Positions 1-64,000 of a stretch of DNA of 64,000 bases are shown here, piece by piece. Source of the DNA: Bigelowiella natans CCMP2755. Its lineage: Eukaryota; Protista; Cercozoa. Both the position numbers and the translations under genes were made by a program. The notes beneath the pieces were generated by a model. The model made no database searches. It was not told where the DNA came from and saw only the letters and a program-made list of their open reading frames with translations. How positions within the stretch are numbered: position 1 is the first letter of the stretch; each line of letters starts with the position of its first letter. The DNA is taken from contig ADNK01001780.1 of the NCBI GenBank assembly GCA_000320545.1, forward strand, positions 20,440-84,439, written 5' to 3'.

Positions 1-1564
1 TACTTGAGAACAGCGCTGCGGTATGCCTTCTTCACTGCATTCATTGAGGACCCCTCCGCCAGCCCAAGAACCTGTCAACCATCGAGGCAAATGAGAAGGG
101 GGGGAAGGTGCCGTGCGTACTCAGCTGTGTGCGTTTCTATTCCAAAATGGGGTCGAGGACGATAATACTAATACTAACAATAACAATAACGATAGTGGTA
201 ATAATAAAAACCATTTTTAATCGAAGAATGATTGCACAAAGGACGAAGACGATGGCGATGAGGAGGATGTTGTGCATGAGTTGGGAAGAAGAACCATGGA
301 AGGCGCATAATGTACTCTCTACTTCGAACACACCACTCAAATGATGCGCGTGCAGAAGTAGAAAGGCAGCGCAGCATCAGCAGCCCCTTCCACCACTCAA
401 TCATGCTGCTGCTGCTGCTACTACTACTACTACTACTACTTCTACTACCACCGCCACTACTAGATAATGATAAATATGATACTCAGTCTCCGAGGCCCAC
501 CACTATAACTACTACCACCTTGAACGCATTGCTCTCCCCCTTTACATCCATGGCCTTTATAAATTCATCCCACAAGGTCCTCCACCCGTTGTGCTGTATG
601 TGCGTGTGCAGCTGCGCCATCACTTGGATAAAGTCCTGCACGGCGGGAGACCGGTAGATATTCTTCAGGTGGTCACGTACCTTGATCGTTTCCTCTAATC
701 GGCGATGTAAAAAAAGGGGGGGGGGGGGGGGGCGCAGGATGAGGGAAGAAAGTATGTTTTTATCCGTGATGACAATGTGTCAAAAGGCATGGCAACGAAA
801 ACGCGCGACTGCCGCTTTGATGAATGGGCGCTACTTCCCTAGCTAGAGCTTTCTTACAGATCAATATCATCATCATCATCATCATCATCATCTTTCATCG
901 TCATCATTATTAGTGGTGGTATCAATCATCACCTCTTCCTAGATCATCATGCGAAATGGTGATTGTAGCATTAAACCACACGAACGACAGGAACAACGCC
1001 AGAATCAAAGCCCTGTCGTCGTCCAAATAACATGAGAAGAGGTGACAATGAACGATCGATGGCGGGGGGGGAGGGGGAGGGAACGAGTGCTAGTAAGTAA
1101 TTCACAGATCCGAAACAAAGAGGCAGCAACGATTTGGGCCCGCAATCTTAGCTAAAATCTCGCGTGATGCAAAATTATGTTGGAGATAGTTTCTTTCTAT
1201 TTCGATGCGCCGTCAGCGCACACACTACCCCTTCAAGAAGTGAACGACAGTCGTTCTGGTGACTCCGCCCCTAGCATAGGACGAAATAGAGCGCGGCTGC
1301 TCGTTTTCTATCTTCCATTGTCTTTTGAGTCGATTATACATAGGAAGTGAGGAGGGGACATGAATGGGTGGTTATTGTTGGGAAAATGGCAAATAAGCAG
1401 AATCTCGAAAAGCAGCATTTCAACCCGACACCCCATCCTCTTCTCGTTTCTGCACGGCGGAGCATATGATTCCAGAGCAATGATATTGAAACTTGATGGG
1501 AAATTGTCCTGCTCATGACGGTATTTGCCTCCGATGACCGATACATCCCGTACAACAGGACATA

Positions 1565-1628
<64 letters not shown>

Positions 1629-2480
1629 TGTTCGTGTTTTCGCTCCTGCGTGGAATGGTGACCGACCGTGTGTACGAGAAAACGTTGATTGGCATTACGA
1701 TGTAGTACACCCATCCCCATCCGGAATCCGCAATCATATTGATTACCTCACCTGCGAGGGGGGAAGTGAAGAATTCGTATGCGGCAACATTAAAAGAGCG
1801 GAGCGCCAGGTCTCACGTTCGGTCATCGCAGAGTAAATCATTTGTGTATTTTCAAATCTCAGTCCTTTTCACACAAATGCATTTTTGAAATCCGTTGTGC
1901 AAGACCATGATTTCGACGTCCATTGCAACAATAGTTTTCCCTACATCTTCATCACTGACCTAGGATGGCAGCTAGGAAGGTCATCGTGAAGGCCCCGCCG
2001 CTCTGAAAGATGGGCGTTCGAGATCAGTAAATCTGCTACGAGAAGATGAAAAGTTGACAAAATTTTGTTGTGTTTGCTGTGTGGTTTTTCCATTGCTACT
2101 GCTCTCTGAGTTCTCCTTGTGATGTTCTAATGATACCCGTCCGTTGTTGCCGACGAGATAGATGCCGATCGCTGTGCCCAATGCACATGGAACAATCAGG
2201 ATGAACGTCTTCAACTCCGGGTCAAGGTACTCTTCAGGTATGGCGCCCGAGATAAGTAAGCGGAGATATACTATGTGAAAGAAGACACATGACGGTGACA
2301 CATGCTGTATTACGCGGAATGGATGAGGGGACCGATCCGATGTAATGTGCTAGGAGAGAGCTAGTGCTCACTGATATTACTCGCGAAAAAGAAGGAACCG
2401 AAAGCCTGCGCCCAGGTTCCACGGGGCTTTTCCTCGTCCTTAGGTTCTGCGATTTAGTTAAACGTGCGTACGATTGACAA

Positions 2481-2512
<32 letters not shown>

Positions 2513-2937
2513 AATTATGATGATGACGATGATGATGACGTCAACGACGACAGTGACCCGTTGCTGTTAACGAGAAACAGGCAAAGGGGAAGCAGCCGTG
2601 TGGAATAATCGAAAAAGAGATCGACCGAAGACTGTGTTGGCCTCATGCACGTAGTCATGTATGTAGAAGAAGTCGCGGACCCAACCGATACCGAACCCCC
2701 CGAAACTTATCAGCCATAGAAAAGCTTGATTTGGCCTCCCCTGTGGTGTTAGCGCCAAATATTACGTTCCGGGGTGTCATCATCGAGGGATGCTTTGCAG
2801 TCTTTTTACACCGACACACCCAAATACTTCGCAAAGGATAATGATTCGTATTGATGTTCCCATACCATATACAGGTGGTGCAGGCCAAACATGCCGAAGG
2901 TCATCCAGAGCAGGTAGGCCGTGCAGATAGACGCCAT
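1..2937 (-). CDS. DNAJC22: DNAJC22/Wurst-like membrane co-chaperone (N-terminal TM2 domain, C-terminal J domain); multi-exon, 3' end runs off the window
   Basis: ATG at 2937. Exon 1 MASICTAYLLWMTFGMFGLHHLYM is joined by a GT-AG intron (2865-2741) to GRPNQAFLWLISFGGFGIGWVRDFFYIHDYVHEAN, a TM2 motif. Internal TM exons include ILIVPCALGTAIGIYLVGNNGR. The J-domain start VLGLAEGSSMNAVKKAYRSAVLKY lies at about 1-72. Several internal exons are only approximately placed. Confidence 0.85.
1569..1631. repeat. Compound (TC)n(TG)n microsatellite in a DNAJC22 intron
   Basis: Directly visible. Confidence 0.95.
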
Positions 2938-3261
2938 TATTCTGTGCAGATCAGTTCACACGTCAGGTCTGACTTCCGGAGATCGCACCACAAATCCGCA
3001 AAAAGCATGCGATTTTATAAGAAAATTATCGCAAATCCTGTGACGCGATTCCGGAACGGCACCGGGCAACATTTTCAGGCAAATCAAGCGCCAAATGATT
3101 CGGAAAAACAAATCATCTTTTGCTTTTTTTTAGATCTACTTTTTTATTTTTTGAATAGGAAGCAGAACGGCCGAAATTCCATGCGGTTTTTAACGAAATA
3201 CACCCGCAAAACAATTGTCGCAAGGAGACATCCATCTTTCTGTTGGTCGACCTCGTTCGTC
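2938..3261. promoter_or_regulatory. Putative bidirectional promoter between DNAJC22 and sulfite oxidase
   Basis: 324-bp gap between two divergent ATGs (2937 minus, 3262 plus). Inferred from geometry only. Confidence 0.5.
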
Positions 3262-4632
3262 ATGGCAGCCGCTCTTCGGGCTGCTCGGAGTTTCCTCCTT
3301 GCACGATTAGCGACGCCTAGACTAATCATTTCTGCAGGGAAAAGGAGGAGGATGATCCCACCTATTATACTTGCAGGCGCCATAACCTCATGGGCTGCGA
3401 CCCACGAAAAGACGAGTGCTAAGCAAGCCTTCCCTGTTTTTACAGAAGAGGATGTCTCAAGGTAATGGTTAACCGCGCGTGTTCAGATGAGCTCGAAAGA
3501 AAGCGAGAGTGGGTCAATCAACACATTTCCTCTTTTTCCCCGCTCTCGATAGGCATGACGGGAAAAGTCACCCGGAGATGTGGGTGAGCTTCCAGGGGCA
3601 CGTCTACGACATTACAGATTTTGTTCGTGAGCATCCTGGGGGAAAGATGATCATCGATGCTGTCGGGGGGCCATTGGAACCATATTGGGGCTACTGGGCC
3701 TATCATCTCAAGGTCAAGAAGCCTAGAGAATGGCTTGCTAAGTTCCGAATTGGGAAGCTTCAGCTGGCTGAAAGCGTGGAGGAGGGGGAGGAGGGAACTA
3801 CGGCTCTTGTAGATCTTGAAACGAATGAGTTGGACTTCTACACCGATGATCCACATCGAGATCAAATGGTCCACGATGTGATCATTGACCGACCTTTCTG
3901 CAGCCAATCGAGGCCTGAAGTGCTCGGGAACGCACGAATAACAAAGGCAGATGACCTCTACGTCAGAAATCACGCTCCAGTACCTCATGTGGACCCCGAC
4001 ACCCACAAGTGAGAGCATTTCACATTTTTTTTCCCTCCCCAGAACAGGAAAGCCCTTGGCATTGGGAAATGCCAGTGGTTTTTGAATGTAATGCAGGCGG
4101 TTTATTCGGCCGTTCTTCGCAATTCCCCGTACCCTATAAATCGGTCGGCAGATGGAGAAATTATTTTATTATTATTATTGTTAATTCCATTTTCTCCTCC
4201 CTCTCCTTCTTCTAACTATCCTGCTACCGACCACTACCCACTGCGCACAGTGCAATGATGATTCGCCCCAGCGGGCTAAGAAGTGGTCTGTACTGCTTGT
4301 AGGATCGCGATAGAAGGGCATGATGGAACCGTATTTGCTGCCGTTGGCCTCGCAGAGATATTCGGACGCAGAGAAGGGAAAAGGGAAAGAGATCAGAGCA
4401 GCAGCAGCAGCAGCAGCAGCAAATACCCACGGGTGGCGTTCGAATCCGTGATCCAATGCGCTGGAAACCGAGCGTCGGAAATGATTGCCTCTCATGAGCG
4501 CAAGGCCCAACCGATCTTCAAGAACCATCCTTTCGAGAAGATTTCCATTGGAATGATGGGGAACGTTGAGTGGAGCGGGTATGTGATGTGCGGTCATGAC
4601 AGGGCTATCGATTTTTAGATGCGTTTGTGCGT

Positions 4633-4664
<32 letters not shown>

Positions 4665-6210
4665 AGAAAATACACCATTATGTAATACACACACATTTTT
4701 TAAATATCACAAATACTACTGTGCAGGGTATTGCTAGCGGATATCTTAGAGGATGTGGTCCCGGGAGTCAGTAAGGTGCTGTGATGCCGTCACAGCAATC
4801 AGCAACCCTATTGGTTGAAGATTCTGTGCCCATACAATCATCATCAACATCGTCATCATTATGATCAATATCCTCTTGCTCTGCACCCTACCCATTATCA
4901 TCATTTCCTCCATCGTTGTCATCATCATTATCATCATCATCATCATCACCGTCATTGTTATGTTGTTGCATGCATGCACGTAGATGCAAGGAATGCACGT
5001 CGTCTTCTCAGGGGTAGACGGATACGAGACGAGCACCCCGATTGAGCGCATATTAGATAGATCCTGCGGGGCTATTCTTGCGGACAAAATAAATGGAAAG
5101 TACGAAGATTTCCAACACGCGTAGCTCACACACACTCACACTCACACTCACACACACGCTCACACCTTCTACTTGAAATGAGCACGTTAATGGACCATTT
5201 GAAACTAGGCCTAGGCGCATCGAAGCCGAGTATGTGTTGATGATGATAGATGTTGCTGCTGATACGATGGGTTGGCTGATCAGACCGCTTCCGCTCGACC
5301 ATGGATATCCGGTTCGCGTATTTCTGCCAGGAATAGCCGGGGCACGAAGGTGATTGGTGATGGTGGCGACGTTGGTGCAAATCCAATAATATTCACTTTC
5401 CACGCCATATTTTATGAACACGCCGCATGTGCTAGGCCAGCAAATCCTCCCGAATATAATCATATGCGATGTTGTCGTCGTATTCTTCTTCTTCGTCACC
5501 CCCCCCCCTTCTCCCCTCCTGTTTCTCCCACCCCCCGATTCAGTGTGAAGTGGCTTCATAACATCCGTTTGTCTCCGCGTGAGTGTGAGTCTACATGGCA
5601 GCGAAACTACTACAAGGAGGCCGGGGGGCGGCAGTCCATTCAGGAACTCCCACACCAATCTCTTATCCTCTCCCATCACCTCCCCGTGGACAAGTCCTCG
5701 ATTGAACTGGGAGGCATCGCCTGGGGGGGGGGGAGCGGTGAACGCGTCTCGAGAGTGGAGGTGTCATTGGACGATGGAGCGACGTGGGTCCCCGCCCGGC
5801 TACAGAATCATGTACAAGATCCATCATATCAGGCGTATTCTTTCTGAGAAGTAAATATGTCTGTTTCTTTGCTATCCACACACACTTAGAGCGGGAAGCC
5901 AGGGAGAGAAGGTGACGAGTGCAAAAGCTCGCTGCAGCAGGGACAGCAGCCGCTTTCAGGCGGCAAACACTGGGGATGGAGCCAATGGCGTGCTTCTGTC
6001 CCATTAGCGAATAATAGCCAGAGTAACAATAACGGCACTTCTACTCAAGCACAGCCCAAGCTCTATGAAGTGATGTGTAGGTCATTCGATAGCAACGGTG
6101 TTTGTCAGCCAAGAGCGCCTTGGAACCCTAAAGGATACCTTTATAACGGATGGCATACAATCCGCCTGCCTGCTACTGCTGCTGCCAATGAGACGTCCAA
6201 ACAATTCTAA
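3262..6210 (+). CDS. SUOX: Sulfite oxidase: mitochondrial-type presequence, cytochrome b5, Moco and dimerisation domains; multi-exon
   Basis: Exon 1 (3262-3461) is an R/A-rich presequence. Exon 2 (3553-4008) has the b5 motif WVSFQGHVYDITDFVREHPGG and YVRNHAPVP. Also present: Moco Cys motif [32 protein letters not shown], and VEVSLDDGATW. The last exon (5890-6210) has HWGWSQW and QPRAPWNPKGYLYNGWH and ends at TAA 6208-6210. Confidence 0.95.
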
Positions 6211-7033
6211 TGGGGTTGGGCTGGTTAGTCTGAAGCACGGGTGTCGATCAGCCTGTCAGCAACAAATCAGCATTAGTTTTCAATATGACAAGCACATGTG
6301 AAAGCTACCGTAATCCATCACCAACTATCTTATGAAGTATACTTCTGCACTATCTCGCTCTATTTACTGATTTTAGGGAATCAGCGGTATTTACAGAATA
6401 AAGGCTTACTTGGCGATGTGAAATGTCTACATGTCTTGAGTACGTCATGATGGCTCTGCCACTGCATTGCTGAATCGCTCCTTGTTAATGGCTGACAGTC
6501 ATCATTACAGTATGTACGTGTGCATGAGACATAGCATCGATCATATATATTTTGCAGGTAGGTAAATCTCATTTATGCTGCATGCATGTGCTCATTGTGC
6601 ATGCAGGGGGCAGCAGCAGTCGGGACGTCAATCGAAGCAGCGTAAGAATGGACAGTAGCGCGTAGCGCAAGTTTGGCTGCCGTTTGGACCTAACGTACTT
6701 GCGTGCTACTTATTATTCTACTAGCTAATGTTGACTGAACAATTCATGACCACGCTGCGTCGCAACGTGACCGTCCGTTCTCACGCACTGCCTGCCTCGC
6801 ATCAAATTTATGATGTTGATCAATGTTGACGATAAACTAGCGTAGCAAGAAGTGCATTGTTAAACGAGTACTGCGAGCATTGTGCTGAGCTATGCAATTT
6901 CTTTAAGCAGAGTTAGTATAGACGCCTGCTACTGCGCACGCGCAATGAGCGAAGACATGCTAGCATGTAAAGGCCACGTGATGACGTTTATATCTCTACG
7001 GTGCGATAAAATGTTCGATGGCTCTCATAGACT

Positions 7034-7143
7034 TTATGCCTTCTTCCTCTTAAAGCTCCAGGTGACTGCGCAAGTGGCTACCAGATCATCATGCTTGTCA
7101 CGCATCTCGGCATCAACCTACCATTATACATATCACACACACG

Positions 7144-7179
<36 letters not shown>

Positions 7180-7849
7180 ATACATAGATGTAAAAATATT
7201 GCATATTAAATCATACAATGAGGACGGTAGAGGATATTCGAATGGTCTTTCGCCTCCCCCTCGCCTGCCATTTGAAGAATCATTCATTGGTACATGCGTC
7301 TTCCTCTCCCACCTTCAATTCCATAGTATCGTCCAGCTTCTTCAATTGCTCAAGAGTTTGCTCTTTGAAAGAACATTTACACCTAATTATAGCCCACGTG
7401 AAAGTTACGTATTTTTGCCTATTCTGTGCATTATCTTTTCATACAAGGACCAACAAAGGGCCGCATGAGGGTGGAATACATACTTACGTTATCTTCCCTC
7501 GGGATTTCTTTTTGTATGAGCAGTCAACGCGAATAGGAATCCCTTTCACTGCAACAAACACACGCGGCAAACATCTGAAGACAACCAACATGAGCAGAAG
7601 AATCTGGTCATCAACCAACCTCCTTTGAGCGTTTGCAGCATGCTCATTGTTGCCAGCCCAGAACACAGCTCTCCCAGATTTGCTAGGGCGATCGCGTGAA
7701 TAGAGGAGAACGGGTTTCGCAGCCAGGGACTGTACACACGGCAGCACACGTGAAAACGAAGAAGCAAGGGGGAATGAAGGGGGGGGACCCAAACATAGTT
7801 GTTCCCATATGCATAATAACTTTTTCACCCAGCTCGTAATGCTCAATTT

Positions 7850-7886
<37 letters not shown>

Positions 7887-8722
7887 ATTTTTGAAGGGAG
7901 AGAGGGAGGCACAATATGGCTTGGAATCCATGTAAACGAACGATTCTTTTAAATCCCGGATTCATTCACATGAGCACTGATGTGTATTGTTATTCTCACC
8001 GATCCATCATGCTCACAGTGACACTGTAATCTGTGAATTCCTCAACATGTGCAGAGATGCTTGCGGAGTACGGTGCCGCAAATCCTATCAGAGACGAGAA
8101 TACAGTCTTGCCGAAAGGAAGGCCCTAATATTGTGTTTGTTGAATATATTCATGGTCTTTTCCTCCCTTCAAAGAAATACCGTGGCACAAAATGTCGCAC
8201 AACTAACTTCTTTCTCAGTTCATTTGAATAGCACAATTCCACACCTCACAAAACTTGAAGATGTTGCTGTAGCGTTTAAAATGTTTTGGTCCTTTTGAAA
8301 AAAAGGCGATAGCTGCAGGGACAATAGCAATCAAGAACCCCTAAGAGATAACGACATATTGTTGTTATTGTTGTTTGTAGTGATGCAACTACTCCCAAGT
8401 GTTTCGGACGCAGATGATGCGCCGCCGCACTCGCAGTCAAGGATGCGACAAGAACAACTAACTAACTAAATCGCGACGCTCGCAAAATTCCAAATTAAGC
8501 CAGCGACGTGTTGTAAAGCTACGGCGGGGATCAGATGGGCAAGGAGTTTTACAATGCTTTTTCTTCTTACTAGTAACTGCGTGAGGAAATGCGGGATCGC
8601 AACAAATGGGTAGACCAAATAGCCGATAAAGTGATCCTGAAAAGAAGGAGAGGGTAGAATTGTCGAGTAAAAAGAGTGCTCTCTTGTATGTTCGAGTTTG
8701 CAACTGCGGCTCTTACTTTCAT
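7034..8722 (-). CDS. PaaI/DUF4442-like hotdog-fold thioesterase with a hydrophobic N-terminal extension; multi-exon
   Basis: Spliced model: MK|DHFIGYLVYPFVAIPHFLTQLL|LVVLVASLTASAAAHHLRPKHLG|GFLIAIVPAAIAFF...KFCE|GLPFGKTVFSSLIGFAAPYSASI...WLRNPFSSIHAIALANLGELCSGLA...KGIPIRVDCSYKKKSRGKIT...VDAEMRDKHDDLVATCAVTWSFKRKKA*. The N-x(3)-S-IHAIALANLGE motif is typical of this family. Stop at 7034-7036. Confidence 0.85.
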
Positions 8723-9568
8723 TGGAGATTCGGGCGGGGGGGATCAACGAGGGAGACACTTCGGCTGTCTTTCCGATGATTTAAGTAGATGCTCAGGAAT
8801 GTGTTACTGCGACAACCATATAGACGATGTCGCAGTATGATTTCGTAGGTGTTCGCTGGGATGCGTTGTCGTACGACAATTTTCGCAGACGTTTTATGAT
8901 GTAAATGCAAGGGATTTCCTGATTTCCAGGATTTCCTGATCTCCAGGATTTCTTCTCCCACCAACCCAACCGAGTGCCCCTAAATGGGAAGTCAATCCTG
9001 TGGAATCGCTGCACTCATTCACTTATTCATTCATTCAGTAACACAAGCTTGATTCCGTTCCTCTTCATTGCCAAATGACAAATGTAAGGAGCTAACGTGG
9101 AACAGCCCGCGATGGCGTACAGAGACACGTCTAGATGCAGACGTAACACACATGCTTGCAGTGCCTGTTGCTTCATTTTAGCTGAGACAGAAGAATGAAT
9201 GGCAACAATGTGCGAAAACATGACACACAATCGAGTGGGCTTGTCTATCGTTTCAATTCATTCATTTCTACCGATGTAATGCAAACAACAAAGTATGCGC
9301 AAAACATGCGTCATTCACATGATGCACTGCCTGCAAATGGCCAAATGAATTATAAAATGACTAGATGATGATTGAGCATGAATGCTGCTTAGAACACACT
9401 AATTAGTTGGAAGCATTTAATATGTAATAGTACGTGTGCTTTACGGCGGGATCATAGCTCTAAACGCGCACGGTGCATGTTTAGGTCTAGAGGTGATGGA
9501 TGGGCAGAAAGCCCGTCTTCACTATGTTTAAGGTCGATATTCCTACTCCCTTTATTCTCATTTTAACA

Positions 9569-10723
9569 TTAAAGCACCATGCACGCAACAAGGCGAGTAG
9601 TACAGGCTGCCGCTCGGAAGACGAATCCTGAATGAAAACAGATCATCATACATGAAGAAATGAATGGAGGAAGAAAGAAAGAAGAAGGCGAAGCGTTCGT
9701 AATCTATCTGAAGAAGAATGTTGACACAAACACTGTTACCTGGGAGAAACAGAAGGGTCACGTACCAGGGCTGAATATTAATTCGGACGAAGGATGAGAT
9801 ATTATTACGAATTTCCACTTTCAATGTGGACAAATGATAAACTACAATAGATATATAACCTCTATTTTCGGTGTAAATGCGTGTTGCATGCATGTTTACT
9901 TTGATATCGCACTAAACTCACAACTAGCATAACACACACATACACTAAGATACCATGTCTACAATGATAGCCAGAAGCATCGCCTCGTAACATATACAAC
10001 CGAAAGCCAGGCCCTGTAGAATAAAGACAAACACCACGATTGTTGGTAATTCTACTCAGATCATACTAATCCTCCCTGATCACAAACAAAGAATGGTTTA
10101 ACACTTAAAAAAAAAAAAAAAAGGCGCTGGGACTTATCATCGAGAGAGAGGGAAAAGAAATCACAATATGGATATTCCGAGGCTTCTAATTTGCCCATAT
10201 ATGTATTGTATGTGTGCTTGTGTGTGTATATATGTGTGTTTTCATAGAAAGGAAGGACGAGAGGCAATTTGTAAAAAGTAGCATTTTACAGCTTCTAATA
10301 CGCAATAATAGGGTGATTGTAATAAGGAAAACTGTAATCACCAATTTCGACCCTAGATAGAGCCGCACAAGCGCAAATTCGCCTCCCATTTTCTTCTGAA
10401 GATACGATTGTGCAGTTTGCACACAAATATCACGCGAAGTGTAAGTCCACAATACGAATGGAAATTATCTAACAAGAGGGAGCAGCAAAGTTGTGTTGAA
10501 CTGCAGAAGGAAGGAGCAACCTGGTGTCTTTTCAACACTTCGCCAAAGTACATAACGACCCCATGAGCCAGGATCTACGATATAGGTGGTAGTTTGCGTT
10601 TAAAGGTGAGTACCGTTAGTCGTCTCAGATTATTGGACTATGAGTGGTACGTATACCTCTACGATGAAAATGCAGGATAAAAGCCCTAGTTCTGAGGTAA
10701 ACGATATCAAATTATTCACACAT

Positions 10724-10759
<36 letters not shown>

Positions 10760-11480
10760 ACATGCTTGTTGGAGGACAGGTGAACATACAAGCGAATGAA
10801 AGAAGATTCTTACTGAAAATGGGGTTGTGCATGCACATCGCTGCCTTGTATAACGCCAGACTAGATGATATTCGATCAATGACCATGTCGAGGTAGTATC
10901 CAAGCTGTAGAAACATGAAATGAGCATCATCCTTTAGCATGTAGTCGTTTTTCGACTCAACAGCAACCCTCGCACATGTTTCTAACGTAAAACCTTAGAG
11001 CATTGGTTGAAATATCTGGCTGCCTCTCCATCAATCGCATCTAGAAGGTAGCTACGAAAATCATGGGGTCAAAAACTCAGCTGAAGATACAACAAATCGT
11101 TTGTGGAGATACATACCTTACGGAGTACCATGTAACGAAGTGCCAGTCACTTTCTGCATTGCCGTACATGGCGTAAACTAAAGAGACGACTCGCAAATAA
11201 TCGATGATATTGGGAACATATAGAAATTCCACTGCCTTCGGAGGCCAACTAATCGTGAAACAACAGGAGTACGTCAGCCACGTAGCACAAACTCCCTCTT
11301 CCAATCCAGCACCATCACTCCACTCGCAACACAACAAACACTCGCTTGTCTCTTTGTATTAGCCGATCTTCTAAGTGATATACGCGAACTCAAAGCGATT
11401 GGCTGGAACTGTTCAATGTGCCATGATAGGGAGAGAGCTAGAAATTTCTACCTTGGTTCCAGGGCCGACTTGGGTGCCAT
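9569..11480 (-). CDS. CDP-alcohol phosphatidyltransferase, phosphatidylinositol-synthase-like; multi-exon, 3' end approximate
   Basis: ATG 11480. Spliced sequence MAPKSALEPSWPPKAVEFLYVPNIIDYLRV...SYLLDAIDGEAARYFNQCSK|LGYYLDMVIDRISS carries the complete DxxDGxxAR...G...D...D motif. Later exons are LVRLYLGSKL, GLAFGCICYEAMLL and PGFVFRAAACTTRLVACM. The last exon is not resolved. Confidence 0.85.
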
Positions 11481-11998
11481 GGCGCTCGAACCCTAGTTTC
11501 GGCTGATGACGTATGAGGAACGCATTTCTGAATTTCGAATTTCGTCTTGCTGAGCATCTTCAACGAAGGCGATTTTACCTACAAAAAGTCAAACTTTCGA
11601 TTTGTCTCTCATCCGAATTACGCGGGGTTCCAGACTTGGTGTTTGTTAAAATAAAAAGTCGCCCTCTTCAACGGTCAGAAATCCGGAGCTTCAAGAAAGA
11701 GCGCTGGGAAATCACTCCGATGCGACGGAGAAATATAGTGTAACATATATGTGCGACAATGTAAAAGACTCAAAAATTCGGAAATTTAGATAAAATATTG
11801 GGTATTCGAGCGCAGATCTGGCATATTTAGGTCTTTACACAAGCCGTGCGTTGGAGCAGTCCGGGTTACCAAATTGCCATCGAACAGAAATTGAATGCTA
11901 ATACGAAATAACGACACAGAAATTATCGTGTCGCTTATTCGAATTTCCTCGTTCTCATCCAAAAAAATAGTGTCTTCGGCTGAAACTGCAAAAGTCGA

Positions 11999-12595
11999 AT
12001 GGAGAACCGCCAGCCCTCCAATAAGCCCTCTCAAGGGTCCGTTTACACCTACCCTTTTCATTTTAGAATCGACAAATCATATAGTAAAGTATTCATCTGG
12101 ATTATAGCGAGATTGTTTAGAGGAATCGGGCAGAATCGATTGCTTGCGAGCGTGTTTTCCCATTCATGTGCAGAAGGACACAAAAAACTATAGCATTGTA
12201 AATGCGTAAAAACAACCACCATCGCCCATCGCATTCGTGTTAATTAAATGGGAAATATTAAAATACTACTGTCTTGAGAATTGCTAACTCCTCATGACAT
12301 CGCAACTATCAGGCCATCACTGTCAAAGCATGGCAAACCAAAGAAGTGGAAGCTCTCCGATTTCGAAATAGGACGACCTCTAGGAAGGTGCGAAGGGATT
12401 CGGAATACGTGAACATATATATATTTTGCCTAACAAGTGCTTATTCCAGGGGAAAGTTTGGAAATGTTTATCTGGCCAGGGAAAGAAAAACCAAGTTTAT
12501 TCTTGCATTGAAGGTCAGCCTTCAGGAATCATTTTTTACTCATTTATCTGCGCAACTCCTCCTCGCGCTTATGTATATACATACATACATACATA

Positions 12596-12680
<85 letters not shown>

Positions 12681-14476
12681 ACGTATATGACAGTACTTTC
12701 CATCGTCATCATCATCATCATCATCGCTCCGCTCTATTCTTGCTGCAGGTCCTGTTCAAAAGCCAGCTCGCAAACGCAGGGGTGGAGCATCAGCTCCGAA
12801 GGGAAATAGAAATACAGTCTCACCTAAGGTAATAACACACCATCTACAATTTATGATTCACCTCGCCCTTCTATAGATAACGAACTATCGTAATATTGTT
12901 CTTTTGATGAAAAGGCACAAGAATATTTTGAGGTTGTACGGTTATTTCTATGACTCGAATCGCGTCTATCTCATCCTTGAGTTCGCCAATGGAGGGGAAC
13001 TCTACAAACAGGTTTGGATTTGAATAAGTTTCATGTGAAGCGCCATTGGGCAGACGCGGCATCTTCTCATGCGAGACTTCTTTCTCCTTATTCGTGGTTT
13101 CAGCTGCAGAAAGCGGGGAAGTTTAATGAATCGAAGACAGCCGAGTATATCGGAGCTCTAGCAAACGCACTTGACTACTGCCACAAGCGGAATGTGATCC
13201 ACCGAGATATCAAACCTGGTGAGGATGGGGGGGGGAGGCAATGTTTATAGGGGTGGCAGTAGCGAAAATCTTACATATCTACTGGAGAGAGTTAAAATAT
13301 CCTGCGTTGGTGCCGTTTTCCAAGTGGCATCATATTGGGTGGTCAATTGATGATATACCGTGTTGTGTCCTTGCTTCTCCTTCCATCTTAGAAAATCTGC
13401 TGCTCGGTACAAACGGGCAGCTGAAGATCGCTGATTTTGGGTGGTCCGTGCATGCGCCAAATGCCAGACGACAGGTGGGCAGAGACCTGCGTGCGTGGAT
13501 GAGTGTGCGTGGGCAATTAGACAAATTTTCGAGAAATCTTTCCTTTCACGATGAGTTTCGACTTCCATATATCTCTATCACCTTGGTGTGAGTCACCCTC
13601 CTCTTCCTCCTCCCCCTCCTCTTCCGCCTCCCCCTCCTCCTCCTCCTCCTCCTCTACCACCACATCTCAGACATTATGCGGAACCCTGGACTATCTCCCT
13701 CCTGAAATGGTGGAAGGAAAGGAACACAACTGTAAGAAGAATAAATGAACGATTGTGAGCAAAAGATGGACAATGTGAAAACGCTAATAACCAACCCCCC
13801 CCTCTCCCTCTTATTGTCATTCTTTGTACAGTTGCGGTTGATGTTTGGAGCCTCGGGGTTTTAATGTATGAGTTTCTTGTGGGAGATCCTCCGTTCGAAG
13901 CAGAAGGTACTTGGGGATGCGGTACATTAGTGGTCGATTGGGGGGGGGGGGGGGATTTCAAAGTCATAATCATCACCGGATTTGTAAAATAGCGGTACAA
14001 TTCACTGTCGGTGTTAGTCCCGCTACTTAGTCTTAATGATCTCACAGCAGCAGGGGATAAAAATATACGTTTTTATATATTTATTATACATACGATATAA
14101 GAATCAATCCTCACAACGTTCTTCTACCACGCCCCTCTTCCTATTGCACGATGTCAGGCCATAACGAAACGTATAGGCGAATATCACGAGTTGACCTACA
14201 TTTCCCTTCTTTCGTCAGCAAGGAGGCTCGAGATCTGATCTCAAAGGTTTTCCCCTCTTGTTCCGATAACATGTGGTGCTAAAAGATCGGTGATGGCGGT
14301 GTGGTGTTTATCCCTCAGTCGCATCATCCGTCTTAGATATGTGTCTTTGTGCTCGTGTGTTTTTACTCTCCGTCCCCCAGCTCCTCGTCAAAGACCCAAG
14401 AAAACGACTTCCTTTAAAAGATGTGCAAAAACACCCATTTATTGTTAAAAACTTGAAAAGTACCTCCAAGGCATAA
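11999..14476 (+). CDS. AURK: Aurora kinase; multi-exon
   Basis: Spliced motifs: [14 protein letters not shown]|[24 protein letters not shown]|[19 protein letters not shown]|[61 protein letters not shown]. All junctions are GT-AG. TAA at 14474-14476. Confidence 0.97.
12598..12679. repeat. Compound (GT)n(GA)n microsatellite in an Aurora intron
   Basis: Directly visible. Confidence 0.95.
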
Positions 14477-14799
14477 GATGCACATGGAAGAAGCTTTAGT
14501 TTAATGTAAAGTCCCACTCCGTTTTCATGCCGAGACTGCTGAGAGTAAATAGAAGGAATAGGGGAGGGTCAGCACAACAATTCATCGCCGACTCACAATC
14601 GGAAGATTATTGTTATTGAATCACATTAGTATTCGTAATATGTGAGAGGGATAGCTTATCAAAAATCTCGATGCACGAATAATAAAACCTTCCTTGTTCG
14701 GCGATGGTGCAGCGAAAATAGTAATAAGATGATGAATTGCAAAGAGTATATGCCTATGACAGCTATTACGCGAAAATAAAAGCAAAAGGCACACAGTGT

Positions 14800-14886
14800 G
14801 CAATGAAAACGTGCATGCTGCACTCGCTCATCACCGTATCTAGTTTGCCTACATACCGCCAGCTAGCTAGCCAGCAGACAGCAATA

Positions 14887-14929
<43 letters not shown>

Positions 14930-16000
14930 GTATTGCATGTCTACCATTCGTTACATGTAACAGAGCAGCTACGTATGCTAGTATGCCACCGTACATATAC
15001 TAGCTAGCTGCTAAAGCATGTGGCCATAGCTAGATATCCATGTGCGTGTACATACATGCAATACACAATATATATATTATATATAGTGTATTGCTGTGTC
15101 TATTATATGTACGTAGATAGCTGACAAAGGCTGAAAAAAATTCAAGAACTGCTGCACGCAATGCGCGTCATCTTCGGTCGAAAGAGAATGCTTTTGCATG
15201 CATGAAGCACATCGTGGCAGAAACCAACAGACACAACATCAGCGCTGTAGCAGCTGCATTGCACAGCTACATCAGGATGACTATTGAAAAAATTTAATTT
15301 GTTCATTACATCCGTCTCATATAGCATAGTAGACGACGCATCGCATCGCATGCACACAGCGACATGGTTGCCTTTAGCTTTCTAGTCTTATTTTTGCTCT
15401 ATTTTTATCTGGTCATATTGAGCTAGCTAGCATGGACGTACGTCACAGCACAAATAATTGATAGATGCGTCATTATTAATGCTTGCACATTGGATAGACA
15501 TATTATAATATATGTCTTATCGCACGGGTAAAATCTAGAGAGCATGCACGTAGTACTAAGGGTAGCTAGCTAATAGTGTAGTATGATGCTGTCGCTGCTA
15601 TGCACAGCTCTAGAGCTCTAGATAGAGAGCTAGACAGCTAGATAGCACAGCTCCAGCATAGCATAGCTCTAGAGCTAGGTAGTCTAGTGGTACTAGAGCA
15701 TCGTAGCTCAACTGTAAAGCTTGCAGCTCGCCACTGCAAGGTTGTAAGTGCACACTCACATGCAACGCAATGTCATGAGCTAGTTAGGCAAGATGGCATG
15801 TCATATCATGCATCAACACTAGAACGACTAGAGGATAGCGATGTGCAACTGATATGAGGTAAAAGCTACATGTTTAAGGAAAAACAATGATGCAATTGGC
15901 GCAATTTTAAAGATCAACAAAGCTCGTCATAATACAGCACAAGGTGTAAGTAGCTAGATTTGGCGAACAATTCGTAACGCTGACCGCATGGTCGTCGATC
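14800..16000. other. Convergent intergenic spacer rich in short palindromes (TAGCTA, GCATGC, CTAG, GTAC, TGCA)
   Basis: Dense runs such as gctagctagc, agctctagagctctag and gcatgcac between the Aurora and CDK stop codons, with no credible ORF. Confidence 0.75.
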
Positions 16001-16020
16001 CACATATATACTACGACACA

Positions 16021-17046
16021 TTAGTACTTTGCATGTTTGTCTGACTCATACTCCCAGCCCCCATGGCTCATGTCATGCATCCCTCGCTGCTGTCCACCAC
16101 CGCCTCCTCTTCTCATTCCCCTGCTATCTCTTGGTTGCCAAGCCCTGCCGCCTCCTCTTCCTCCCCGTCCTCCTCGCGAGTTGGAACCTCGACCTCGACC
16201 GCGACCTCTCATCATCTGACCCATGTTGCCACCCCCTCCCCGCCCCCCTCGCCCACCCCCTCTTCGGTGGTGCTGGTTCCTCATTCGCTGGGAGTAGGCC
16301 CTGTTGTTTTGGTTCTGGTGTGGGGGTGGGGCGTTATTGTAGCGTTCACGTGCAGGGTAGATGCTGCCCACATTGGCTCCTCGTGACGGGTACCCCCCCC
16401 CCTCTCTACCGCCCTGGCCACGAATCTTATTGTGGGAGGAGGAGGAGGAGGGTTCGCCCCTACGGTATTTACCACGGAAGTGACCGCTGGCTCCAGCAGC
16501 GCGCCTCTTCTCCTTGCGGCGTTTTTTGCTCTCCATTTCGTGGTGATTCTCCTTGTACCGCGGGTGTCTGGTAGTAGTTTACTGACATTAATCTCCGTGT
16601 AATGATGAGAGTGCATATTTTACATGTGTACGTGCGTGCGTGTATGGATTAAGAAGGTATTTTGTAAGATGAAATGATTGTTTCTTCGCATTACTCATCC
16701 TTCTTCATGGGCAGAGGTTCAATGTAGAAATAATTCCTAATGTGTAGGAGTAGATCATAAAGCGACCAAAAATCTCACCATTCATACACACGTGCATGTG
16801 CGCGAGAGAAAGGTAGAGAAGAGGGGGGGATAAGTCAAAAGAGTAAATACAATCTATTGCCCACGGGTGAACATGCACGCACACTCTACAGATCATGATT
16901 CTCATCTACGGAAGAAATTTATGGTGGATGGTGGATAGTCTTTTCTCCTACATTTCGTCCAAGGCCTGTTTAGCACTACATCTTTTCTTTGGATTTAACT
17001 GGAGGCACATGTCCAACAGTTTCACCGCTTCGTAGTCAGTGCTAAC

Positions 17047-17078
<32 letters not shown>

Positions 17079-17530
17079 TATTTACGCGCGTGTGTGTGTT
17101 TGTATACGTCTATTATAGTCATGCGGCTAATAAAAATAGTGAAACGGTAGATACACCTAGAGAACATCGATGGTAATTTCCTTGGCCTTTTGGGGGTTGG
17201 ATCCGTGTAGAAGGACAACATTCTAGCTTCAGGCCAATCATTTGCGTCCGGTGTTCCGCAGATCTGCAGTAAGCAGCACGCGTGGAACATAATGTCATGG
17301 AACCGGAAGAAATGCATAATCGATGGTAACGACCCGTGGCACATATGAACAGATGCGTGGGTGTTGTAAAGCCAAAAACGACAACAATAGCAGCAGCAGC
17401 AGCAGCAGCAATTAGAGCATAAACAACAAAGACGGCGACAAAAATGACATTGTAAATCTGTGTGAGTTGGTCAGGTACGGTAGCCCCTCTAAATAGACCC
17501 TTCCCATTTCCTGCATTAAACATAGAATAT

Positions 17531-17568
<38 letters not shown>

Positions 17569-17923
17569 ATAATATTTTTTGTTGAGTCTGTGCGCATGCG
17601 CGTACATTCAGAGCATTTTATGATTTTGTGTTGACACTGTTGGCGCAACCCATCATCATCATCACCATCGTCATCATGATCATCATCGTCTCGTCGTCTT
17701 CGTTCTACATACTTAACATCTCTGCAAAGACGCATCCAGCTGACCACACATCGATCTTGTCGTCATACTTTTGGGTCCTACATGATGGTTATCATAATAG
17801 GACTAATGAAAATAATAATTGATCATTATAATAATAATAAAAATAACCATCAAGACCGTCGGTGATTCGGCTATCTACTTTCTCGTTAAGCGATCCCCAC
17901 GCTTGTATGTAATACACCATATC

Positions 17924-17981
<58 letters not shown>

Positions 17982-20600
17982 TATATGAAATCGTACCCTA
18001 GCAACAACTCCGGGGCCCGGTACCACAAAGTCACGACTGTATTCGTGTACTGTTAATGTGTCAAGAAGAAGGAGAAGGATGAGAAGAAGAAGTAGAAGAA
18101 GAAGAAGAAGAAGAAGAAGAAGAGGGAGAGTAATGAGTCTTAGATTGACAGTGATGTTTGGTAATTGTTGCTACCTACCACACGCACGGCAAGAACTGGA
18201 AGAAGAAAAGAGAGAGTAGGAAAAATCAGAATGTAAGGAAGAAAGTTGTGACCCTTCCGCTGTTGTCCGCCACCCTTGCCAGCCTAAGAAAGGGTTATTA
18301 TTCAACAACACACAACCATCAGTTGGACTTTATCGTAATCCTAGGGCTGTGACATGAAAGTAAAAAGGACGATCCTTGTCCTGTAGTTGCTATATCGCGG
18401 CGGGACACAAAGCAAGCTCACGTATTACTATTACCCGAAATCCGCAAGTTTCACATCTCCATTATTCGAGATTAAAATATTCGCGCCTGGAAAAATGAAA
18501 GAGTGCATTAAGAAATTGGACATTCAATGGCGGAGGACGAGTTGGGAAAACGGTGGAAATAAAGAGGAGCAGGAAAGCAGCCGCAGTAGGTTCGTGTCTC
18601 CGAGCTACTACCTTTGATGTCGCGGTGGTAGACATTTTTTGAATGCTGAGGAGATCAAAGGAAGATGATAAAGGAAACACCGTTTAGGAAGAAGACGGTG
18701 AAGATGGATGATGAATAAATATGACAACGATGGCAGTACAATCTCAAAGATTGAGTATGGGTTTGGCTATTAGGAAGGGGATCACCAACCAAGTAATAGA
18801 GCGCCTCAAAGATGCAATGCATGTAGTATTTGATCTGCGAAGCCATGAAGGAGATGGGTGGGTCTGTATCCAACAGCCCCGTTAAGTCATGGTCGCAGTA
18901 CTCGAACACCATGTAAACACTTCGATCTGGGCCTGATTATGAAGAGGAGGAGGAGAATGAGAGAGAGAGGGGGATGGGGGGTGAGAGAAGAGAGAGCGAG
19001 CATGCTTCTTATTATCGGGCGTTTTAGCACTATTTGCAAGCTCTTTGTATTAATCAAAGCTGGTGTAATTAAATACCAGAATCCGTGACCACATCGATAA
19101 GGTTGACTATGTTCTCGTGCGATAGCGCCTTCAGGATCTGTATTTCTCGCAATGCCGTGATGGGGAACTAATCACCAGATGGTTAGCAAGGTAAAGGCGA
19201 GGAAGTTACAACGAAAGTAAACTGTAGGCTCATTATTGTGGGGTTCTCGCAAAAATATCCATCATCGGAATATCAAACATACAAATAGAAAATTATAATA
19301 AAAGCCATACGGTTAACACCCACCCCTTCACTTGAGGCTCCTCTATCATCTCTTGTAGAGTCCTCTTTTATCTTCTTTAATGCTACTTTTGTTCCATCAG
19401 GCGCTACCCCTTCAAACACAGACCTGTTCAAACAATCAATTAAGAAAAATGCCGGAATCTTGAGTTTGGAATGAATGACATAACAGAAATCGTGGATATT
19501 TTCTGTTGAAGCAGTTGGCAGGAAAAAGTCATCAATGTTTTCAAATGTGAGTTTCCTGTCAATTTTTAATAGAAATCGTTGTTGGGGAAAGCAACAAGTC
19601 ATTAACAACAAAGTTGTGGATTGGGAAAGTGCGTAGAGAAAGCACTTTGGATGCAGCTATTTAATGAAAAAAAGAAGCAACACACCCATATGTGCCACAT
19701 CCGATCTGGTTTTTCCTATTCATTCGGTACATCTGGACGGTCCGAGGCTTCCACTTTTTGGCTGAAGGAGGTTTGTGTGGTTGGGCCCCGCGGGGTCGAT
19801 GCGAGCGATATCGGGAGCGCCTGGGATCTTGTTTCCGCAACCGTTCCTTTTCTCGCTCTCGCTGCCGAAAGAGCAAATTCAGATGAAAGTTGCTACTATC
19901 ACATCCTCATGTTTTCCGATCTTCAGGATCTTAACTCACATGATGATAAATCTGGATGGGGATGTACCTCATTTTTTAGACGCTCCGCTTCCTGGGAAAG
20001 AAAGGTTTAGAACTTAGTTTCTTTAAATTTCAATGATGTCCATCAAAGAAGGTTCGAAACCTGTAGAGAATCGGCTTTTCTATCTCTTTCTGCTTGTGTA
20101 TTTGAGTCACGATTCGGTTCTCCTCCGTGAGCTCCTTTCAAGAATGACAAATTACCAATGGGTTATTCTCTTCCTCTTTCTTAAATTCAGTCAACTCCTT
20201 CCCCCCGTCTACTTGTTTTCTAATGCGGATCACTTAGAGGACCTTTGTCACTGGGAATTCGAGGGTTTGAATCCATCGGTGTCTCTCGAAGAGTTTTCTA
20301 TCTACTCGTGGGGACTAGGGGAGGGGATGTGTTATTGATGTTGTTGTTGTTGTTGTTGTTGTTGTTGCGCAACCTACATTTGCCAAAAACATAGCTGGTA
20401 AAAAATATACCACTCTTTTATCCCACATCATATCTCAACATCCACCTGAGATTACAATGACATCTACCGTTCATTTTTATTTTCCCGTGAAAAGAGTTGC
20501 AACTAAACTAGGAAACTTCCTTGACTTTTCCTAGTGGACCTTTCTTGCATCGGCATCCTCGATCAAGAAGGGCATTTGGCGTTTTTGTTCGGTCCTCTTC
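16021..20600 (-). CDS. CDK9/CDKC/CDK12-like cyclin-dependent kinase with an RGG-rich C-terminal tail; multi-exon, 5' end unresolved (about 19990-20620)
   Basis: Spliced motifs: QIGCGTYG|SVF, VALKKIK, FPITALREIQIL (PITALRE), VYMVFEYCDHDLTGLL, YHRDIK|GANILI, VKLADFG, VTLWYRAPELLLG, IDVWSAGCVFAEML, ICGTP. The final exon is rich in RGG/RGRGRG and ends at 16021. Confidence 0.92.
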
Positions 20601-20761
20601 AGCTCAATTTTCATCAATTTAAGTGTATTGGAATTTGTCGTAGGATAAAAACACATGTCATTTTTGTTTTATTTCACGAGTGTGGAGGCTCAGTTGCGTT
20701 CTAGCAGACAAAACTCAGAAACTGAAGGAATAATTGGACGGAACGGAAACGCACCTCTAAA

Positions 20762-21763
20762 ATGGATTTCAGCTTCCAGGCAGCGCTTGTTGGCCCAGCT
20801 GAAAATGGAAAAGCAAAGCTTCTTGACGGTGGACAGCTAACCAATTGCGAATGGTGTGCCTTTTCTCCACTCTGTTCTATGATGACGTTTTGCTGCTGCA
20901 CCAGGAATACTGGGCGATTCGAAGTCCCCAGCTCGACACTCTTCCAGCTCTGAAGTAGTTATGAAAGTAATTCATGCACAAATTCTCTTTAAAAAATATC
21001 AGCAAAACCAATATTAAGGCGTGAAGTCAATTTATATACTCACGTTGCCGCATCAGGAAAAGATGTTGAAAGGAGACGATCACGTCTACTTGGTTCAATT
21101 TTTCAATATTCCCGGGAAGCAAAGGTTCTCACATCAAAAAATAGGGTTCAAGGCTTGAAACTAAATTTTCTGATTGTCTATTAGGTTTTTGCGTCATGCG
21201 CCTTTCTATTGTGCTGGCTGCTCCGCCATCATTTTCTGCTTTGATGGTACCAAAGTTTATCAGTTTTAATCTAGGTTTAATTATCAATCAATTGCAGAAA
21301 GCGTTCCATCTAGTTTTGATCATTTGAAAGACTGGATATCGACTACCTTGCAAGATCACGAGGATAGCCCTGTCAAGCTGTTAATCAATTTCAAAGTAAG
21401 GGAATATACCAAGTTTTCTACCCCTCTTCTGACCGTACATTAATATCAGGGCGAAGGGCGTCTTCAAGTTGATACTAAAAATGCTATAGCTCTTGCCCAA
21501 AAGTATGCAATGGATTTTTTCGAAGTAGATCTATCAAAAGGTTTTGACAAATGGAACTAATACTAGTTTGTTGATGCTGAGTCTGATCTTCAACGTTAGG
21601 GCAAGGAATAAAGACAGCCCTTAAAAGCATGATAACTTCTGTGTCAAAACTGATACCCAAGCCCATGGACCCTTCTAACATGATAGGGAAAAATATCAAA
21701 ATATGTGCAAAATTATTTCAAAATTCTAAATTCGCACCGCCTACAGAGGAGCGTGCTTATTAA
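20762..21763 (+). CDS. Highly divergent Rab-like small GTPase-fold protein (probable pseudo-GTPase); multi-exon
   Basis: The Rab1/8-like layout is recognisable: MDFSFQAALVGPAENGKAKLL...VQFFNIPGKQR|FLRHAPFYCAGCSAIIFCFD|ESVPSSFDHLKDWI...PVKLLINFK|GEGRLQVDTKNAIALAQKYAMDFFEVDLSK|GQGIKTALKSMI. Introns are GT-AG; the region between G1 and G2 is not fully resolved. TAA at 21761-21763. Confidence 0.8.
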
Positions 21764-22306
21764 GGTCCGTTGTGTCCACAGCATCTACAATTTTGACAGT
21801 TTTGAGAAGTAGCTTTTTGTCACACATGGATATCGTGTCGTTATTCGTCAACGTTTGGGTTAGCATGTTGAACCAGCTACACAGCTAGCCCTAGAGCAAG
21901 TCTAACAGTGTGAATCTTCCAACTTGCATCGATGGTCATTAGGCCAATCGATCGATGCAATGCGCGCACCGGTTAGCTAGCGGCGGGCACAATTAGAAGA
22001 GTGAGGCACACAGATTCAATGATCTTGTCCAATTTTAATTGATACGAGAAGAATTATTTCGCACACACACATCGATCGCTAGCTGTAGCTATGCGCGCTA
22101 GCATGGAAATCCTCGCGCCATGCGCATGCGACGTGCGGATGCAGCGTAGTGTGCGGGTAGCAGCCACAGGTCATGCAATGAATGAGTGCTCTTTGCCGGA
22201 CCGTGACACACTTGTTCGGGTGACGAGTCACAGCTTGCGTGCGTCTGTCACTTGGATAGACTGCGTGGTGCAATCAAGCAAGGTTCGTCTCCCATTCCCG
22301 CTCCTC

Positions 22307-22363
<57 letters not shown>

Positions 22364-22589
22364 TCTCTCTTGTGACCCTCTCACCCGAAACTGTCTGCCA
22401 GCTTCGATCGTGTTGCAAGCAGCAATTTTGCTCCAAACATGAATGTTCTAATCTGAACGAGGGCGAGGATGCACACGCGCATGGCTGCATGGGAATGCCT
22501 GGCACCGCACGTCAAACGTCACATCGCGACTTCAGGTTGTTTGACAGTGCACAAAAAAGAAAGGAAAAAAGAAAGAATACCCTCCCAAA

Positions 22590-23250
22590 AAATGGATCAC
22601 CAAGAAGAATTGAGGGTTTGTTTCACTTTCGCCGGCCACGGTGCTTTGACGGATGACCTGCACAGGGCCGCGAAGCTAGCGAAGCCCCAGCGAAGGACAA
22701 TCGAATCTGGCTGCTCGCGTTTCTCCCTGTATGCTGCCCAAACTGACATTGTGTTCAAGTGCCACTCGTTCCTAGGATCATCGGACGTGCTAACTCATCC
22801 CCGTCCTCCCCCAACGTGAACCTGCATTTTTGTCACTTGCAGTGCCCTGAAGCGAATTCTCAAGTTTGTGAAAACCCCTGCCGTTTTGGACAAACCTGAG
22901 CACGAAATTCCACAAATTTGAAACCCGAACAAAACCCAAATCGAAAAGTGAAAACGAGTGCTGGTTTTTACGGGAGTGTCTTAGGAAATAGTGTTGACTA
23001 AGGCAAATTTCTCGAAATCCATCCAATTTGCCTCTGGTTTTAGGGAACACTGTTCGTAGTAGTCCTCGGTGGCAAACCCCTCTTCATCCTGCCATATTTC
23101 ATACGTCGTAGGATGCCATTTCATGGTAAATACATCTTTCATATGTTGTCGCTGTTGAAAAATTTGCTTCACTTCCAAACAATGCGATGCCCCAATGGCC
23201 CCAATGCAACTGAGTACATTCGCAGAATCCACCCTTCGGAAGGAAGACTA
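22590..23250 (-). other. Candidate unresolved coding exons on the minus strand
   Basis: Protein-like open stretches KDVFTMKWHPTTYEIWQDEEGFATEDYYEQC (about 23050-23140) and EWHLNTMSVWAAYREKREQPDSIVLRWGFASFAALCR (about 22660-22775). The position fits the divergent-pair pattern. I could not build a clean spliced model. Confidence 0.3.
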
Positions 23251-23400
23251 TTCTTGGTGGTGGTTTGGCGGACGAACTAAAAAGGACCCTCGTGTGTTTT
23301 GATGCAGTTGAAAATGACAAGCTTACAAATTTAGGAAACACTGTCCCAAAGTTGGAAACTTTATTTCGAAATCGGATAGGTATTCGAGTCTCTTTACAAG

Positions 23401-26003
23401 ATGGATTCTGCGATTTTCGGCCTGTACCTGTGCGTGCTTCAACTCTTCATAGCTGTCATGATCCTGCTCGCAAGTGTCTTACAACTTTTTACTACCAACA
23501 ATGCAAAAAAACGATGGATTCTCTATCTGAACATCCTATTTGTGATCTCTCTGGTAAGTTTTCTTCATAACTAGCAACTTTGTGCGGACAATATTCACAC
23601 AACTCTCTGGAAAAAGAAATATCTAGCATGGCTTCCATGATATATGACTATCCATGTTATCGATAGTAGGAGCTATCTTCAAATATGTAATTTAAATACT
23701 CGGAGGATGCATATTTTGAATCTCTAACAAGAACATTCCCGCACAATCGGCACGAAGAGTTCTATGACCCCGCCTTATCAAATCAAAATACAGTGAAACA
23801 TTTGTATAAACTCAGAGTCTAATCCTTTCGTTATTTATTTGCTTCTGTGTACAGATCGGACATTTTCTTACTTCTCATGTTTCCAACAGCTGCATCGTAT
23901 TCTTGATAACTTCTAGCATGCCCTTGATCTTGGGCGTGATAGAAGTTTCATACATTACCGAGTTGGTATTGGTTGCGGCAAAGAGGGTAGAAAAGCTTTT
24001 TGAGCTTATGACGGACAGAAAAGTGCACAAAATGCGCTTTGCCAGTTTTATTTTGAGTGTTCTCATAATTGCTGAAATAATACTGATTGGAGTGACAGGT
24101 AACTTCATCTTCAATGATTCGACAATTGCCCATGCAACATCGTCCTGAATTATTTGCTTTTCGCCCTTTATATTATTCATATTGATTAGATTTGGGCAGT
24201 GTTTCGATGATTAAAAACATTCTCATTGGTGTCTACGCCTCCGTACTCATGGCCTACAATGCCAAAGCTTTGTGGTATATGCGCGTGTCATTTCTCGAAA
24301 TAATAACACTTGTTGACGCCACTCTGCAGGATATGGGTAAGGAACTGTCATGTCTTCTCACTCACATATATAAATAACTTGAGTCCTATATCGTCATCAT
24401 ATTTTTCTAGTTAGCTGGCTTTGATCTTCGCGCGCTCTTTCTAAGCAAGCAGTTCAAAAAGTTCCAATTACTCAAGCTTTCCACATATGTAGACTATGAA
24501 ACAGCGCGGGGAATCAAAACAAAATGGCTCCCGGTATTGCGGGAATCCAGTAGCCGAATGACAAGGCAGCTCATCGGAACAGTCTTTTTAGGTTTGTACA
24601 TCAAGAATACACGTCGATGCTGCTGATTCCTCGATTAATCATTTATCACCCATCGTATGATCTTCTTTTTTGCAGGCTTGCTAGCCGTTACCGCCCAAAT
24701 CTACGAGCTATCACTTATCATTAGACGGATATCCCAAGGCAAGCTTAGATGGTGCTCCTTGCAGCAGGAATTTGTATCGTCCACAACATTCGCACTCTTC
24801 GAGTTCGCGTGGTTTGCCTTGCCCATCTACGCCTTGTCATACGTCTGGATCCCGATGTATCTTGTTTTCTTAACTTGGACAAATCCCTCAGACTTAAATG
24901 ATTCCCATAGTCATCCTAGCCGACTGGCTACATTGAGCATTAGCTTCGAAGGGAAGCGAGGAGGAGGAGAGAGAGGGTCAGAAAGAGGGTCGATCGGTAG
25001 GCGAACAAATAACAATACCTTTAGCAGCGGGCGCCGAGGGAGTGCCACCATGGCAACTCTCTTTGAAGAGAATAAAGATAGGACTATCCGGCACGACAAG
25101 CAGAAGCAACAGGAGCATCAGGGAAGCCGAACGAGCAAGGAAATGATCCCAGGACAGCATCAGCAGCAGCAGCAGCAGCAGGCTTCTCTGCAGCCCAGAG
25201 ATCAATCAAGACCGGCGGATCACAAAAGATATAGTATCAGTAATAAATGCAACGATAACTACAGTAAAGGTAGCAGCAATACCGGTGGCCACCAGAAGCG
25301 ACGGCTGGTTCGTTTGGCCACCAGCTCTCCATCACATATCCATAACCTTCATCGTCCTACACCATCTCCACAATCTGCTCGAAACTTGTTCTCCACGATG
25401 GGGAAGTTTCAGAATGGGTCGGTACCCACGAGGTCAACAGTCACAGGCACCATTACCAGGGGGAAATCGGTTGGCGAACGCATCCGAATAATGAAGCAAA
25501 TAGGCTGGCAAACAGCTCCTTCCCGTCGCTCCTCCGTGAAGGAGGGCCTTGATACTAAGCGCGGTCCTTCTCGCTCCTATTCTCCACCTCTTTCTCGCAT
25601 CCCCTATCATATAAGTCATCATCGTATGCCTCATGATCTGCATCATCTTCAACGCCAGTATAGCAGATTCCACCACCGCCGCCGCTACCAGTAGCGGCGC
25701 CGAATACAGCAGGCCTCTTTGTTCGGGGGAGATGGCGGCGGCGGTGGCAGCGTCCATGCGGGCGTTTTAGACGTGAAAGTCGGTCATGAAGCGAGCTCGA
25801 ATCCCAAAGCAGGAACACAGACCACTGACAAGGGAGGGGGGGAGGAAAGCACGCTATCACAGCAGCCTCAAAGTTGCAGTATTGCCAAGCGGAGGCACTG
25901 TTACCTAGGGTCTATGCAGCACAGCACCGGCAATCTGACCGGGATGGCAGTCAGCACATCTAAAGAGGACAATATCGGGAATGGAAGCATGAAATCACAT
26001 TAG
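23401..26003 (+). CDS. Orphan seven-transmembrane (GPCR-like) protein with a long third cytoplasmic loop and a long low-complexity C-tail; multi-exon
   Basis: In-phase GT-AG exons give seven hydrophobic segments: AIFGLYLCVLQLFIAVMILLASVLQL; WILYLNILFVISL|IGHFL; CIVFLITSSMPLILGVIEVSYI; FASFILSVLIIAEIILIGV; MIKNILIGVYASVLMAY; LIGTVFL|GLLAVTAQIYELSLII; TFALFEFAWFALPIYALSYVWIP. The tail (about 24860-26003) needs at least one unresolved splice to join its two frames. Confidence 0.75.
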
Positions 26004-27134
26004 GAGAGCAATAGGTAGAGGCAACGCAGCTACTTGGCTGACATACCCAATACCAATTTCAACGCTAACACGAAGCCAAATCCACCTGAAGGCATTGTAA
26101 AACCTGAGAAGCCGACTCGCAAAGGAATTTCAACGCTCACAATAAAGTTATGGATGTAGAACAGAACGGGATGATCCCCGAAATAACCTCGAGACTATTC
26201 GATAATTCTTTTTTCTAATGGATCATATCACTCAAACATCGTGAGGTGGATAAGAGGGCCAGTGAAAGATTTTCAGATGTTTTTTGCCAGTGCCCGTCAT
26301 TCAGAAGTCTCCTTCTTATATGGTGTTGTCTCGGGTATCTCGTAGTAGTATCTTCTTCATTCATGATGTTGGAATGGTGTTGGAATAATGGTTTATTGTA
26401 TCTAGTGTCTCCTAGTATTTATGAGCTGCACTTACGATAACCCGGAATATCCTTCAAAGGTGTCATGGAATCAAAACTAAGTGTGCATTTTTGTAATTGG
26501 CTGCACTGTTACCAGCCCAACAAGTATCATATTGTTTGTAAATAAAACCTACCAACTTCCAACTCCTAATGTTCTGTACTGTGGTAATCACGCGCCAGCA
26601 TTGACCATCCATGCCTATGAATGCGTACTCTATGCAAGTACTGCGCTCCTTAGCAAACCATTCGACTTAGAAAGGCTTTGTGTGATGCAATGCTGGTGAG
26701 TGATGGCCGACTAGATTTTATTGACCAAGCCGGTTTCCGTGCCGTGAAGCAACACTGGCGCATGCACGCTGCGCGCATGCATCGTCAGTGTGTGTGTACA
26801 TCATTATATATCTTATTTACTGATGCTATGCCATCGGCGATCGGAAATTTACAAGGCTGAGAGTAGCTACCGCACTACTGATTAATCAACGTACTAAACA
26901 GCTGAACATAATGTATTTGTGTGTGTGCATGTACACTCACATAAAGCTATGGACAAAAGTGCGATATTATAATATATATATGAGATATTAGGGTTGAATC
27001 TCGCTATAGACTTGAATGATATATGACTTTTATGATCCATTTTGTAACAACTCAAGATCGAGGCTAGCATTTTATTTTATTGTATGACATTCGGCGTGAA
27101 GCACAGCTAAGAGATGCCCCATCAATCGCATAAG

Positions 27135-27875
27135 CTATCTTGACTTCCAGAGTCCCCCATATTTGTAGTATGGATGGTCAGCATCGCCATCTACAATACC
27201 TCCACTGACCGTCTTCCAGCATTTTCCACAAACAAGATTCCATTTGCGTGACTATCAATCGTTTCCATCACATTTTCAGTTAGCTATAGTTTTACAATTT
27301 TGATTATCTCGTACGCACCCCTCTCGGATTCATAAATCTTCTTTAACAATTTGCGAAAATTTGCGGTTAGGATCCCATAAAAATAATATAAGTGTGACTA
27401 TAACTAACGATAATACCTGATCAATCTGACATCGTATCAAAAGCTGAACATCTTTTCCACACAGATCACACTTTTTGGTGGTAACTCGTTTCCCTTCCCT
27501 TTTAGCTTTCCTGGGTTATAAATGTTTTAGACTGAGCTTTCAGTCAAAGCAAACATACTCATCTTAGAAATGAAATTTATATTGACAGACGACCTCTGCT
27601 GCTTCATCAGCCTCGCTTCTTGCTTTCTCCTATTGTATTGGGAAAGGGGAAAGATTAGTTACTGGAGAGCTCGAAGTTCGGTTACACATGCCTTTCTCTC
27701 TCAGCTTTTTTGTTGGGGCGCGTTTTTTTCCTGCATGCGTCTTGTTCAAATGTCGATTCTTGCGCGGCAGTGCATGGATTTTCTTCGCTGCCGATTCCAA
27801 TTGGTTTGTTGTCCCGTCCACCACTCTCTGCCGACGCTGACGACGCGCAATGATCAGCGGTGGGACTTCCGGCAT
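27135..27875 (-). CDS. Small basic protein with a C-terminal double-CxxC domain; multi-exon, 5' end approximate
   Basis: Spliced ...RKQEARLMKQQR|KAKREGKRVTTKKCDLCGKDVQLLIRCQIDQ|SRKWNLVCGKCWKTVSGGIVDGDADHPYYKYGGLWKSR*. From memory this matches a conserved uncharacterised fungal/algal domain that is often found C-terminal to DUF2256. Confidence 0.75.
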
Positions 27876-28086
27876 TCATTTTACCTCTGAACGTGTGAGA
27901 AAATTTAGATATCTGTAACAAACGATGGACACATGCAAGTAGAAGTTAGCCTACATCTCTTTCTTCGCCCCGAAAGCTCGAACCGCAGTGCGTAAGGCGA
28001 TCCGCGAACTACCGCTGCTGCTGCCTACAGATGAAAGCAAAAAAAAGATTCCCAAGCCGAGATTTCGGGTAACACTCCAACGACGA

Positions 28087-29068
28087 TGGGCCAAAATAAC
28101 CCCCAGGGTAGCTGGACGCATGCACTAGCTCAGGACGTTCATTTGAAGGTAAGTAGGCAGGAGGCGACGTGTGGCAGAGGCTACCTCCGAAGAAGATGAC
28201 CTTGTTCTCCCGAGTTGGTTACTGCGACAAGAGGTGCATCACGACGCGGTGTAAAAAGGAACGCGATATATCTGATCGCCTATCATGTGGCCTCAAACTA
28301 AGACATTTCTACGACGTGTTCCGATGGCCATTTCCGAGGTACGGATGAAATATTGGACAAAATTCGACAGCAAAGGAAGGCTTTTTGTGAGACTCTGAAC
28401 TACAGCACGCGACGAAATACCAGCATTATGTCAAACTGGATCGACAAAAAAAAATCGGATTAACATTCTTGCATAAAATTACAAGGGAATTTTACTCTAC
28501 GACATCATTTGATGTCCTTTCGAGCTAATGAGTACGATCAACAGGTCTGGAGGCGCACAGCTCACACATGGGCACAGATCATCAGGGGAGTTTCAATCCA
28601 ATCTCTCGGAAAAATGATGGCAACATCCAGGACATTGATTTCACGTATCGTTGTCCAACAGGCATCACGACTATGGAACGCGGGTTTGACAAGCAAAAGG
28701 AGTTCTGGCGTGAACTCGTTCCTCTTCCAACAAACTGGTCAAGTGTTGTGCGACCTGCTTGCAGCGCGGAGCGTTCGAGCAAGCTCACTATCATCACAGT
28801 TCGGCACGACAATGTCCAAAACAGCAATTTGGTGCTAGCATCACTCGCGCAGCGTGCTAGTGTGGTCGACCAGCCAGTGAAAACGTGTTTGCTCAACATT
28901 TCATGCTGTGTGCGTGACTGCAATCTGGCTAGCTCTAGAGCTGGCCTAGACTACTATTCAATGTCGATCTTCACATCTTGCAGAACTTGGCATGGTTTCT
29001 ACGTAGCTACGCATCATAGTGTTTTCTGCCTGGTCGAACATTGCAGCTCATTTGGAAATGTGGATTGA
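28087..29068 (+). other. Candidate unidentified coding region
   Basis: A strong donor (AAG|gtaagt) near 28150 and overlapping open frames at 28509-28838 and 28568-29068 (...IQDIDFTYRCPTGITTMERGFDKQKEFWRELVPLP...). No family recognised and the frame is undecided. Confidence 0.3.
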
Positions 29069-29305
29069 GTTCAAATCCTCTCGTCCTCTAGAGCGTGCAC
29101 CATCGCTCTACACCAATCGCCAGTCCGCGCACAAACAATGCATTGAGTATGTGCATTGACACGTTACGTACTATGTGTGCGCGTAAAAAGTTGTATTTGA
29201 TGTCATCGTTAACCATATAATAAATTTCGGGGGAAGTTGGCAGCAAAATATGCAAATACATGTACCAAATGAGACGTTATTGACCCAGCCTATCTAGCAG
29301 CGACG

Positions 29306-31016
29306 CTACTCCGGTGCGAGAGTTTCTTGGATGAAGCTCGAAGCTACGGACGCTAGTAAAATTGCCACCTGGCAAAGGGAGTGCAAGATGAAATATTAGA
29401 GGGCGATGAAACGGTGTGAAGGTATGGCTAGGACATAAGGTATTGACCTTCTCGTCAGTCTCATTGAAGGCTTCATACCCTATTCCAGCTACGGATTTGT
29501 TTGCGAACTGGCAATGGGAGAAAGAGAAGACGATGCGTTATCAGTCGACGGAGGGCTAGATGATGATGTGCTCCACCATATTTGAGAAGCACCCTTGAAT
29601 GCGTGCATGGTGAGAAACGAAAATGATGTACGCTGACCTCTATGAGCCCTATCACTCGCTTAGGATCTTCAACGACGACAGGAACCAGCAGCACGCTGAA
29701 CGTATCGTACCTGCAGACAAATGAGGTGAGGTTGGAGGAGGAGAAGGAGGAGGAAGGCGCCCGTCATCACGACATAATGGCTTGCTTGTGCGACACGTTA
29801 ATCACTGGTCTGCTAAATTATTATCGTTGTTTTCACTGGCAGTCGAGGTGGTGGTGATGGTGGTGGTGATGGTGGTGGTGATAATGCTGCTGCTGCTGGG
29901 TAATTTTCATCTCATTACTACCCCGTGTACATATCGAAGTTCCTGGTCGAACCGCCTTCTTTCTGTGAATGCGTAATGATGGCAAAGTGCTTCATGGTCA
30001 GAAAAAGTTATAGCAACGAAGTTTCTTCTCATCAGTATTAATGCAAATTATGGTAATGGTTGTGGTGGAGACGGTGGTAATGACGATGAACATTCAGGTC
30101 GAGCTGCTGGTGTTCCTTTAAATTCTTGGGTGATGGAAATTGCACGGAGAAAGGAGAGAAAATGAAGAATAAATGGTCCTTCCCTTACTTGGAAATTCCT
30201 CTTGTAGCTGCTAGCAACGAACGAGTTGCGAATATTAACCACTTTTCCTGTCGTCAAAACCTAGAAGCGTTCATTATGGGAATAAGCTGAAAAGAACATC
30301 TCAACCGCGACTTCATACAACCGTTTCTCATCATGTAAAGAAGCAAAACGGTCTAATAAAATCTCTTACGGTGTGCTTAGCGCCGCCCTTTCGAATGGGA
30401 ATTTTCCTAGAATCAAAACAATGGATGTGTGGGTGTGCGCAAGCTTGCAAGGTATACGACAAAATACGTCGGAAGTGAATTAGACGAAAAGAGCAAGATG
30501 TTTCATGTTGTTTTGCATGCGAAAGGAAATAGCATGGGCTGGAGACATGCTCAGACCTATTTTTTTTAAGGATGAAGCGAATCAATTCGCTGAATTCCTC
30601 AAAGCAAATGTCCGACTCTAAAGGATAGAGAAACGATCATATGATGCTAGGATGGGAGGAGGAGGCGGAGGAGGAAACTGTTATCAACATACTTAACAAT
30701 GACCCCCTTCTCACACCAAAATCTCACTGCGGAAAGAGCACGGAGCGCGGTAGTAAAAGTGCCAAAAAGGAAGAGAAGACCGTTGAAGACTGTACAGAAT
30801 AATAGGCATTCAGCTACCTTTAGGGTTTTCTTTGCCGTCCTCCTCATTCTTGCTGTTGCGGTTGCTGTTAATGCTGCCATGGCTCCTCATATGGCGCACC
30901 TGTCGCCAGAGGTCCTCTTCGTCAATATTCCATCCGAGCTTTTCGAAAGCGTGGTGCAGATTCTCTGCGTTTAACGTGTTAGAATGGTCGTCGTCGTAGC
31001 GGTCAAACACGCGTCT

Positions 31017-31065
<49 letters not shown>

Positions 31066-31230
31066 CAAAGCAAAATTCGTTTTAAAACTCATCACAACAA
31101 GGGTGGTAGAAGACATGGAGTTAGCAGCAGCAGCAGCAGCAGCAGCTCCTCTGAGATCCAGAGAAGCCCCGGCAGCTGCGGCCAGGCAACAAGCCAAGTT
31201 CGCAGCATCAGCACCAACACTCTCATTACC

Positions 31231-31271
<41 letters not shown>

Positions 31272-31969
31272 CGAAGTCGTTCGCGGGACGGTATTTCTCC
31301 GCGAAAGGCCCGTGAGGTTAAGTGCTCTCCGTCGTCGGTTACTAGCCATAAGTTACACCTCTGTGCGCCTAGGATCCTCCTCCCGTCACGGACAAGTGTG
31401 TCGAAGAGGCTTCGATGTCAAGGGGGGGGGGGGGGGGGGGAGGGAGGCAAGCAATGAGCAGGAGGAGCAGAAGAAGGATTGGAGTTCTAATCGTTGGACT
31501 TCCATTCTTCCTACAAGGCGATAACTAGTACTGTAATCGATCTGTCTATTGTACCCTCCAAGTCTCTTCGCCTTCTTCTGACGCTCCGCCTATTTATGAC
31601 GTAGCAAGAATCATCATCTCCATCATGGGTAGCAGCATAGCAGCATAGCAGCATGGAACTCCTCTATTCGCTCACATATGGCGTTCATACATAATCTCTT
31701 ATCATGGGTCAATTTATCATCCATTCCCTCTCCTCTCCCTTTGGTATTCGACTGCGCGATGTTGTTAGCAATGGTGATGCGTCTTTTTCCATGATTTCCA
31801 ATTACTTTGTCAAGGTCCATAAAGAGGAGGGACACCATTCCCAAGAAACACCCGATGACGACGCCAACGGCAGCGCACAGCTGACGAAGAGAAGGAGTGG
31901 GCAAAGGAGTGGGGAGGCGAGGGGTTGAAGCAAAGGCATTTTCTTCCGATTTTTGCGCGCGCACGCGCA

Positions 31970-32047
<78 letters not shown>

Positions 32048-32590
32048 GAGAGACAGAGATGCCCCATCACAACAATCATGGCCATAAAACATCATCAGGA
32101 CAGACGGGCTATTATTCGCTAATTATTACTGTCGAGAAAATCTTCATCCGCTTTGTGGAGAGCTGTTGCTTCGTCAACGTAGACTGTGGCAAGCCCATCT
32201 AGCACCAAAAATAAAAAAAGAAAAGAAAAAGACAGCGAAGGAAGAGGGGGGGGGGGAATGGGGTCATGTTAAATTATTTTCGTCACCATTCTTCATCAAA
32301 CCTCGTGGAAAGAAAAACAACGATACGAAATTTAGACAGAACTGCCAGCAGCAACAGAGGTAGTTGATTGAATGAAAACATGAAGAAGCACGGCTCACAG
32401 TCCCGCTGGCCACCTTCGCAGCAAATTGTTCGATGACGCCTCCGAAGCACACGCCAGACACGTCAGAGCATACCTAGCGATCGTGATATGAGCTGATGGC
32501 ATTGGTGATGATTATTGGCAGAAAGGATAGCTTTCCATTGAAATATGGGTACATGCATATTATATATGCCCCCCCACACACACTAAGATA

Positions 32591-32636
<46 letters not shown>

Positions 32637-33592
32637 TTACTTGTCCAAATGCAGCGGCAGTAAGCGTTGTGAGGCCAAATGTTACGCCTTTCAAACGAAT
32701 AGATCGGAATGGAGGGAGAGAGGGGAGGGAGGGGTTACGAGTATCCGTCGTGCATATAGCGAGCAGCAAAACAGGAAAGGGCAAGAGAGGGGATCAAAGT
32801 CCAATTGAAAAAAAAAAGGCATAAATTTTGGAAACCCATATTAGTTAATAACCTGCGGCAGTGGCATTCGTACAGAGCACGTCAAACATCTTCTCACTAC
32901 TCTATTTTTTCTCTTCAGTAGTCTCCTTCTTTTCAAATAGCTATACACACACATATACTTACTACCGATGCTGTTGTCGATTATGTCTCCTGCTTGAATC
33001 ATCACCAAATTATCCATGAATCCAAATCCGATCTGCGCGCAAATTATTTCCCGCATTGATGGTGGTTAGCTTAGCGATAGGCCGCACTAGAAAACATCCC
33101 GAGAAAGCATTTCTCGAAAGTAGATTTCTAAAACAATCCTTCCCCTCCCCCATATTAATCGAAGTGTTCCCGTCAAATCACGAACCATAGGGATGGCGCA
33201 GTTGATTCCGTGAATTCGCATTTGAGTCACAGTCGGGGCAGGGAGACTCTCTGATATGTCGACGCATTGCGATTGTCAGCATATGTGCAGCCTCGTTTTC
33301 AAGGAGAACATATAAGTGGTGTAGATTCTCGTGGAATCATTAATAACGGACTTTCTGGACATATATTATCTGTGCTCTGCGACACCACTGGCTATACTCT
33401 AAAGGTAGCTCACAGCGCTATGTCGGCTATTGGTAAGAGCACCTTCATTATTCTCCTGGGCGTTGTCACTAGTATCTGCCACCTCATTGTTCTTTGTTAC
33501 GCTGAAGGCGCGACGAGATGTAGGAGCACCAAGATAGAAGGAAACCTGCGTCAATAAACAATGGAGGTGCTGGATCTTTTGTCGTAATTGTA

Positions 33593-33636
<44 letters not shown>

Positions 33637-33876
33637 AGCGACGACGACAACGACGATGATAGTTGTTCAAGATTGGGCATGGGTCGATACTTTTGAGGAA
33701 CTGAGGGAAGAACCCAGTGATACTTCTGTATTGCCAAATACGGTGACCCGCCGCCTTGAGTTTCTTGTCATGTTCTGGGTTTTGAATAGAAAACGGGCTG
33801 AAGAATAATTACGACTGCCGTCTCCTCCTCGGCGAAGAAGGGCGCGTTTGAATCGTCCGAATCCCATTAGAATCAT
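29306..33876 (-). CDS. TMEM65: TMEM65-domain protein fused to a GAF domain containing two inserted EF-hands; probable mitochondrial presequence; multi-exon, start approximate
   Basis: TMEM65 core: PTVTQMRIHGINCAIPM|IGFGFMDNLVMIQAGDIIDNSIG|VTFGLTTLTAAAFGQ...SDVSGVCFGGVIEQFAAK...AVGVVIGCFLGMVSLLFMDLDK. GAF: LFDTLVRDGRRILGAQRCNLWLV...KIPIRKGGAKHT|VLTTGKVVNI...GYDTFSVLLVPVVVEDPKRVIGLIE|FANK...FNETDEKVAILLA. EF loops: FDRYDDDHSNTLNAENL and ESDICFEEFSELI. TAG at 29306-29308. Confidence 0.88.
31960..32045. repeat. Compound (GC/CA)n(AC)n(AG)n microsatellite in a TMEM65 intron
   Basis: Directly visible. Confidence 0.95.
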
Positions 33877-34467
33877 TGTTGGTTCTGATAATGTCTGAAG
33901 CAAGCAGCATGGACGAGGGGGGGCGGGATGTGAATTGTCTTGTATGAATATGAGTGAATATGTGTGATTTGTATGCGCATCCTGTGCATTGTGTGCTATA
34001 GCTGAAAAAAGGATTGGAAAAATGAGTCTACGCCAAGGTCTGCTCATGTAGCAGATCGACATGCTGTCTCGTTCTAGCCTTCCCTACCCCCTACACTGTT
34101 TTCACAAGTCTGAACCGGGCTCTCATGTCTGAACTACCTTAAAAAGCAGATTTCATACGGTTTTAATGCCTGGGATAGGCGGGGGGATAGGGGGCGGGGG
34201 GGGTTGAGGATGAAAGCGAGGGCAAGCACCGAGGTGCTTGTGTTCGTCTTTTTGTGAATCAAGTTTTTTACTAAATTCTGATCAATTTTAGTCCTATTTA
34301 TCAGGGGGTAACTTTGAAAATTCTGGTATACTTCTATTCCAAGGGCGCATATCCCGATCTCGGGCAAATTGTGGCAAAAGAGTTTCAGCACCATTTCGTG
34401 TGATGTTTCTACGATAGAAAGGTGACTTCTTAAGTCTAGCTAAACGGAGGGCTTTTTCGCCCAAAAA

Positions 34468-37400
34468 ATGGCGGGAACGAGGAGTAGAAAAGAGACTCCC
34501 TCAAAATCAATAAAAAGTAGGCAATCTAATATGAAAGACAAGCCTTTTTCCCTAATTTCTCGCTCGAACGGATGAACAACTCAAAAAAGCGTGCAGCGTG
34601 CCCCCCTCGGAATTAAGAGCAGTTTGGCTTTTAGAGAAACGCAGAACCTGCCCCCATGGCTAACAATGTCCCCTCGGGTCAAGTGGTAGGCTGGATGTTG
34701 GATTATGCCTGCCACCAGAACCTGTATCCCCTGATCAAAATCTGCAATTCTCTTCTCCGCGACTACAAGCATGAGTTCAAGGCTTCAGGTAGCTTGAATT
34801 AACTTTTGATAAAACGCTTCTTCCACCCACTGGCTCTTCTCCTCAAAGTCATAAATATGTTTTCAGAGAGATGTGAGCAGAATCTCCTCTTGTGCGCCTT
34901 CACAAACGTGATCCAAAACCGAGGAGACTTTGAGAGAATGGGGCCGACGGACGTCTTGGAACTCTTTCTTATGCTACTACCAGGTATGGTGGTTGAGAAG
35001 AAGGATTGGGACTAGCTACCTCATTGTCTTTCCTTCATGAATCACATAGAGCTTCCTTCCCTTCTTGGAAGCACGTAATCTTTTCATTAGGGCGTTCATT
35101 GTTTCTAAAATTTTCGTCATCCTATCAGAAAGGAAGAAGCTGAAGTACAAGAAAGTTGCCGCGAGGGTTTGTCTGGAAATAAAGAGGCAGGTTGTAATGA
35201 TCATCGGGATCCTGACAGAATCGCATCCATTCGTAGCCACAGCATGTTATTTTTTAGAACTACCTGTTATAACCCCGATGCCTCCTTTGAATAAGTGTGA
35301 CAACTAGCACCTCTACAGGTTTTTCTGGTAAGACTTTCTAGACGCTCCGCGAGCAGGGATGAAATGATTGAGCTGTTGGAGACTCTATTTCCGCTGGAGG
35401 TAGCTTAAAGCAGGCTGAAAGCATATTGCTACAAATATAGTAGTTTATTAAATCGTGTTAAATCATCCTTGAATTGAATTTTGGTCCAAATGGAAGCGTA
35501 TCGCGCAGTAGTTATATATTTATGGACATCTCAACCAAATGTACATGTAACACATCATAAAAAGGACCATCGCCAAGGGAACAAGCGAAGACGAGGAGGG
35601 CAAGATGGAGCAACAGCATTCTTCAATAAGTACCAAAAATTGATAGGAGTCGTGCCGCACAGCAGAGAACAAAAGACGAAAATGGAGTTACTTGAGTTGA
35701 TTTATCTGGCTTATGGAAGGCTATCATCGTCATTTTCGGGCAGATTTGATGTCTATATGGAAAAACATGCTTATAACCGATTCCAAAAGTTAGTCACTGC
35801 TTTTCTTAAATCCTTCATACTGCCAAGTCTCACTCCATATATTGTGGAGAGGGAGATAAAAGGTGGGTCAGTGCCATCCCCATCGTCATCACCCGGAGGA
35901 AAAGAAGAAGAGCGAGGAGAGGTAGAAACGCGAATAGGAGCAGCGAGTAAGCGAAGGAGAAATTCTGCAATGACGAAGACGACGACATCGGCATCAGTAT
36001 TCAAAGAGCAGCAGCAGCAGAAAGTGCGACGACGAGGAAGAAAGAGAAGAAAAATAGAAGAACAGGAGCAGAAGGAGGAGGAGGGAGAGGAAGAAGAAGA
36101 AGAAGATGATGATGATGATGAAGAAGAACGGAAGGAGGAGGAGGAGGAAGAAGAAGAAGAAGAAGAAGAAAGGGAGAAGAAAGTAAGCGAAGATGAGGAA
36201 TATGAACAGGAATCGGAGTATAATCCAAGTGATGATGATGATGAAGAAGAAGAAGAAGAAGACGATAATGATCTCGAGGATATGGAATATGGTATTTACC
36301 GTCGTCAAAGCAGCCGCCGCAGCAGTCGCCGAAACAGCAATCACCGTAGCTATCGCGAAAATCGTCGGTCTATTTCTCGAGCTAGGAGAGCAAATCACCA
36401 AGCTAAGAGGAGGAGGAAGGACAGACATCAGCAGCAGGAGCACAACAAAAGGAAAAAAGGCGCCAGAGAAGTGATCATGATAGACGAAGAGGAGGATGAG
36501 GAAGAAAATGAGGGGGGGAGGCAAGATACTGAAGAAGAGAAGGGCGAATACAGTGACGACGATGAGGATGAAAAGGAGGTGCGACAGATCTTGATAATAT
36601 TTCACTTTACTAAAACGAAATTACCACAATATTCAAGTCAGCGATAATTTTGATTGGTGATTTCTATCTAGCGGGGGGGGGAAGTCATCCTCACTGCTGG
36701 TGTTGTTGCTATTCTGCTATCATGCTCATGTATTTGACAAGGACAGCGTCGTCGATTCGTAGATTGAGTTGCGTGCATGTTTCAAAGGGGAATTTGGAAG
36801 TAGACACCACGAACAAGAAGGGATTTACGTAGTAGTGTGCAAAAGATGATAGATCTCGCATCTCTCTGCCCTTCCCTCTTTTGTAGGAAGATGATTCCGA
36901 TGAGGTGATATTAGCCACTTGCGATCTACGAGCCGGTGAGCTTGTTGCGGTGCCTTCAGCAGACAACGAAGCCGACACGCCATTCTGGGTGGCAAAAATC
37001 ATTAAGATTAATCAGCATGGTGCAAAGGTACCTGTCGCACGCACGCACGCGCGCGCGCGTGTGTGTGTGTGTGTGTGTGAGCTTGTGTACCTCGCGAGTA
37101 CTTCCTTCTGCATCATGCTTGTTCGAACGGAATCCTAGCATTCCTTGGAATCTGCAGCGGTTGTTGATGCCATTTTTGTTATTCATTCCTTCATTCATAT
37201 TTTGGAAATTTGTCTCGTCCACTTTCACAGGTTCAATGGTATGACTCCGACAAGGCGTTCGGCAGGTATACGCCTTGCTATAGCGACAAGAGGAAGAAGG
37301 AGCCATGGATCCAAAGGATCCCAAACCGCACCACCGTCATCACATCTGGTTTCCGCCTCAATCGCACTGGTTACCTTTCGAAAAAGACCTCAGCGACGAT

Positions 37401-37479
37401 CAAGGCCCACCGAATGGTGCGGGATTTTTACAAAATGAGTGAGGAGGAGGGGGATGGGAAAGTCAGCCAAGTCTACTAA
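34468..37479 (+). CDS. Putative chromatin protein: TRF-homology (TRFH)-like N-terminal domain, long acidic/basic linker, C-terminal Tudor/PWWP-like beta-barrel; multi-exon
   Basis: ATG 34468 (MAGTRSRKETPSK). Exons: VVGWMLDYACHQNL...|ERCEQNLLLCAFTNVIQNRGDFERMGPTDVLELFLML|...VCLEIKRQVVMII|...DEMIELLETLFPLE|...FDVYMEKHAYNRFQKLVTAFLKS. Then a poly-E/D linker, then LRAGELVAVPSADNEADTPFWVAKIIKINQHGAK|VQWYDSDKAFGRYTPC...GFRLNRTGYLSKKT. TAA at 37477-37479. The gene itself is well supported; the domain labels are by-eye. Confidence 0.7.
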
Positions 37480-38220
37480 ATGGATGCATGCGCCGACGAA
37501 GGTGGGATTGGGTTTTGTAGATTTACACATTTTTGTGAGTAATCAACTTAGCAATGGAGACTTGGCCGTAGATAACTACAAGCATCCAATAGCAGATACA
37601 CCAGCAGCATTTTTCTGTGATTATAAATTTTGCGAGAGTACCCTTGCGCGTGATATCAATGCTCAGATCACCATGGCGATCATTTTAGGATCTTACATTT
37701 AATGCATCATCATCGTTCCTCTAATCTTGAACGAATTTTGATTGCATGCGGAGCATGTATAATAGTAGGCGTATAATGCATACATTGCTGCCATAAAAGT
37801 AATTAGGCGTGGCTCTTGGCACAATGTCTAGATGCGCACTAATTCATCTAACATCTGTGCCAGTAGCAGCTCCATTAATTTCCAACATAACATAGCATGC
37901 ACATTATACTGCATGCGCTACTTAATATAGACACGAAGCATAGTTAGATTATCACGGAGTTTCATTCCATTGCTGTAGCAGCAGCATCAATAACAGCGCG
38001 CATAGTGCGGAGGGTAATGTCGCTGTTGCAATGCAAAGTAATCCAAAGTGTTGCCTTCAAATGCGCGCGACTCGCCGTCTATTTTGTTTGTCATCCCCAT
38101 AACTAGATACGATCATGCATGCAGTTAACACGGAGACGGAGACAATCATGTACGCCATGGGTGAACCTGTTGACGCGCCGTAACTTATTATTATCCTGCG
38201 TTTGCAGTACATCTGTAGCC

Positions 38221-38278
38221 TGCGACTACGCACAAAAATGTGATTAGCGTGCGACTACGCACAAAAATGTGATTAGCG
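38221..38278. repeat. Near-perfect 29-bp tandem duplication
   Basis: tgcgactacgcacaaaaatgtgattagcg occurs twice in direct tandem in the convergent spacer. Confidence 0.9.
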
Positions 38279-38589
38279 CGTGAGAGACAAAACATGCACG
38301 TACGTTGCCTTAAAAGAATATCCAGCTGCCTTGTATGGCGTTCGCCATTTTGCTAAATCTTCGCCATAAATCAACAAATTAAGCTATTTGAATACATAGG
38401 GCGCTGACTATGGCTATGATGATGTTAATGTTCAACGCAGCGACGTGTATAAAATCAAGATTGCCTCAGACCTTACACAATCATTTGCCACAACCCTATT
38501 ACTGGTAACGTATAGTCCATGTACATTGCGTGTTGTTATGGTGCTAATGGACGATCATATACGCTCTTCAGAGTGATGTTTGCTCGGTA

Positions 38590-40637
38590 TCATTGTGATT
38601 CTGTACCTATTATCTGGACACCTAATCTACGTTTTCGCGGTCCATCTGAGTCCACTAAAATGACAGATTGCCAAGATCCTATGGCCAACCTGATGAGAAA
38701 TAATTTCAATATAGTGAGGGATATGCAACTACCCTTCAATTGTGTCCCCTAGCCCTTGCGAAAGTGGCGATTGCGTGTTCATGTACGATTTAAGAAACGG
38801 ACTTTCCATCGACAATAGGGATCGTTTCTGTTGCGCCAACCTGCAGTGAAAAACAACAAACGTTGAGAACTAGTACCAAGAATGTTTCATTTCAAAAACA
38901 AAAAGACGGCACTGAGAGAAACGGTTTTGCACCGCTGATACTGGTGTTGCGGGACAAAACCACGGATCTTTTCCGATGATGCATGATCCCATTACAAGAA
39001 TATACACCAAAGGATCGAGATGTCTTCCTCCGGAGAGATCGCTTCCGCACTATATTGGAATCTTTACTATTTTCGATTATATGGAAGAATGCAGTCGCTT
39101 AACATCTCATACCAGCATAGTCATTAAGTGGGCGTGTGCGTTACGCGGTTCTTGGTCCCTCCATGAATCTATATCCACATCCTCACCAAAGTTATCTATA
39201 TCGAGGGATGAAGAGGAAGCGCTAAGTACGGAAAATTCTTCAAGTAATCCTAACATTCCCCTAATACAGCTACTTCTTTCCGCAACAAGTCATCGGCACC
39301 ACAGGAAAAATGTCAGAGACTTTTTGGCTCATCATGAATCAATTTAAAGACTTTCAACGAATCTGATATTTATGTACCAATTATTGCGTCCATATCGGCT
39401 TGGGAAGCTGGTCGGGCGTGGATGTCGTTGTGAAGATACCTGAAACGCGGGTTGCATTTTCAGAGATACGACAGAATCCGTGTCGAGTACATCTTGTGTC
39501 TTTTCTTTGTATTCTCTCCGGTTTTAAAGTTCATCTGGATCTCCATTCACAGCATTCTTTTGTAATTTGACGTACGGTTGGGAAGCCGGCGCCATTTTCA
39601 TGAGGAAGTGACGAAAGTCTGTGTGCACAGTTGCAAATAATGTCAACGAGGTTATGCACGTGATCAAAATAGACGTAAATAATTACCATCCACTAGTCTG
39701 CTCTCCATTTCATTTATCATTACACCTAGGAACAAGAAATGGATAAAAGTAGGTTTTTATTGCCAAATCGCTGACCAACGCAACAATCCCCGGGAGATGC
39801 AAATAGCAACCTGTGGTCGTGTGCTGTGAAACCAGATTCACCCAACCATCAAGGACCTAAATGTAAAGTTAAAATATGCTCGAAATCATAATATAAGTAT
39901 CCAAAGTAGTGGCTCAAGCTAGAAAACATTCAGTGCGAAAACACAGATAATTGCTGCTCCTCGATTGAAGCTTTTGCAAATAGCTTTTAATACACGATAT
40001 TCCGATGAAAATGTAAATTTGTAATTATAGCCTAGGTTCTCATAGTTTTTTCTCCAAGTCCGAAATCAGGACCACCTTTGACTTCTCCACCAGACCCGTG
40101 AGCTCCTCCGTAACGTCGTGCAGAGAAATGCCTGCAGTATGATAGGGAGTTGACAAACGTATCGTGGCGAGAATCGCCCTAGTTTTATCGCTATGCATAT
40201 AGATACATCACGCCGAAAAAATCAATTTATTCAATCGAGTAGCGTTGTGCTAGAGACCAGGATTCGTATCCACTGAAAGCATCTCAAAAGTGCTGCTCAT
40301 CGCTCCTACTTCCTGGAATAGGATGTGTAGTGTTGAGTCAGTCGAACTGTCATGCTACTGTGTTAAAGCCGAAATGATTTTGCATTATTATTCCCCATAC
40401 AGTAGGCTGGGGCATAGACGAGGACTTCGCACGAACTTCCACGTGCTTTTGGATCTGTCGCAGGCCGCGTGCACGGGCAGGGCGCCACGCAACATAGGTT
40501 TCGGAATGGGCGGTTGAGATGCCTTTCGATGCCGAAACCAATCTACCAGCGCATCGCGTTGCAGGAGGTGCATGGGCTGTCGTTGTGACAACTACAGCAA
40601 ATGGCAGCAGAAAAGCTATTTGTCGGATAGCGGCCAT
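38590..40637 (-). CDS. yjbQ: YjbQ/UPF0047 family protein with a bipartite (signal plus transit-like) leader; multi-exon
   Basis: Leader MAAIRQIAFLLPFAVVVTTTAHA followed by an S/R/A-rich segment. Core: VDTNPG|ISLHDVTEEL...|VLDGWVNLVSQHTTT|GVMINEMESRLVD|DFRHFLMKMAPASQP|YLHNDIHARP...EPRNAHAHLMTML|VGATETIPIVDGK|LAIGSWQSVILVDSDGPRKRRLGVQIIG. TGA at 38590-38592. Confidence 0.92.
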
Positions 40638-40861
40638 TGCCGAGTTGGGGTCGGCCCGTAGAAAGGAAAAAAAGTAATATAAATCAATGGGAATTGTCTT
40701 CTGCGACAACAAAGCGGTTCCAAGATCGTTGCTGCCTTCATGTAAATTTGCATCTGCGGTGAAACACGACCAATTATTCCAATGCGACTTGGAACAGACT
40801 GGAATATAGGCCCAAATATCCCTGTTTTTCGACTTTTTCCTCTTCGAATGATCTTGCTCGA

Positions 40862-41557
40862 ATGAAGAAGAGAAGTCAATTACAGGGACAGCGCTCAAAA
40901 AGAACGACGATGACGATGAGGGGCGGTAAAGCCAAAATGCAGGAGGTGACTTATGAGAGAGAGATATATATAAATATAAGGACTATAAGGAAATATACGC
41001 TTTGTAAACAAAGGGTAGAGTGGGTGCAACATTAAATTTTGGGGGAATGGGACAGAACAGAACAGCAGGCTCTCTTCGATGACATCACTCAATTTTTAGA
41101 CTATGGAGGAAAAGAATGATGAGATGACAGATAAACTTGCCGGGAAGGTTGAGTTACTTCGAAAGGTGAGCTTGATCGTAAATGGAAACTTGAAATATAT
41201 ATTCAAGTTCATTTCATTCAGATCTCAATAAACATTGGCAAGGAGATAGAGGATCAGAACACAGAGCTTGACGGTTTGAACGTAAGCTCGATCAGAACCA
41301 ATAAGTCTTCTGTAAATATCTGATGAATTTTAACTCAGGATAAAAGTGGAAATATTTTGGATTCATTGGGGGGCACTATGAAGGGTTTAATGGTAACTAA
41401 AGTTGTCTTCGAATTAAATCAGGCGTAACAATTTAACTTTGTTCAGGGGCTAGCGATGTCTGGTGGCACTCGGCCTCTGTTAGTTAGATCCGTCTCTATG
41501 TTTGGCATATTTATAGTAATTTATTTCTTCTCGTCAAGATATTCAGCCGCCCCTTGA
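40862..41557 (+). CDS. BET1: Bet1-like Qc-SNARE; multi-exon
   Basis: MEEKNDEMTDKLAGKVELLRK|ISINIGKEIEDQNTELDGLN|DKSGNILDSLGGTMKGLM|GLAMSGG..., then a C-terminal TM segment (VSMFGIFIVIYFF). TGA at 41555-41557. The start could be 40862 or a slightly later ATG. Confidence 0.85.
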
Positions 41558-42402
41558 GTAAACTATGAGTCTTAATGTTCCATGCAGACATGTAACGCGA
41601 TACTAACTAGTATTGAATTCGAGCTCTAAGATTTAAATATTTAATTCATTCTATTACGATTTGCTCCGATTTAAGTTCCAAAAACTTTCAGTGTCTCTGA
41701 GCAGTGTGTTTGAATTTTGCTGAAAATATCAAACTGATGAAGGAGGTGTTCAAATTTGGTATTTCTGCACATTGTAGTGCACCCACGTAGTCTCCTGTAT
41801 CGATATCGCTGTATCTCATCATAGGTGTTCTGTATAGTTTTAGAAGAGGAGTTGGAAAGCATGTAATATAGATACATTGTATCTAATAATAAAACCGAAA
41901 ACAGTGACAATAGCGGCAATGTCTATGTATGATATCTAGATCTACTAGTCTCGCGCGCTGTAGCAGTGCGCGGCGTGAAATACCTTCGTATGGCGCAGGG
42001 CATGGATGTACGCTACTCTCTTGCCGATGTGTTTTAACAATGTGTATCTTGAGTCAGTGCACCGCGTTGGTGTGCTGTAATGCGAGTATGCCATTGTAAC
42101 CCATCCGACAGATTCACCATCTAGAAATGCGTGCGTGCAGCAGGCGTGCGACGGATACGATGCAGCAGCCGCGAGCATATACATAGCTGCCATACATTCC
42201 CACACATGTAGAACCGCATAGCAATGGGCCTATCGTTAAGCTGGTACATTTTTTGATAAATCAACAGATGAAATGAATACGACTATATATACGACGGACT
42301 CATATGTGCAAAGATCTCCAGTTATCCCATGAATAGCCAAGGACTTTGGAAAATATTCTCAATTTATATTATTACACATGTGCTATGACATTAATACTTA
42401 TA

Positions 42403-42447
<45 letters not shown>

Positions 42448-43112
42448 AACAAATACGACGTAAATTTCAATACACGAAAATAGTATTTGCCGAAACGCAT
42501 TCAGACAATCTTAAATTGCTACATCAAAGATTTAATAGGCACAATGTAACATCATAATCAAAGCTCGTCATATCAATAATGTAACAATAAAAACCTTTTA
42601 CGGTGGAGAGAATGTGAGGTCAGGCTTAGGAGATACTTCCCACCCGTCTAGGGAGCGAACGAAGCCATGAAATATTAATCTCCAGGAAACTGCTCTTGTT
42701 ACTCAACTGCTTTCTGCTATCCTTTTTTAATTCATGGAATAAAATTCGTCTTTCTTGTGAAACTCAAAATTCAATATGCGTTGATCATCACAACTCTTAG
42801 CTATTGCGTAATAGCATCCTGCCTAGCTTGTACCGATTTGTACCTTCCTCACTCCTCTTATTTTAGAACCCCACTTTGGTGTTTGTTTAAGATCGCGCGA
42901 GTTTGAGGACCAAAGACAGTTTTTATCCAGCTGTGATGCGTGCCTGGGCAACCTCACTTCTCCCGTACCATTGTAAAAATTCTGCTACTTGGAATCTATA
43001 ACATAAAATACGTTGCCTGAGTTCTGAGCTTGACCTTTTCCCCTAAGAATGGGGTTATCCTTCGGTATGAAGATAAGGTACGGCATGAGCAGGGAGAGGG
43101 GCGGCCAAAACG

Positions 43113-43622
43113 TCAGAAGGAAGAAATCGGATCCAGAGGACAATGATCACTAAAGTGCGTCGCTAAAGGAATTTGGCGTACGAAGAGAGTAAAATCTGAA
43201 TGTGGATCTTCGTGGAACCAAATGGCATAGAGGGGCAAGTACAATATGGTCCACGTGAGCATCACAATGACATAGTTCTTAAAGCCGCCGATAATGGAGC
43301 ACACTCGTGGCACGCACAAGCCCACGAGAAGCATATAGGTAAGTTGTGTGTATGGACCAGCGAAGCCTACGGCAACGCGTTGCCAGTTCGATGCGCTGCC
43401 GATTGCATCCGGGTCATAGTGACACATAAATGCCTCGTGCGGCTGATATTTGTCCCAAATCCAGCCAAACACGGGCACAATCTTCTGCCATGCGAGATTG
43501 ACGCGTGCAGGGATACCGCACAGCGAGGCAACAACGAGATGTGAGCAGACGTGCACGTAACTAGCGCACTGCCATAAATATAGAAAGAGCAGGAGTTGCG
43601 CCATTGTCCCCGTTGATGGCAT
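43113..43622 (-). CDS. Peptidase M50B-like membrane protein with HVxxH in place of HExxH; may have further downstream exons
   Basis: The ORF contains SYVHVCSHLVVA (M50 first-TM motif position), QRVAVGFAGPYTQL (AGP motif), further TM segments and DPHSDF (Asp motif position). The 3' end is uncertain. Confidence 0.55.
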   Translation of the reverse strand: MPSTGTMAQLLLFLYLWQCASYVHVCSHLVVASLCGIPARVNLAWQKIVPVFGWIWDKYQPHEAFMCHYDPDAIGSASNWQRVAVGFAGPYTQLTYMLLVGLCVPRVCSIIGGFKNYVIVMLTWTILYLPLYAIWFHEDPHSDFTLFVRQIPLATHFSDHCPLDPISSF

Positions 43623-43974
43623 CCTGTGAGTCGTGTGTTCAGAGTAGACGGCAGCACATTGTGTGGAAAGCCATATTGGTGGCGATATATCTAAGAGGAC
43701 TCGCCTAGTTCTTCAAGGCAAGCAGGCTAGCTTCTGCTTCGAGCTCAGACCCTGCCAGGCATTGCAACGCTATCGGGATGCAGGAGATTGAGGAAGCTCG
43801 GCAACGTCAATCTGATCTTCAGGGGAATTACAAGGTGCGACAACGTAATAAACGTTATGATCGGGTACCCGCTTGGTACTTCCTATGATATTCTTTGCGA
43901 CAAGCAGCTGGGAATGTCGCAGGAGGAAATCCTCCTTAAAATTATGCTTGTTTTGGGGAAACTCATTTTGCCTC

Positions 43975-52834
<8,860 letters not shown>

Positions 52835-52949
52835 GGTAAAGCGCCACAGCATCGACGGATTGATGCAATACAAAGCATTAAGATACAGCAAAGAGCACAT
52901 ATATAGATGATGATTTAAGTTTGTCTGGTTGTGACCCGTTGCGGTACGT

Positions 52950-53700
52950 TGTGTATTCATCTATGCAAATGCAAAGCTTTGATAGCAATGGTGTGAACTA
53001 ATGAAGCGCATCGCAGCTAGCTAGCTAGTTAGGCATCATCTAGATCATGCAGTCGCACATCTCTAGGTGACAATGGACACATAGTCTAGCTAGCTAGTAG
53101 TGCACACAAGCGTGCTAGCGTGTAACACATGTGATGTACACTGTGCTAGTGTGTCTGCTAGTCTGTGTCGTGGTGCATGTAAGTTCAGACACATAAACCT
53201 AGAAACAGTGCGCGGCTGGATAATGGCTATGTATCGTATATCTAGCAAGCTAGATGGGTCGATCTAATGCAAGCATGCAAAGCCATGTTGCTTGCATGAT
53301 TTGCGCGCCATGCAGGCTACGCTAGCAGGCTAGAAACTAGCTAGCTAGCAGGTAAAAGGGCCACAAGAACGGCCTTACATGTCCTAGCACATTGTTATGT
53401 TGTCCTAGTCCAAGCTAGCTAGCTAGAGTGCCTGCAGCTATTTTGATCGAGATGCAGCAGATCGATCTCGCCGGCATCGTAGCGCCATTCTTATGTTGCT
53501 AGATTGCCGCGTGCTAGCGTGGGACGAGCGTAGCGTACCAGCGATGCACTCGCGTATGTGCAGCAGCACAGTTAGCTACTAGACAGCGCCGTACTACGTA
53601 CGTAGCGTATGTTCAAACGACAATTACAATAGGACTGGCTACCGAGTTGGCTATAATGATATACAGACATCGCCAAACAATGTAAACACACGTGTGTCTG
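52950..53700. other. Convergent intergenic spacer rich in short palindromes
   Basis: Runs such as cagctagctagctagttag, tctagctagctagtag and actacgtacgtagcgt between the GH3 and eIF5B stop codons. Confidence 0.75.
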
Positions 53701-53784
53701 ACAGTCCCCGACAATATTAACTCTGTCCTCTAGAAATCGTCTTGTGAAAAACAGTAATGCTCACGTTCGCAAAGTACATGTGTA

Positions 53785-56700
53785 TTAGTTCGACGCTCCA
53801 TAAATCTCGAAAACCTTTTTCAATTTGACAACCAATTTCCAGTCATCTGGCTGCAAATCACTCCTGAAGTTCTCTTTCAATAGCTTGATGGACTCTCGAG
53901 AGAGCCTGCTCACCATGTTCTGACTAGCGTCGAAGTGGCGTCCAAGTAGGATAACTTGGTTGCCTCTATTTTGTTCGATTTTGATGCACACTTGCTCACC
54001 TTTCTTAGCTTCGTTACGTTCCTTGTGCTCAAACTCAATACTCGTTACTGATCCAATATCAAGAATCGGCTTCTTGTCTGGAATGCAGAGTGGCGTACCT
54101 TTTCGTAAAATACCCTCCATGACCTCAACACCAACGACAATAGGACTCCTCTTATTGAAGATGAACTCGGGAATGATCCGAAGTATACAGGGGAAGACAG
54201 CTCTAGGAGCAGCCTCAGCACGCCTCTTTGCCTTCACATCTTCGAAATACTTGGTTACCATATCAAAGAGATGGTATATAATGTCTGCGGAGAAAATTGT
54301 GACCCCCATTTCGTTTGCCATTTGTTTGGCCTCAGGAGAAGCGGTGACGTCGAATGCTAAGATGACCGCATACTCTTCCCGTCGCTCGAGCATGACTGCA
54401 GCCTTCATAACGTCCTTTTTGTTCACGGGCCCGATAGCGACGCCGGAGACCGGGACCTTCATGTCTTCGAGGAACTGCAAGAGTGCCTCCAAGGATCCTA
54501 ATGTACTCGCCTGCACGTAGACTCCCTGGCCTGAGGGGTCGACCCTGGTCAAAATTGATGCAAGATCCGCCATACTTTCATCCTTCAGCTCCTCGATATC
54601 GTCGTTTTTCCCGCACACGAGCAGTTGCGTTCCTGCCACAGCATGATCCAACCCGTTTGCCGTAATCTTGACACCCATAGCTGCCTTGATCTCCTTATGA
54701 TGAACGTACTCGGATTTGACTCGTATCTCCTTCATGGGCGGAGGAGTAAGTAAGGCCCTTATTGTTGTTACTATTGGTCCTTGTAATCCGCACACAACGA
54801 TGGTATCTCCCTCGTGAAGAACGCCATTGACGAGTACGACATCGATGGTGGTTCCAAGGCCTTCGACCTTCTTCACCTCGAGCACAGTGCACTGAAGGTC
54901 AGTGTAGCTCACCGCGATTTGATCCCGCATAAAGTTTTGTGTCATCTTGACGAGCAACCACAGAAGGTCTGGAATCCCTTCACCTGTATGAGCTGAGGTA
55001 GGAACGAGTGAGGTCCATTCCTTGGGGTTCTTATTCTTGTAATACAGGACCGTGTTGAGCTCAGCTTCCTTCGCAAACTCGGCGATGACCTGGTTTGTAC
55101 GGGTTTCGAATTCCTGCTGGACATGTTTTTTCTGCTGTTTTAAGGAGTCCCGGACTGGACCATTCGGCGTCGATTTCCACTCATAGAGCCGATCGACTTT
55201 GTTGAGGGCAACAACGAATGGGGTACCCCTCTCTTTTAAGAGGCGGATAGATTCCAATGTTTGGGGTTCTAAACCATGCATTAGGTCTACCACCAATATA
55301 GCAATATCGCAGAGATTGGAACCACGAGCACGAAGATTTGTGAAACTCTCGTGACCCGGAGTGTCGATCATGAGAAGGCCAGGCATCTTCGCGTTAAGAG
55401 CTTTGCCTGTGCTTGCAACTAGCTGTGCAGTAGCCTTTTCAATGTTTGTCATAGGGAAATAAGTCGCACCAATTTGCTGTGTGATCCCTCCTGCTTCTCT
55501 ATCCTGAACATTGGTACTTCGCATCTTATCAAGAAGCTTAGTCTTTCCAGTGTCCACATGCCCCAGAATGCAGCAAATCGGGCTTCGAAGCTCGCGGGTG
55601 TCCTTATCTTTCCTGCCTTTCTTCCCCTTTTTGCCTTTCTTGCCCTTCTTACCCTCCTCCTGTCGAAGCTTTTCCTCTGCTGCTTTCTTTTCCGCTTCAG
55701 CCTTCTTTTTCTCCTCTTCGGCTTTTTTCTTGGCTGCCTCTTCCGCCGCCTTCTTAGCCTCTTCTTCCTTTTGCCTCTCCTTCTCGCGTTCTTCCTCAGA
55801 ATCTACATCTGCAGCAGCTTCCCAGTCATCCTCACCATCATCATTAGCATCTGCCTCCCAGTCATCATTGTCATCTGCCTTGGCCTCCTCCTCCTTAGCT
55901 GCAGGTGCGGCTGCTGCTGCTTCCTCTGCGGCAGCCAATTCCTCAGCTTTTCTCCTAGCAGCCTCAGCCTCTTGAATGGCCTGCATCTTTGCAGATACCT
56001 TTTTATTCCCACCTAAAGAAGTGATTTTAGTTATCAATCCCGTTCATTTCTTAAAGCAGTCGTGTCATTGCATATGATGATGTTTACCTCTCCGGCGGCG
56101 GTCGCGGTCACGTCGAGGCCTGTTGTTTGTCTCTTGAGGAACTCCACCAGATTTTTCGAGGCGCTTTCGAGCCAGTTCCAACCGTCGCCTCTCCTCCTTC
56201 TGCTTCTTCGTAAGAATAAGACCTTGTTTTTTCATTTCTAGTCTTTTTCTCTTCTTCTCTTCTTTCTTACGGATCCTTTCTTCCTCCTTACGCCTCTCTT
56301 CTTCCTCGGCCATGCGTTTTTCTTCCTCTTTTCTCCTTTTTTCTTCCTCCACTTTGCGTTTTTCCTCATCTTCCAGGCGCTTGCGTTCCTCAAGCAGTTT
56401 TTGCAATCTCTCTGCCTTCTTCTTAGCTTCTTCCTCATCCTTCAGCCTTTTCAGATACTTTTTCCGGGCTTTTTTGGACATCTTGGATATGTCTACCTCG
56501 CCATCGTCAGGTTCCGCCTTATCAGTTACCTCAGTATCACCTTTCTCAGCTGCCTCTCTTTTAGCTTTTTCGGCTGCCTCTTTTTGCCTCCTCCGCTTGA
56601 GCTGCGCCTTCGTCAATTTCGGTTCGCCTTCTGGTTTAGCTTGAGCAAAAGCAGCAAAAGGGTCGTCATCGTCGTCAGCTTTCTGTTCCTTAGGTACTGA

Positions 56701-57709
56701 CTGATTACCGTTTGATTTCTTTTTCTTTTTCTTTTTCTTTTTAGGCTTGTCGTCAAAATCCATAGCGTCGAAGTCAGGAATTTCAGGTTCCTGCTTCCCC
56801 TCCTCCGCCGCTGCATCGGTCTTGCCTGCATCCCCTTCAGTTGTGACTTCCTCTTCCCCATTTTTGGTAGCTTCCATCATAGCTTTAACTGCTTTGATAA
56901 CTCGCACGGCTTGTCCTAGTTTGATTCCCAAACCTTTGTAATCGTTCTTATCCATCTCATAGAGATCCTCATCATCAAGACCTTCAGCCTCGAGAGTCGC
57001 AATAGTTTTGTCGTCTACCTTGAACTCCGTGGCCTTTTCTCGAAGTTTAGGAAGTTTCACATCTTCTGCAGCGAGCGGAGCTTCCCCTTTCACTGCCCTA
57101 ATCACCCTTGCTGCTTGATCCGAGGAAAGACCCATCCCTTCGAGATCATCTTGCTCCAGATCAGCGACGTCCTCATCAGCAAGGCCCTCATCTTCGAGTT
57201 TCTTAAACGCGTCTGCAGTAATACCATGGGCATATGCCTTAGCCCGGAGATTCTTCAAAGGAGAGGAATCCTCGATCGGATCCCCACGAACTGCGCTCGC
57301 GACACATTTCGCTTGTTGTTCGCTGAGTCCCATTTCCTTAAGGTCATCTTCTCCCAAATCTTCCAGATCCGCATCCTCCAGACCTTCCCCTTCAAGAAGA
57401 GTGAAAGTTTCAGTCTCAATTTTATACGCAGCTGCCTTCGATTTAAGCCCGCCAAGTGGACCGTCTTGCTTCTTCTCTATCTGCTTTTCTTCCTTTTTAG
57501 GCTTAGACTTTTTCTTCTTGCTAGAGACTGGAATTGCAAATTCATCGTCGATAACCGCATTGGCTAATGGGTCGAAGTCGTCGTGGTCGTCTTTCTGAGG
57601 ACGGGAGTTACCCTTTTTCCCTTTTTTCGATCTGTCCAAAAAGCACAATCTCACCTTCTGCATGGCATGGGTATTAGAACTGGTGTTCTTCTTACTTTTT
57701 TTTCGGCAT
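53785..57709 (-). CDS. EIF5B: Eukaryotic translation initiation factor 5B (IF2 homologue), three exons, with three SAM-like repeats in the N-terminal region
   Basis: MPKKK|SKKGKKG start (ATG 57709, intron about 57695-57633) and a second intron at about 56087-56013. G-domain motifs: LRSPICCILGHVDTGKTKLLD, EAGGITQQIGA, DTPGHESFTNLRARGSNLCDIAILVVD, NKVD. Domains II-IV are intact. TAA at 53785-53787. Confidence 0.98.
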
Positions 57710-59013
57710 CTTGTAAAAATGTACGTAGCGGTGGTCTTCTTTTCCTGGTTTCCGGTGGTCTTATTCGTATCAAAATGATCATACACAAATTTGCAAAGTC
57801 GGTTCCTGGTGGACACGCGCTTCCTTTGTCCTCGTTGGCCTTTTAGAACACACAGAATAAATGAGGATTGGGTGTCCTGTCCAAACTCTACATACTCAAG
57901 CATCTCTAACCCTGAATCAAGTACCTCTTTGTTAAAAGATTTGCTTCAATTAATCTTCCCGGGTGGTGAAGTTTGGTGCGAGGGGTGGGTTATGCCAACA
58001 CTAAAGGAGAAAGTTCAGCGCAATATATATTTCACCGTAAAAACAGAGCCATATATGTATTGTTGAACATTAACTGTCCAAGTATTTTTTTGAAAACATT
58101 TGCGAATTCTAAGTCGCAAATTAAATTTAGAGATACCTTTTCGAAATCCATGGAAATAGAAGACTGCAGCTATTCTGGAAGGAAGAACCATCGGGAGAAT
58201 TCCTGGATTTATTCATCAGATTACAAGGTTACACAAAAAACATGATAGGGTTTGTAATATACAATACTCTTAGCTACGGAGACCATTTATATGATGGTTA
58301 CGTGGAGAAATCATCTGATTTTAACATGTTTTGAAAAAGAATCCATCTGAATTAGTCTTTTATTTTATTGCCTGATTTCAGTGGATTTTGATGCAAGTTA
58401 ACTTTTCGGACTATGAGGTTGCAAAAGAAAGGAGGAATCCATCGGACACAGCTTAATCGAATGAATTCGGTCCATGCGACGATGCTTTGATCGCAGAAAT
58501 ACAACATACGCCTCTCTCAATTTCGCCGGACTCAGAAACCAAGCTTATCTTTTCGCCAGCGACATCCACAAATGACACATTTTGCCCCTTCATTTGAATC
58601 CCGGTGTTTTGAGCTAGAAATCACGATTTGCACGTACGTCGTCAATTCCTGATGCTGCTTTATTCATGCTGTGCGTAGTGCCTCCTAAAAATCGAAAGAT
58701 TAGAGGCGCTTTAGACAATTATTACATCGAGAAATATCCTAAAATAATTCGCAAAGTCAATCTGAGTCGACTGAATTTCTCGCTGGTATCGATACCTTCG
58801 AACAACAGCACGACTCTCCAAGGTTCCAAGAATCCAGTGGAGGGAGAGCGCACCGGCACCCACACCAGCCCCTATAGATAGATAACCCCGACGAGCTCCA
58901 TCGATTATCTCCCACCGTCGCCGGAGGAGAACTAGAGCTAGAGATAAACTTGGGGGGAGCGCAGTCCTTGGAGATTGTGCCTGGAACGGGATCCATTTTG
59001 CCCTGATCAGAAG

Positions 59014-60814
59014 ATGTCTAAGAGTAAGTCCTCACCCGGCCTCAACATCTCCCTCCGCCATGAGGGTTTTGAGTTCAAGGCCTAATTTCCTCCTTTCCTA
59101 ATCAGGTCCCGATGCCAAGAAGATAGAGGGGATAGTCAGCAAATTCATGGCTGACCCCGCTTTGAAAGAGGTGGGATCAGCGCGGAAAAATAGTTTGATT
59201 CATGCTAAAATTCCTTCATTCCTTGTCGCAGGAGGCAAAGCAGATTGATGTGGTCTTGGAAAGCGTAAAGGATCTTTACAAAAAGAAGGTCTTAGTTCGA
59301 CAAGAAAATACATGTCTGTGAATTGACTAACAGAGAGGGGACTGGTCCATAATGTTCATCCTAATGCGTTTTCCTAAAGCTAAACACCCAAACTGTGTTA
59401 TTCTTGTGACTATCTCTCAGCTGAAACCTTTGGAAAAAGCCTATAGATTCGGCGAATTTTACTCGCCAATGCTTACTGATGCGGTTAGACACAAAAAGGA
59501 ACACACAGAGAATTGAATTCGTACAATCCAATATCTTGCTGTTCTAGTGAAAAGCAGTCGCATTTATGCGCCAAATTTGTATTCTGAACAAACAATAGTT
59601 CGCATTCTGACAAAAGTTTACCTGCGGGTGTTTGTTTTTAAATTATGCGTTACGATATCTAATGTATGGAAATTGGCAGGATTTTGATGCCGCCCCGATG
59701 GTGCTGCTATTGGGACAATGTAACGATCTTTTTTCAATAATGCGGGATTCCTTCCTTCGGGAGCCTGGAACCGTCACGCAATGAATATTTTTGACATCCG
59801 AACGCAATGAATATTTTTGACATCCGAACGAATACATTACCCTGAGGGAAGCGAGGAGTACTAGATCGATCCTTTCTGTATTGCGAAGTTTAGCCGCGGA
59901 GTAGGACAGAATGATCAGCGTTTTCTTCACTTTTGACATCATTTTTGTAATTTCATATTATTGAGTAAATCGGCACTAATTCACTATTGTATCACTATAG
60001 AGTTAATCGTAGTTTTAATATTTTGCCTCTCTTCCATTCTCTCATCGTCGCTGTGCCACTGCGGTCCTCCCCCCCCCTTCTCGGTGCTTAGACTCTGTCG
60101 GGAAAACGACGTTCATTAAGTACCTTCTTGAACGAGATTTTCCAGGTCACCGGATGTAACTGCAACAGCATCACCATGCACACAATATGCACGCATATAA
60201 GCGTGCTGCTGCTGGAAGCTATGAGAATATGCAGCTCCTGAGCTTGCAGCGACCTTTCTTTCTCTCATCGTAATCATTTACCGTATTGATTAAGATCAAC
60301 TTGAGGACATGTCATTAAGATTCGGTGATATTTTTCAACTCGATACTATAGAGCTGAGGCGCAAAGCAAATATCGATGTCCTGCCCTTTTCACACTAGTT
60401 CATCAATTTTTTGAAAGTCTTCTTTTGTTACCCGCTACTCAGGGATGAGGATAGGCCCTGAACCAACAACAGACCGCTTCATGGCCATTATGCATGGCAA
60501 TGTAAGTAGCGGTGGTGGTGGTGGTAGTGGTAATTATGGTAAAATGATATCAAACAAGCGATGGATGGTAGCCTGTTTATCATGGAGAGCAATTGCGAGA
60601 GGTTCCAGGAGAAGACACCGATTTATGTAAAGCCTAGCAAAAGTGGTGACGATTTGTTGGTACTGTTTTGAGGCGATTTGTCTTTGTTTTTAAAGGCGGA
60701 AAGGCAAATACCCGGGAATGCCCTGGCTGCAGACGCGGACAAGCCTTTCCAGGTGTAGCATCTATATTTTATATATGTTGTATATATTCTTGGACACTTA
60801 CGTGAGTGTGGTGT

Positions 60815-60853
<39 letters not shown>

Positions 60854-61994
60854 ATATCAGCTGCTGTATTGAATGATAATAAGATCCACCAAGTCAGTTA
60901 AGCCGTCTTTGGCATCATTTTGAAATGTAGATGATGGATGTTGTATGCAGGGGCTGAACAAGTTCGGCGTATCGTTCCTCAATCACATCGAGTGCGCAGA
61001 GCTACAGTCGCCCATTCTCAAGAAAATCACCATGATAGACACGCCGGGAGTGCTTGCAGGTAATGATAGGCCCACTGACGAACTACCCGATAGAATGAAT
61101 GATGATACTTTGAGGAGGAGGAGGAGGAGGAGGAGGAGGAGCCAAAAGAAGATGCAAAGGAAGGAGAGGAAGGAAGAGATATACCAAAACTACCGCGCGA
61201 CTTCTGTTTCTTATTCTTTTGTTTACCATACATATGAGAGGAGACGAGCCACTGCGTAGCGGTTGGCTGCTGCTGCAGCAGTATTGCGCCCCAGATAGAT
61301 GACCAGCACTAACCCCCTCTCACCTCCCCTCCCCCCCCCCATTAATTATTTATGCGCAAACGACGCGACAACACAATAAATAGGAGAGAAGCAGCGCGTG
61401 GGCCGCGCATACGACTTCCCGCGCGTGATCGAGTGGTTTTCGCAGAGATGCGACCGCATTCTAATCCTATTCGACGCACACAAGCTGGACGTCTCGGATG
61501 AGATGAAGCGCGTCATTGAAGTCCTCAAGAACAGGTGCTGCGGCGCGCGCGAGCGTGGGTGGGTTGGGGATAGTTGATGTGTGAGAAGACTGGAATCTAC
61601 CCTGGTCGCCGAACGATCAGCCGAGCGACAAAGAACGAGGGGTTATGGGAGGGGGGGGGGGTCCTTTTCCTTGTCGTTGCCTTGTCGTTGCAGGTTGTCC
61701 ATTTCTGAACGCTGTCGTGCTCTGCTGCTGCTGCTGCTGCTGCTTGCTCTATTGTCGTTGTTCTTGTTGCTTCGATTTTCGGTGACGGCGTTGGATTGCG
61801 GGGGTATGATTCGCCAACAACAGCGACAACGTTCGTGTAGTTCTGAACAAAGCAGACCAGGTGAATAGCCAGCAGCTGATGAGGGTCTACGGCGCTCTCA
61901 TGTGGTCTCTTGGAAAGGTGGTGTTGTTACACAGCAATGCTGCAGACGAAGAAAACGACGACGAGGCAGCACGCATGAATGGCATCGATGTGTT

Positions 61995-62028
<34 letters not shown>

Positions 62029-62260
62029 TGTAGTAGTAGTATAAGTAGAAATGATGATGACGAGCAATAACCGCTGATAACATGGAATAGAGAATTTTGC
62101 CCTCAGTGGCGTGTTTCGTGAAAGCATGTTTCTCGTGTCTTTTAGTTAAAAGTGAGTGTAAGTAAGTGTGTGTGTGTGTGTGTTCAGGTTTTCCAACGCC
62201 CAGAGGTTCTACGTGTGTACATCGGTCATACGCTCGCTCCCCTCCCCCTTCTTCTATTCC

Positions 62261-62296
<36 letters not shown>

Positions 62297-64000
62297 AATG
62301 ATGACCATGCTCTCTCAAATTCCCAATTCGTGCAAACGGTGTTTCACCATGCTGATTACTTGGAGGATTGAAGGGATCGGCCTTTGTTCGGTGTCGTGTT
62401 GGACGACCTCAACCAGCATCACCATCGTCATTCTTCTTCTTCTTCTTCTTCTTCTACTGTACTTTTCCTTCTTCACCCTCCGTTCTTTAGGTAGTTTCTG
62501 GGATGAGCCTTATAAGAACACGGAGAATGTGCCCCTCTTCCAGAGGGAAAGGGAAGACCTTCTGAATGACCTTCGATCCCTTCCGAGAAACTCCACGCTG
62601 AGAAAGGTTGCCCCCCCCCCCCCCCCCTAGCTGTGTGCATCATAGCTGAGAACAGCACGTCTTGGCCCCTTCCTTGATGATAATTCAAAGATGGTGATGA
62701 GTGGTATGGCTGCGCGCTCTGTGTTATCTCTCTCCTGTTCCTCGCCGCGGCCTCCTTTTTCCTCATCTTCTTTCTCATCGTTTTGCCCTGACGTTGTTGC
62801 CGCGGTGTTCCCCTTCTTCTTCTTGCTCCCCTCCCTGTTATTCGATCTTCGGGCTACATGATGAAACCAGATCAACGAGCTCGTGAAAAGGACACGGTAT
62901 TCCAAAGTCCATGCCTACATCTGCAACCATCTTAGGTACTAGTTGTTTGTTGTTGCGGAGCAGATAATACCGCTCTTGCTGCTGTAGAAGCGTGTTGTAG
63001 CTGATGATGCTATGGCTGCTGCTGGTGGTGGTGGCGGTGGTGGTAGTAGTAGTAGTAGTAGTCACTTGTGTTAGTACAAGAATAAAATATAGAGAGTGAG
63101 AGAGGGAGAGTACCGAGTGAATATGGATTATAGCGGTAGCGTTGCGGAGAGTAGCATCAAGCGAGAGGTCACGAAGTCAGTCCGCCGGCCTTGCAATGAA
63201 ACAGCGTGCCTACCGATCCATTTTCCTCTTCTCTTCCTTTCATTAGGAATCAATTTGGCCTGTTTTATAAGCAAAGTAAGCAAGAGAAGCTGCTCAAGGT
63301 GTGCTCTCTTCAATCTCCTCTCCCCCCCCTCCCCCCTTCGTTCCTGCCTTCTCCCCGGTCCCTTTCCCACTCTTCAGTGAGGTTTCGCAAGGGCAGATGA
63401 TCATATTATAATTTCCCATTATTTATAGATATTTATAATCTTCAGGGCATGCTTGGCGAGTTCAAGACTGTTTCCAAGCAGCACGGCCTAGCGGTCTGTT
63501 GTAGTAGTAGCAGCAGTAGCAGTAGTAGTAGTAGTAGTAGGAGGAGGAGGAGGAGGAGGAGGAGGAGGAGGAGCAACAACAGTACTACTACTAGAAGTGG
63601 TTTGATGAAGGAGGAGGAATCTCTGCATTCTGGTGTTAGATAGTAGCATCGTCGAAGCAGTAGCGTTGTTACCGTCCCTATCCCCTTTCTCATCTCTCCA
63701 TTCTTGTAGTCACCACTCCAGGATCATCAACCATCATCATTGCTATTGCTGCTGCTGCTGTTGTTTGTTGTTGTATGTTGTTGAATTAACCCGGTGATTT
63801 CCCCCGACGTGAATTCGCTTTCCGCAGCTCGCTCGAGCGGCTTTGAAATCCTGGAAATTTTCCCAAGCTGTAAGGGCATAGGAAATATAAAATATTTGAA
63901 ATATATATATATATATATATATATAAATATTATTATATTTATTTTTAAATTTATTCTCCTCAGGGGTATAAATCCATATGGACCGGCACACCGCCACCGA
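59014..64000 (+). CDS. EHD: EHD (Eps15-homology-domain) dynamin-like ATPase; multi-exon, continues past the window end
   Basis: Spliced motifs: [31 protein letters not shown]|[45 protein letters not shown]|[71 protein letters not shown]. Confidence 0.96.
59777..59830. repeat. Perfect 26-bp tandem duplication in an EHD intron
   Basis: cgcaatgaatatttttgacatccgaa occurs twice in direct tandem. Confidence 0.9.

What the first reader, a model, noticed from the sequence alone, without database searches (positions are those of the whole stretch)
29306..33876. TMEM65 fused to a GAF domain with an EF-hand pair inserted inside it: candidate self-regulating mitochondrial Ca2+ module
Seen: the order is presequence-like leader, TMEM65 core, first part of GAF (helix plus RCNLWLVTDDGEHLTSR, about 31270-31410), EF-hand 1 (DRYDDDHSNTLNAENL, about 30900-31020), EF-hand 2 (ESDICFEEF, about 30560-30625), then the rest of GAF (IPIRKGGAKHTVLTTGKVVNI...SVLLVPV...VIGLIEFANK...FNETDE). 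The EF-hands therefore interrupt the GAF between its early strands. Established: animal TMEM65 is a single-domain inner-membrane protein recently implicated in mitochondrial Na+/Ca2+ efflux, GAF domains bind cyclic nucleotides or small ligands, and EF-hands bind Ca2+. Inference: a transporter or regulator with built-in Ca2+ and ligand sensing. I recall TMEM65-GAF fusions in some algae, but not the EF insertion; neither recollection is verified.
Basis: partly seen in the sequence, partly recalled or inferred. Interest (0 to 1): 0.85.

Follow-up and report, generated by a model that had tools for sequence, protein, structure and literature searches.

The report
TMEM65 with GAF-nested EF-hand pair
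This is one real, spliced gene of a Bigelowiella-like alga that joins a TMEM65 membrane core (the family of the proposed mitochondrial sodium/calcium exchanger) to a cyclic-nucleotide-type GAF sensor domain with a calmodulin-like EF-hand pair inserted inside it; the layout is old and widespread in protists but undescribed, and in this species the calcium-binding loops look degenerate.

Summary
A 1,634-nt transcript contig aligns to the window in 19 collinear GT-AG exons (34193-29196, minus strand). The CDS is exactly 33876-29306 and encodes 482 aa: a presequence-like leader, a TMEM65 core (139 bits), then a GAF with an insert of about 86 residues. AlphaFold models are confident (pLDDT 88-89). 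The two flanking parts superpose on single solved GAF domains (Z 17-19), and the insert profile matches calmodulin lobes (E about 1e-34 or lower). The GAF is the PDE/CyaB cNMP type, with an invariant NKFDE motif.

Homologs have either 2-10 or 60-112 residues at the same point. All EF-bearing ones form a single clade (99/99) that spans chlorarachniophytes, Amoebophrya, haptophytes, a hemimastigote and choanoflagellates.

The interpretation needs three corrections:
- By human TMEM65 topology the module should face the intermembrane space, not the matrix.
- In this protein EF loop 1 ends in Asn and loop 2 is interrupted, so Ca2+ binding is doubtful.
- A 2026 paper already notes EF-hands in non-metazoan TMEM65 orthologs. 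It does not mention the GAF, the nesting or the cNMP link.

Verdict: a new variant of a known kind, of moderate to high interest.

The parts
29196..34193 (-). Whole transcribed unit as far as the transcript contig reaches (19 exons, 18 GT-AG introns)
   Evidence: blastn of L001 against the window; junctions
34138..34193 (-). 5' UTR exon (donor gtagtt at 34137)
33691..33894 (-). Exon 2: 5' UTR end plus start codon at 33876. Encodes the basic, Ser/Thr-rich presequence-like leader (aa 1-62; 12 basic against 2 acidic residues in the first 60)
33443..33545 (-). Coding exon 2: rest of the leader / linker
33186..33250 (-). Coding exon 3: segment before TM1 (start of the Pfam TMEM65 match)
32966..33032 (-). 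Coding exon 4: TM1 with GFGFMDN (family-invariant Asp) and QAGDIID. Donor is G|gtagta
32641..32687 (-). Coding exon 5: start of TM2
32414..32473 (-). Coding exon 6: TM2 with the invariant SDxxG motif and the GVIE Glu
32130..32198 (-). Coding exon 7: basic TM2-TM3 loop (net +4, no acidic residue)
31806..31880 (-). Coding exon 8: TM3 (glycine-rich GVVIGCFLG), end of the TMEM65 profile
31555..31589 (-). Coding exon 9: 12-codon connector that begins the first GAF helix directly after TM3
31272..31409 (-). Coding exon 10: GAF N part (helix, beta1, beta2). Ends at ..ERLR, at the insertion point; the following intron is phase 2
30818..31014 (-). Coding exon 11: EF-hand 1 (loop DDDHSNTLNAEN), the connecting helices and the low-complexity stretch inside loop 2
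30557..30617 (-). Coding exon 12: end of EF loop 2 and its exit helix. Exons 11 and 12 together are 258 nt (86 codons) and are flanked by phase-2 introns on both sides
30370..30406 (-). Coding exon 13: GAF beta3 (KIPIRKGG), resuming the GAF
30189..30260 (-). Coding exon 14: GAF helix and beta4
29922..29962 (-). Coding exon 15: GAF alpha4 region (NFDMYTG; Asp equivalent to CyaB2 D356). Donor is GG|gtagta
29638..29710 (-). Coding exon 16: GAF beta5 and start of beta6 (SVLLVPV..VIGLIE)
29448..29507 (-). Coding exon 17: NKFDE motif (ANK..F...DE)
29306..29368 (-). Coding exon 18: closing GAF helix and TAG stop at 29306-29308. The 3' UTR continues to at least 29196

Best explanation
Shown: a single 19-exon gene encodes a 482-aa protein. 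After a presequence-like leader comes a three-helix TMEM65 core. TM3 runs, with only a two-residue break, into the first helix of a PDE/CyaB-type (NKFDE) GAF domain. A calmodulin-lobe-like EF-hand pair is nested in the GAF's beta2-beta3 loop, about six residues after the positions equivalent to the cAMP-contacting end of beta2 in CyaB2 and three residues before beta3. The EF-bearing form is one old paralogous subfamily of a wider TMEM65-GAF family. Inferred: the protein sits in the mitochondrial inner membrane and moves Ca2+ as animal TMEM65 is reported to do. The C-terminal module faces the intermembrane space. There it serves as a dimerising allosteric regulator of the transporter, reading a small ligand (a cyclic nucleotide is the prime candidate) and, in members with canonical loops, cytosol-side Ca2+. 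In this species both EF loops are degenerate, so the EF pair more likely acts as a fixed or low-affinity lid on the GAF than as a Ca2+ switch.
For: - Single mRNA: 19 collinear blocks; GT-AG at every intron.
- Domains in one chain: (TMEM65 139.1 bits against a cut-off of 25; GAF 32.6 against 22.4; in P0002 and P0016 one GAF alignment spans profile 2-131 across about 225 residues).
- One GAF from two halves: AF2 of the soluble part has pLDDT 88.9 and pTM 0.86. Foldseek top hits are all GAF. VIA-align gives Z 17-19, rmsd 2.0-2.8 A and 140-159 aligned residues, with model range 5-261 against single GAFs such as PDE2A GAF-B and PDE10A GAF-B.
- cNMP type: the profile hits CyaB2 at 1.6e-55, PDE5A at 4e-51, PDE2A at 2e-41 and PDE10A at 2e-38. 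NKFDE is invariant in 28-31 of 31 EF-type members. NKFDE marks most characterised cNMP-binding GAFs (PMC4411481).
- Insert is an EF pair: calmodulin lobes at about 1e-34 or lower, and Pfam EF-hand_7 in 30 of 35 members.
- Insertion rather than linker: bimodal lengths of 2-10 against 60-112 aa at one point.
- Single origin: one branch at 99/99, one change of state.
- Tight coupling: H92-119 then H122-149 in the full-length model (pLDDT 88.0).
- Transport core: the Asp of GFGFMD and the Asp and Gly of SDxxG are invariant. PMC12830682 shows D132, D167, G170 and E178 are needed in human TMEM65.
- Topology: the human C-terminus is protease-accessible in mitoplasts (PMC12830682), and the TM2-TM3 loop here is net +4.
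- Dimer: TMEM65 homodimer (PMC13254257).
- Leader: 12 basic against 2 acidic residues in the first 60.
Against: - No localisation, topology, transport or binding data exist for any member of this subfamily.
- EF loop 1 has Asn instead of Glu/Asp at position 12, and loop 2 fails positions 1, 3 and 5 and carries an insert of about 17 residues.
- Only 2 of 6 CyaB2 cAMP-contact equivalents are identical here (Arg, Asp). The hydrophobic I308-equivalent is Ala or Gly in 24 of 31 EF-type members, against Val or Ile in 20 of 34 insert-less ones, so cNMP binding may be altered or lost.
- The stretch just after TM3 is also net positive (+3), which weakens the positive-inside argument.
- Whether TMEM65 itself is the exchanger or a regulator of NCLX is still debated (PMC10592617, PMC12874050).
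- The mapping of human residue numbers rests on my recollection of the human sequence, cross-checked only by the residue types named in the paper.
Confidence: 0.55

Rival explanations
1. The module is a ligand-free structural device. The GAF simply dimerises TMEM65, as PDE2A GAF-A and other non-binding GAFs do, and the EF pair is a degenerate, non-binding decoration. There is no sensing in this species.
For: Both EF loops are non-canonical here, and only 1 of 35 members has two canonical loops. The cNMP-contact positions are relaxed in the EF subfamily. TMEM65 is a homodimer (PMC13254257), and GAFs commonly dimerise (PMC4411481 cites the PDE2A work).
Against: NKFDE stays essentially invariant across both subfamilies. 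The whole module is kept across several eukaryotic supergroups. Eleven of 35 members keep a fully canonical loop 1. That conservation suggests more than a scaffold.
Confidence: 0.25
2. One reading: the module faces the matrix and senses the transported Ca2+ itself, so the exchanger switches itself on when matrix Ca2+ rises.
For: The stretch after TM3 is net +3, which the positive-inside rule would allow on the matrix side. EF-hands in the matrix are known for other inner-membrane proteins (own knowledge: LETM1).
Against: The human TMEM65 C-terminal tag is lost on proteinase K treatment of intact mitoplasts while the N-part is matrix-protected (PMC12830682). There are three TM helices in the model. 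The TM2-TM3 loop is net +4 with no acidic residue. The EF loops are degenerate here.
Confidence: 0.12
3. The GAF reads something other than a cyclic nucleotide, for instance Na+ (the co-substrate), haem, or a metabolite. The EF pair modulates access to that site.
For: GAF domains bind many ligands (PMC4411481). The closest solved relative is CyaB2, and I recall, unverified here, that CyaB-type GAFs were reported to respond to Na+. The pocket residues differ from CyaB2 at 4 of 6 contacts.
Against: The NKFDE motif and the very strong profile similarity to cNMP-binding GAFs point to a nucleotide. The library search did not retrieve the Na+ report.
Confidence: 0.08

Closest known systems
Animal TMEM65 (human, mouse, C. 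elegans): inner-membrane protein needed for, and reported sufficient for, Na+-dependent mitochondrial Ca2+ efflux
   Same: Full-length Pfam TMEM65 match, three TM helices, conserved Asp/Asp/Gly/Glu positions, an N-terminal presequence-like leader, and probably the same topology and dimeric state.
   Different: Animals end in a short poly-acidic tail. Here about 260 residues of GAF plus EF pair follow TM3 directly. No functional data exist for the protist proteins.
Insert-less TMEM65-GAF paralogs (Chaetoceros, Trieres, Triparma, Undaria, Chrysophaeum, Hondaea, Amoebophrya A25/A120, Amorphochlora, Gymnochlora)
   Same: The same TMEM65 core, the same junction and the same NKFDE GAF.
   Different: They have 2-10 residues where this protein has 86. 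Their equivalents of the CyaB2 cAMP contacts are better conserved (Arg 28/34, Ser/Thr 32/34, Asp 29/34). They lie on the other side of the 99/99 branch.
cNMP-binding GAF domains of CyaB2 adenylyl cyclase and PDE2A/5/6/10
   Same: The fold (Z 17-19), very strong profile similarity, the NKFDE motif, and an N-terminal helix that transmits to a neighbouring domain.
   Different: Those regulate soluble catalytic domains and carry no nested domain. Here the partner is a membrane transporter, the beta2-beta3 loop holds an EF pair, and 4 of 6 CyaB2 contact residues differ.
Calmodulin lobe / EF-hand pair. As functional analogues: MICU1 (IMS EF-hand gatekeeper of the uniporter) and the Ca2+-binding regulatory domains of NCX exchangers (own knowledge)
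   Same: Four helices, two paired loops, and profile E about 1e-34 or lower to calmodulin lobes. The idea of a Ca2+ sensor on the IMS side controlling a mitochondrial Ca2+ pathway parallels MICU1.
   Different: It is covalently nested in another domain rather than free or terminal. In this species loop 1 lacks the -Z acid and loop 2 is interrupted. It is not homologous to the NCX CBD domains.
Published note that many non-metazoan (and kinetoplastid) TMEM65 orthologs carry an EF-hand (PMC13254257 and its preprint 10.1101/2022.08.02.502535)
   Same: It recognises EF-hands attached to TMEM65 outside animals and reads them as a hint of Ca2+ function.
   Different: It is a one-sentence database observation. 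It does not mention the GAF, the nesting, loop degeneracy, phylogeny or orientation. I did not test whether the kinetoplastid proteins share this architecture.

Membership tests
TMEM65 (Pfam PF10507) | Full-length profile match above the curated threshold | tested here: met
   P0001 scores 139.1 bits (cut-off 25) over profile 2-109 of 109. The exon pieces of the window hit successive profile parts.
TMEM65 (Pfam PF10507) | Three transmembrane helices with a glycine-rich third helix | tested here: met
   The AF2 full-length model has H4-44, H48-76 and H92-119 at high pLDDT. GV..GC.LG is invariant or nearly so.
TMEM65 (Pfam PF10507) | Residues required in human TMEM65 (D132, D167, G170, E178; PMC12830682) | tested here: inconclusive
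   The Asp of GFGFMD and the Asp and Gly of SDxxG are invariant in 64 sequences, and the Glu of GVIE is the majority residue. The link to human numbering rests on my recollection of the human sequence, consistent with the residue types named in the paper.
TMEM65 (Pfam PF10507) | Inner-mitochondrial-membrane location and Na+-dependent Ca2+ efflux activity | not testable with these tools
   Only a presequence-like leader is available as evidence (12 basic, 2 acidic, 13 Ser/Thr in the first 60 aa).
GAF domain, cNMP-binding PDE/CyaB type | GAF fold formed by one continuous domain | tested here: met
   Foldseek and VIA-align (Z 17-19, rmsd 2.0-2.8 A, model range 5-261 against single GAFs), on a model with pLDDT 88.9.
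GAF domain, cNMP-binding PDE/CyaB type | NKFDE motif | tested here: met
   ANK-x9-F-x3-DE in this protein. N 31/31, K 30/31, F 31/31, D 30/31 and E 28/31 in the EF subfamily.
GAF domain, cNMP-binding PDE/CyaB type | Ligand-contact residues as in CyaB2 GAF-B (R291, T293, I308, T309, D356, N359; PMC4411481) | tested here: inconclusive
   Here they read R, N, A, F, D, T: two identical and two conservative. The positions are relaxed across the EF subfamily but conserved in insert-less paralogs.
GAF domain, cNMP-binding PDE/CyaB type | Actual cAMP or cGMP binding | not testable with these tools
EF-hand pair | Two helix-loop-helix units with paired loops; profile similarity to known EF pairs | tested here: met
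   Four helices with two single-residue bridges in the model. The insert profile hits calmodulin lobes at about 1e-34 or lower. Pfam EF-hand_7 matches 30 of 35 members.
EF-hand pair | This protein's own match above the Pfam thresholds | tested here: inconclusive
   EF-hand_6 scores 25.1 against 25 (just met). EF-hand_7 scores 27.4 against 30 (not met), and only EF1 is covered.
EF-hand pair | Canonical Ca2+ ligands at loop positions 1, 3, 5 and 12 | tested here: not met
   Loop 1 is DDDHSNTLNAEN (Asn at position 12). Loop 2 is ENPKESDICFEE (fails positions 1, 3, 5) after a low-complexity insert of about 17 residues. So it is an EF-fold member but not a demonstrated Ca2+ site.

The most novel reading that the evidence does not exclude
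The TMEM65-GAF[EF] proteins are natural insertion-type allosteric sensors. A calmodulin-like lobe is spliced into the pocket-forming beta2-beta3 loop of a cyclic-nucleotide GAF. From the intermembrane-space side this module gates a mitochondrial Na+/Ca2+ exchanger and integrates cytosolic Ca2+ with cAMP/cGMP (or Na+). That would be the first cyclic-nucleotide-gated mitochondrial ion transporter and an efflux-side counterpart of MICU1. It would also be an ancestral regulatory layer, still present in choanoflagellates, that animals lost and replaced with a poly-acidic tail.
Probability: 0.2. Interest if true: 0.85.

Novelty: new variant of a known kind. Interest (0 to 1): 0.6.

Why it matters
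TMEM65 is at the centre of a live dispute over which protein is the mitochondrial Na+/Ca2+ exchanger. A natural version with a covalently attached sensor bears on that dispute in several ways:
- It supports a direct, regulated transport role for the TMEM65 core.
- It predicts which side of the membrane is being read.
- It provides ready-made constructs for rescue and liposome assays (core only, insert-less, EF-bearing, canonical against degenerate loops).
- It links cyclic-nucleotide signalling to mitochondrial Ca2+ handling in protists.

The nested GAF[EF] is also a clean natural example of domain insertion next to a ligand pocket, which is of interest for biosensor design. Its presence in choanoflagellates bears on what the animal lineage lost.

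Tried and rejected
- My first splice model chose two wrong donors (GTAAGT and GTACAC instead of GTAGTA). The transcript and the homologs corrected them.
- The long open frame after TM3 (SNTKGRGEG..EEFHAAM, 31805-31626) looked like a possible single-exon TMEM65-GAF junction. I rejected it because its phase is incompatible and the transcript skips it.
- I considered two neighbouring genes or an annotation artefact. The transcript contig and many transcriptome-derived homologs rule this out.
- A sequence search of the PDB for a TMEM65 structure, to fix human numbering, found nothing.
- Literature searches for TMEM65 with GAF, GAF with an inserted EF-hand and TMEM65 with cyclic nucleotide found nothing relevant.
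- My recollection that CyaB-type GAFs sense Na+ could not be verified in the library and is used only as a flagged lead.
- The scan's own notes hold nothing on this gene or a paralog.
- Not run, to save shared compute: a search for an insert-less paralog in B. natans itself, and a check of whether the kinetoplastid 'TMEM65 + EF-hand' proteins also have the GAF.
Full report
**What is in the sequence.** The region is eukaryotic, with short exons separated by 79-278-nt introns that are rich in microsatellites. Translated separately, the minus-strand open segments hit Pfam TMEM65 at successive profile positions (7-33, 29-46, 45-66, 84-109). After them come the start of a GAF (4-41) and an EF-hand. 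A hand-built splice model of 15 exons had AG/GT at every boundary and one continuous frame.

**One transcript.** I ran the exhaustive protein search with the 50-residue GAF-start exon. It returned P0001 (479 aa, 98% identical over the exon) and several full-length relatives. P0001 is encoded on a 1,634-nt JGI contig (L001, sample 3300017138), which is far too short to hold the 4.5-kb locus.
- blastn of L001 against the window gives 19 collinear blocks from 34193 to 29196 on the minus strand, at 95-100% identity.
- Every one of the 18 introns is GT-AG.
It gives 482 aa and differs from P0001 at two residues plus the choice of start codon.

The transcript includes both EF exons. The nearest named protein is the Bigelowiella natans genome model jgi/Bigna1/137978, so the window comes from B. 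natans or a very close strain.

**Domain identities.**
- P0001 matches TMEM65 over the whole profile (139.1 bits), and GAF above threshold. In P0002 and P0016 a single GAF alignment covers profile 2-131 across about 225 residues, which implies an insertion.
- I aligned 65 soluble parts (A1). AlphaFold2 gave a confident model with pLDDT 88.9 and pTM 0.86. Its order is helix, beta1, beta2, four helices with two single-residue bridges, beta3, and the rest of a GAF sheet with a closing helix.
- Foldseek's top hits are all GAF domains.
- VIA-align gives Z 17-19, rmsd 2.0-2.8 A and 140-159 aligned residues. The model range is 5-261 and the target range is one whole GAF, for example PDE2A GAF-B 399-550 or PDE10A GAF-B 261-419.

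**The type of GAF.** The A1 profile hits CyaB2 (1.6e-55), PDE5A (4e-51), PDE2A (2e-41) and PDE10A GAF-B (2e-38). The NKFDE motif, which marks most characterised cNMP-binding GAFs (PMC4411481), is essentially invariant here.

**The insert.** A 35-sequence alignment of the insert (A2) matches single calmodulin lobes over nearly its full length, at about 1e-34 or lower. Pfam's EF-hand pair model hits 30 of 35 members.

**Insertion, and how old it is.** Across about 115 family members, the stretch between ..ERLR and KIPIRKGG is either 2-10 or 60-112 residues. I built a maximum-likelihood tree on the TMEM65 and GAF columns with the insert's own columns removed. All 30 EF-bearing proteins fall on one side of a single branch (99/99), so the state needs one change.

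Named members of the EF clade are Lotharella, Norrisiella, Amoebophrya AT5.2, the Chrysochromulina tobinii cluster, Spironema (a hemimastigote), and the choanoflagellates Helgoeca and Savillea. The centrohelid Pterocystis also carries the insert but was not in the tree. Chlorarachniophytes (Gymnochlora, Amorphochlora) and Amoebophrya also occur in the insert-less group, as do diatoms, Triparma, Undaria, Chrysophaeum and Hondaea. These are therefore two old paralogous subfamilies, not a local novelty of this genome.

In this gene the insert is encoded by exactly two exons (197 + 61 = 258 nt, 86 codons) flanked by phase-2 introns. Skipping them would stay in frame and recreate the insert-less layout.

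- *Ca2+ binding.* I scored loop positions 1, 3, 5 and 12. Only 11 of 35 members have a canonical loop 1, 3 of 35 a canonical loop 2, and one member has both. In this protein loop 1 is DDDHSNTLNAEN, with Asn where the bidentate Glu/Asp should be; this Asn is shared by its chlorarachniophyte relatives. Loop 2 is interrupted by a low-complexity stretch of about 17 residues (pLDDT 58) and fails three of the four positions. The fold is EF, but Ca2+ binding here is doubtful.
- *Sidedness.* Human TMEM65 has three TM helices. Its N-part is in the matrix, and its C-terminal tag is digested in intact mitoplasts (PMC12830682). The model here also has three TM helices, and the TM2-TM3 loop is net +4 with no acidic residue. 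The module therefore most likely faces the intermembrane space. It would read cytosol-side signals, as MICU1 does for the uniporter, and not the matrix pool.
- *The cNMP pocket.* Using the alignment, an offset of 57 puts all six published CyaB2 contacts on the right residue types. The equivalents here are R, N, A, F, D, T. In insert-less paralogs these positions are well kept (Arg 28/34, Ser/Thr 32/34, Val/Ile 20/34, Asp 29/34). In the EF subfamily they are relaxed, and the I308 equivalent is Ala or Gly in 24 of 31. Ligand specificity may have shifted once the EF pair arrived.

**Mechanistic reading.** TM3 (H92-119) and the first GAF helix (H122-149) are separated by two residues. The entry helix of the EF pair starts about six residues after the beta2 positions equivalent to CyaB2 I308/T309, and its exit helix ends three residues before beta3. 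PMC4411481 reports that beta3 and its neighbouring helices close over the ligand. The geometry is therefore that of a sensor rigidly coupled to the transporter, with an EF lobe tethered at both ends to pocket-forming strands. TMEM65 is a homodimer (PMC13254257) and GAFs are classic dimerisation modules. The core keeps the family-invariant Asp, Asp and Gly that correspond, by my mapping, to residues needed in human TMEM65 (PMC12830682). Everything beyond the anatomy is inference.

**Prior knowledge.** The proteins are in public databases under generic names such as 'GAF domain-containing protein' and 'EF-hand domain-containing protein'. The Hondaea one is mislabelled as a cGMP phosphodiesterase. 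PMC13254257 (Supplementary Fig. 1) and its preprint note that many non-metazoan and kinetoplastid TMEM65 orthologs carry an EF-hand. No paper in the searchable library pairs TMEM65 with GAF, or describes an EF-hand inserted in a GAF. PMC12830682 describes TMEM65 conservation in kinetoplastids, green algae and metazoa without mentioning these fusions. Whether TMEM65 is itself the exchanger remains debated (PMC10592617, PMC12874050).

**Verdict.** The finding is a new variant of a known kind, an undescribed nested regulatory module on a topical transporter. It is real and widespread, but its ligand inputs are uncertain in this particular species.

Noticed in passing
window 31272-31409 and 29306-29448 (against P0025): The public B. 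natans genome model jgi/Bigna1/137978 (P0025, 519 aa) is mis-modelled. It skips the GAF-start exon and has a different C-terminal tail after ..NETDEK, so its precomputed annotation shows TMEM65 only.
   Followed up: partly
window 30557-31014 with flanking introns: The EF insert is encoded by exactly two exons (258 nt, 86 codons) bounded by phase-2 introns that coincide with the insertion boundaries. Skipping them would be in frame and would mimic the insert-less paralogs. This is compatible with origin by exon insertion, or with an alternative isoform; neither was tested.
   Followed up: no
window introns: about 33590-33650, 32595-32640, 31960-32055, 31225-31270, 31020-31065: The introns carry long microsatellites: (CAT)n, (TA)n, (GA)n followed by (GT)n, and (GT)n twice. 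These create spurious poly-His, poly-Ser and Cys-Val open frames in the mechanical ORF list.
   Followed up: no
window splice donors at 34137, 32965, 30817, 29921: Four of the 18 donors begin GTAG (gtagtt, gtagta twice, gtagct) rather than GTAAG or GTGAG. At two of these a consensus-looking GTAAGT or GTACAC nearby is not the one used.
   Followed up: partly
P0090 (Hondaea fermentalgiana) and P0108 (Zophobas morio record): A 276-aa TMEM65-GAF protein of Hondaea is named 'cGMP-specific 3',5'-cyclic phosphodiesterase' although it has no catalytic domain. A 362-aa TMEM65-GAF protein is filed under a beetle genome, which suggests contamination by a protist.
   Followed up: no
window 31626-31805: A 60-codon open frame continues in frame past the TM3 exon's donor (through ..EEFHAAM) but is intronic in the transcript. 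It can mislead ORF-based reading into a false single-exon junction.
   Followed up: yes

Follow-up and report, generated by a model that had tools for sequence, protein, structure and literature searches.

A 64,000-nt stretch of DNA from Bigelowiella natans, a chlorarachniophyte of the supergroup Rhizaria, contains a real, expressed nuclear gene, the product of which is best read, with a probability of roughly 0.6, as a chlorarachniophyte chromatin-associated scaffold of ~600 aa, in which a diverged TRF-homology (TRFH) domain is followed by a linker and, in place of a Myb domain, by a barrel of the BAH/Tudor/chromo-barrel class. We refer to the whole stretch as the window. The gene lies on the + strand at positions 34656–37479 and comprises 7 exons encoding 598 aa, as derived from cDNA, GT-AG sites and reading frames. 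The TRFH-like domain, predicted to be all-helical, spans residues 1 to about 225 (genomic span 34656–35846), and the predicted SH3-like (BAH/Tudor-type) barrel spans residues 483–598 (genomic span 36926–37476). The architecture that a sequence-only reading of the window had put forward holds for the spliced gene: the N-terminal domain is helical, a linker rich in charged residues comes next, and the protein closes with a small β-barrel and has no Myb domain. This layout is kept in a second chlorarachniophyte.

When the largest ORF of the gene was used as query in a word-based protein search, one 317-aa JGI protein was retrieved (P0001), coded on a 1749-nt JGI transcript contig (L001); beyond this transcript fragment, the searched protein collection contained no model of this B. 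natans gene. L001 aligned to the window in spliced blocks with 98.6–100% identity and proved exon junctions 1–4, with exact splicing at four GT-AG introns. Past nt 1016, L001 is chimeric, the join lying at a GAT repeat, and it is therefore silent on the 3′ exons. The cDNA proof stops at junction 4, and for junctions 5–6 and 6–7 the support comes from homology, the reading frame and canonical splice sites.

The 5′ UTR, as far as L001 reaches, occupies 34591–34655 (nt 1–198 of L001 match 34591–34788 at 100%). The first ATG of the cDNA, at 34656, is the true start, agreeing with the N-terminus of the orthologue described below (MSNPSGQVIGWMLDY). The start proposed earlier, at 34468, was rejected: the ORF that it opens has only 35 aa and is closed by 34575, upstream of the cDNA 5′ end (34591). 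Exon 1 (34656–34788; MANNVPSGQVVGWMLDYAC...), which carries the start codon and ends at a cDNA-supported junction with a GT donor, holds the block that is most conserved between the B. natans and Amorphochlora proteins, and the N-terminus of the orthologue is nearly identical. Exon 2 (34867–34983; …CEQNLLLCAFTNVIQNRGDFERMGPTDVLELFLMLLP) is bounded by cDNA junctions with AG/GT sites and has an Amorphochlora counterpart of about equal size. Exon 3 (35129–35190; …KVAARVCLEIKRQ; L001 nt 309–380) ends at the donor CAG/gttgta, earlier than the sequence-only reading had supposed. Exon 4 (35319–35399; VFLVRLSRRSASRDEMIELLETLFPLE), also defined by cDNA junctions, is 81 nt long in both species. Exon 5 (35565–36578) encodes the end of the helical domain (…FDVYMEKHAYNRFQKLVTAFLKSF…) and then the disordered linker; the cDNA covers its 5′ junction and continues to 36122, and its 3′ end (GAG/gtgcga) is inferred from frame and GT-AG alone. 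The barrel starts in exon 6 (36887–37027; …GELVAVPSADNEADTPFWVAKIIKINQHGAK), which was located by tblastn of orthologue residues 451–478 and has AG/GT sites. Exon 7 (37231–37479) encodes the remaining barrel, two C-terminal helices and the stop codon TAA (37477–37479), on the basis of tblastn of orthologue residues 482–562 (E 4.5e-10) and the match of the C-terminal ...SQVY to ...SQSY.

In an exhaustive phmmer search of 1.84 billion representative proteins, residues 1–215 matched just one protein, from Amorphochlora amoebiformis (E 1e-17), and a fragment of it. This orthologue (P0002, GAB5356117.1, 562 aa) is annotated as 'hypothetical protein AAMO2058_000263500', and a transcript-derived copy of it is also present (P0004). 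It shares the layout of the B. natans protein, with an all-helical N-domain of ~215 aa, an acidic and then basic disordered linker, and the C-terminal barrel. The N-domains (B. natans 1–225, orthologue 1–199) matched in blastp at E 8e-30 and the C-domains at E 4e-16, and exons 1–4 have nearly the same sizes in both species, as determined by aligning the Amorphochlora cDNA to its own genome. The C-termini correspond as well, with ...SQVY-TAA in B. natans and ...SQSY-TGA, followed by the 3′UTR, in the Amorphochlora cDNA. The same layout and the Amorphochlora cDNA end together indicate that the architecture is conserved and complete, with no Myb exon missed. Word-based homologue searches gave no further family members, metagenome scans with B. 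natans exon 7 and Amorphochlora residues 452–562 gave no relative, and a tblastx comparison of the Amorphochlora flanks with the window gave no syntenic match.

TRFH is the homodimerising, peptide-docking module of TRF1, TRF2, S. pombe Taz1 and Trypanosoma TbTRF; it is also found in yeast Tbf1, and is represented in the PDB by 1H6O, 1H6P and 3BUA. Like the TRFH-containing TRF1 and TRF2, the B. natans protein has a predicted all-helical domain of ~200 aa at its N-terminal end. Pfam PF08558 (TRF) was the top match for B. natans residues 63–131, aligned to profile positions 92–158 of 239, with a score of 20–21.7 bits and an E of 1.7e-4 to 6e-4, the 21.7 bits being obtained with query residues 1–140. 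Unlike TRF1 and TRF2, the protein falls below the curated gathering cut-off of the family (21.7 vs 25 bits), and for this reason we do not file it as a Pfam TRF member. In the orthologue, residues 149–194 aligned to positions 185–226 of the TRF profile, again as the top family (E 0.018–0.065, 13–15 bits). The two TRF matches occupy separate columns of the orthologue alignment and are collinear, with consistent spacing. Moreover, phmmer with orthologue residues 140–215 against 177,635 distinct PDB sequences returned four chains only, all of them human TRF2 TRFH (3BUA, 1H6P, 4M7C and 3BU8), at an E of 0.83, which is insignificant alone. The match lies at chain residues 142–195, as far into the domain as the corresponding residues of the query. 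The matching orthologue segment contains a conserved Y-x-x-F-Q-K motif, and its alignment with TRF2 has the common pattern K-x-R-x-DLL … Q-x-F-x-Y-x-x-FQ-x-x-M-x-x-(F/Y)-L … P-(F/Y)-L. The B. natans domain departs from the TRFH of TRF1 and TRF2 in a lineage-specific insertion of ~25 aa ahead of the last helices, as seen in the orthologue alignment.

The N-domain might instead be helical but of separate origin from TRFH and specific to this lineage, the TRF matches being a chance likeness of amphipathic helices, which we hold to be fairly unlikely, with a real minority chance. The protein would then still be a nuclear scaffold with an SH3-like barrel, without a shelterin link. All of the TRF matches are sub-threshold, and other families reach a similar E on the orthologue: its middle part has no TRF match, and gave INTS15 (E 0.0018), rve and Mso1 at noise level instead. 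Judging by the INTS15 value, such helical sequences can reach an E of about 1e-3 by chance. The two- and three-sequence profiles of the orthologues did not find the TRF chains in the PDB, the two-sequence profiles missing both TRF1 and TRF2. With the whole N-domain and most of its sub-pieces, phmmer against the PDB yielded nothing or noise (a TetR regulator, FAM175B, a designed repeat protein, a capsid protein, GST and haemoglobin were rejected as such), and the conserved N-terminal PSGQV(V/I)GWMLDYA block was matched by none of the profile or PDB searches. Pfam gave no match on single exons, because these pieces are too short. Structural support for TRFH was also lacking: the AF2 model of the N-domain, built from a 3-sequence alignment, was all-helical, with 8 helices in ~215 aa, at a pLDDT of 48 and a pTM of 0.34. 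Foldseek and VIA-align retrieved only generic helical bundles with this model, and a pLDDT of 48 renders such fold searches uninformative. In addition, with two known family members only, deep homology cannot be traced.

Against a chance likeness stands the recurrence of the same family, one of about 25,000 (24,736 Pfam models), as the top match on two non-overlapping parts of two diverged orthologues. Since these matches lie at the right positions, chance is not a ready explanation; they are collinear with the right offsets, and one of the pieces, compared with the whole PDB, led to TRF2 TRFH chains alone. We therefore regard the TRF matches, each sub-threshold and jointly convergent, as making the kinship probable but not established. 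Judged from these alignments, the N-domain is rather likely to be a true TRFH homologue.

The sequence-only reading had called the domain TRF-homology-like and had aligned six blocks of it to strings attributed to human TRF1 TRFH. The top match to PF08558 and the collinear orthologue match support this designation; the score below the cut-off and the null result of the profile-to-PDB search count against it. The quoted strings were all found at their place in the + strand translation. Five of the six blocks (1, 2, 3, 5 and 6) lie collinearly within exons, but half of block 4 (LEIKRQVVMII) is intron: its coding part is just LEIKRQ plus V, and VMII... is read-through into intron 3. After LEIKRQ, the mature sequence runs on as VFLVRL, aligned to IILCKY in the orthologue. 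The TRF2 TRFH segment in the HMMER alignment matches the block-6 region of the orthologue.

Between the N-domain and the barrel lies a long disordered linker, which is acidic and Arg/Ser/Lys-rich. It has NLS-like basic runs and acidic tracts, and includes an Arg/Ser-rich run (RRQSSRRSSRRNSNHRSYRENRRSISR).

The aromatic-rich strings PFWVAKI, VQWY, FGRY and PW, from which a Tudor-like barrel had been proposed, are located in the exons at 36887–37027 and 37231–37479, and are conserved in the orthologue. We modelled orthologue residues 440–562 with AF2, using an alignment whose rows included the two B. natans exons, and obtained a five-stranded barrel with two helices C-terminal to it (pLDDT 62, pTM 0.58; 51 residues with a pLDDT of at least 70). 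The five-stranded SH3-like barrel that defines the Tudor / Royal family is thus present in the AF2 model. The model was compared by VIA-align with 48,161 PDB representatives, together with a second look at the best 1000 matches of Foldseek. Among the BAH domains, of which those of DNMT1, SHL/EBS, BAHCC1 and ORC1 read histone methyl-lysine, DNMT1 BAH1 bound to H4K20me3 (7LMK) matched at Z 6.3 over 77 aligned residues (rmsd 2.9), the BAH domains of plant SHL and EBS at Z 6.2–6.3 over 81, and those of BAHCC1, AIPP3, ZMET2 and ORC1 at Z 5.3–5.7 over 76–83. The Tudor domains of PHF1/PHF19 matched at Z 5.9–6.1 over 56 residues, and the SMN Tudor and MRG15/Tip60 chromo-barrels at Z 5.5–5.7 over 58–76; these Tudor and chromo-barrel domains cover the core of the barrel model only, and have no HMM match. 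Spt5 KOW (Z 6.2, 65 aligned residues) and UBE2O (Z 5.8–6.2, 55–61 aligned residues) were also retrieved. In Foldseek, the best E for the barrel model was 0.01, with a probability of 0.99 for the SMN Tudor.

Pfam searches of the orthologue C-terminal pieces and the window exons gave weak SH3-like families only (KIF2A_1st at 0.018, MSSS and DUF3104), and no HMM match to the BAH domain (PF01426). The model supports the assignment of the C-domain to SH3-like barrels of the Royal-family/BAH class, which is a statement of fold class and not of family membership. The description 'Tudor-like' is fair to the same extent, in that the AF2 model matches the fold class, and goes too far as family membership, for which there is no HMM match. 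Within this class, the modelled barrel appears to be fitted over its full length slightly better by a BAH-like than by a Tudor-like domain. Eight aromatic positions are conserved in both species (W503, W519, Y520, Y529, Y533, W542, F557 and Y564, in B. natans numbering); they are candidate cage residues, and could equally form the core.

As for the barrel itself, it is unlikely to be a KOW/SH3-type nucleic-acid- or protein-binding module instead of a methyl-lysine reader. Such a module, together with the RS-like basic linker, would suggest a role in RNA processing or transcription elongation, not in the recognition of chromatin marks, and the Arg/Ser-rich run noted above is in line with it. 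However, the longest alignments were those with BAH domains (77–85 residues vs 56–65), histone-reader domains dominate both structural match lists, and the eight conserved aromatics would fit a cage, with the reservation already stated about the core.

In every characterised protein known to us (human TRF1/2, Taz1, Tbf1 and TbTRF), TRFH comes with a Myb domain. The B. natans protein, unlike TRF1 and TRF2, lacks a C-terminal Myb/telobox. A missed Myb exon, which the sequence-only reading had itself named beforehand as evidence that would overturn it, was looked for and is absent: Pfam identified no Myb in P0001 or P0002, all six frames of the 64 kb window are devoid of telobox-like motifs, and in the orthologue cDNA the stop codon follows directly after the barrel. 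The feature that is wanting is the means by which every characterised TRF binds duplex telomeric DNA (PMC8402208).

For the scaffold interpretation, the most economical model would be a dimeric nuclear protein, with a linker carrying NLS-like runs. The N-domain is most likely a highly diverged TRFH, and would homodimerise and dock partner proteins. Dimerisation through the TRFH-like domain would present two barrels to chromatin, either to a modified histone tail or to the nucleosome, and the TRFH-like surface may recruit the partner proteins.

A further step, already suggested from the sequence, is that a TRFH detached from Myb and fused to a methyl-lysine-reading barrel would form a dimeric hub that a histone mark, not TTAGGG, brings to heterochromatin, (sub)telomeric or other. 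We consider this version improbable as it stands. If it were true, Rhizaria would have an epigenetic means of protecting chromosome ends or of silencing, and TRFH would be an ancient re-usable module.

By our estimate very doubtful is a Myb-less TRFH paralogue that acts mainly by pairing with or competing against a canonical TRFH-Myb protein encoded elsewhere, the barrel serving as a second tether or recruiter. Nature would here have made its own counterpart of the dominant-negative Myb-deletion mutants: Myb-deleted human TRF1 and TRF2 still dimerise through TRFH and thereby titrate the wild-type protein off telomeres (PMC8402208), and the architecture found here is likewise TRFH-like without Myb. 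However, neither for B. natans nor for Amorphochlora did we see a canonical TRFH-Myb gene, the exhaustive phmmer search (1.84 billion representative proteins) revealed no paralogue, and the conservation of the barrel, together with the length of the linker, suggests that these parts have a function in their own right. Nor are TRF1 and TRF2 known to heterodimerise with each other, which also counts against such a pairing.

Returning to the scaffold with a diverged TRFH, we found no paper in a literature search that ties TRFH to Rhizaria, and among papers that mention both TRFH and Tudor, none appears, by title and abstract, to concern a fusion of the two. If the TRFH homology holds, a known module is met here in a new architecture, joined to a histone-reader-type barrel, and the range of TRFH widens to include Rhizaria, a supergroup in which next to nothing is known of telomere proteins. 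The protein is a concrete candidate for asking whether shelterin-like scaffolds are aimed by chromatin marks. If the kinship fails, an unannotated chromatin-type protein limited to two species remains, which is of modest interest.

Elsewhere in the same window, an intronless eIF5B ORF lies on the − strand at 53785–56037. It is 100% identical to JGI Bigna1/92617, and its next-best matches, at 82–87% identity, are MMETSP, unnamed and Amorphochlora sequences.

The MMETSP/JGI transcript L001, which carries the 5′ half of the gene under study, was found to be a chimeric contig. Past the GAT-repeat, it runs on into an unrelated transcript, the foreign portion occupying nt 1017-1749, and terminates in a (GA)n run. 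The 317-aa product is therefore an artificially truncated one. A small ORF of 35 aa beginning with MAGTRSRKETPSKSIK lies on the forward strand at window 34468-34575, shortly before the position to which the transcript's 5′ end maps, and does not belong to the CDS. This ORF may be an upstream ORF within a longer 5′ UTR, or without significance.

The N-domain contains a basic insertion specific to the B. natans lineage, DHRQGNKRRRGGQDGATAFFNKYQKLIGVVPHSREQ (window 35565-35700; residues ~132-167), placed after the FP(L/P)E motif and before the last helices, whereas the Amorphochlora N-domain lacks ~25 residues of this insertion. The two genes also differ in the barrel, whose coding sequence is split by an intron in B. 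natans but uninterrupted in Amorphochlora, where the orthologue comprises 9 exons over ~5 kb, within the region 681587-698605 of BAAHQB010000018.1. The genes adjoining the orthologue encode a WD40 protein and a VEFS-box (Suz12-like, PRC2) protein, and counterparts of neither of these two neighbors were found in the B. natans window.

Two microsatellites were noted, a (CG)n/(GT)n run within intron 6 of the gene under study (37040-37080) and, upstream of the gene, an ATG/CAT trinucleotide run (33593-33640), which translates as poly-Met or poly-His.

Elsewhere in the window, an intronless ORF of 750 aa on the reverse strand (53785-56037) encodes the eIF5B GTPase core, with 100% identity to the JGI Bigelowiella natans model 92617, a match that establishes the identity of the host genome. 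A second reverse-strand ORF of 612 aa (56065-57903), for which the Pfam search returned no match, is located directly upstream, and is probably the low-complexity N-terminal portion of the eIF5B gene.
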